Source: Iphione sp. A-MEVVRFRX5 (taxonomy: Eukaryota). Taken from it: 64,000 nt of DNA. The DNA lies in assembly GCA_976226885.1 (NCBI GenBank), contig OZ320319.1:7006001-7070000 (forward strand). Direction: 5' to 3'. How positions within the stretch are numbered: position 1 is the first letter of the stretch; every line of letters begins with the position of its first letter. This document shows, piece after piece, positions 1 through 64,000 of the stretch. The position numbers and the translations under genes are program-made. The notes below the pieces were generated by a model that saw only the letters and a program-made list of their open reading frames with translations, was not told the DNA's origin and ran no database searches.

Positions 1-396
1 ACTTTTTGGACTTTACTGGTCAAATTCAGGACTTTTAGGACTTTTACTGGTCAAATTCAGTACTTTTAGGAGTTTTACTGGTCAAATTCAGTACTTTTTG
101 GACTTTAACTGGTCAAATTCAGGACTTTTAGGACTTTAACTGGTCAAATTCAGTACTTTTTGGACCTTAACTTGTTGGATTAATTTATAGAGAGAGAGAG
201 GGAGAAAGGGATTTCTTTTTCTAGTTTGACCCCCCTGTAGCGATCTCCACGGTTGGATTAATTTATAGAGAGAGAGGGAGAAAGGGATTTCATTTTCTAG
301 TTTGACCCCCCTGTAGCGATCTCCAATGCGGACACGTCTCAAATGCGGACGGTTTGGGCCAGAACCAAGGGTGTCCGGAATGGAGGGAGTGTACTG
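1..396. mobile_element. Right end of a Tc1/mariner(pogo)-type MITE with internal ~29-bp tandem repeats (1-~165) and a ~76-bp duplication (~175-325)
   Basis: Ends ...GTGTCCGGAATGGAGGGAGTGTACTG followed by TA (397-398); reverse complement CAGTACACTCCCTCC is a pogo/Stowaway-like terminus. Internal unit TTACTGGTCAAATTCAG(G/T)ACTTTT resembles repeats inside the MITE at 28216-29191. Left end is outside the window. Confidence 0.6.
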
Positions 397-1065
397 TATA
401 TGTATATAAGCATGTATATGCATTTCACTTAATTTGTATCCATTTCATTTTCAGACGTGATTAGCCCCCACGATTGGGGCGGGGGCCCCCATAATTGGGG
501 CCCCGGTACATGAAGTATTTACTCAAGGTAAGTTAAAATTTCACTCAGCCTTTATTTATATTATTCACTTTATTTACATTATTGTTCTCATCTGTAATGT
601 GTACACTCAACAACAGGGGGGGACAGCGGGGTCTGAATAACTGTGAACTGTGAAGGAGACACTAACGACTGCCCGCCGTGGCGTGTCGCATGCATGTCCG
701 CCTTTAGGTTAGGGGACACGGGTTCGATTCTCTGGTACGGCTTGATCGGCTGTATTATGCTCTGGTACTTTCACAACACAACAAATTGTGCATACCTTCC
801 AAATCTTCCTCTGTAAAGGGACCTCACACCATAGAGAGTGGGGTGGGGTCCTTTTTTGTGTTGTTCTATGGATGTTATTTACATTCACGATACATTAGTA
901 TGTGCCTTTTCAGATGTGTAAATTGTCCCATCGCCTATGTTCCATCTACCAACCACCTCTTAAAATGCATTACAATACCATTTCCAGAAAAAAGAAGAAA
1001 AAAACAGAAAAAAAAAGAAAAAAGAAGAAAAAAAGAAAAAAAAAGAAGAGGACGTTCCGTATATA

Positions 1066-1325
1066 TATCCAAGGTGAGAGTAACTTTAAATTATTTACCT
1101 ACTAATGATATCATCTATTCCAGGTATCCAAGGTGAGTGAGAATGATTAATGATATTATCTATTCCAGGTATCCAAGGTGAGTGGCCCGTTTTTTGTTGT
1201 TGTTGCTGTTAAACGGAATGTTGTTTTTTTATCAATGATATTATCTATTCCAGGTATTCAAGGTAAGTGGCCCTGATTTTTGTTGTTACTGGTTTAGTTG
1301 TTGTTGCTGTTAAACGGAATGTTTT
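1066..1325. repeat. Interspersed short direct repeats (AATGATATYATCTATTCCAGGTATYCAAGGTRAGTG x3; GTTGTTGCTGTTAAACGGAATGTT x2)
   Basis: Copies read directly at ~1104, ~1149, ~1234 and at ~1199, ~1300. Confidence 0.75.
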
Positions 1326-1520
1326 TTCTTTTTTTTTTTTTTTAAGAGGTGTATTCTTAAGAACTTTGTTCATAGGAACAACATGGGCTCCAATATGAAT
1401 GATGATGTTTTGTGTATGAGATCAGAACATGCTGCAGATTTATATTCGTCTTTGTATACAGATTTGTATTTGTATTTGTATTCTGACTTCATGTTTCTTC
1501 TTTATTGTCGACCACTTTGC

Positions 1521-1780
1521 GTCCTGTGCCACGGATGTCGGCGGAACGCGGACCTTAAAAGTGCCTGGCTACTGTTGCCCTGCGAGTTGGTCAAGCTACG
1601 AAAGAACGTCCTGTGCCACGGATGTCGGCGGAACGCGGACCTTAAAAGTGCCTGGCTACTGTTGCCCTGCGAGTTGGTCAAGCTACGAAAGAACGTCCTG
1701 TGCCACGGATGTCGGCGGAACGCGGACCTTAAAAGTGCTTGGCTACTGTTGCCCTGTGAGTTGGTCAAGCTACGAAAAAA
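1521..1780. repeat. 87-bp tandem repeat x3 (minisatellite)
   Basis: Unit GTCCTGTGCCACGGATG...TACGAAAGAAC starts at 1521, 1608, 1695; near-identical; explains the 29-aa repeats in the overlapping ORFs. Confidence 0.95.
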
Positions 1781-1983
1781 CGGCCCTCATCAGATCTCTC
1801 ACGAAAGTTTGAGATCAGAACTCGCTGCAAAACGGCTCTCCTCAGGGCCACCACTCTCTCACAAAAGTTTGAGATCAGAACACGCTACAGATTAATGTTG
1901 GTAACTTTGCGTCGTGCACGCACCTATTATCGTCCATCGAGTATCACCGGTATGTAACTGTTCCCCGATTAAATACAAAACCG

Positions 1984-2218
1984 GCCATTTTGATCGTTGG
2001 TCGTGGGTTGTTGTTGGTTATGGCCGGACTTGGCATTGTATCGAATTAGTCTGGCCATAACCAATAACAACCGACAACCAACGATCAAAATGGCAGCCTA
2101 CATCTCTCAGTATGGCCGATGTTCAAAATGGCCGTGTTCCCGCATGGCTGCGAACCCGACCGGGCATATCAAGAGATCACCTCGGCCATATCGAGACGGC
2201 CACTTTGAACATCGGCCA
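1984..2218. repeat. Two adjacent long imperfect inverted repeats (1984-2094 and 2113-2218); probable palindromic non-autonomous element
   Basis: GCCATTTTGATCGTTGG...TATGGCCGGACT pairs with AGTCTGGCCATAA...CCAACGATCAAAATGGC; TGGCCGATGTTCAAAATGGCCGT pairs with ACGGCCACTTTGAACATCGGCCA. Confidence 0.85.
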
Positions 2219-2394
2219 AATTGTCCGTCTACCTGCAGGGGGTACTGCAGACATCTTGACCCAGGATGTTGGTCTTTTTGATGCTAATGGTCAGGCCAAA
2301 CTAATCACTTGCATGTACTAGGCAGGTGATGAGTCATTGTAGTGCTTTCTCAGTGTGCACAGCCAGGGTAAACAGCATTTTCCTCAAAAGGGCC

Positions 2395-2835
2395 CTACAC
2401 ACCTTGATCTTTGCATGGAGGCAAGCAAGGTTGAAAAGGCTCCCATCACTTCTTCAATGGATGTAGACACCATCTTTAGACTGGTTAAAGGCATACTGTA
2501 GCAAAAAGGAGCAGATGCCGAAGAGTGTTTGAGCAAGGACACACCCTTGCTAAACACCACTGCAGATCAGGAAGGGTTCTGGTGATCTGTTGTACTCAAC
2601 AGTGCCTCTCATGTCTTCATGGCATTTTTAAGGGCTTGCAGGGAAATCCTATCCTGTGCAGTAAGGAGAAGAGCCTGCCTCTAGGGACCATGTTTCCCAG
2701 CTTTGATGACGTGGGGTGGAATGCTGTCACTTCTTGGTGCTTTACCAAAGGATAGGGTGTCAATCGCCTGATTTGAAGGGTTTACTTCCCTACACTTGGC
2801 CGTTGGATCAGTTAAAGATCTCCTCCATCCTTTAG
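2395..2835 (-). mobile_element. Internally deleted RTE-clade non-LTR reverse transcriptase remnant (copy in duplication unit A)
   Basis: Minus-strand translation gives GKAPxSDSIP and EPFLICSGV*QGCVLAQTLFGI, the RTE-type RT motifs; stops present; paralog at 34800-35210. Confidence 0.7.
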
Positions 2836-5800
2836 CCATTGTCTACAGAAGCAGCTCCTCCACCTAGTGGTGTAGTGTAGACACTTCCCCCTTATGTTGC
2901 TTGGTTATTCAGACAGTGTACTCGGGTGTGACACTTGGAGCCAACTCATGAGAGATTTAGGAGATGGCAGAGGAGCTGTGATGCCTGTCTGCCTACTATG
3001 ACACAGTTGCCAGACAACAAGGGTGCTACTTCTATCCAGGCCTCCATTCTGGGATAAGGTTATCCTAATTACATAAATGTTACATAAATACTTTTCACCA
3101 CTTACACAAGAGAAGTCATACACCATTCAAAGCTACTCAGGAGTAAGCAAATGTGGCTTGAATGCTGAAGACATAGAAGTAGGTATCAGTGGTTGTAACA
3201 TATGCAGTTGCTAACCTGGCTGTTGTAGAGGGGGCCATATTGTGCACTGTCCATGGCAGTCCTTGGCCTGGAGGTGAGCAGAAATGCTTTGAGAGGTAGG
3301 TGTCTAGTGATCATATGAGTGGGACCCTATTCCTTCTTTCGGCACAATGTATAGGCAGGGCCATTGGTCTGACCAGTCTGTAACCTAGATTTAGTGGTGG
3401 TTATTCCAGGCCACTGTAACCCGGGTGAGAGGGGGTGAGTGATGTTGCATGAGAGTATTCATACTTATCATGGCTAGTTACACACAGTACTGACATGCAC
3501 AAGCTGTCACCCTAATCAGTGTAACCTTGGAGTAAGGGGTGTTAGTGGACTGATATTGGGAGGTCACAGTTCACATTTGTCAGTACAATTCTGGAGACTT
3601 CCCTGTGGTGTTCCCCCACAGGTTGAAGCAACCTTTCATACTTCCAGTCCACCAGTGGTCAGCCCAACCACTGTAACTCTGGTACTGGGGGTTGGGTGAC
3701 ATGCATCAGAGTATACATACTCATCATGGCAGGTTGCACACCCACTCACATAAACCCATTGTCACATCTGCCACAACAACATCAGAGATTGCCCATCCTC
3801 GTTTTCCCCCAGTCTGACATTAAATAATTTTAGTTCTGGAGGGGGGCCCTGAAGACAACCATTTGTGGTGCTGGGCAAGCCAGCCATCCTCAGCATTGTC
3901 TGTGGTTGACTCAGTGACCTCTACTTCAGGACTTTGGACCCACTCTGTTGGATGCTAACTTGTGGAGCATACCAGTGGTTATCTCAGACCACTGTTACCC
4001 TGGCAAGAGGGGGTGAGTGACACCATGTGTACCTGTCACATACTGCCACATACCAGAATTGGGCTACCTAAACGGCAAGGCCCTGATGTCCCAATGCTGC
4101 AACCAGATAATGTGCACTGTAGATTAGTCTGCCATGTGCATCAGGGATTGTGTGCTTGGTGTGGTCTGTTGAATTAGCAAGGACAGTTGAAAAACATGTT
4201 GCTATTAATCAGACAACCCACCTACTACACTTTAAATTCATTCCAGACAATCTTACATTGACCCTATGAAGGCTCTGTGCTATTAAACAATAGCAACTTA
4301 CTGCTTTGGTTCATGCCTACTACCATGTAGTGTCTCTCTATGTGTTGTTCATTGGTCACTTCAGCTAGTGGCAGTTCCATCCAGGAAATGGCTGGCCCTC
4401 TGACTGTGTCTTCACTGCATGGTCATTGTTGGCTGTCAGCCCAATGATTACCTTTCATGTCAACCTGTGTGCTGTCATTGTATTTCAAACTAGAGCATGT
4501 TGTACATGTTGTACACAATATGGATCAAGCCACATGTAAGTTGCCTGTTAGAATAGGCATAATTGTCCAGCCCTCTTTTTGTGAATATGGTTGACTGAGG
4601 GCAAGAGGCCAGTAGGTTAGCTTTATATACAAATTTTAGATGATGCCCCTATCACCATGTCTTCACATTCCGATGTTGTAATCAAGCCTTTATGTATTTC
4701 TTACCAGGTATCACAATTTTATTGCTGCTCTAGGGAGGACAAGCTAAATGGCTGTGGTAGCTGGCATGCAGTTTCTTTGTAGAGGTGTAGAATGGATTAA
4801 GACTTTGTTTGAGTAATTTTGAAGTTGAAGTTATAACTGACTCAAGCAAGTCAATCTCCAGATGTGAAGAACCTAAGACTATTTCAAAGGTATATTTGAG
4901 GATACTGAAAATTTGATACTAGGTTCTGATTCTAGAGCAGCCAATTATATTTCCATTTTTACATTAGAAACATTTACAAAATTGCATGTTGCATGGTTAG
5001 CCATTTGTTATTCCAGTCCAGAACCCTCAATGCATATGATTAGTTGGCTCTTCTCAGCTGTTCATTAGTATAATAACCTTGTGCTCTTGGATCATCCACT
5101 CTGGTTTGACTTCTTACCTATTCTCAGAAGTAATTTGTGCTGTTTAGCACACTATAACTTGTATTGTGCCACTGATGAGCTTCAGCAATGCAGAATTTTC
5201 AAAGGATCAGTCTCCATCAATGTCTAATGATTTTTCTATGGCTACCTTCTTCTCAATAAATTTTCCCCTAAAAACACTTTGCAATACACATACTTCTAAG
5301 ATTCTCTATTCTAAATCTGGAGCATACCAATAGATTTTCTTTTACTTCCATAATACTAAATATTCCTTTGTTATCATAACTTTGATGCCTGTAGTGTACC
5401 TTTGTTGAAACATACATGATACAGGGAGGCATGCTTTTGATTTATGCAAATGGTTTTATTTGTAAATATGTTTGATTATATTGATCTTCCACTTTAAAAT
5501 CCTTAGATTCAATTTTCCTCTGTTGATTTTTCTCAAAAATCATTTCATCTGCAGATTCACTGTTCCTCCTACTACATTGCTTCTGTCTTATTAATTGTCA
5601 TCAAGTTAAGAGCCATATAAAGTTTCTATCAAATCTTTGTTGTACCAATTCATTTGGTTAAAAAAACTTATGTTTTTATGCATACAATAAAATCCTAAAA
5701 ACTAATTTTAATTAATTCATTGAATAAAATAGCTATAGCATTCCAAAAACTGCCCACAGTGCGATAGATTATTGACATTTCCAAAATGTTTGTATTTCTT

Positions 5801-6147
5801 TGCTATTACATAAAGAAATATGATTTACCTTATTTCATCAAAGAACATTAAACAAGGATGGCAAATGATTTCATGAGTTATTGAAGTATAACAGATACAG
5901 ACACATAATACAGGTCATGGTAAGGGTCATCAATAACAAAGAGTTCTATACAATATTAACTCACAACATTTTTGTTCTAAAAAATTTCAAAAACTCCAAA
6001 CATATATTAAATTCCTCTGAATTGATCAAATGGTAGTTCAGAGAATCAAACTTTTGCTTTAAAGAATTTATTGCTTGCATTTAGATGAGTAAATTCTCTC
6101 TAATGGTGTTCCATAGTCATCAAATAAAGCTAAAGAGATATCCTTAA

Positions 6148-8188
6148 TTACTTACTACCAATGCAGGTTACATGTCTGTTTGATGAACAGGAGAGATCCC
6201 TCCAAAAACAAGTTTCATGAGGATTTGAATAAAACATAGCCACACAGTCATGGTTTGCTCCACCATTTGGTTCACCAAGAAGCCAGATTATGGGAGATGT
6301 GAGAATTGTTCCATCATTCCAAACAAATGTGTTCTCTACAGAGATGTCATCCAGTCCAATCCAGTGATTTTTGTTTGATCTAAAAGATTATACCCCAAAA
6401 GAGAATATCAAATAATTGAAACAGATACCCAAGTTTATGTAATTAAGAGATTAATTGTATTCTTACCTACTTGTCAACATCATTATAAGATTCCTAGAGT
6501 GGATGATGTGTAACTTCCATCCTGGGAATAGGTATCTATAAAGTGTGTTTCATTGTAATAGCAATTTACAATGTTTGTCTGTATATGATTTAAACCAATT
6601 TAATTGGTCAACAGAAGAATATAGATGAGAGTTGTCAAGAATTTACATCTATGAAAAACAATTTATTAGACTACATACCCAACAGATTTTATCAGATTGC
6701 AGATGAGGGTCAATTTGGCAGTTGTGTTTAAAACTGGGAGTTGGCCACCACACATGTTTTGTGCATTAATATAGGTACGTTTCACACCTTTGTATGTAAA
6801 GCAGGTGCCATTCGAACACTTAACAGTGTCACCTGGAATCCAAGATATCAAGGGGAAAGATCATCTTTAGTGGATAAGTGCATATCTATATAATATATTC
6901 TGTGAGAAACTAACTCTTGCAAACTTATTAACATTATTCCATTAGTGATGTAAGTGTTTCAAGAGTAAACATAAATCCAAATTTGCATACAACATTAGTA
7001 TCAAACATTCTCATTCTTGCATGGTATTGTTCTGTAATAAAGATTTATTCTGTTTAGACTAGATGTGGTTGCTTGCTGAAAATCAGAAAGTCTATAATTA
7101 TAAAATGCTAAGAGAATCTCTTTATTTATGAAAGATCTAGTAGGAAAAAGGAAAAAACTAAATAATCCTTTAGCACTTTCAGTCATCCCTATGAGATTAA
7201 TCATAATATTCAACTTCTTACTGATCTCTCCATCAATTTATGAAAAGTAACGTTCTTATGCAAGGTTTGGGGAAAGATGTGGTTAAGTGTTTATTAACCT
7301 TTGAATATATCTAACCCCAGCTGAAAAGTGAAAGGATGTTAGATTTTGAAGGGTATAGTATGGGATCTCTATCCTATGGATTTTGACAAGGTTAAGCCAG
7401 TTTCACATTTACATGGTTTTTACACTTTTGTATCTGATTGCAGCAATTGTTTTACATGAAGACCTACAGAATTAACAGATCTAATCACATTAGACTGATC
7501 TTATCACCATGTGATTGCAAAAGTCCAGGGCAGGTTGGTTCTGCAAGTTTTCATGAAAACCATAGATTTCTAGAGTAGAAGACAGCTGGTATTATTATAT
7601 CGTTCATGCACTCAATGGGGGGTATCTACATGTTCAGATGTATTTGTGGTATTTCCATCTGTGTACATGTTAAACACGCCTTAGAGTACAAAAAGGTTTA
7701 GTTATTTTCAAGGGTTTGGGTATGAGGATTCATGAGGAGAGGAGGAGGTGGTTAGAAGGAATGTTGTGGAGTTTGGGGATGGTGTCAGATTGAGGTAAGC
7801 TCCCACTCAGTAATTGGGGATGATTTACAGAAAAATGTTTACTTATATGGGACTTTGCATTTTTATATATAAAGGCTTCAAGAGTAAAAGGAAACAATTT
7901 GTACCTATAGCCTGAACCTGAATCGATGATATACGCCCTATCTCTAATAATAATGATATGTACTTTTTCATTTAGAGCACAGTAGGTTATGTTTCACTGC
8001 TATTTTTCTAATTAAAGTATATATATATAACATATTTCTAATACAAACAGACTTTGCATTATTTTATAAGGTATCTGTACAGAAAGTGAGGTATGCATTA
8101 TACAAAAAATAATAAAAGATGGCTTACCAAAACTTATGCTGAAAATATGGAATAGAAGAAATACCATTCGTTCCACATGACAGTGCAT
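6148..8188 (-). CDS. Secreted single-domain C-type lectin, copy A (148 aa, EPN motif); coding exons 8188-8128, 6832-6679, 6379-6148
   Basis: GT-AG introns with compatible phases (1, 2); signal peptide-like MHCHVERMVFLLFHIFSISF; WIGLDD, FVWNDG, GEPNGG, DC, WRD, final C; total 447 nt open; upstream non-coding-exon donor GTGAGT at 8375-8370. Confidence 0.88.
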
Positions 8189-11100
8189 TTTGACTATCTA
8201 TTCTACCAAAGAAAAGAGAGCCTCATACAATAAATCTGTGGAGTAATCCCTTTGTAGATGTACCTTAAATGAAACAGTTATTTTAAATTGAAATTACTAT
8301 CCTTTCATGTAGACCATTTAATTATATCTAAAAAGAGAAATATGATACTGAGGCTAACCACTCTGTGACACTCACCTTGACCTCCATGGCACTAACAACC
8401 GTCTAGCTACTTCTTTTATATCAGTTATATGAGAAGGCACTCAATCCATGAATAGAAAGGTATGATTTGCAATATTCATTAGTTAGCAACTTTCAGGACA
8501 ATATACCATCTCCTAACACTATTGGTACATATGATCAATTTTAAATATAGCATCCATGGCCTAACAAACAAGGCAGTGACCATTATGGCATGACGAATTC
8601 TATTGCTAATAACATCACAGGTTAACAGATAAAAGGTCTTTTATCAGATGAATGCACATGTACTTGAAAGCTATCAATCTATAAATATTCCCATGAAATA
8701 TTCACTTCCCAACTTACAGCATAAGTAATACTGCATAACTCACTCGAAGTGTATTGGTAATAATGTGCTCATTGTGATAAAAGGTTTAAAATGATTGTCA
8801 ATGTCATTTATCATACACACATTTTAGACAAACTAGAAAATAGATGAATTAAAAACATATACTTGTCAACATGACACAAATTACTCCAATATATATACAG
8901 ATAATTAAATTCTATTCAAAGCTCAACATATTGATACAAATTATACATGAATTTGAGGATATGAAGCTTTGAATTTTACTAAAATGTGTAATAATGAATC
9001 TAGAGGCAGGAATATGGTTACCTATTATCTGGAACATGTATTTCAAGACCAGAAATTTAGTCCTCGAATTAATTCATTCAAAGGTGGAACTGACATGATA
9101 CATAGTATCATGGGTTTCCCTAATGTATTCTGGAAAGAGGTTGAAGAATGTCTTCATTGTTTTGAGGGGATGTGGCTTCAACCAATATAGTCTTATGAGG
9201 TCTGGTAAGGGAAATGTTTCACTGCAGTTACTTCTGCAGCAGTAATAAAGTGACAGGGCAGAGGAATATGCTTCAAGGATGATGGTTTTTTGGCAGTAAG
9301 AATTATCAGATCATTCATATCTTTGAGGCCATTGGAGAAGTGGCTAGCTATAGTGTAACTTTTCCTATGATACTGAATACAACAGGCAAAGATAAACAGT
9401 AAAGATGTGTTGTGGCTAGCCATGTGTAATTTTGTCTCCTAGATATGTATGATGGGCCCATGCAGGTGTCATATTCCAGATGAAGTATATTTTTATCCTG
9501 ATTTTCCTCCTCTTTTAAGAATAGTGCCCTAAGTACATGTGACAAAATTAACAAAACGGGTCATAACATAAGATTACAATAGCATACAAAACACATTTCA
9601 CAACATTTCAAATGTATTATACAATGAATTAAAATCTGTCACACTGAACCTTCATCTATATCTACTAAGACAGAAGCCAGAATATCACAAGGATCATGGC
9701 ATACTCTTATTGAATTTAGTGAGTGAAGGAAGTTAGTATATCTGAGCATGTCTTAAAAGAAAAATGACATTGTGATGTTTTCATGGATAAAGGCCTCTTT
9801 TAAGGTCAATGCGTGATTTAGAAAATGTGGTCAATCACCTTAGTGAACAAAGTAGAAGAAAGTATTAGGCAGTACCACAACCAGGTATTCTAGTGAGCTG
9901 TACTCTGTGAACTTTATGGCTAATAAGTGGTTGTGGCAGTCTACAATATAAGCAGTAAAATATAGAATAGCAATATGCATAGACCTTATAAATTTACTTT
10001 TTCAAGGAGTATATGATAAGATAGTATGGACGTTTATCACAATATTGTACTTTAAAGTCGAAAATCCAATCAATCAAATCCACCTACTTCAAGATTGTCT
10101 ATGCCTGACTTAATGTCTTGACATAAAATGTCAAGACATAAAATGTCAAGACATAAAAAATGTGGCATTCCAATTTGGCTACTTGATGAAAAAGACCTCA
10201 TGACAATAGAATTTTCCTAATTACTTTTTATTAGTTATTACTTTTACAAGTGCTTTTTACTTGCTATGATCATTTACAATGTGGCTGTTATCATTGCTCT
10301 CTGAGACGTGAAGCAAGAAATTTGACCAAAATTCTTTCAGATATTTCCTCCCTGTGTATGTACCATGTGTCATTACAACCTGTCATTGCAATAGATTAAC
10401 ATGCTTTGCCACACTTGATTTTGATTATAATTATTGGGTTGATCCTTTCTCCAAAGAGTAGGAGATATTAGGTTTGTTCTATCATTCCACTTGAAGACCA
10501 AATAGTAATTGATTTCACATGAGTATGGTTTTAAGTGAAAACCAGAAAAATTTCCTTCATGTGGTTTGTGGCATTTTGTATCATGGATCAATTCAGTTTA
10601 TTACAATGGTTCCAGATTTAATGATAACATATTAATGTGTTGCAATGACCATAGGAATTCATACTCTACATCTTTGATATGTCCACACATTGTATTCAAT
10701 TTTTGTGTGTAAGAAGAACTTGGAAACTACTACTTCAGAGGAATTTGCATTTATGTTTATTTGTGTAACTTTTCTTTTGAGTATAGCACAATGCATCATA
10801 TTCCTTTATCTGATAAGTAAGATGCAAAAGATACATACCAGCATGTCTAGTCAGAAACAGTACTAAATTTGAAAATGTACTAATGCATTGATATTAACAG
10901 TAAATATGTTAAGCAATGGAAGTTAAAACATGTATATATAAAAAAATGTGTGTTTTTTCATCAGACACCATACTCAAAGTTTTTTGAAAAATTGTTATAT
11001 GTCATTTCATATGTCTATTTTATATAAAACAGACCTGGCCAAAGAAGGAGAAATGTATGTCTGGCCGTTTGGTATGGTCGGTATGAGGTAGACAGGTAGG

Positions 11101-11501
11101 GTCGCACCGCTCTGTAATGTTAGCAATGGTACTTTTAAAGAAATACAATGGTTATACTAAATTGTGAAATAATGTTGTCTTATGTGATCGTGCTCACTGC
11201 GGTATGTTAAATTTTGAGGAAAATACATTTTTAAGGTGGTATAAAAGGATTTTATTTGCCGTGCACAGTGGTGAGTGATATTGGGTGTATATTTACAGTT
11301 GGCATCTCCTCAGTGCTGAACATCCACCGTTCGGTTGTATGAACAGTATTTATTCCATGTTACTCTGCAAGTATTTGGTGATATTGTGAGGTATTGTCTA
11401 CAAGCGCCTGGTGGTATACGTTAGAAGATTTAAATTGGTCCTACTGCATAAAAAAGATTGTTATTTTTCGAATCAGGGTTGGTTACAATTCTATATTTAG
11501 A

Positions 11502-13049
11502 ATGGCAGACCATAATATGACCTGTGTGCGTTCTACCATAGTGGCTGAGGGAGGGGGTGGCCAGCCGAACATAGCTGAAATTGAACCAACAGATTCGAGT
11601 ACCGGTGGTCAAACCGTATCGGTCGGAGGTTCAGATCAGACGGTACCAGGGAAGACTACGGATGGTAATACCTGTAACCTAATTGGAACTGATCAGACAG
11701 ATTCCACCAGCAAAGGTAAACAAATTTCTATTAAATCATTTTTTATAAGCCCTGCTATAAGTGGCGATGCTCAGAGGAGTAGTTCAAAAAGGAAGAAGGA
11801 AAACAGCCCTAATACAGAGGGGGTGGTAGATGCCAAAAAAGGTACATTGCAACGTCAAATGAATGCACTAATGGCTGAAATAATTAAAAATAGAGAACTA
11901 TTCTCGAGTGAGGCCAAGAAAATAAATGAAAATGTTTCATCCCTGAGTAGTAAAGTTGAAAGCTGTACCACCGGTCTCACTGAACAAAAAGAGCGTATAG
12001 TTCTATTAGAGTCATCTGTAGCAGAATTACAAAAAGAGAATGCCGCTCTACGAAATGAATTGAATGGTTACGTAACACACAAATCAGACACTGTTGAAAT
12101 ACTAGATCGCAAGAGTAGAAAAAATAACATGTTTATTGACGGTTTGAACCTAAATGAAGGGGATGATGTATTGCAAACTGTTTTGTTATTATTTGATTCA
12201 TTAGGTGTGGATGTTGTTGAGGACGACATTGATGAGATTTATCAAACTCGTCGCAAAAATAAGAAAGGCGTCCCACTGATTTTTGTAAAATTCCTACGAA
12301 GCACTACTAAGGACAAAGTTCTAAAAGAGAAAAGGAAGCTGAAAGGTAAACATATTTGGTTAAATGCAGACTTGACACAGCTACAACGTGAGACACAAGT
12401 CAAATTTAAAAAGATAATGTTACATGTACAGTCAGCATATCCAGATTTGAATGTAGCTGTCAGTGGTGATCGACTACTTTTGGGTGAGACCTGGTATGAC
12501 TCAAACACTCAAGGCAAAATACCTGAACAGTACTTGTCGTGTCTAAATACAGAACAACATCAGAAAGATGAGGTACTCGTACTTGCAGGCAAGGGTTCGG
12601 TAATGTCAAACCTTTACCCGTGCACAGTGTCTTGGGATAAATTAGAGTTTGCGAGTGTTGAGCAGGCTTACACTTACAGTAAAGCTAAAGCAGCTGGTAT
12701 TCAGTCCAAAGTAGCTCTATCAACCCACACGACAGACTATCAGTCGTTAAAAACAATCAGGAAAGATCTTCCTAACATAACTGGCTGGGAAGAGTTGAAG
12801 GTAGAGATCATGGATGAACTTGTGTACTCAAAATTTTCTGTCAATGCAGAGTTCAAGGAGTTATTACTGAGTACTGGTGAGAAACTTCTATTAGAAGCTA
12901 CAAAAAACTCGTTCTGGGGGGCCAATGCAACAAGAAGGTCCAAAGAAACTAAGCTGGGTACCTACACTGGAAAGAATGAAATGGGCAAATCTTTAATGCG
13001 GGTGCGGTCTAGACTCCGTGGGGATATGGAGTTTGATACCCAGGAGTAG
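11502..13049 (+). CDS. LINE-1-type ORF1 protein (515 aa): PIP box, NLS, coiled coil, RRM/CTD, C-terminal NADAR/YbiA-like domain (~12573-13020)
   Basis: Intact ORF; ATG 11502 chosen because its context CTATATTTAGnATGGCAG is shared with element 2; RKNNMFIDGL...IFVKF...IWLNADLT is the L1-type RRM/CTD signature; SNLYP, VEQAY, W..LKVEIM, KF, LLLSTG..LLEAT..SFWG, GKNEMGKSLMRVR match the NADAR pattern. Confidence 0.85.
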   Translation: MADHNMTCVRSTIVAEGGGGQPNIAEIEPTDSSTGGQTVSVGGSDQTVPGKTTDGNTCNLIGTDQTDSTSKGKQISIKSFFISPAISGDAQRSSSKRKKENSPNTEGVVDAKKGTLQRQMNALMAEIIKNRELFSSEAKKINENVSSLSSKVESCTTGLTEQKERIVLLESSVAELQKENAALRNELNGYVTHKSDTVEILDRKSRKNNMFIDGLNLNEGDDVLQTVLLLFDSLGVDVVEDDIDEIYQTRRKNKKGVPLIFVKFLRSTTKDKVLKEKRKLKGKHIWLNADLTQLQRETQVKFKKIMLHVQSAYPDLNVAVSGDRLLLGETWYDSNTQGKIPEQYLSCLNTEQHQKDEVLVLAGKGSVMSNLYPCTVSWDKLEFASVEQAYTYSKAKAAGIQSKVALSTHTTDYQSLKTIRKDLPNITGWEELKVEIMDELVYSKFSVNAEFKELLLSTGEKLLLEATKNSFWGANATRRSKETKLGTYTGKNEMGKSLMRVRSRLRGDMEFDTQE

Positions 13050-13143
13050 ATTGTGACTTACCATTTGTTGAATCACTAAATACTATTGAATTACCTACTT
13101 GTGATATTTTACAGATTAAACTGCTAACAACCACAAAGGAAGA

Positions 13144-21423: not shown

Positions 21424-24111
21424 ATGGACCATAAATTGGTAGGCCTGGCCATATATCATATCAACGTAAGGAGTCTTAATGGTAAGTTAAATGAATTACG
21501 TTTATTAGTTGGTAAGATTGTACCGGACATATTGATAATTACGGAATCGTGGCTATCCAAGGATATACCGGATGTTATGGTGAATATATATGGTTATACA
21601 TGCGTGCGTAATGACAGGGATGGGAGAGGAGGGGGGGTTATGATGTACCTAAAAACAAATATAAATGAATTTTGCCAGAGTATAAATGAATACGTCATAT
21701 CAAATGCTAATATTGAAACTGTAGGTATCGACCTAAATTTGCCAGGAAATAGTAGGTTGTCTTTATTAGGGACCTATAGGCCGCCTAAAGGGGATATGAG
21801 TCAATGTTTGGAAAATCTGGAGAATCTATTTGATCAGATATTTAATGAAAACAAGCATATTATTATCACGGGGGATTTGAATGTAAATTGGTTAGGTCAT
21901 TCATTAAACAAACGGAAATTTGAAGAATTTCTTTATAGAACCGGTATGAAGCAATTAATTTCGACTATTACGAGACGTTCGGTAATGGGAGGGACGTGTA
22001 TTGACCTCTGTATTACAAATATTAAAGATACTATATCGGCTAAAGTAATAGAGGCGACTATTAGTGATCATGATATGATAGAAATAATACTCATGACGCC
22101 TACAAAGAAGACATATCAAACCTCAACAGTTACGTATCGGGATTTTTCAGGCATAGATACTGACGATCTGGTGAATAGAATGTTAGCTCTACAATGGTGT
22201 GATTTCTATCGATCAGAATGCATACAAGAAAAGTGGGATATAATGTTGAGGAGGATTAGTGCTATATTAAATGATCGTTGTAGGCTAAAGAAATCCAAAA
22301 CAAGAATTGGGTGCCCTAGATGGGTGAATGGCACATTCCTCGACTTGGTTAGAAAGAAACACGATGCTGTGAAACGATTTAGAATCTATGGTCGATTGGA
22401 AGATCGCCTATTAAGTAGAGTATTATATTATAGGGTAAGAAGAATGGCAAATGAGTTACGGCGAAAAGATATCGAGAACAAGTTATGGGAACTAAAAAAT
22501 GAGCCTAGTAAATTTTGGAGTACAGTAAAAAAGTCCTATGGATATAGTAAATCTAAAAGAGAGTTGAAATTGTTAAATAAAAATAACTATCCCCACTCTG
22601 ATAGTGAAATGGCACACATGATTAATGAACATTTTAGCAAGGTGGGGGCTAATGTTGCGGCCAAAGTTGGTAATGGTTTGTACATTCCCAGAGAAATTGT
22701 AGAATCGAGGTTTAATCTTAAAGAATTCAGTATTAGTGATCTATTAAAAACAATAAGGTCTATTTCTGATACTAAAGCAAGTATGGTAAAAGATTTTCCA
22801 TCAAAAATTTTGAAGGATATATTCGCCATTTTATGTTATGAGTTGTTGCATTTGTTAAATGAGATAATACGTCAATGTAAATTCCCAATAGAGTGGACTA
22901 CAGCAATAGTAACGCCATTGCATAAATCCGGAAGTGCATCAGATATGAATAATTTTCGCCCTATAAGTCAACTGCCATTACCTGTAAAAATTTTAGAGAA
23001 AATGATTTACAATGAACTAATGTCATATCTGGAAAAGAACAATCTATTAAGTTCGTGTCAATATGGTTTTCGTCCTAACAGAGGTACTGATCTAGCATTG
23101 TACTCGGTTTTAGAATGTATAACCTTGGCATTAAATAATAAGGAAAAGGTACTTAGTTGTTTCGTCGATTTTTCTAAGGCCTTTGATAGCGTAAATCATG
23201 AAGTGATTTTGTTAAAGTTAAAAGATATAGGGGCTAGCACAATTGTACCATTAATGAAATCCTACCTAAATAATAGATGGCAAATAACCAATGTTCGAGG
23301 TCAAATGAGCACGAGGGTGCATCTAACATGTGGGGTTCCACAGGGCTCAATATTGGGCCCCCTGTTATTTTTAATTTTTATAAATGACTTACCGCAGTAT
23401 ATAAAGTATTCCCGTTGTTACATGTATGCTGATGATGTGGTTTTCATTCTAGCCTCTAAGAGTAAAGAGGATGCGTGCTACTTTTTACAAAAGGACTTGG
23501 ATAGTCTCCAGCATTGGAGTAACTGTAATAAAATCTTAGTAAATGTGTCAAAAACTAAGTTAATGTCATTTGCATATAAGCGTACGGAGATGAACTATCC
23601 GATTAGGCTAGGCAATAATGTGTTAGAATGGGTGACAACATTCAAATATCTAGGAGTTAATTTACAGAATAATCTGAAATGGGAATGTTTTATTGACGAA
23701 ATGATTCGTAAAGGGTATGCAAGGCTAAATCAGTTCAAATTTATTAGGAAAGAGTTAACTATTTTTCGGTCGCTACAATTGGCAAAAACAATGATCCTGC
23801 CAGCTATTGATTATAACACTTTTGTATTGTGTAATGTTAAAGGAAATCGATATGAAAAATTAATAACGTTGAGAAGAGCAGTATATAGAACATGTATGAA
23901 GCCAATGATTCCTCCAAGTAGGGATGAAATACATGCAGAAATACAAGGTATTGTCGATGCGACCATTTTTAGGTTAGGGTACTATCACAATAGTTTGGAT
24001 AGAGCTGATATTGGTATAGAAAGAATGGTTAGAACGCGTAATCAACGGCGCAGAGTAATAAAGCATATCAGGCCAAAGAAAGAGGCTACACGACGATCAG
24101 TTCCGTATTGA
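21424..24111 (+). CDS. ORF3/pol of element 2: APE endonuclease + reverse transcriptase (895 aa; TGA at 24109 probably premature, homologous end at 24234)
   Basis: HINVRS, ITESWL, YRPP, GDLN, IDLCI, SDHD; NFRPIS, QYGF, DFSKAFD, GVPQGSILGPLLF, YADD, KYLGV; after the TGA the frame continues FQQ...WKR...NYFVP*, matching element 1 HFQQ...WKR...NYYVP*. Confidence 0.93.
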   Translation: MDHKLVGLAIYHINVRSLNGKLNELRLLVGKIVPDILIITESWLSKDIPDVMVNIYGYTCVRNDRDGRGGGVMMYLKTNINEFCQSINEYVISNANIETVGIDLNLPGNSRLSLLGTYRPPKGDMSQCLENLENLFDQIFNENKHIIITGDLNVNWLGHSLNKRKFEEFLYRTGMKQLISTITRRSVMGGTCIDLCITNIKDTISAKVIEATISDHDMIEIILMTPTKKTYQTSTVTYRDFSGIDTDDLVNRMLALQWCDFYRSECIQEKWDIMLRRISAILNDRCRLKKSKTRIGCPRWVNGTFLDLVRKKHDAVKRFRIYGRLEDRLLSRVLYYRVRRMANELRRKDIENKLWELKNEPSKFWSTVKKSYGYSKSKRELKLLNKNNYPHSDSEMAHMINEHFSKVGANVAAKVGNGLYIPREIVESRFNLKEFSISDLLKTIRSISDTKASMVKDFPSKILKDIFAILCYELLHLLNEIIRQCKFPIEWTTAIVTPLHKSGSASDMNNFRPISQLPLPVKILEKMIYNELMSYLEKNNLLSSCQYGFRPNRGTDLALYSVLECITLALNNKEKVLSCFVDFSKAFDSVNHEVILLKLKDIGASTIVPLMKSYLNNRWQITNVRGQMSTRVHLTCGVPQGSILGPLLFLIFINDLPQYIKYSRCYMYADDVVFILASKSKEDACYFLQKDLDSLQHWSNCNKILVNVSKTKLMSFAYKRTEMNYPIRLGNNVLEWVTTFKYLGVNLQNNLKWECFIDEMIRKGYARLNQFKFIRKELTIFRSLQLAKTMILPAIDYNTFVLCNVKGNRYEKLITLRRAVYRTCMKPMIPPSRDEIHAEIQGIVDATIFRLGYYHNSLDRADIGIERMVRTRNQRRRVIKHIRPKKEATRRSVPY

Positions 24112-24259
24112 TTTCAGCAGTTATGGGACAGTTTGTCTGTTGATGAATCACATTATGATGTGAATCACATGAAAGCATTATGGAAAAGAATCCGTGTAAG
24201 CAAAAGGGCAAGTATGAATTATTTTGTACCATAGTTTGTTCTACTGCTGTAAGGTGGGA

Positions 24260-24569
24260 GGATGTAATCCTAAAAACTAGCACCGTGGATTCTAGAACGA
24301 CCAAATTAATTACAATGTTATTAATCTACTGCTTGGTAATGCCATAGGAAGGATGTAATCCTGACACTGGAGCTGTTTTGGAGAATAATCAGAAGATCTC
24401 GTTTAGGAGGGATGTAATCCTGTATAAATGAGTATATACTTTAAATAAATTGAAAGCAGTTAAATTAAAGACAGCTAGTCTAATAACAAAAGGTAGTGTG
24501 GTGGGATGTAATCCTATTAATACAGTAATAAGAACTCCAATATGATGATACTATGGTAGGATGTGATCC
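24260..24569 (+). other. 3' UTR array of five GGAT-GTR-ATCC mini-hairpins (element 2)
   Basis: GGATGTAATCC at 24260, 24351, 24410, 24504; GGATGTGATCC at 24559. Confidence 0.75.
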
Positions 24570-25919
24570 TGGATATAAAACTTCTATAAAACTTCTATAA
24601 ATATTATTTCATTAAGGTAGACTTATCTGTAGTCGCGAGTATAGATAGATATATTGTATCAGGCTGATAGCAAAATTAAGTAAGTAAGATGTATTATGAC
24701 ATAGTGAGACTAGAGCCACTCCATAGAAAAGGAAAAAATTAACACAATAGAAATTAAATAGAAAGCTATATAGGAAAGAAAGACAGCTTGTTAATGTACC
24801 AACCACTTTCATTATTCTCATTTTATTCTTTTATTATCTCAATGATGTATTATTGATTCATGTTAAAGTGGTCTGTATCAAACTGCACACCTGGCTGCAA
24901 ATACTTCAATGTATCATATATAGCCAGTATAAATAAAGAATATAATAATAATATAATATGTAAATTAACTGAAGCTCATTACTAACACTATTACTACTTA
25001 CTTATTATAAATGAAATCGATGTAAATGCGGCTGGCAGCAAATACGACTATGTATGAACATTGCCAGGATAAATAAAGAATTAATAATAATAATGTCCAC
25101 TACCAGCTACTGTGCTTTGAACTTATGGTAAAAATTACCTCCAAATAGAATGTTACTATTAAGTACGGAGTTTAAGCTTATCTCCATAAGAGAAAGGTAG
25201 AAAAGACAATAAGGAGGGTGAAACATAATAATTTAGGGTATACAATTGTATGATTAGCTGGGAGCAGAAATATATGGCCCAGAAGTATAAGACTAGATGA
25301 TACAACCATATTAACTATATTACTCCTGGGACCATTGCTAACAGTCAAAATTATAATAAGAATCAGAAGAAGGACAGATTGTCAACCTGGACCTACTATG
25401 CTATGATATGAATAAATCTTTGGTCATATGGTATTGCATAGTATTGATATTAAACAAATTTTTCAGAGTGGCTTTATTTTTCAGAGTGGTTTTATTAATA
25501 AATGATTGACAACTCCTTTGTTGATGGACCTGTGGGCAGGGGACACGATGTCAACCTGCATCCCTGACTTATTACAGCATAGCATATAATGTAAAATTCT
25601 ACAGTAGTGCAATGATACTAGTTTGTACAAATATGTAGATACAATCAATTCATTTCAAGTGGTCCACATGATGTGTTTTCATCATCATTCACTCTGGACA
25701 CAATATACTAAATGTATGTGTTTGTTAGAGATTGGAATCTCCCTCGGGATCTTCTTGGGCTGGTTGGGTTATACACACTTCTGATGCACTCTCTTTGGGC
25801 CCAGCCTTTCATTCTTCTTCTTCTTCTTTTTGATCCAGTGCAGCCTGTTGCTCCGGGTCTAATGTGATGTCTCTTTTACCGAGTAAGGCTTAATAAAGTC
25901 TATTGCTGCTGCCTTATTA

Positions 25920-26880
25920 CATGTTTGCTTACTTTTAGGGGTAAAAGAGATCAATAAAGTTGTTGCTGATAACTTGTCTCTTCTTGGAATTACTTGGAGT
26001 CCAAATATATTTTGAGCACATCAATGGGATGATACTCTCCTCTCCTAACAGCACCTTGTATAAGGGTAATGTGGCAGAATAAAACTAGTGGTGGTAGATG
26101 ATGGGCTTATGAGTCAGACCAGAGCTACTACCTTTCCATCCAGTGTGTAGTGATAAAGTCTCAAGGAGATGTGAAGTCTCAGCTGGTTCTTGTAGAGTGG
26201 CTGGCTGAGAGTCTTCTGTAGTCTCTGGAGAAGGAGTGCTTTTGCCTGATCTCTGCTTGTCTATGGTGGTGGTGATCCCAAGGGTGGAATGCCCACTGAG
26301 GGTTTGCTGGCTGCCTATATACCCCTAGCTCATCTCTCTTTGGTCTAGATGAGACTCTACTCTGATTGGATGGTTCAGCACCATCCCGTAAAAGGAGTGG
26401 TGGTTTGGGCATTAAGGGAAGCCAGACTGTTTTTAGCCCATGGCCCTAGAGCACTGGAGGGTGAGGGTTAGGGATTTGTGACCAAATAAGGAGAGGGGAG
26501 AGTCCAGGACTATTTCTGTATCAGGACCCTGAGCTGGGGTAGAGATTCCTGGACATATAAGGAGAGGAGAGCATCGAGGACTATTCCTGAATCAGGACCC
26601 AGAGCTGGGGATAGAGATTCATGCCCATATTAGGAGGGGGGAGAGTGCAGGACTGGTTCTCGGTCATGGGCCTGAGCTACCTTTGGGCAAGGGTTTCCTA
26701 CCTTAGAGGAAAGGTTCTTTACCTTTGAGGGAAGGTTTGCCACCTTCAGGGGAAGGTTCTCTACCTTTGTGAAAAGGTTTCCTACCTTTGTAGAAAGGTT
26801 CACTACCTTTGGGGAAAGGTTCTTTACCTTCGTGGAAAGGTTTCCTACACTTGTGGAGGGGCTTCCTGGGGAGTTGATGA
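25920..26880 (-). mobile_element. GC-richer LTR-like element with minus-strand CCAAT/TATA and a 21-bp tandem array (26690-26865)
   Basis: CCAAT (plus ATTGG ~26367) then TATA (~26320) on minus strand; related to 30440-31791; no TSD or paired LTR identified. Confidence 0.35.
26690..26865. repeat. 21-bp tandem repeat x~8 (GAAAGGTTYYCTACCTTTGNG-like)
   Basis: Periodic GGAAAGGTT...TACCTT read directly; gives heptad peptide repeats in the ORF track. Confidence 0.9.
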
Positions 26881-27544
26881 TTGAAGGTATTGATAACTTA
26901 ACATGTTGCCAAAATAAAACCATTCAAAATTTTTGTAAAATATGTCTTTACTAACCAAACACCATACTCAAAGTTATTACAAAAATTGATGTTTTCCATC
27001 TCAGGAGAAGCAGTACTTTATTCAAGGTGTATTAAATCTGTAGGCTAAATTTGTATCTTCACTGATAAAAACAGAGGGGACAACATTCACAGGCATACAC
27101 TGATCTTATTTGGCCACTGGTGTGAACATCTGATGGCTATTTATATCCTTGTGGATAGAGATCAATCACTGTGACAACACTTTAAACAATTTGGCAAGAA
27201 ACCTGGAACAATGCTTTCATATATTAGACCTAAACAGGTTGCTATGAGCAAACAGCATGACTGTCTTTACTGTAAGACCTATCAGTAGCTTTTGTCGTGA
27301 ATATGTCTGTGGTCAACAATAATATACCCTACTAAACTACATCGTGTGCACATCACTAGATTAACACTGTCAAACAATGGCTGTCAAAGTTGTATTGAAA
27401 ATAAATAGCATGCCTGGGTAGCTGTCACTAACTGTAGTAGATAAACTTGTTATTCATGAGTTCACACACTTGTCAATCGCCTACTACAGAATCAATGTGA
27501 ACAAAACTAAACGAGACACTAGGTGTTACAAGGGTTAAAGCATA

Positions 27545-27590
27545 AATTGAGATTGAGATTGAGATTGAGATTGGTTTATTGTCATCTCTA
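27545..27590 (-). repeat. (GATTGA)4 microsatellite next to minus-strand AATAAA; likely 3' tail of a retroposon
   Basis: Minus strand reads ...GACAATAAACCAATCTCAATCTCAATCTCAATCTCAAT. Confidence 0.5.
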
Positions 27591-28215
27591 TAAATCAAGT
27601 ACAGAGATATCATTGACAACATTTGTGCGGAACAAGTTCAATGGGCAATAAAGCAAATCGTGCAGTTTGTATATCACACACTTAACGTAGACATTGTAAG
27701 AAATAGTGAATGACAGTACAACACCTTAAAAGAGAAAATCTTATATCTGATAATACCAAATTTATGCTGATGTAACCTCAACATTCTGTGTCAGTACTGT
27801 GAATATTACAGACATCGTTATGCATGTTGCCCATAGCATTGCAATACTTCCCGGAGGGTGTTAGCAAAATACAACCCTATTTTGACCTTTCAGACTTCAC
27901 AGTCATTGTCTTTCAAGTGTCATTGAGTACAGTTTGGTTATACAAGTGTACAAATGAATAGACCAAGTGTACAAGCAATTTTCAAGACATGATCTAGGGT
28001 AGAGTGAGCAGCATTTGTTTTCCCCTCTATGCAGTTTCCTCTTATCAAAATGCATCTAGTTTAGACCATGTGGACTCAGACAATGGCTGGTAATTCAAAT
28101 CGCCAAGGAACCAGCATCAGAAAGCAGTTGTCCCTAATCAAATCTTCAATAGCAGCATTGACCAGTAATGAATTTACAAAAGAAGAGATGAGGACGATTC
28201 ATTTTTATGAGCATA

Positions 28216-29191
28216 CAGTGGAATCTCTATTTCTGACCTATGCAATTTCCGACCACAATGCCCATTCCGACCATTTGGGCTTGGTACCAAAATTTTGTCT
28301 ATGTCAATACAGGAGGTGATCGATTTCCGACTAAATCAATTTCCGACCAATTTCAGCTTCTGACCAATCAATAATAGATGAATTCTAGTGTATTTTACCA
28401 TTGATTTTCTACTGGCTGTGTCAACATGGCCTGTCTCACAAGCTCAGTAGGCCAAGCCCGAGGCCTTACAGTGGGCATAAGGAAAACTATTAACAAGGAG
28501 ATAAATATTGTCAATCAGTTAATAATCAAGTACTTTCTTTATACATTGCCAGAAAGATCCCATGGCAGATGTTCGCTTTACTGTTACTGGCAAATTGTCC
28601 CAGGTTGTCATGCCATTCTGATGTCCCTGACAGTTAAAACAGTGGTCGGGAGAGGCATAGGGCGTTAACGGCAACCACTCTGATGTTGCTCACACCCTAG
28701 AGGGGCTGGTGGGAGAGACCGGGGGTCTAAACCCGCCAATTTACAGTCTGAACCTGCTGATTCATGGTCTATACCCGTCGAAATTCACTCTGAAGAGACC
28801 GGGGGCGTCAATGGTGACCCCTCTGATGTTGCTCCCACCCTGGAGGGGCTGGTTGGGAGAGACCTAGGGTGTTAATGGTGACCTGTCAGATGTCTTTCAC
28901 ACCTGAAAATTACCTTTTTTAGGACTCTTACTCGTCAAATTCTGCACTTTTTTTACTCACTCATCCAATTCAGCATTTTGTTACTCTTACTCATCGAAAT
29001 CAGCACCTGTTGGACTCTTACTTGTCAAATTCAGCCTTTTTTGACCCGTCAAAATAGCACTTTCTGGACTTTTTGTCTGCTATTAGAGAGAGAGGGATAT
29101 TTTAGCAAAGACAAATAGGATTTCCAACCATTCTCTCCATTCCGACCATTCAGCTTGGAACAGAGTGTGGTCGGAAATAGAGATTTGACTG
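28216..29191. mobile_element. Tc1/mariner-type MITE (~976 bp), 23-bp TIRs, TA target duplication
   Basis: TA|CAGTGGAATCTCTATTTCTGACC ... GGTCGGAAATAGAGATTTGACTG|TA (20/23 match); subterminal TTCCGACC repeats. Confidence 0.85.
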
Positions 29192-30439
29192 TAATATGAA
29201 CATAGCTGATATCAGACATACACTGATAATGGTAAATAAGCAAGCTTATGATATTTAGAATCTATTAGGATAACTTATATCTTCCCATTGATATGATGAT
29301 TATGGTTCTACCTTACCAGATTTCATGTACATGTATTACATATTGAGCAAATAAATGAAAGTAAAATAAAATAGGAAATTTGTAACTGATCTCATTGTTT
29401 CATTTCAATGTGGAGATAAATATTGCTTTCCAAATTATAAATATATATACTTATGACTATGGAAAGGTGATTTCAGTTTATGTCTGCAAATATAATTATA
29501 AAACAGATGCACACCATTTAGAATCAGGGCACATACTGAACAGACTTTCAGACTTGTAAAATCTTAGGACCTAGGTTTTTTCTGGGAACAAAATTACTAG
29601 AAAAATGCAACCTCCTAATTGATATTAAATGTCGGCTACTCATCCACTGTGTCCTTTAGGTTAGCCATCATAACTTGAACTCTGTCAGCCTAGAGCAGTT
29701 TTACAACTTCAGGAGTCATGTAAAATAGGATATATTCAATATTTACTATTCCCCTTAATAGTCACAAAGATCAATTTAATGGCTTTAAATTTATGGAAAC
29801 ATCCACTGTCAGATAGATAAGTTCACATGGAAACATTGTAGAGTTTCCTGATAATAATCTGTGATCTAAAAATCAATTGCCTGTGCCAACCTTTAACATT
29901 GACCTGCACATATAATAGCAAGACTAATTTATGGAGCTCAGGACTATAAAATCATTTGCATTTTACTCTCTTTACTTTTGCTTCCTGGTCAGTAAGTAAT
30001 GCAATGCAGTCTCTAAAGCTCTGGTGTTCATTTTGTAGTATGTGAGCTGATTTATCCAAACATAAAAAAACTGAGCTTATTTATATTACTTTCTTTTGCA
30101 AAACATCATTTATCAAGGCCTATTGAAATTTTGTGGTAAAAGAGAAATCATGTTTAGAGAAAATATATCAATTCTTAATTACATGCACCAGCATAAAGTT
30201 ACAAGATTGATATATCAGAGATAGATATACCAAAGTCCAAGATATGCATGCATACACAGTTTAGGCCTATAATATGCTTTTGCTATCTTTCAATTCAGTG
30301 TAATAGAGTAATAAGATACCGTGTGCATGTATTGAGTCAAATGAGTATCGACCTACAATACATTTTTATATTGTTACCTTGTTTGACCATTTGTCTCAAA
30401 TCAATTAATTTAGTCAACACATAGAATATGAATATGTAT

Positions 30440-31791
30440 TTGTGATGTTTTGCCTACTGCGGGATATCAGTTCCCTCAGGATCTTAGGGGAGGGTTATAT
30501 CGAATAAAGCGAACTGCTGTTACCAAAGGACTGCCTTCAGGTCCTGTCTTTCCTTCTCTCTTCTTCTGCCGGTGATTGTCCAGTGGTGGCTGGGTTCAAT
30601 CTGGTTGCTCTCACCAGTACAGTGTGGCTAAAAGGGACTGTGCCTTACGCATGGCAGTATTAGTAGCAGTAAAAATGACAACAAGTTCAGTGAAGTAGAG
30701 TTCAGAACGCTTTATTCAGAGCACATCAAAGAGATGGTACTCTCCCTCTCCTGACAACATACAGCAATATGGCAGACAGACTATGTAACACACCCTAATC
30801 TTGTGGCTAGAAGACAGCATCAGACCCGGGAGTCAGACCAGAGTTCGTGCCTCGCAACCCCATGTAGAAGAGCCAAGGTCTTGCAGAATGTTGGGGCCTC
30901 AGCTGGTTTTGGCAGGCAGGCTGGCTAGCTGGCTCGCAGGCCGCTGTAGGAGGCTGGAGGCTTGAAGGCTCTTGGTGCAGGGTGGCTCTGGTCTGGTCTT
31001 GTCTGGTGTCCTCAGGTGGCGATCTCAGGGGTGAGACCTCGAGTGATGATGGGCATGCTCCTTATATCCCAACCAGTCTCATGATGCTATCTCCTTATTG
31101 GCCAAGGGAAAGGCCATTCTGATTGGAGTGTCAGGTTCAGACCACCTGGGGTGGATCTTTGAAGTGACCCAGGGCTTTGAAGTGGACCACATGGCCCAGA
31201 GGCTGGCCAGGGGGTATGTCCTAACAAAACACTGATGGCAGACCTGTCCTCACAAGGTAGGGGCCATATGGAGTCTTAGTCTTTGAAGCGGGTGGTCCCC
31301 TCGGACCCATGGCCACCTGGCCTAGGCCCTCTGAACTCAGGGGAGTCGCCCAGGCGGGGGCCATCTGGAGTCCCGGTTTTGAAGTGAGTAGTCTCATCGG
31401 GACCATGGCCACCTGGTCTCGGCTTTCTGGAGTCAGGGAAGTCCCTCCAGATGGGAGGCCATCTGGTTTCTCTTGGAGTCAAGGGAGTTTTCCAGATGGG
31501 GGCCATCCGGGCTGGCCTTTATTTTAAGTTTTCTCCAAGATCAAGATCTTTTAGTCCTTTGAAGTGAGTGGACCCAAGGTCAAGGTCGAGCAGTCCCTCC
31601 AAGTGCCGGCCACCCAGGCGGCATCCCTCGCAGGAGTGCCACAAGGTCAAGGTCCTTCAGCCTGAGGACGCGGGGCACCAAGGTCAAGGTCACTGCCTTG
31701 ACCCTCAGAGAGTCTGGGAGCTCCGACCGACCGTCCAGAGAAGGGGGCTTATCTGGTTGTCGCTTATGCCAGGCCGAGGCACCCCCACACA
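30440..31791 (-). mobile_element. LTR-like element (TG...CA) with minus-strand CCAAT x2, TATA, AATAAA and internal GC-rich repeats
   Basis: Plus-strand ATTGG at ~31098 and ~31122, TTATAT at ~31062, TTTATT at ~30711 give U3-R-U5 order on minus strand; alignable to 25920-26880; no clear TSD. Confidence 0.4.
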
Positions 31792-32848
31792 ATTAAAAGG
31801 CATTGATAATCTTACATATGCATTATATATAGGCTCATCAAAGGCTACAGCTGTCATCTTGAATAATGTTTGTGTAAGTTTCCTTTCAGGGTTTCATTTG
31901 ATTTCCAATGCATAACAATTTCTTAAATACCTGTTCCTTGAAACGAAATAAAATCAAGAATAATCTCCATCAGAAATTAATGAGGTTTCTTACCCCACAG
32001 ATCCGAGCATATTGCACATTAGATCTAATTGATGTAATGTCTTTAAAAAGTGGGGGTTTGCCACCAAATAAATTATTTGCATTGGTATAATAATGCTACA
32101 CATTATTGCTTATGAAGCAGACATCACTCAAACATGCTGTAAAACCTACATGTTGAAGATTTCAGAAGAAATGTCATTACTTGATTTCATAGGAGGTGCC
32201 AATTGAAATCTGTTTTATACTTTTTTCTGTTTTGACTTTTATGCATAGAATATATTCTACCAGAAAGTGACTCCAGAATCTATTATCTCTGTCTTGTATA
32301 CTTGATTATGTAGGAGGTGGCAATTGAAATCTGTTTTTTTATATTTCAGATCATTGTCATTATTGCACTGATTGACATTCATGTAATTATTAGTAAAGCA
32401 TTATCCTGTATTAGGGATGTATTTGGATTGGTCATTGTGGCTGATTGATTCAAGGAATCAGTTTGCAGAAATATAGTGTCACAAGAAATATTCAGGTCAT
32501 TTACAGATTTTAATTCTTCTTATATATACAGCCACCTTATACTTATTAATGGAACAATAAAAATTCCCAGTCTGAGACAATATTTTCATTTCATAACATT
32601 GAGGAACACTGATGAGATGAGATAATCCAGATCTGGAAGTGTGAATCTGGATTTGAAAGCATGATTAATGATCCAGCAGATGCTATAAAAATTAGACAGC
32701 TCCAGTAAAACATCGTGCCACTATATATGTACATGCAGTTAACTATCACTATTGTGATATTGATTGATTACGTCGCCAAAACTACAGTGAAGCAAGATTG
32801 AATGGTCAGGCTGAAGGGAAAAGAACCAGTGCAAGTTTTTGTATTGTA

Positions 32849-33214
32849 CAGAGGCTCTCTCTCTGTTTAGGTATTCATATAACCAAAACAATTCTTTCCA
32901 AAATCCAAACAAATTTCAGAAGAATTTAGACCATTTTTGACAATTTTTGAATGAATTTTGCTGACTTTTGGCTATTTTTGGACAAATTTGGCTGACTTTT
33001 GCCAATTTTTGGACGAGTTTGGCTGCCTTTTACCGACTTCGGGACGAATTTGGCTGACTTTTGTAGGTATCCAAAGTATTGAGGTATGGCCTAGGGCCCT
33101 GCTGAACAGACTAAAAATGACAGTGGCCTTAGGCCACCATTTAAAATCCAAATTTTCCAAAATCTGAACGATTTGAGCAGAAACGGTAATCGTTTGTTTT
33201 TTAAATATCCTCTG
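32849..33214. mobile_element. MITE (CAGAGG...CCTCTG, TA TSD), same family as 50159-50600 and 50617-51022
   Basis: TA|CAGAGG at 32849 and CCTCTG|TA at 33214; shared internal TTTGGCTG repeats and CCTAGGG...CAGACTAAAAATGACAGTGGCC block. Confidence 0.75.
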
Positions 33215-33909
33215 TATTTGAAGGGTGCAAACTAGACTTGAAGAGGGCAGGATAAGGTGTGAGTGCTTATTTTACTCTTCCCTGGGGTGAAGTTCAGATC
33301 TCAAGATAGAAGAACAAGTAATTAGGGTTTTGTTTCAAATCAATGGAGTAAGGACTTGATTTAATGATTATCGCAAGGTGAGGATTACACCCTGGTTTTG
33401 TACTAGAAATAGTGATGGACTTAGAGATTATAGAGAGATTCAATCTGTCCTATAGAGTTGTGTTTGAAATAATGGACTGGTGTAAATAAGATGTTACACT
33501 GTATATATATAAATATATATATATATATATAATGGGTGGGACGTGGCTAGTTCTTTCCCTTCTTATTGCTACCAGGATCTGTCAAAAAAAATAGATATAT
33601 ATATGACCCTTTTGAATATATACTGGAAATAACTTTCAACTTAATACTGCTAATATATGTTAGGTGGCTACATGTTTCTTTTTCACTACATTCAGGCCAA
33701 GAGAATGTCACATATAAGTTTCTTGGTTAATCCTTGTGCATTGTTTTGACCATCCTATAACTAACTGCGATGATAACCACTTTATGTGTCTTTATGTCTG
33801 TTGGTGAAAAAATATTTACCTGTTATTAAAAAGGTTTTGTATTTCACATTCGAAAACGTACATTATAAAGGGAAAAATGATCATGAAAAAGTAATGAAAA
33901 CTAACTTAC

Positions 33910-34394
33910 CATGACTTAGACTGGAAATAGCGATTGTGAGGTCACTAACATCATGTTATTTTTCATAATGAGACTATTCACGTGATTCCCATCATAGATA
34001 CATACTTAGGAGGCATGTAGGATGCAGAATATATGTGTTACATAGCTGCACAAACTACTGTGATGAAGCATATAGCATAACATAAAACTAACTCAAATGT
34101 GGCAAAAGACTAGGAGTTTAGCATGACACAATTTATTTCTTCTTGTGATATTTACATAATTACTTTTGTATTTAATTCAACTATACTAATGTTGTGTTTG
34201 AACTGTATTCATATTAATGTATTTGTATGTTGCGTTAAATGTATTTTGTATGTACAGAAAATAATATCTGTTCATTACAACGACTATTGTCATGGAGAGC
34301 TCTGTACATGTTTTTGTGGAGAGACAATAAACATATATATTCATTCATTGATTCATCCAAGAAATATCACTTCTTCCAAGTGATGTAGCACCAT
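33910..34394 (-). pseudogene. C-type lectin fragment D: signal-peptide exon split by a ~430-bp insertion; downstream CTLD exons not found
   Basis: MVLHHLEEVIFL (from 34394) and AISSLSHG|GTAAG (to 33910) align with copy C exon 1; flanking intron and 5' UTR-exon donor (34520-34515) are paralogous to 49.5-52.0 kb. Confidence 0.7.
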
Positions 34395-34611
34395 GACTCT
34401 TTAGCTTAACAAACAAAATAAAATAGTGACCTATGATTTAAACCAGCAACTTGATCTACAAGTTTCAAGTGTATTGAAAATGAGATAATTGAATGAATCT
34501 TACCATTCTGTCATACTCACCTTCAGCTCAAAAAGATTAACAACTGGTTAGATATCCATTTGATAGTTTTCATATGTTTCAGTTTATGAAGACTTTTCTG
34601 GTCTTGAAGAG

Positions 34612-34700
34612 CTAGCACCAGTGGAGAATTGAACCCCAGACCTTTGGTATGAAAGGCCAACACCTTACCATCTGAGCTAAAGGGGAAACCCCACTAGCTG
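34612..34700 (-). mobile_element. tRNA-derived SINE head
   Basis: Minus strand: TTTAGCTCAGATGGTAAGG (A box) ... GGGTTCAATTCTCC (B box); no acceptor-stem pairing. Confidence 0.65.
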
Positions 34701-34799
34701 AGGGCTAGAGGTTGACCTTATGGCATCACTAATCTAACACTCTTCTTTACACAGTTGAATTGACATGTACCAGCATTTCCCTCAAGTGGACAATGTGCG

Positions 34800-35210
34800 G
34801 CTTGATCTTTGCATGGAGGCGAACAAGGTTGAAAAGGCTCCTATCACTTTTTGTGTGGATTTGGAGCAAGAACATATCCTTGTTGAACACCACTGCAGAT
34901 CAGGAAGGGTTCTGGTGATCTGTTGTACTGGACTTTGCCTCGCATGTCTTCATGGCAGGAGATATCATTTTTAAGGGCTTACAGGAACATCCTATCCTGT
35001 GCAGTAAGGAGAAGAGGCTGTTTCTATGGACCAAGTTTCCCAGCTTTGATGACCTGGGGTGGAATGCTGTCACTTCCTGGTGCTTTACCACAGGACAGGG
35101 TGTCAATCACCAGATTTGAAGGGTTTACTTCCCTACACTTGGCCATTGGATCAGTTAAAGATCTCCTCCATCCTTTAGCCATTGTCTACAGAAGCAGCTC
35201 CTCCAGCTAG
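34800..35210 (-). mobile_element. RTE-clade RT remnant (copy in duplication unit B)
   Basis: GKAPGSDSIPPQVIK and EPFLICSGVQQG motifs; paralog of 2395-2835. Confidence 0.7.
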
Positions 35211-38200
35211 TGGTGTAGTGTTGACACTTCCCCCTTATTTGATTTGGTTATTCAGACAGTGTACTAGGGTGTGGCACTTGGAGCCAACGCATAAGAGATT
35301 TAGGAGATGAAGGAGGAGCTGTGATGCCTGTCTGCCTACTATGATACAGTTGCCAGATATCAAAGGTGCTGCTTCTATCCAGGCCCCCATTCTGGGATAA
35401 GGTTATCCCAATCACAAAAATGTTATATAAATGCTATTTCACCACTTACACAAGAGACATGGTACATCATCAGAAGCTACTAAGGAGTCAGCAAATGTGG
35501 CTTGAATGTGGAAGACATAGAAGTAGGTATCAGTGCTTGTGACACATGCAGTTGCTGACCTGGCTGTTGGTCAATAGAGGGGGCCATATTGTGCACTCTC
35601 CATGGCAGTCCTTGGCTTGGAGGTGAACAGACATGCTTTGAGAGGTAGGTGTCTAGTGGTCATATGAGTGGGACCCTATTCCTTCTTTGTGCACAATATA
35701 TAGGCAGGGCCATTGGTCTGACCAGCCTGTAACCTAAACTGAGTGGTGCGAGTTGTGGTGTCCCTGACTTATGAACATATACATTGTTTGCACAGTGTTT
35801 CCAGCACACCAGTGGTTACCCCAGGCCACTGTAACCCTGGTGAAAGGGGGTGAGTGACCTTGCATGAGAGCATTCATACTCATCATGGCTGTTCACACAC
35901 AGTACTGACATACACAAGCTGTTGCCCTAACCACTGTAACCTTGGAGTAAGGGGTGTTAGTGGACTGATATTGGGAGGTCACAGTTCATGTTTGTCAGTA
36001 CAATTCTAGAGACTTCCCTGTGGTGTTCCCCCACAGGTTGAAGCAAATTTTTGCGCTTCCAATCCACCAGTGGTCAGCCCAACCGCTGTAAACCTGGTAC
36101 TGGGGGGTGGGTGACATGCATGTGAGTATGCATACTTATCATGGCTGGTGTACACCCACTCACATAAACTCGATGACACCTTTCAATAACCATTACATCT
36201 GCCGCAGCCACATCAGAGATTGTCCACCATCTTTTTCACCCAGCCTGACATTAAATAATTTTATTTCCAGGGTGGTGGTGTGGGCGGGGGGGATGGCCCC
36301 TGAGGAAAATCGTTTGTGGTGTGTGGGCAAGCCAGCCATCCTTAGCGTTGTCTGTGGTTGACTCAGTGACCTCTACTTCAGGACTTTGGTCCCACTCACC
36401 AACTCTGTTGGATGCTGACTTGTGGAGCACACCAGTGGTTATCCCGGACCACTGTTACCCTGGCAAGAGGGGGTGAGTGACTTGCATCATGTGTACCTGT
36501 CATACGCTGCCGCATACCAGAATTGGGCTACCTAAATGACAAGGCTCTGTTGTCCCAATACTGCAACCAGATAATGTGCACTGTAGATTGGTCTGCTATG
36601 TGCATCAGGGTTTGTGTGCTTGGTGTGTTCTGTTGAATTAGCAAGGACAGTTGAAAAACATGTTGCTATTACTCAGTCAACCCACCTACTACACTTTCAA
36701 TTCATTCCAGACAATCTTGCATTGACCCCAACAAGGCTCTGTGTTATTAGACAATAGCAACTTACTGCTTTGGTTCCTGCCTACTACCATGTAGTGTCTC
36801 TATGTGTTGTTCATTGGTCACTTCAGCTAGTGGCAGTTACACCCAGGAAATGGCTGGCCCTCTGACTGTGTCTTCACTGCATGGTCATTGTTGGCTGTCA
36901 GCCCAGTGACTACCTTTCGTGTCAACCTGTGTGCTGTCATTGTATTTCAAACTAGAGCATGTTGTACATGTTGTACACAATATGGGTCAAGCCACATGTA
37001 AGTTGCCTGTTAGAATAGGTATAATTGTCCAGCCCTCTTTTTGTGAATATGGTTGACTGAGGGCAAGAGGCCTGTAGGTTAGCTTTATATACAAATTTTA
37101 GATGATGCCCCTATCACCATGTCTTCACATTCCGATGTTGTAATCAAGCCTTTATATATTTCTTACCAGGTATCACAATTTTATTGCTGCTCTAGGGAGG
37201 ACAAGCTAAATGGCTGTGGTAGCTGGCATGCAGTTTCTTTGTAAAGGTGTAGAATGGATTAAGATTTTGTTTGAGTAATTTTGAAGTTGAATTTATAACT
37301 GACTAAACCAAGTCAATCTCCAGATGAAAAGAAGCATAGACTATTTCAAAGGTATATTTGAGGATACTTATAATTTGATACTAGGTTCTGATTCTAGAGC
37401 AGCCAATTATATTTCCATTTTTACATTAGAAACATTTACCATCCATTTTGTCTATGTGGGAATACTTTTCTCATTTTGGCTCCTTTGAATCAGTTCTTGC
37501 TGTAGCCTTTGCTATATTTTTTTCATCCTGTATTAGCCTGTTTCTTGTTGAATGAATCTGTATATTATTTCATACAAATATAGATATCATGGATAATGTG
37601 TTGGCTGAATTGTCCAAATAACCATTATGACAGTGATTCAACTCTCACTGAATCTTCCCCCGAAAATACTTTGCAATACATGTACTTCTAAAAAGTTTAT
37701 CCATTCTAAATCTAGAGCACACCAATAGATTTTCTCTTACTTCCACAGTACTAGATAATCTTTTGTCATCATAACTTTCATGCCTCTACTGTATCCTCCT
37801 TACTTTTGTTGAAACACACTTGATACAGGAAGGCATGCTATGGATTTATGCAGTTTAGTAGTTTTATTTGTGGATGTGCTTGATAATATTGATCTTCCAC
37901 TTTAAAATCATTAGAATCAAGTTTCATCTGTTGATTTTTCCAAAAATTACTTTTTCTGGAGGTTTACAGTTCCTCTCCCTACATAGGCTTCTTTCTTATC
38001 AATTGTTATCAAGTTAAGAGCCATATAAAACCTTTTCTACCAAATATTTGCTGTTGGCAATTCATTTGGTCAAAAAGCATCATGTATTTGTGCATATAAT
38101 TAAAATGTAGTGCATGCATGTATTTCCTGAACAATCTGGATTGGGGTAATCCATCTCAAGTGATCCACATCAGATCCATTTCAGGTTCTATACAGATGAT

Positions 38201-38995
38201 ACTACATAGACAGGTATTGTACAATAAAGTAACTGTGACATATTTTTCTATATATGGCTATGGTGCAACAGGAGTTGGTAGCTAAATTTACCACAAGTTA
38301 TATTATGATTATGCAATCTCCTCCAGTCAAGACATATGTCTAGACAGTGTGTCAATTTTTAACAACTATTATTTAATCCTAAAGTATTGCACAACCATGG
38401 AGTATATAAGTAAGCATGTTTTCTTGAATAAACAGAGCCTTTCTCCTGGCACTTATGAAAAAGATCACCCCATGCACAACTATTTTCTTGTATTTGGAGT
38501 GAACCAGATTATTTATTTTGTCATTTGGTCAACCCCTCTACCTGCCAGCACTCTGGCTTAGACATGATATAAAATCATAAATACTAATTTGAACAAGTTG
38601 ATTCAATAAAATAAGTTTAGAATTTTAAAAATAACCATGTTGCAATAGATTATTGACCTTTCCAAAATTTTTATCCAAGAACATTAGACAGGGATGGCAA
38701 ATGACATCATAAGTTATTAAAGTAAAACAGATACAGACACATAATATAGGTCATGGTTAGATCATTAATAACACACAGTTTTATACAATAGCAATTAATA
38801 AAGCACTTATGACATATATTTCTAAAATATATCAAGAGCACCAAACACATATCAGAGTCATCTGAAATAATCAAATCATATTTTAGAAGATCACACTTTT
38901 ACTTTAAAGAATTTCTTACTTACATATAGATGAGTAACTTTTCTCTGATGGTGTTTCATAGTCTATCATTAAATAAAGCTAAAAAATATCATTTA

Positions 38996-41228
38996 TTACT
39001 CACTACCAATACAGGTTACATGTCTGTCTGATGAACAGGAGGCATCCCACCAAAAACATTGTTGAGGAGAATCTGAGTAATACATGACTACACAGTTTTG
39101 GATTGTTCCACCATTTGGTTCACCAGGAACCCAGATTATGGGAGATGTGAGAGGTACTCCATCATTCCAAACAAATGTATTCTCTACAGAGATGTCATCC
39201 AGTCCAATCCAATGATTTCTATTTGATCTTAAAGATTATACCCAAAATGAGAATATCAGATAATGGAAACAGATACCCAAGTTTACATAATTAATAGATT
39301 AATTTTATTCTTACCTACTTGTCAAGATCATTATAAGATTCCTAGAGTGATGTTGTGTGAATTCCATCCTGGTGATAGCTATCTATAAAGTTTGTTTCAT
39401 TGTAATAGTATTTTACAATTTTTTTTGTTTATGATTTAAACCAATTTGATTGGTCTACAGAATAACATAGATACAAATTTTCAAGAATTTACATCTATAA
39501 AAACCAATTTATTAGAATACATACCCAACAGATTTTATCAGATTGCACATAAGGTTCAATTTGGCAGTTGTGTTTAAAACTGGGAGTTGGCCACCACACA
39601 TGTTTTGTGCATTGATATAATTACGTCTCACACCCTTGTATGTAAAACAGGTGCCATTTGAACACTTTACAGTGTCACCTGGAAATCCAAGATAGCAAGG
39701 GGAAAGTTTATCTTTAGTGGATAAAGATATATGCATATAATATTTTCTGTGAGAAACTAACACCTGCAAACTTACTAACATCAAACATGAATCCAAATTT
39801 GCATACAGCAAACATTCTGATTTTTGTATGATATTGTTCTGTAATAAAGAATTATTCTGTTTAGAGTAGATGTGGTTGCTTGATGAAAATCAGAAAGTCT
39901 GCAATTATAAAGTGCATAGAGAATCTCTTTATTTATGAAAGATGTAGTAGGAAAAAGAAAAACTCTTAAATGATCCCTGAGTACTTTTGATCATCCCTAT
40001 GAAATTTATCATCATATTGAACTACTACATTATTGATCTCTCCATCAATTTATGAAGAATAATCTTCTTATGCAAGGTTTGGGGAAAGATGTGGTCAAGT
40101 GTTTATTACCCTTTAAATGTGTCTAAACCCAGCTGAAAAGGAAAGGATGTTAAAGTTTGAAAGATTTGAAATTAGTATGGGATTAGTTTCCTCAGGATTT
40201 TGACAGGGTTAAGCCAGTTTCACATGTACATGAGTTTTATGCTTTTGTATCTGATTGCAGTAGTTGGTTTACATCAAGACCTACAGAATTAACAGATCTA
40301 TTCACATTAGACTGTAAGGTCAGGTTGATGACCTATGTTACATAGAGTATTAGCATAAAGATGTTATACAAGATTATAAGTATAAAATCCTATGTGATAG
40401 AAATAAGCACTGGAACTAAGCTAAGAATATTCATCAATCATCTCCTTTCATCGTATATGTTTCATCCTGGAACCTATATACTGTTCACATGAATATCAAC
40501 TCCAGAAATAAACTATCTAAAACAAAATCTTATCACCATGCATTTGCGAAAGTCCACAACAGGTGGCTTTGGCAAGTTTTTGTGAAAACAATAGATTTCT
40601 ATAGTAGAAGACAGCTGGTCAGCATATAGTATTATAGCATTGATGCACTCAATGGGGTGGGGGGTGTACATGTTCAGATGCAACTGTGAGATTTCCAACT
40701 GTGTACATGTGAAATGCACCTTAGAGTGTGAGAAGGTTTTCTTATGTTCAATCGTTTGGGTGTGAGGATCCATGAGGAGAGGAGAAGGTGGCTGGAGAGA
40801 AGGAGGTGGAGTTTGGGGATGGTGTCGGATTGAGATAAGCTCCTGTTGGGTAATTGGGGATGATTTACAGAAATATTTTTACTTATAAAAGACTTTACAT
40901 TTTCATATATGAAGGCATGAAGAGTAAAAGGAAGCAATGTGTACCTATAACCTGAATCTGAATGAATAATATACACTCTATCTATAATCGAGTTGGTAGG
41001 TACTTCTTCATTTAGAGCACAGTTTGTTATATTTCACTGCTATTTTTCTAGTTAATGTATATATGTATAAACATATTTCTAATACAAACAGACTTTGCAT
41101 TATTTTATAAGGTATCATACAGAAAGTGAGGTACACATTATAGAAAAAATAATGAAAGATGGCTTACCACGACTTATGCAGAAAACATGGTATAGAAGAA
41201 ATACCATTCGACCCACATAATTAAGCAT
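38996..41228 (-). CDS. Secreted single-domain C-type lectin, copy B (148 aa, EPN motif); coding exons 41228-41168, 39678-39525, 39227-38996
   Basis: Same exon sizes (61/154/232 nt) and phases as copy A; WIGLDD, GEPNGG, NC, WWD; open frame to GSE*. Confidence 0.88.
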
Positions 41229-44200
41229 GATGACTATCTATTGTACCAATCTGTGGAGTGATCCTTTTGCAGATGTCCCTTAAATGAAACAATTATTCAA
41301 AATTGAACTTGGTACCCTTTTATGTACACAATTTAATTACATCAAAAAAGAGAATAATAGTTATCCTTACCATTCTGTCACACTCACCTTGACCTCCATG
41401 GCACTGACAACTGTCTAGCTACATCTTTAATAGCTGTTATATGAGAAGGCACTCAATCCATGCATAGAAAGGTATGATTTGCAATATTCATTAGTAAGCA
41501 TCTTTCAGGACAATACACCATCCCCTACTACTATTGGCAGCTTATGAACAATTTTCAATATAGCATCCATGGTCTTACAAACAAGGCAGTTACCATTATG
41601 GCATGACAAATTCTACTGCTAATAACATCACAGGTTAATAGATAAAAAGTCTTTTGTCAGATGAATGCACATGCACTTGAAAGCTATCAATATATAAATA
41701 TTCTCATGAAATATTCACTTCCAAACTTACAGCATAAGTAAGACCACATAACTCACTTGAAGCTTTTTGGTAATAAGGTACTCATTCTGATAAAAAGTTG
41801 GATATGATTGTTGATGTCATTTATCATACGTAAATTTTATACAAACTAGAAAATATATGTATTAAAAAACAGATACTTGTCAAAATGACACAAATTATTC
41901 CAATATATCTACAGATAATTAAATTCTATTCTAAGCTCAACATATTGATACAAATTATAGATGAATTTGAGGATATGAAGCTTTGAATTATACTAAAATG
42001 TGTAATGATGAATCTGGAGGCATGAATATGGTTACCTATTAATCTGGAACATGCCTTTCAAGACCAGAAATTTAGTCCTTGAATTAATTCATTCAAATGT
42101 GGAACTGACATAATGCATAGTATCATGGGTTTCAGTAATTTATTCTGGAAAGAGGTTGAAGAATGTCTTCATCATTTTTAGGGAATGTGGTTTCAACCAA
42201 TTTACTCTCATAAGGTCCAGTATTAGGGAAAATGTTTTTTATTGCAATTACTTCTGTAGCAGTAACAAAGTAACCGGGGATAGAAATACGCTTTAAGGCT
42301 GATGGTTATTTGGCAATGAGAATTGTCAAATCGTTAATATCTTTGAAACAATTGGAGAAATGGCTAGCAATAATGCAACTTTTACTCTTTACCTATGACA
42401 CTGAATGTAACAGTCAAAGGTAAAATAGTAAAAGATGTGCTATGGCTACCTATATCTAATTTTGTCTCCTAGATATGTGCAATGGCCCCATGCAGGTGTC
42501 ATATTCCAGCTGAAGTATATTTTACCCTGATTTTCCTCCTCTTTTAAGCATAGTGCCCTAAGAACATGTGACAAAATTAACAAAACGGGTCATAACATAA
42601 GATTACAATAGCATACAAAACACATTTCACGATATTTCAAATGTATTATACAATGAATTAAAATCTGTCACACTGAACCTTCATCTATATCTACTAAGAC
42701 AAAAGCCAGAATATCACAAGGGTCATGGCATATTTTCATTGGATTTAGTGATGAAGGAAGTTAGTATATCTGAGCATGTCTTAAAAGAAAAATGACATTA
42801 AGATGTTTTTATGGATAAAGGCCTTCTTTTTAGGTCAGAGTTGAAAATTAAATTAAAGTCAGAGTTAACCAATCGATCTTATTGATGCTCCATCATATGA
42901 CCAGGGATCAGGTACACAACATTGGTTTCTTGTCAATGCTTGATTTAGAAAATGTGGTCATGTAGCTTAGGTAACAATGTAGGAGAAAATATCAGGTAGT
43001 ACCAAAATCATGTATTCTAGTGAGCTGTACTCTCTGAACTTTATGGCTAATACATGGTTGTCTACAATATGTGCAGTAATATAAAGAATATCAACATGCA
43101 TAGATGTTATAAATTTACTTTTTCAAGGAGTATGTGATAAGATACATATGGACATTTACCACAATATTGTTCTTTAAAGTCAAAAATCCAATCAATCAAA
43201 GCCACCTAATTCAAGATTATCTATGCCTGACTTAATGTCTTGAATAATAAATGTGGAGTTCCAATTTGGCCACCTGATGAAGATAGCCTCATGACAATAG
43301 ACCTTTCCTAATGATCTTTTTATAAGGTATTACTTTTACAAGTGCATTTTACTTGCTACGATCATGTACAATGTAGTTACTGTCATTGTTCTCTGAGACT
43401 TGAAGCATGAAATTTGACCAAAATTCTTTCAGATATTTCCTCCCTGTCCAGATACCACTTGTCATTACAACCAAGATGGTGCCCCTAATCACATCTTCAA
43501 TAGCAGCACTGGATACACTGACTAAAAATGGCTATCCCAAAGGGCCTTATAACACGATGGACTAACCCTGAGGTATGGGGACCACACCGTCATTCAAAAT
43601 TGAATATCTAATCCAGACAATCTGGACCTCATAGGTCTGTGATTGCAGATTCATCAAGCACATTACTCGGTCCTACCACGTTCCATCCAGGATCCCTCTG
43701 GCATGCCTATTGGCATGCTCTGACGATCTACTTATTTTGTAGAGTCAGCTCCTGTTAGTTTTCTGCACTTGCTCAGAGTGCTAGTCATGACTTAATATAA
43801 ACAATTATGCAATATAAAGATAATGCAATATTTAAAAACACGAAGAAATACTATTATAAAACATTAACACTGGTGCCTGATGAGATACTATTGTCAAAAC
43901 CACAAGTATGCTAGACCATACATACATTCTGTATGTAGTGGTCCCTGCAGACCTAGTATCCCCCTCCAAGACAACACAAAACATTCTGGAGTCTATTAGC
44001 CAAGAATACTTTATATAGCAAGATATCTTTATATAAAGAGTATTAGTGGTCATATTTAGGACACTTCTGCACTTAAAATCTGTCAGAGGCATTGTGGGAT
44101 ACTACAGACCCTGCCATCAACCAATGAGAACAATTGTTCATATGCTGCTTCACAAGGCGGGGGGGGGGGTTACCCCACTGACATGCGCAGGATTGGAACT

Positions 44201-44468
44201 TTGTGATTACCCTGTCATACATGTAGTAGCACAATACACAGTCATCGTCAATCGTATTTCTGTTATCATAATTTTACTGCTGCTCTATAGAGCATTAACT
44301 AAATGGCTCTGGTAGCTAGCATAAAGATTCGCTGTAGAGGTATAGAATTAATGTCTGTTTGAGTAATTTTGAAGTTAAGGTCATACCTGACTAAAATCAG
44401 TCAGTCTCTAAATGTAGAGAAAATTAAGCTCTTTCAAATGTATATATGAGGATACTCAAAATTAGATA

Positions 44469-44911
44469 CAGTTGAATGCCAATTTGTGACCAAACCAGAA
44501 ATATGACCATTTGAGCTCAAAACGGAAATACTCGCCTCTATTACGCCTTATATCTATGTATCAATTTGTGACCAGACTGATTTTCAACTTCAACCAAGTG
44601 TTTTAGAGTTATTTTCATTGTATTTTGATACCAATTTGTGACTATTTGAAGGTTAAAGGTCCCAAGAAAAGAATGCACAGAGGTGTAAGAAACTCATGTT
44701 GTTTTAGGCAGAGGTGTGAGGAAACTGTCTCTGATGTGCATGCGCATAGACTGGTAGGCAGGTTTACACCAAGAATTAGTGGATTTCGACTGCTGGAGGA
44801 GTAACTGTAACGCCTCAGATGTCCATGCTCATTACCAATTTGTGACCAATATCACTAATCTTACCACTTGAGCTCGGCCCCAAGTGGTGATCAAAAATCA
44901 GCATTCAACTG
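44469..44911. mobile_element. 443-bp MITE-like insertion with 11-bp TIRs (CAGTTGAATGC) and internal CAATTTGTGAC repeats
   Basis: TIRs at 44469 and 44901-44911; empty site visible in paralogs (TTTGATA|CTAGGTT at ~4914 and ~37375). Confidence 0.8.
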
Positions 44912-46059
44912 CATTAGGTTTTAATTCTAGAGCAGCCACCTACATTTCCGTTTTTATGTCAAAAAACCATTTGTGACCCATTATGTCTACTTGTGGTTAG
45001 TTTTGCAGATTGGGGCTTTTGGGGTTGGTTCTTTTTGCATCCTTTGCTCTCTTTTTCATCATCTTAGATTCTGTTGCTATTTGAACAAATCTCTGTATCA
45101 TTTCATAAGAAGTAGAGATATCAAGGATAATGTGTTGGTGGAATTGCACAAATAACCCTCATAACAGAGTGATTCAACATTGCATAGTTAGCCATTCATT
45201 TTACCAGTTCAGAACCTTCATGTTTATGCACATAATCATCTGAGCTGCTCATCTGTATAATAACTTCTTTTCCAGGATCATCCAGTCTAGTTTTGAAATG
45301 AAAATGATATGTCTTTTATTGACCATCTTCGTACAAAGTTTTCTGGGGAAAATAAAAACAAAAGAACATGATACATGGATATACAACAAGGGGCCAGAGA
45401 AGAAAAATAGTACATTACAAAATTAGCATCAACCTACTAGACGAATTTATGGGCGGCTAGAGGGTTGTTGCAGTTCTTCATAAGTCCATTGATGGTACAG
45501 CATTTTAGGGTCAACAGTAACTTAACCATTCATCTACAATGAACTGCATGCACATACACGCTAATGCTCATAATGAATCATATTGAACTTAAACTTGAAA
45601 GGTGCTAAGGAGATAAGTGTCACAACAACCCAAAATAGCATAAAATTTTAACTTTTCTTCCCAGCTCCTAGTTGACCACATACTACAGGACTTGTAATGC
45701 AGTTAAAAGATGCATATTCTACTACAAGTAAAGTAGATAGCTGGTTCTGCCAGATTTTGTATAAAGACTACAATACACCATGTGGAAATTCATCAGTACT
45801 CATTCAACCTAAGCATGTCATGTCTCATTTGGAGTCTATTGTTCCACAGTATACTTGAGTAGTGCAGGTTGTGGATGGTGCTCGAAACATGGCTCAATCA
45901 AGCCTGTGCAAGATATGTCTGGTGTAACCGAGTCGCAAGGTAGCAAGTAATTTTCGGTTGGAAGGGCCCATGCCAGACATGATGATGCCTCAGTTGTTAT
46001 CGAGTCCAATGTGATGGGTAAGCACAGAGTTACCAGCGATGGGTCTCCTTAACCATCAC

Positions 46060-46620
46060 ACAAAGCATCAGATGCACGTTCGTTGCATCTGACGCAGGCT
46101 CTGAAGTTTGGCCTTTCTGATGTTTTCACAATATCTGGGAGGTTGTTCCAAACCGAAACAGCCTTGAATCATAGGCTGCTAGCACGGAATTTGCTTTTTC
46201 AGTCTGGGTAGACATCCAGACCCTCGTTTTTTGTCGGTTGAGTCATTGGCAACAGCTCAAGTCGATTCGGTTTGTGAGTCGTTGAGAGTGCTTAGTGAAG
46301 AACTAGATCCACGACCCTCTCAATCTTTAGGCGTGCATTGATGGCTCTCGCTGAAAGATGCTGCCCGATCTGTACGCATAAACAAACACACCGACTCAGG
46401 TGCCTCTGCAAATTGCGGACGAGCAGCCGTAGCAGAGAATTGCTCCATACTGTAGGTATGGAAGTGCAAGGGCCTTGAACAATCCTAGGCATCTGTCTAG
46501 CGGCAGTAGCTGCTACTCGTTCCCGATTTTCAGGGATGCTGCTGACATCTTGGCTTTGACGGCGTCTTGTATCGTGTCACTTGACATCAAACATGTAGCT
46601 AAAAAGTCATAACTTAGAGA
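46060..46620 (-). mobile_element. Degenerate 3' pol fragment of a CR1/L2-type LINE
   Basis: Minus-strand translation LFKALALPYLQYG and a later frame-shifted VWNNLP, typical of the CR1/L2 RT C-terminal region; disrupted. Confidence 0.45.
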
Positions 46621-47918
46621 CCATCTCGAGATTTGACCCATGCAGGATGATCTTGAAGAATCTTAGGCATAGTTCTAGTGGCAGTAGCTGCTTCAGTTTC
46701 CCGATTTTCATGAGTAAAAGGGCAAACAAAATAAGTGTGTTTCTACTTACTCACCCCTACATAGTAAAACCTCACCCTACCTAACAAGTCTGGCCCCAAA
46801 GAGTTCTCAAGGCTGAATTTCCTTAGATATGTGTTTTCACAGCACCTGATTTTGTAAATGCAGTAGAAAAGATTTGTGCAAATTCAGCAAAAAGCTATGA
46901 AACTCATGCAAATTGATCAAAATTCTTCATATTGTCTTTTTTTTAATAATACCCCTCTGCATACCTGAGGTTTTTGGCTGGTTGTAACCAGAAACTGTCA
47001 GACGAGGCTAACATTATAATATAAACTTTTGTTATCATAACTTTTATGCCTGTACTGTTTCGTCATTACCTTTGTTAGAACACATTTTATAGAGGGAGGC
47101 AAACTTTCAATTCATGCAATTTCATTGGATGTGTTTGCTAATATTGATATTCCACTTTAAATTCCTTAGAATTAATTTTCTTCCTTTGGTTTTATCTGGA
47201 GGATCACTGTTCTTCTTATGAAATAGGCTTCTTTCTTATCAATTGTCCTTTAAGTTAAGCGCTATATAATACCTTTTTTTTAATCAAATCTTTGATTTAT
47301 ATATCCTTTTTCTTTGCACAGTGAATGGCCGTGCCAATTGTTTTGGTCAAAAAGCAGCTTAATAATGAAATAAAACATTTTGTTTAAAACGTTTAATGGT
47401 TTTCATTAGCCTCATGTAAATAGGCATACAATTATATTCGAATTTAACAAATAGACTGACAGAAGTAAATATAATATCTGTACAAAAGGCACTAAGCAAT
47501 AGATAATTTACCTTTCCAGACTTTTGTGTTTCCTTGTCATCATATAAACAATGATTTACTTTGTTTCATCCTAGATCCTTATAGAGGGATGGCAGATGAT
47601 ATCATGAGTATAAGTATCATAAGTATCACAGATACAGACACATAACACAGGTCATAGTAAAGGTCAAAAGTAATAAGTCATAGTGAAGGTCAAAAGTAAC
47701 AAAATATGCAATACAATATTAATGAATAAAGCACTAATGACATTTTCCCAAAAATACATCAAGTGGTTAAAAAATATATTAGAGCCATCTCAAATAATGA
47801 AGTGTTTTTTTAGAACTAAACCTTTACATGAAAGAATCTATTGCATACATACAGATGAGTAATTTCTGTCTAATGCTCTTTCATTGCCTCTTAAATAAAG
47901 GTAAAAAGATATCATTAA

Positions 47919-50900
47919 TTACTTACTACCAAAGCAAGTTACGCGTCTGTTTGTTGAACAGGAGGTATCCCACCAAAAACATTGTTGAAGAGAATTTGAG
48001 TAAAACATGATCACACAGTTTTGGTTTGTTCCACCATTTGGTTGAGAAGGAAGCCAGATCTTCGGAGATGTGAGAGTTGTTCCATCATTCCACACAAATG
48101 TGTTCTCTACAGAGATGTCATCAAGTCCAATCCAGTGATTTCCCCTTGATATAAAATATTACACCAAAAGAGAGAATATCAGATAATGGAAATGGAGACT
48201 GAAGTTTACAAGTAATGAGAGAAATTTTCTTCTTACCTAATCTTTAAGATCATGTAAGATTCCTAGAGTGATGGGTGGGGAGTTAGCTCAGCGGTAGAGC
48301 ACTGGTCCACTGATTGAGAGGTCACAGGTTCAATCCCAGGCTTGGGACTCTTGATCACGACCAGACAGATTTACTGTAGCCCCAACCCAGAGTGGTCCAA
48401 AACTCGTAAAAAGGCCGTAGATGTATAGGATTCTGTCCCCTATGCACAAAAAGACCCCAGAAACCTATTCGAAATAATAGTAGGGGACAACCCCTGATAT
48501 TCTGGTCTCTCAATTCTTGACAATAGATGGTAGTATGCTACCCCAGGAGGATATGGAAGAGCTCTGTCATGTGATAGAGAATATCTAGTTCCTGGTTAAA
48601 GATACAATGAAAATGAAATGAAATGATGATGTGTGAGTTCTATCATGGTAATACACTAACTATCTCTAAAAATAGAGAAAGCTTATGTTCCATTTTAATT
48701 GTATTTACAATCTTTCTCTGAAGATGATTGAAATTAATTTACTTAGCCAAAAGAAGAATATAGATATATGAATTATCAAAAATTATCATGTATAAAAGCT
48801 AGTTGTTATTCTACATACCCAACAGATTTGATCAGGTTGCACATCAGGTTCAATTGGTCTGTTGTCGTTAAAACTGGGAGTTGGCCACCACATGTATTTT
48901 TTGCATTTGTATATTTATGCGTCACACCTTTGCTTGTGAAGCAGATATCACCTGAACACTTTGTACTACCTACAAAGCCAAAATTTCAGAAGAAATACCA
49001 TCATTACCTGACAAAAGCTTATACATATAATATACTGTACCAGAAGCTGACCACAAATCTATTCACACCAATTTGTGGCCATTCTTGCTAACCCAACCAC
49101 TTCACCTGGGAACAAAATCTTTGATTTTTTATAGTAACAATTACCTATTTGAAACCAAATTCACCAATACGACCACTTTTGGTGGGACCTGAGGGGTGGT
49201 CGCAAAAAGGGATTCCACTGTATTTCATAATTCTACTTATTGCCATTATTGGACTCACTGAAATTCATATTTTAACAAAGCATTATCTAGATTCGATTTT
49301 AGCAAAGCATTATCTTGCATCGATTTCTTCTCTTAAAGTAGCAGATGCAGTCCTTGTGAGTGTGGAACTTGCGTCATTGGGATGTCAGATTTGGATTTTT
49401 GAATTGTAAATCCAATACCAGAATCCAATATTGCATCCAAAATTCAAAAAGATTGTTGGAATGAATATTGTCAAATAGATTATGCTTTGTATTATTGTGA
49501 AATCATGCATTGTGCCACTAGGGCGCTGGCTATATATAAGGAAGGGCTTTCTCTGAAGAAACAGACTCTGTTCCTACACTTTGAGAGAGAGCTCCCGACA
49601 GAGTTCTCTATGTGTCATGTCCCGGTATGGACATTTTTCATCTGCCCAACAAGACTGTGAACCATCACTTTCAACCCCAGGTTATATTACAATATGTACA
49701 GCCATCTTATACTTAATGGTACACAATAAAACATATTTCACTTCTCCTCCACAAGGTGAAGTTTACATTTTAAGGTAGAAGAACAAGTTGAGAGGCTTTT
49801 TGTTTTAAATCCACAGAGTAAGCACTAGGTTTAAATGAATATTGCCAGTTGAGGATCACACCCTGGTTTCGTACCAGGAACATGCAGGCGTTATGAGATT
49901 AAAGAGATTCTATCCAATCTGTCCATAGAATTGTATATGGAAAAGCAAGCTGATGTATATACATGTATATATATATTTGATTGTATATTGTTTGCCCCAA
50001 ATGAAGTGCCATGATGACTTGATTCCTAGATTTAAGATGTTTAATGCTGAATGCCTAAAACTCAAATGACAAGGAAGCTCTGCCGAGCTTCCTTTTATAC
50101 AGAAATGGTATAGAATCTCCAGTACTGGCTCTGCCCAAATATCCCCAATATATATATACAGAGGATACCCCAAAACCAAACACTCAAAAACCGAATTTCC
50201 CCAAATCCAAACATATTTGACCACTACCAATTGTTTTTCTCTGTTAAGATACTCATATAACCAAACATTTGTATTCAAAATCCAAACGAATTTGGCCAAA
50301 TTTGGCTGTTTTTTTCAATTTTTGGATGAATTTGGCTCGTTTTGGGTGATTTTCGGATGAATTTGGCTGGTTTTTGGTGATTTTCGGACAAATTTGGCTG
50401 CATTTTGCCAATTTTCGGACGAATTTGGCTGAGTTTTGCTGATTTCTGGATGAATTTGCCTAAATTTTGGCCAATTTTTGGCTTAAGAATATGATGAGTA
50501 TGTTGAAAAGTGGCCTTAGGCCACAATTCAAAATCTGAACTGCCGAAATCCAAACGAAATTACCTGAAACGGCGATTGTTTGGTTTTTGAGTTTTAATTG
50601 TATATATATTTATATACAGAGGTGACTCCAAAACCGAACACTGGAAAACCAAATTTACCAAAAACTGAACGAGTTTTGCCAGCACCAATTGTTTTTCTCT
50701 GTTAAGATACTCACATAACCTAATGTTTCTATCTGAAATCTGAACAATTTTCGGCCGACATTGACTGATTCTTGCCGATTTGCAGACGATTTTTGCTGGT
50801 TTTTGATGACTTTGGCTGGTTTTTGACTATTGTTGGATTTTTGCTGATTTTCATAAGAATTTGGATGACTTTGGATGACTTGTAAAGTGTTGAGGTAGGG

Positions 50901-51572
50901 CCTAGGGTCCTAATTAACAGACTAAAAATGACAGTGGCCCTGGGCCACTATTCAAAATCCTAATCCTAGTTCTGAATGATTTCAGCAGAAACGGGGATCA
51001 TTCAGTTTTTGAATATTCTATGTATTATATATATATGACTGGTTCTACCAATAGATGTACCAACAGTATTCTCCAGGACTGCTAAAAACTACAGAAAATA
51101 TTTTTTTATAATACAAGTAAATTCTGATATCAGATTCCTGATGTCCCCTTGATCCAGCCACAATAAAACTGATTTAAAATATCAAATTGAACTGTCATTT
51201 TCACCAAAGAAAAAGTCCCAGAGAATGCTGCTGGTGAAAAATATTTACATGTACTTTTTATTAACATGTACTAAAAAGTTTTTGCATTTCACAAACGGGA
51301 AACTTACATTGTAAAATGATAAGATACCTTTTGTTCAAAAACCCTATGAACTAAACCAAGGCTAATTTAGACATCTTTTTATTGTACATGTAGAAAAAGT
51401 ATTAATAATATAAAGAGGTTGAGTTCTTTTGATAGACTCTTAAAGGATATAGAGAAATAAAGTTTTTCTGAAAAAAGGATTATGAAAAAACAATAAAAAC
51501 TAACTTACCATAGCTTAACCTGGAAATGGTGCATAGAAGAAATACCACTTCTTCCAAGTGATGTACCATCAT
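47919..51572 (-). CDS. C-type lectin copy C (QPN motif); coding exons 51572-51509, 48969-48819, 48150(or 48144)-47919; last-exon acceptor mutated AG>AT
   Basis: MMVHHLEEVVFLLCTISRLSY-G-STKCSGDICF...KSV-G-...WIGLDD...SQPNGG...WWD...CFGSK*; frames open; canonical acceptor absent at 48152-48151, in-frame AG at 48146-48145. Confidence 0.72.
48274..48626 (+). mobile_element. tRNA-derived SINE in intron 2 of lectin C
   Basis: A box TAGCTCAGCGG, B box GGTTCAATCC, (AAATG)n tail, short TGATG duplication; empty site in copy B (~39345). Confidence 0.88.
50159..51022. mobile_element. Two tandem MITE copies (50159-~50600, 50617-51022) inserted in a (TA)n tract
   Basis: Both start TA|CAGAGG...CCAAAACC; internal ~20-bp TTTGGCTG repeats; same family as 32849-33214. 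Confidence 0.75.
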
Positions 51573-53037
51573 CACTCTTTAGTCTAGCAAACAAAACAAA
51601 ATAGTTACTTATGATGTAAATCACAATCTTTTGGTTTACAAAGTTTCAAGTGTACTGCAAATGAGAAAAATGATAATGAACTTACCACTCTGTCACGCTC
51701 ACCTTCAGCTCCAAAATATTAACAACTGGATAACTATCTCTTTGATGTGTCTTATATGAGAAGACGTTCGATCCATGGATACCTCAGAAAGATCTGATAT
51801 GCAATATTCATCAGTGAGCATCTTTAATCTTTTAGGAAAATACACAACCCTCACTACCACAGGCCATTGACAATTGATATTGAGTATCATCAATGGTCTC
51901 ACAAACAAGGCTGTGCCCATCAGGTAATTTGCCAATTTGCCAATTTGCATCACTAACAACCTGGAAGGTTAATAGTTCAAAAGTTTTTGTTGGATGAATG
52001 CATATGCACTCTATATCTACCAATATAACCTTTAAAGATAACATTCAGGTGAGATATCTAATTTTTGCCTATAGTGCAGAAAACCAAATTACTACAATGT
52101 ACCCTCACTAATATGACCTTCATCAGTTCCAAACTCAAATGGTTACAATAGAAAGTGGTCTTACTAGAGACAGTTATGTATGTACAAGACAAATATATAT
52201 ATTCTTAGTCTTATGGTCATATTGTTGAGGTATTCAAGTTAGAGAGGTGGTCAATGTCCTTATTTTTTATTAATATGTTGAAAACAAAGTTTAAATGTTC
52301 ATTATTCTTTTCTTTCCATATTGTCTGGGGATTTCGTACAATTAATGCATGGTGAAACCCGCTATTGCTAGAATGATAATAAAAATAAAGAGTGATGTTT
52401 AATTGATGTTGATCTTCTAATGATGAAAATTTTTCCCTCTTGTATCCAGCCCGTAGGTAGTTTAACATGTTTTCTGAATATTGCAATATTTCTAGAAGTC
52501 TTTAATTCAGAGGAATGGCATTCTAAATCATTATCGATACATAATGTGCCTTGCAGAGAATGCCTACTTTCACAGCTATTTTTTTTGTCAAAAAAATCAT
52601 TGTCCCACAAAAAATACCTATGATTTTGTATACATTGTCCTTCTCCATATGATGGCCATCAGGGAAACATTTAGTTGTGTTCTAGGGGCTTTGTTTCTTT
52701 TCTTTGGGGCAATTACTTTAGACTGCCAAATGGTGCCAAGGCAGGGTCTTGTAGTATTCCTTATAGTACATGTTTATAAGTAGATACTTGTTTGTTTGTT
52801 TTTGCTCTTTCCACTTTATTTCCCGAGTAGCTTTCGAAACTTTTTTGTGTGCTGTAATTTTGTGGTTCAGGATTTTTCCCACTAATACCTGGTGCTCTAA
52901 TAGTGTTATGGGTTTTATTTAAATCCATGTTAGTGTTGGCTGAAGGAAGTGTATTTATATAAGCACTATTTTAATTAGTCTATAACGTTTTCTACATGTT
53001 TGACTGAGAGGACGCTAATAGGTGGTAGTATGGATTT

Positions 53038-53238
53038 TTAACAAAATTTGGATAAGGGAGTAACAGTGCCAATTTTGAATTCATCAGGACATGTATATTC
53101 CAAGGGGGCCATTGAAGATTTCATATAATAATTTGCTTTGACCCTTTCCTGTCCCACCAATGCTATATCATCCACATATGGATGATGGTCTTCTTGTCTT
53201 TCTAGAAATGTGATTTTTAAAATAAGTCTGTGCTTCAT
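53038..53238 (-). mobile_element. Small scrambled non-LTR RT remnant
   Basis: YVDDIAL and FKIGTVTPLSK resemble RT motifs but in non-canonical order. Confidence 0.3.
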
Positions 53239-56200
53239 TTATTGAAATATTGTCACCTAATTTCCTACTTCTAATTTTTACTAACATATTCATGAAATTA
53301 TTGTTTCCATGAAAACAGGTCACATGACCAATAATTATTGTGATTTAATTCAGTTTCTTTTCACACCAATTTACCAAGGGAAACCATACATTATAACACA
53401 TTAACTGTGTACTATAAAATAATATTCCTCATTAGTTTATCAGGAAGTCTGAATCTGTAATTGAGAATATAAAATTTTCTTTACTTATAAATACTTTCAT
53501 AAGGTTTCCATCCTTTATACATAAGGAAAATTCATATAGTTAATATGAGACCCGAGGTCATCCTTTTAACAAATTATAGCTTATGGTTTGTTAGGATCTG
53601 CATATTGTGGTAATTTTTGTAATGAATATGGAAACCATCAATATCAGAAGGACTTACATTTTTATACTGAACTTACTATAAAAAATTTACCTTCCTTCAT
53701 ACGGATACAAATCAAACGAATCAGTTGAATATTGAATCATTTATATGTACTGTTGCCATGGCTACATATCAACATTCTTTCCTCATACATCAATGATGTC
53801 AGTGATATCAAAAAAGGAGCCATTGTGGCATTGAACGTATAACATCACAGATATTCATAAAAAATGACCACCTTCACACATATAAACAATCGGTACATGA
53901 AAACGTCGCAAAACACTTCCTGAACATTTTTGCAATGAGGTATTTTTCTCTAATGTAAATATTTATTATTGTTTTATTGGAGTTTATGTACAATTATGAA
54001 AATATCGAGGAATTTTCCTCGATAACACCCAATATTCAACTGAGTGTTGTTACTATGGTAATGAATGCAATGAAATGGTACTATAACAGAAGAAGCTACA
54101 GTTCAAATATTTTAGTTTGATATGTAGAATGATATAGCAAACGTCACCACAAGGCTAGTAGTACAAAATCATAACTTATATGATAGCTGTATCTACTGCC
54201 ATTATTTATGGCAGCCAGGAAAGAGTTAATAGGGAGCTCAAAATATCCTTCCATAGTGCTGTTTTGACTGTGAGTAGACCTGATGGTGTTTCATCTGGTA
54301 ATTTTACCATCACTATTTATGGTCCGATCTTTTGTGGTTAGTTGTAACATGATCCGAGATGGGCAGGTTTACACATTATCAGGTTTGATTACCAGTTCTG
54401 TACCTAACTAGGTAAGTCTTAAAGTGATGTGCTGCTCATTCCTATTAGTTTTGTCACTATTTTCATCTTTGAGAAAACATGATAATTTTCTTGCTTTCCT
54501 CTAAGAAATTTTGTCTCATAGAAGACTAAAACTTATGGGCATTAGAACTGGTATGAAATAGCTACCATTCTCTAAACATAGCTTTGATCAATTTGATGTT
54601 TACTGCTGTGCTATGTGTATTCAAATATCAAGGACATTCTCTTTGCAGGACATTATCTATCAGAGTTCAACTTCATTTTAAAACTTTACAATTGTTCTGT
54701 GAATTCATTATAAAGGAATCAGCTCAATTATAACATCTGTATATGTGTAGAAACACAGACATTGACAACAAGGGGAGGAGGGTTCAGTGGCTTTAATGTG
54801 ATAACTTTAAAAAAAATGATTATTGTAGTATATTCTGAGTCCATACAGGATGCTTCTGGCCTTGTCATCGATGTGTCAAACAGTGTGTAAATGATAACTA
54901 GTCTTGTTTAAAACTGAAAACCTTATGAATGTACTAGATATCAAGGACCTAGCATACTGAGTAATAAGTAATCAGTTGTATTCTGTTCTCTGTGATACAA
55001 AGCTTCTCATACAATATATAAATTTTATCTTATGGGTGGCCTATACATGATGCATCCAAAGTGAGTGATAACAAGAGAAATATCTCAGCAATTGAGCTGT
55101 CGTCAGCAGTATGTAATGAGCATTTCAAACCTATTGGAGTACCCATATGGAGACAGATACTAGAACTAGCTAGGCTCACAAAAAAGCCTGATAAAAGCAA
55201 TTTGTTCAAGTCAAAAAGCTCATTCTGTATACCACTTGAGACCGTTTTCAAAACACATCTATTATGAACAAGAACAGGAATAAACAGATCATGACTATCT
55301 GGAATAGAAAAATGTACAATAAGACTAGCAAGGATAGATCAGTGATGATATATATTTTTTATTAACATAATATCACTATTATTTGATGGGCAATGGACAT
55401 CTCCATGTCTCAAAAACAGTGTTTCCAGAGAAGAGAATAAATATTAAATGACAAATATCAAGTTAATTATGAAGCAAAGAAAAGGATGGGACAGTCATGT
55501 CTAGGCCACAAGGCCCTTGCCAACACTTACTAATCATCGGCTATACTCCAAGGTGACCATGCTACTACTGGCTTGTGGTGGAGCTGGGGTGATTAGGGTC
55601 CAGATAAATTGCACACCAAATAGACTGATGCGTGGAATAAATTGCATGTAGCTAGAGGTGCTTTTCTCATGTTGTGACACCTTTCCTTATTTATTCCTAA
55701 ACAGAGTATCAACCATCTGATTAGTGAACTATGCCTCTGTAAGGTGTTTCCAACCATTTTCTTGGACTATAAGTGCCACTGTATCTTGAAAAGTGCCTAG
55801 CTGTCACATGTACTGTGCTACCTAATCCAGTGGTAACCTAGCCTACTGACCACATATGGTTTAACCTCAGCGAAAGTAACCTGTTATGCTGTACTGGGTG
55901 ATTTTTACCTTTTCTGTGACGCCATATTATTATTAGCTTAGTCATCACTTATTTTCTTTATACATCACTTCTGTCTTGTCTGCACTTTGTAATTCAACAC
56001 GAAAAACTGTGTACAACATATACAGATGTTCAATAAAGAATCGAATTGAATTGAATATCCCCATATCTGGATCACCTCTGGTCCGGGTCATTTTGGTCAT
56101 AACATAGCAATGTGACACCATTTTTAAAAATCTCTTCTATGACATCAACATTGTATCTAGTAGATAGAGGACACCTTCTCCTTCATTTTGCTTTTTGAAT

Positions 56201-59200
56201 TTTTAAAATTCCATAAGTGGTTGTTAAATTATACAAGGTTTCATGTCACAAAAAGAGAAGAATTTGGTGAAATTTTGTTCCATGTCTAAATTGTGGTACC
56301 ATAATAGATTTTCTTAAACCTTTTCCTTACTTATGAAACTTCATACACAAAAGGTTTTCAGATATGACAAATTCATTGGTAGCATTTTAAAAGTATTTTC
56401 ATGAACTATAGTAGGCTAAAATTACAAAACAAGCAGCCTGATTATAAACAGAGGATATGTAGAGAGTGGGAGATAGGTACTTTCACTTAATTTCCCTCAT
56501 ACCTAAATTATACACAATATATACATGTTATACATCAAATTAAAGCTAAAAGATCAGACTTTCTCATGGTGTATTTGCCATTCTGTTATCTAATATTATC
56601 ACTGAATGCTAATGAATTAAATCTTTGAAGTATTTTTAAAAATGGAAATATATAAGATAGAAACTTGATTCAAACTTTACAAGAATGAACAAGGTTTCAA
56701 CTACAAGACTGCCAATTTTAAAAAAGATCACTGCAGGGGAAATAGTGCGGCTTTTAAACTGAATATGAAAGGTGCTTGAAAAGAGGGGGCCACACAACAG
56801 GATGTGAGCCAGGAACTTTCCCACGCTTGGGTCTTCACCTATTACCAGCCGCTCAGTTCACATTGCTACATAACACCCAAATGCACTTAACCAAAGGTCT
56901 CTGGATAGTGATGTTTCACTTCCTAGTACGAACACACTTGTAATACACACTGACAATACGTGACGGGTGCCTATTCTAGAGTCAACAGTGACAACTCAAG
57001 CTGGTACCAGGCCTAAGGAAGCCACTTATAACACTGGTTACTGTCAGATCCCCAAGAGTGGCCCACAAGACACCTCCTAGCCAGAGGGATTGTCCAGCAC
57101 CACCCTGAACACTGAGAACCACTCTGGTATCAGAGATGATTAAGGAGGGAGCTGCAGCTGCAAACGATGTTTCCAAATTTACTCTGATTATCGTGAGATT
57201 GGTATGCCAATCAATGTATTCATTTTGTTTGATGCTCTTCATGGAAATACTTGTACTCAGTGCAGTGTTGTGAAGTGCCAATATTTACCGATGTTTTTCT
57301 TACAAATCAAACAATAGAATCATTTTGTAAAATGTGTTATAAGAGAAACCACATGTACTTGAGGCGGTGCCAATAACCATATTAGTAAATGGACTAGCTA
57401 TAATACCTATAACAAATGATACCAGTAACGACAATCAATATGGTATCATAAAGGTAACCTTGACCTTGACAGTGTGATGCAACCAATGTGACTTCTGCAG
57501 GCCAGAAAGCCTGATGGATCCCAACACTTCTGTGCATGATAACAAAACAAGGGATATGGCATCAACCTCCAAAATTTGCATTCTATGTTTTGGATCAAGA
57601 GATTCAGCTTTTTTTAGCTGTACATCCACATCCTATAAAGAAAGTATACTACTGTAGCAGTTTGGTCTCAACCCAGAATATTGGGCTTTCAATGCCTAAG
57701 AGTTGTACTTTGCTAAGTTAAGGCTAAGATATTTAACTGAAACTTTGAGTTGGAGTTGGAACTATTCCGACTTGAGACATAAAAAGGCAGGGCTCTTGGC
57801 AATCTGCAGATGTTCTTACTTGAAGAATTCTGACCTAAACTATAAATTGGCAATCAAAAGGTGTTAATTGTTGTTAAATTTAGTTTATAGATTGTGTCAC
57901 ATGGCCATCCTTAGGGCCAGACTTTGTATAATAGAACGGACTTACTTCCTGAATAAAGAGTTAGTCTCTCACTGCATCCAAGACAGACAACTTTGAATAC
58001 AGATCTTGTGTGGACATTCTGTATTTTCACAAATAATCAATCATCCAAGCCTATGAGACACATTACACTACTATTATTGAGGACTGAGAGACTAGAATAC
58101 CCAGGGATAGCCCATACGCTTATTTTGAACAGTGTTACAGGGGAAGGAACTGTGATACTTGGTGGGGAGAGCTGTGGGGGGCATAAGTGCCCTGGTAATG
58201 GCCAAATAAATACCCAGGATTGCAGAGGTGCGCATTGTGTATATATGTACTGTTTCCGTTGATTGTCATCAGTTGTTTCTTGTCTCTCTTCGAATAAACA
58301 TCTCAGATTGGATCTACGTAGGGACACCCTTACTTTGATAATGCTTTGGTGCAGTATATGCAAAAATAGGGTTCTGGGGTCTTTTCATGCATAGGAGACA
58401 GAATCCTGTACACCCGCAGCCTTTGTTAAAGCTGTCCACCACTCTGGGTTGGAGCCATAAATCTGCCTTGTCATGATCAAGAGTCCCAGGCCCAGGATTT
58501 AACATGTGCCCTCTCAGTTAGTAGACCAGTGCTGGTCAGTTGCTGTAGTACCCCCAACTCCCCAATGCACCAGTTGACTAAACTGATAATTTTTGTCTTC
58601 AATTGTGGTTTGCATAAAATAATTCACCATTGGGATCACTGAAATATGCTTAACCCCTTACCATCCAACAATGGTAAAATCGTACAAATATGTACGATGG
58701 AAGTTAGGTAGAATGTACACACATTAATTTTAAAGGTATTTTCTTCATTTTTGCCCTATAAAACAGTAATATGGTGTTTTTTCACAGGGATGACAAAAAC
58801 ATTTACTATTTTAAAATGGAGGCATCTAAAACTGATCACATGACCATCATCATTTGCATAAATTAGAGTTGCCACTAAGGCCCCTTTTCCATGCACACAG
58901 CAAGGCATAAAGCCGCTCGCTTGACAGAGGTAATTTGGCTATCCAGCATAGCCTCCCCCACGTTTTATTGCACCCCCAGTGCCAATGACCCGGTACTTGT
59001 GCGCGACCCACTAGAGCAGCTCCCTCGCTTTCCTCTGTGTCTGTCTCTGAGAGCCGCGGGTTCAGAGCGATGTCAGAAGAGAACGGGTGTGCCGTGGGTA
59101 GAAAAAGAAGCAGAAATCGGTATTGACTTGTTCCTAATATAGGGTGGTGGGCCCTAGTCAGAACGCAACCACATTTTTGCCAAAAATCACCCAAAATGAA

Positions 59201-61340
59201 CCCCTCCCCACTCTGTGGTGAGAGATGTATTCCCTGATGGATGGAAATGAAGGATCTCCCAACATTCCCCGGTTTGCCCTCAAATAGTATACCAGGAATT
59301 TAATAGACCATAAATTTAGACAAAAGAAGCATCGCCCTCCGTGACTACACCCTGGTGTGCCCTGGTGTGCCATTGGGGGCTTAACAGCCCCTGTCAGTCC
59401 ATGTATTTAATTTGTCCATGTATGATTTGTCCATGTATCAACGGTTCTAGCCTATTTCCTCCCCCGTAGGCCGGGCCCGGGATGCGAACCCGTGCCGTGA
59501 CCCACGAGACGAGTCGGGCGGAGCGCCCTGCACTCTGAGCCACGGAGGACGACTACGCCTTTGGGGATGGTTGTGTATGCACATGTTGGCCTATGCTCCC
59601 TGTCGCGGTTAATTTCTTTGTAGCTTGATATCCTTCTACATATGAACATGTTCATTTTTTTTTGTTTAGAAATGGTCATACAAAACAGTAATATCGCCCG
59701 ACGTCCTTCTATTTACATTCTGACAGGATTCCGTCATTTGTTTTTCCAATCGGCCGGGTAGATAATTTATATGGATTTACTCTGGCAATCAGTTCATTTT
59801 CTGTAAGTTTTTCTATTAATTTGCAGCCGGAAAAGGCTGGCTTCTGAATTAGATGTATGACTGTGCTGCAAGTAGTGACGCGCCATGTGAGGGAGATACA
59901 CTGGACGCTCAAGGTTATTTCTATCGTCCGTTGCGCCATCTATTGGCAACGTTATGACAGGAAGTATGTCATGCGCCATCTGCTTCACCTCGCCTTAAAT
60001 TCAGTGCATCTTCTCATGGGTACGCTTGTACTTCGCCTCGCTAATCTTTGTCGGAGCGACTGAAAGGCAGAAAGACAGTTCTATGGAGGGGCAAACAGAC
60101 GGCATAACAAAACTTTTGGACGCGAAAGATAAGGAGAAAAGGTCGGAGTATGATATAATTCGCATTGATTATTATATTCACACTACGGCCTTACCCGCCA
60201 TGCCACGTGGTCTCCTCTTAAAGCCTTCACTACATCTGGGGGCCCTTAAATGGTGTTTAAGGTAGGTACCCTGCGATTTAATCTAGCAAATCGCAACTAC
60301 TTTAACAACAATTACAGGATGTGTTCTCTCTCCCAATTCCTTATTAATTACTGATTATCAATAGGATGTGTCCATGTGAACTGTCCGTGGTGATGGATGC
60401 ATCAGCGTAAGATGCAAACAAAACACACATCTTTTGGGGCGCCATGTTGACAGGGGGAGGGGGTAACTCCGTGCCATATCTCAAAAGTCACTGACACTAC
60501 TACAAACTCGTTCACCCCGCTTGGGAATCGAACCGGGTATCTGTCAATTCTCGAGCGACGCTCGCTAGAGTTTCCATAATGTCAGGACGTTACGTCCGCC
60601 GTCGCTCAATGGTATAGTTCCGACGGCGGGCCTAGGACACGTGTACCAGATGAGTACATTACCAATGGTGGGCCTAGGACATGTGCACCGGAGGAGTAGA
60701 CCCCCTCCCCATGACGGAGACCCTGCCCCCAGCCGTGGTGTTATCTCGAGATAATTTTTACTGCTATCTAATTAATAGCCTGTTGAAGGGTGCGCATCCT
60801 GTTGTGTCCGAGTCTGTGGCGTGAAATAGTTTTTTAATAGCGACAGCCCGCTCCTCCCGTCCTCCATACGTCACTGTTTTTCTTTTGGGAGGGGCTGGTT
60901 TCGTATATGGCTGGATTTTGGGATGGTTTACAGAGGATACCACAGGAATCATTTTCGGAAGGACCACATTTTCATTCTTTGGCTATTGACCTGAACGGTA
61001 GGAGTATCGGGTGGAGGACCATTTTTGCACCAGACTAATGAGCCTTGGCAGCTCAATAGCCTTTACTATTTGTCTTTAGTGACAGAAGCTTTGCCTGTGA
61101 AGGTAATTCTTTCGTGTCTTTTACATCTATCTGTACCCTGTCGGCCATAAAGAACAGGTCCCCTCATACCATGTCCACTAGTTTTCCCACACATCTCTGG
61201 TCGCCACAGTACCGGCTGCCAGTAAATCATGAACGCCTTTCACCATGGTGTGATTGTTTGACTTTCTCCGACGAAGCGCACATGGTGTTGTGGGGACTAC
61301 TCGGTGCCGAATTGAACCAGCATGTTTGATGAAATGGCGT

Positions 61341-61762
61341 CTAGATAGGCCATTGTGAGAACAGGCCGTCGGGCTGTGCTCTTGTCCCCTGGCGTAACTT
61401 TGGCCGACCACTCGCCTTATCTGCAACCTTCAACACCTACTTTGTCGCCAGGGTTCTTATTGCGTACAACTTTAATGGGAACTTTCTCAGGCTGATACCG
61501 ACTTGCTTTGTCGGCGGTCGCCATCTCTGCACCTTCACTGACCTGCGAAATGGCGTCCAGATAGTCCATCGGTTTAACAGGCCGTCGTTCTGAGCTACTG
61601 CCCCCCTGGCGTAACTTTGGCGGTACATGCCGCCGTGCTGACCACTGGCCTTATCTACAACATTAAACACCTCCTTTGTTCCAAGGGTTCTTATTGAGTA
61701 CGACTCTAATTGGCACTCTGACAGGCTGATACCGACTTGCTTTGGCGGCGGGCGCCACCACT
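61341..61762. repeat. Diverged ~200-bp direct duplication (61341-~61530, 61556-61762)
   Basis: Shared ACAGGCCGTCG, CCCTGGCGTAACTTTGG, GGGTTCTTATTG, CAGGCTGATACCGACTTGCTTTG blocks. Confidence 0.85.
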
Positions 61763-62311
61763 AGACCGGCACCGATTCTTTGCGTCTCTCGTTGAGGTTT
61801 GACATTCACCTTGATCTGTGGAGGCACAGCTGCGTCCCTCGTCCACCAGTAATTATTTTGTGAGTGTAAATCGTTTCGGCGGCGGCTCGTTTTTATTGCC
61901 AAACTTTTATCGTCGCATCTGCCAACAAAGAGGGCTCCAATCTCATCATACAACCTCCCGTGGTGGCCCCACGCCAAGGCCTGACGCGAGCAGTGACGCG
62001 CCGTGCCCTTTAAAAAGGGGAGCAACTCAGCCCCTGGCGCATTCCGCTACCTCTTCAACTTTGACGGAGACGTCTGTCCGTGTTTGCCTGCCAGAAACGC
62101 ACGTGTTCCACTACAGACCACGTAAGTTATCTTTGGGAAACCGCCCATTTGTCGTAAGAAAATGTTAAAAGCCATATACTCAACCAGGTAATTCGGCAAT
62201 AATAGAACGAACAGACACCTTTCTGTCCCCAATTCGTGTTGTACTGTTTTCATACCTGAATTGAAATAGTGTGCGTAAGATTGGCATTGCTTTTTTTCCC
62301 ACAGCGCCACG

Positions 62312-62670
62312 ATGTACATGGAACAAGACATTCAGGAGATGATGTCCATGTGTCTGTGCGTGGAAGCAGTTATGCTGGCGATGCTGGGGGCACTGGGCGC
62401 CTTCGATGAAATTCATCGAAGACGACGCCAGTGGCGCCGTCGGGAGGCTAGGTATTGGGTACGCCCAATACTCACGTATCGGCTCGAGGAAGGTGTGTAC
62501 AACAACCTAGTCAGACACATTTGGGATGACGCTGAGGAGTTCCCGAAGGTCTTCCGTCTGACACCTTCCCAGTTCTGATATGTGCTGGACAAGGTGCGCG
62601 AGGACCTCACCAGAGTCTCCCTGATGAGGGCTGCTATTTCTCCGACCCAGCGACTGTGTGTTTTTCTCAG
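62312..62670 (+). pseudogene. PIF/Harbinger (HARBI1-like) transposase, first exon, in-frame TGA at 62576
   Basis: YWVRP...GVYNNL...D.EEF..VFRL..SQF*YVL..V...L......R.AISP.QRL.V.LR followed by donor AG|GTAGGT at 62671. Confidence 0.8.
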
Positions 62671-64000
62671 GTAGGTTCCCATTTGACTCTTGTTCCTGCT
62701 TCGGGCCAGGCATGCAATATAGTCTGTGTTTATGTTATTAAACAGACAAAGGAAGAACTGTACAGCTTTTATGCATCTGTGAGTTTATTGCTATCGTACT
62801 ACTATGCGCATTCAGGTATAAAACCACAGTCAGGGATATACAGCTTGACTGGAGAAGGGCAGGGCGCAGCGGGACGTGGGAGAGCCGGGAGGGAGGAGGG
62901 GAGGAGGCTGGCCTCATGGTTGTGTTTGTTGGTGTAGTGGTGTGTGTTATTCTAGTGTGGTGTAATGTCTGGTGTTTTGGCTTTGAGCCTCCGAGGACCG
63001 GACTGCAGGCTGTGACCACACGAGGCCCTGTCTGTGGATAGAGTCCGCCCACTCGTCCAGGGTCACAAACATGTCTGGATCATGATCTGAATCGGTGCCA
63101 TGTGTAGATGCCCGCGTGTGGGATGCCTGCTGGTGCGTTTGTGTTTGCTCACTTGTCTGGCTAGCTGGGTACTGTGGGCAGTATTGTGGTGTCTGGGGGA
63201 AGTAGTGCGTGTCACGTTGGCCGACAATGTCTGGGCGATAGTGTGATTCTGTGGATGTTGGCGTGTGGTAAAATGGCAGGTGTGGGAAATTTCCTTACTC
63301 CAGGCAGTGGCTATTGTTTTGTGCTTGGTGGTTTGTCTGGGGGGTGTGCTGGCTGTATGTTTGGGCGGCATTTCCACTGTATGTGGGTGTGGATGTCGGC
63401 GTTCCGTGTGTCGGGAGGTGTGTGTAATTGCCGCATGGCATAGGGTGACTATTGATCTGTTGCTGCGGGTGTGTCTGCATGCTGTGCTGGCTGAAGGGCT
63501 GTCCTGTTATGTGGCTAGGGTAGTAGGTGGATGTTGAATTCGGCGTGTGGTGTGTTTGCATGTGTGTGAAATTTATTCGTTCGACAGACTGATGAGTTGG
63601 TGGTTCCTGCGAGTGTGTCTGCGGAGTGTGATGGGTGGAGTGGTGGCCGACTTTGGGTCTCTTGTATGGGGGCGTCAGGCCGGGAGTCGGCGACACGCAG
63701 GATGGGTTTTCCTCGGTGCCGTCTGGGTGTGACTGTGATAGTGTTTGTGGAATGCACTTTGTATTTTCGTCGTGGGTAGGCGCCTGTGTTTCTTGTTGGG
63801 ACGGGGTATCAGGGCAAAAGTGTATGGGGGTGCTGTGACGCAGGCGTGAAGCGGGCGGTGTGTCATGCTTTGTCTTGTTGTAATATAGTAGCGATGGAGA
63901 ATGCGAACCGGAGCGTGTCTGTGTCTCGTGTCTGTGTCGCTGTGGTGGGGAGCGATTATGCTAGTGTTTGGGGAGCCATTTCCTGTCGCTGGGGGTGTCA

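Follow-up and report, generated by a model that had tools for sequence, protein, structure and literature searches.

Long interspersed elements (LINEs) copy themselves through RNA, so that an intron is expected to be lost at the first jump. Their full-length RNA is taken to be both the mRNA for their reverse transcriptase (RT) and the template that this enzyme copies.

Foamy virus Pol is reported to be translated from a spliced mRNA, whose 5′ donor also serves another gene and whose acceptor lies ahead of the Pol start; the unspliced RNA serves as the genome (PMC3705302). In human L1, the SpORF2 and SpIRE transcripts connect a 5′ UTR donor with an acceptor ahead of the RT ORF and yield a translatable RT-only mRNA (PMC2896524; PMC5860796). 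These spliced L1 RNAs do retrotranspose (PMC5860796). The main route to L1 ORF2 is described as unconventional initiation on a bicistronic RNA (PMC2881922). A NADAR domain has been reported in ORF1 of Tx1 LINEs of Crassostrea gigas (PMC12477816).

Here we describe a three-ORF LINE family that, with a probability of about 0.72 on the evidence of its sequences, makes its endonuclease-RT from a spliced mRNA, a predicted long-range duplex docking a cap-proximal splice donor near the pol acceptor.

Two nested members of a three-ORF LINE family

The window (the whole 64,000-nucleotide stretch analysed, to which all coordinates refer) contains two forward-strand members of one large LINE family encoding an ORF1 with a NADAR domain, an SGNH esterase and an APE-RT polymerase. 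W1 (element 1) extends from its 5′ end at 11074 to its pol stop at 17352, and its 3′ UTR is interrupted by W2 (element 2, 17753–24955). W1 encodes a 515-aa ORF1 (11502–13049) with a coiled coil, an L1-like RRM region recognized by eye and a C-terminal NADAR domain (Pfam accession PF08719, E 5.6e-24). It is followed by ORF2, a 227-aa SGNH/GDSL-type hydrolase (13144–13827), and an APE-RT pol (14521–17352) disrupted by two stops (15061 and 15700) and by a frameshift near 16357. W2 encodes ORF1 with NADAR (17996–19534, premature stop at 18536–18538), an SGNH hydrolase as ORF2 (19638–20321) and a pol with APE and RT that is open over 895 aa (21424–24111; Pfam accessions PF00078, E 6.5e-36, and PF14529, E 4.7e-9). 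Both elements end in AATAAA and (TAA)n, W2 at 24923–24955 and W1 at 25063–25095, where its tail has been displaced by W2. The arrangement is nested rather than tandem, since W2 lies with its own tail inside the W1 3′ UTR.

Dispersed copies, a 3′ tail, 5′ truncation and the lack of LTRs identify the family as non-LTR retrotransposons, and the single ORF for APE endonuclease and RT identifies it as an APE-type LINE. Its (TAA)n tails come without target-site duplications (8–10 nt matches at 9/65 tails, none at the tail end). A tandem-repeat tail without target-site duplication is a feature of the CR1/L2 group, which the family fits in this respect. The best RT matches share 35–45% identity and none bears a named clade. 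RT divergence across the family is about 0.3–1 changes per site.

ORF2 is predicted to adopt an SGNH hydrolase fold. Its structural model (pLDDT 84) matches GDSL/SGNH structures (E 1.5e-5 to 2.4e-5, TM 0.53–0.59), which rank below four designed scaffolds. S13, G36, N65, D198 and H201 are each conserved in at least 90% of 29 sequences, giving the Ser, Gly, Asn and Asp-x-x-His blocks of this class. Homology searches and metagenome contigs yielded no ORF2 homologue; Pfam gave no match and PDB sequences none that was noteworthy.

We compared W1 and W2 with 140 other family copies, which share kinship, so that counts over them are not independent. Candidates were scored among the best 150 of 2376 and the best 150 of 6063; 8/148 ORF2 matches and 14/74 further pol matches were left out of the set. 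Four mis-called leaders (L135, L043, L106, L141) and near-identical copies were dropped before the donor, pol-acceptor, ORF1-box and duplex counts, and L052 before the ORF2-acceptor count.

Splice-like signals in the leader and ahead of pol

The preliminary description placed donor GTs at 11096 and 17767 and acceptor AGs at 11499–11500 and 17993–17994 (ORF1), 13113–13114 (W1 ORF2), and 14476–14477 and 21377–21378 (pol), all of which are where it put them. Its donor cluster at the head of both leaders exceeds chance expectation across the family: on a home-made score, a donor of at least 5 is present in 55 of 71 leaders, versus 7.6 after dinucleotide shuffling and 1–8 in downstream windows. These sites have a GT with U1 complementarity, as in U2-type introns, and their +3 to +6 letters differ among U1-compatible forms (GTAGGG 17, GTAGGT 15, GTGAGT 15). 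Weak donors are found in some sub-lineages (L045, L047, L051).

The pol acceptor region is likewise conserved in other family copies, well above chance. An ACTAAY branch-point motif is found 100–20 nt ahead of the pol start codon in 77/96 non-redundant copies (51 as TACTAAC) and is absent from 19. The same motif occurs in 0–10 copies in four adjacent windows, in 3 on the opposite strand and in 3.6 after shuffling. It is followed by a U-rich tract and a YAG (71/77; CAG 49, TAG 22) at a median of 40 nt from the ATG, with all three frames represented. Branch point, pyrimidine tract and YAG thus precede pol as in a U2-type intron.

In W2 these signals are ACTAAT (branch A at 21352), an upstream GAG at 21363–21365 and a CAG ending at 21378 (21348–21378). 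W1 has ACTAAC (branch A at 14461), a T-tract, AG at 14476–14477 and a further TAG at 14495–14496 (14457–14496). The distances of 43 and 45 nt from AG to pol ATG, with in-frame stops between, hold as first described. The W1 T9-AG proposed as acceptor is present, but lies 16 nt past the branch A, a position occupied across the family by a conserved GAG/AAG; the family's YAG has a median position of +27. Since L079, a close relative of W1, has GAG at the position of 14476–14477, W1 may use either this AG or the next TAG. The conserved GAG/AAG, 15–16 nt past the branch A, has no explanation within a splice model.

The ORF2-pol spacers of the two elements have the reported lengths of 693 and 1102 nt, and the family range of 0.5–1.4 kb argues against stop-restart translation of pol. 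Host spliced-leader trans-splicing onto these acceptors could instead resolve an operon-like RNA, and acceptors 6–54 nt before ATGs in any frame would suit it. Yet the element has a donor of its own, which the predicted duplex would place next to the acceptor, and annelids are reported to lack spliced-leader trans-splicing (PMC7854359), which counts if the host is an annelid. We consider this route very unlikely.

A predicted co-varying duplex between the 5′ end and the pol spacer

The 5′-terminal 45 nt show complementarity to a site 3.1–3.9 kb downstream, about 130 nt before the pol branch point, and the predicted pairing leaves the donor in a loop between two helices (57/64 copies). In W2, the 5′ arms (17754–17765 and 17779–17795) match 29 contiguous complementary nucleotides (21198–21226), and the donor TG|GTAGGT (GT 17767–17768) lies in the unpaired loop 17766–17778. 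The W1 arms (11076–11121) are predicted to form helix 1 at about 11076–11084 and helix 2 at about 11101–11121 with the docking site 14290–14320, and its loop donor is CAG|GTAGGG (GT 11096–11097).

The two sites have evolved together. Predicted duplex energy is −46.6 kcal/mol for a copy's own pair, versus −35.5 when partners are swapped; other regions give −28 to −32 (n=63). With helix columns anchored on conserved motifs, 95.2% of core cells are paired, compared with 85.0% (maximum 87.0%) in 1000 partner permutations (n=64). By parsimony, the same 64 copies have switched 114 times from one Watson-Crick pair type to another in 27 columns, and G-U exceeds A-C by 166:41 in the duplex core. Folding 3.75 kb of W2 globally recovers the entire duplex with the donor loop open; in W1, helix 2 is recovered and a different pairing, in which the donor GT is covered, takes the place of helix 1. 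The leader by itself folds no better than shuffled sequence (z −0.85), and Rfam has no match at E ≤ 1 within 10900–25300.

The branch point and acceptor lie 80–236 nt outside the paired site, so the pairing does not account for them. Family-wide conservation and the co-varying duplex make the predicted leader-to-pol splice well supported.

A genome search for spliced retrocopies, proposed with the original claim, found none: 0 of 187 pol-start entries (17 of them duplicates) and 0 of 20 more. Three pattern searches, with a sensitivity for pol of about 44%, returned chance or unspliced matches alone, and a loose branch-point pattern was uninformative genome-wide. One copy (L214) joins leader position +159 to a point 17 nt before the pol ATG; its junction falls at non-splice letters, which indicates an internal deletion. 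Given that spliced human L1 RNAs retrotranspose (PMC5860796), this negative result weighs against the splice reading. With no spliced copy found, splicing itself is what we infer, and the donor-like sites, branch point, acceptor and co-varying complementarity are what the sequences contain.

The duplex could also be real and act other than on splicing efficiency: as a packaging mark on full-length RNA, by hiding the cap (ORF1 translation off) or by moving the cap close to the pol start for a ribosome shunt, the donor merely binding U1 against early polyadenylation. It can form on unspliced RNA alone, no spliced copy turned up, and 70 of 113 spacers contain AATAAA. Three of ten resolved 5′ truncations (L189, L203, L206; a small, post hoc sample) also fall within the roughly 30-nt docking site, which suggests that the duplex is present on the template being copied. 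Such a role does not explain why a perfect branch point, a U-rich tract and a YAG stand at constant distances directly ahead of pol, and on its own we judge it unlikely. The duplex may serve both a splicing and a non-splicing role.

ORF1 and ORF2 carry different signals

The preliminary description proposed that one donor serves three acceptors in both elements, giving three monocistronic mRNAs from a common leader. This plan is supported for pol, is plausible at ORF2 in W1-type lineages alone, and finds no support at ORF1 or at W2 ORF2. A TTNCAG with a U-rich tract precedes ORF2 in 42 of 103 copies, including W1, where TTTTACAG (13095–13114) ends 29 nt before the ATG. It is absent from W2 and 60 others; the ORF1-ORF2 gap of W2 (19535–19637) belongs to another, GC-rich type, in which TTACGAAC occurs at 19537 and no acceptor is present. 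A second docking site before ORF2 was not detected (−31 to −32 kcal/mol, the control level). A leader-to-ORF2 splice is plausible solely in the TTNCAG lineages.

The motif shared by the ORF1 starts, although conserved, does not resemble an acceptor. It forms a CTA(A/T)4TAG palindrome (11491–11500 in W1, 17985–17994 in W2), present exactly in 55 of 71 copies versus 0.97 after shuffling and in the CAG form in one; its core is most often AAAA (19/68). ACTAAY precedes it in 0 of 68 copies, upstream TTNCAG is at the shuffled level (8/55 versus 7.3), and its pyrimidine share is 0.46 versus 0.59 at pol. Branch point, pyrimidine tract and CAG/TAG interchange are thus all lacking, and such a palindromic, DNA-site-like box leaves a leader-to-ORF1 splice unsupported. 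The box matches the MEF2 consensus, CTA(A/T)4TAG with K/M flanks, and is likely a DNA-binding site of an internal promoter. A hairpin was rejected, as its flanks lack co-variation, and so was a stop-restart signal, as 1 of 55 copies has an upstream ORF that ends at this TAG.

Some features do favor the three-acceptor plan beyond pol and the 42 ORF2 sites: the AG of the ORF1 box ends 1 nt before the ATG in 31 of 68 copies, and scanning ribosomes would face a median of 8 upstream ATGs in the leader. Set against the features of the ORF1 box and the copies with no ORF2 acceptor, they leave the full plan improbable. Separate internal promoters for the downstream mRNAs, with the inverted repeat as a DNA-level promoter motif, would suit the DNA-site-like motifs in the leader and the GC-rich gap, and are a fair reading for ORF2 in W2 lineages. 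As a general account they are highly improbable: the G-U excess is unexpected for a DNA inverted repeat, arm spacing is unequal at the two sites and the branch point is strand-specific.

Proposed expression route and comparison with known systems

In the reading we prefer, splicing to pol with a docked donor, the duplex would hold the cap-proximal donor about 130 nt from the branch point and YAG. The spliceosome would then join a 12–27 nt first exon to a site some 40 nt upstream of the pol ATG, and the predicted spliced leader would retain one or two cap-proximal ATGs (at +7 in 45/53). Splicing would be partial, the leftover unspliced RNA being the transposition template on which pol works in trans. 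In W1 lineages ORF2 is probably spliced from the same donor to the TTNCAG acceptor, W2 lineages would reach ORF2 by another route (reinitiation or an internal start), and ORF1 is probably not reached through splicing. More tentatively, the lineage may have abandoned cis-preference, making RT solely from spliced mRNA with a 3.3-kb intron, zipped from the capped 5′ end to the branch-point region by a duplex that marks unspliced RNA for copying, and ORF2 may repeatedly have exchanged a splice acceptor for a non-splicing signal or the reverse.

If correct, these predictions bear on how the second and third ORFs of a LINE are expressed and how unspliced RNA is chosen as template, and the duplex lends itself to a compensatory-mutation test. 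Full-text searches, some directed at tricistronic LINEs, spliced LINEs and pairing over long distances, did not yield this design, although Repbase reports, subscription papers or supplements may describe the family.

CR1/L2-group LINEs with type II (L1-like) or type IV (esterase) ORF1 resemble the family in their APE-RT pol, (TAA)n tail, lack of target-site duplication and 5′ truncation, and share its SGNH esterase and L1-like ORF1 modules (PMC4120745; PMC13343379). Here, each module has an ORF of its own ahead of pol, and NADAR closes ORF1; neither account mentions splicing in its main text. C. gigas LINEs share NADAR on ORF1, reported there for Tx1 families, in an account that mentions neither a third ORF nor splicing in the parts consulted (PMC12477816). 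Human L1 SpORF2 likewise combines a 5′ UTR donor with an acceptor ahead of the RT ORF, as predicted here. The spliced L1 RNAs, dead ends in the published description, do retrotranspose, whereas the signals here are conserved, accompanied by a predicted docking duplex and without a spliced copy found. As in foamy virus, pol would come from a spliced mRNA, established by experiment there and predicted from sequence here. Foamy virus is an LTR retrovirus with its acceptor inside gag; the present family is non-LTR, and it has an intron-like spacer set aside for the purpose together with the co-varying duplex predicted here. If our reading holds, a consensus intron kept over deep divergence with a co-evolving duplex would amount to a non-LTR counterpart of the foamy virus solution.

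Two nested LINEs of one family

The window, in a 1.18 Gb genome, holds two copies of one LINE family: element 1 (11074-25095) carries element 2 (17753-24955) within its 3′ UTR, and its own tail lies beyond the insertion at 25063-25095. Each encodes ORF1 with a C-terminal NADAR domain, a 227-aa ORF2 with a predicted SGNH/GDSL hydrolase fold and its catalytic blocks kept, and an APE-RT pol. The element 1 pol and the element 2 ORF1 are both broken. All coordinates quoted in the preliminary description proved correct when rechecked in the window.

An ORF2 search of the genome gave 2376 candidates, the best 150 of which were scored; 140 of these were taken as 9-kb stretches for family comparison. 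The order ORF1-ORF2-pol was found throughout these copies, some of them 5′-truncated or broken. Family tails consist of AATAAA and (TAA)n, without target-site duplication. Because ORF2 identity to element 2 falls from 79% to 47% among copies, shared non-coding motifs point to constraint rather than recent copying.

In 48 of 97 copies the ORF1p N-terminus carries a PIP-box-like QxxhxxFF, after which comes a basic KRKKE stretch (11718-11745 and 18120-18141). Short palindromes with 3-nt loops recur in 3′ UTRs and the pol spacer (GGATGTAATCC and GGTATGTAATAC four times each, GGAC(A/G)TTGTC three times), here at 24260-24515, 20381-20930 and 17373-17605.

A predicted leader-to-pol splice

We consider it likely (probability roughly 0.7) that this family makes pol from a spliced mRNA, with a predicted duplex docking the leader donor near the pol acceptor. 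The region upstream of pol has the anatomy of a putative U2-type 3′ splice site. ACTAAY occurs 100-20 nt upstream of the pol ATG in 77 of 96 non-redundant copies (as TACTAAC in 51). Four upstream windows gave 0, 10, 7 and 4 such matches, the opposite strand gave 3 and shuffled sequence 3.6. A T-rich tract and an AG follow. The first AG past the branch A mostly lies at +15/+16 (52/77; GAG 46, AAG 18), and the YAG past it lies at a median of +27 (CAG 49, TAG 22); its median distance to the ATG is 40 nt, and all frames are represented. The T9-AG of element 1 sits at the family's +16 position, where its close relative L079 has GAG; element 1 may thus use either T9-AG or the TAG at 14495-14496. GAG or AAG precedes the YAG as first AG in 64 of 77 copies (window positions 14476-14477 and 21364-21365), and may tune or dampen acceptor use.

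The element terminus is conserved, with AT at -2/-1 in 46 leaders. Using a home-made score against the U1 consensus, we identified a donor-like site (score at least 5, first 45 nt) in 55 of 71 leaders; dinucleotide shuffles gave 7.6, the downstream windows 4, 8 and 1, and the antisense strand 0. These candidate donors lie at +12 to +27 (GT at 11096 and 17767) and alternate among GTAGGG, GTAGGT, GTGAGT and rarer forms. The predicted spliced leader retains cap-proximal ATGs, a point against the proposed splice. The preliminary description had one leader donor spliced to acceptors ahead of all three ORFs; conservation of branch point, tract, YAG and donor supports its predicted junction to pol.

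A predicted duplex between leader and docking site

The strongest and newest feature is a predicted, co-varying duplex. Some 130 nt (80-236) ahead of the branch point, a site of ~30 nt is complementary to the element 5′ end. It pairs as a single continuous strand with two leader arms and loops out 12-17 nt; in 57 of 64 copies this loop includes the donor. Mean pairing energy is -46.6 kcal/mol for a leader's own site and -35.5 for swapped sites; pairing with other regions, or of shuffled leaders, gives -28 to -32. The leader's own spacer is the best partner in 27 of 63 cases and among the top three in 40. Core cells are paired in 95.2%, against at most 87.0% across 1000 permutations. G-U outnumbers A-C (166 vs 41), which favours sense-strand RNA over a DNA repeat. 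On the ORF2 tree, parsimony counts 114 changes between Watson-Crick pair types in 27 columns, edge columns included. These covariation figures come from columns anchored on conserved motifs and from related copies.

Folding 3.75 kb of element 2 pairs 17754-17765 with 21215-21226 and 17779-17795 with 21198-21214, leaving the donor loop open. In the whole fold of element 1, helix 2 is present and helix 1 is replaced by an alternative pairing. Three of ten resolved 5′ truncations (L189, L203 and L206) have their end points within the docking site; this hints weakly that the template carries the duplex, at which RT may stall.

ORF1 and ORF2

The acceptor proposed ahead of ORF1 is probably wrong. 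An exact CTA(A/T)4TAG stands there in 55 of 71 leaders, against 0.97 in shuffled sequence; its commonest core is AAAA, the CAG form occurs once, the leaders compared have no branch point ahead of the box, and pyrimidine content is 0.46, versus 0.59 at pol. This box, which matches the MEF2 consensus, is best read as a putative promoter site. A median of 8 ATGs lie upstream of ORF1, and its translation would have to get past them. A second leader motif, TGRGYGATAAYAGG, lies upstream of the box in 46 of 71 leaders (11270-11285) and is probably another promoter site.

For ORF2, the proposed acceptor holds in some lineages. Among 103 non-redundant copies, the ORF1-ORF2 gap takes one of two forms. 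In 42, element 1 among them, it is AT-rich (GC 0.33) and has a TTNCAG acceptor; in the other 61, which include element 2, it is GC-rich (0.45) and lacks the acceptor. Near the ORF1 stop, a short motif of CGAA or TTAYGT type occurs in 48 of the 61 GC-rich gaps versus 6 of the 42 acceptor gaps; in lineages without the acceptor, TT(A/C)CGAA(C/T) lies ~10 nt past the stop (19537-19544). In a quick RT tree built from 76 copies, the gap state switches five times, two switches being scoring misses (L127 and L137, with acceptors visible by eye). A search for a docking site ahead of ORF2 found none. One copy, L265 (G000:C10:35864187-35867224), differs in leader layout: the family 5′ end is followed after ~200 nt by an acceptor-like TTTTCGCCAG, and ORF1 homology comes only ~1.1 kb downstream.

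Genomic copies and comparison with known LINEs

A spliced genomic copy was sought in 187 pol-start entries (17 of them duplicates), in 20 further entries and with three sequence patterns; none was found, which counts against the proposed splice. One candidate, L214 (G000:C4:21601129-21605928), was rejected: its leader runs into sequence 17 nt upstream of the pol ATG, the letters at the join are not those of a splice, and it is an internal deletion removing ORF1 and ORF2. A spliced pol mRNA, if it exists, must be a poor template, and we infer that pol would then act in trans.

Our literature search, with Repbase outside its scope, turned up neither a spliced three-ORF LINE nor a duplex that docks a donor. 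NADAR on a LINE ORF1 is already in print (PMC12477816), and splicing goes unmentioned in surveys of CR1/L2 ORF1 types (PMC4120745, PMC13343379). Translation of LINE ORF2 normally proceeds from bicistronic RNA (PMC2881922). Human L1 also yields a spliced, translatable ORF2 RNA (PMC2896524), but its spliced RNAs have been described as dead ends (PMC5860796).
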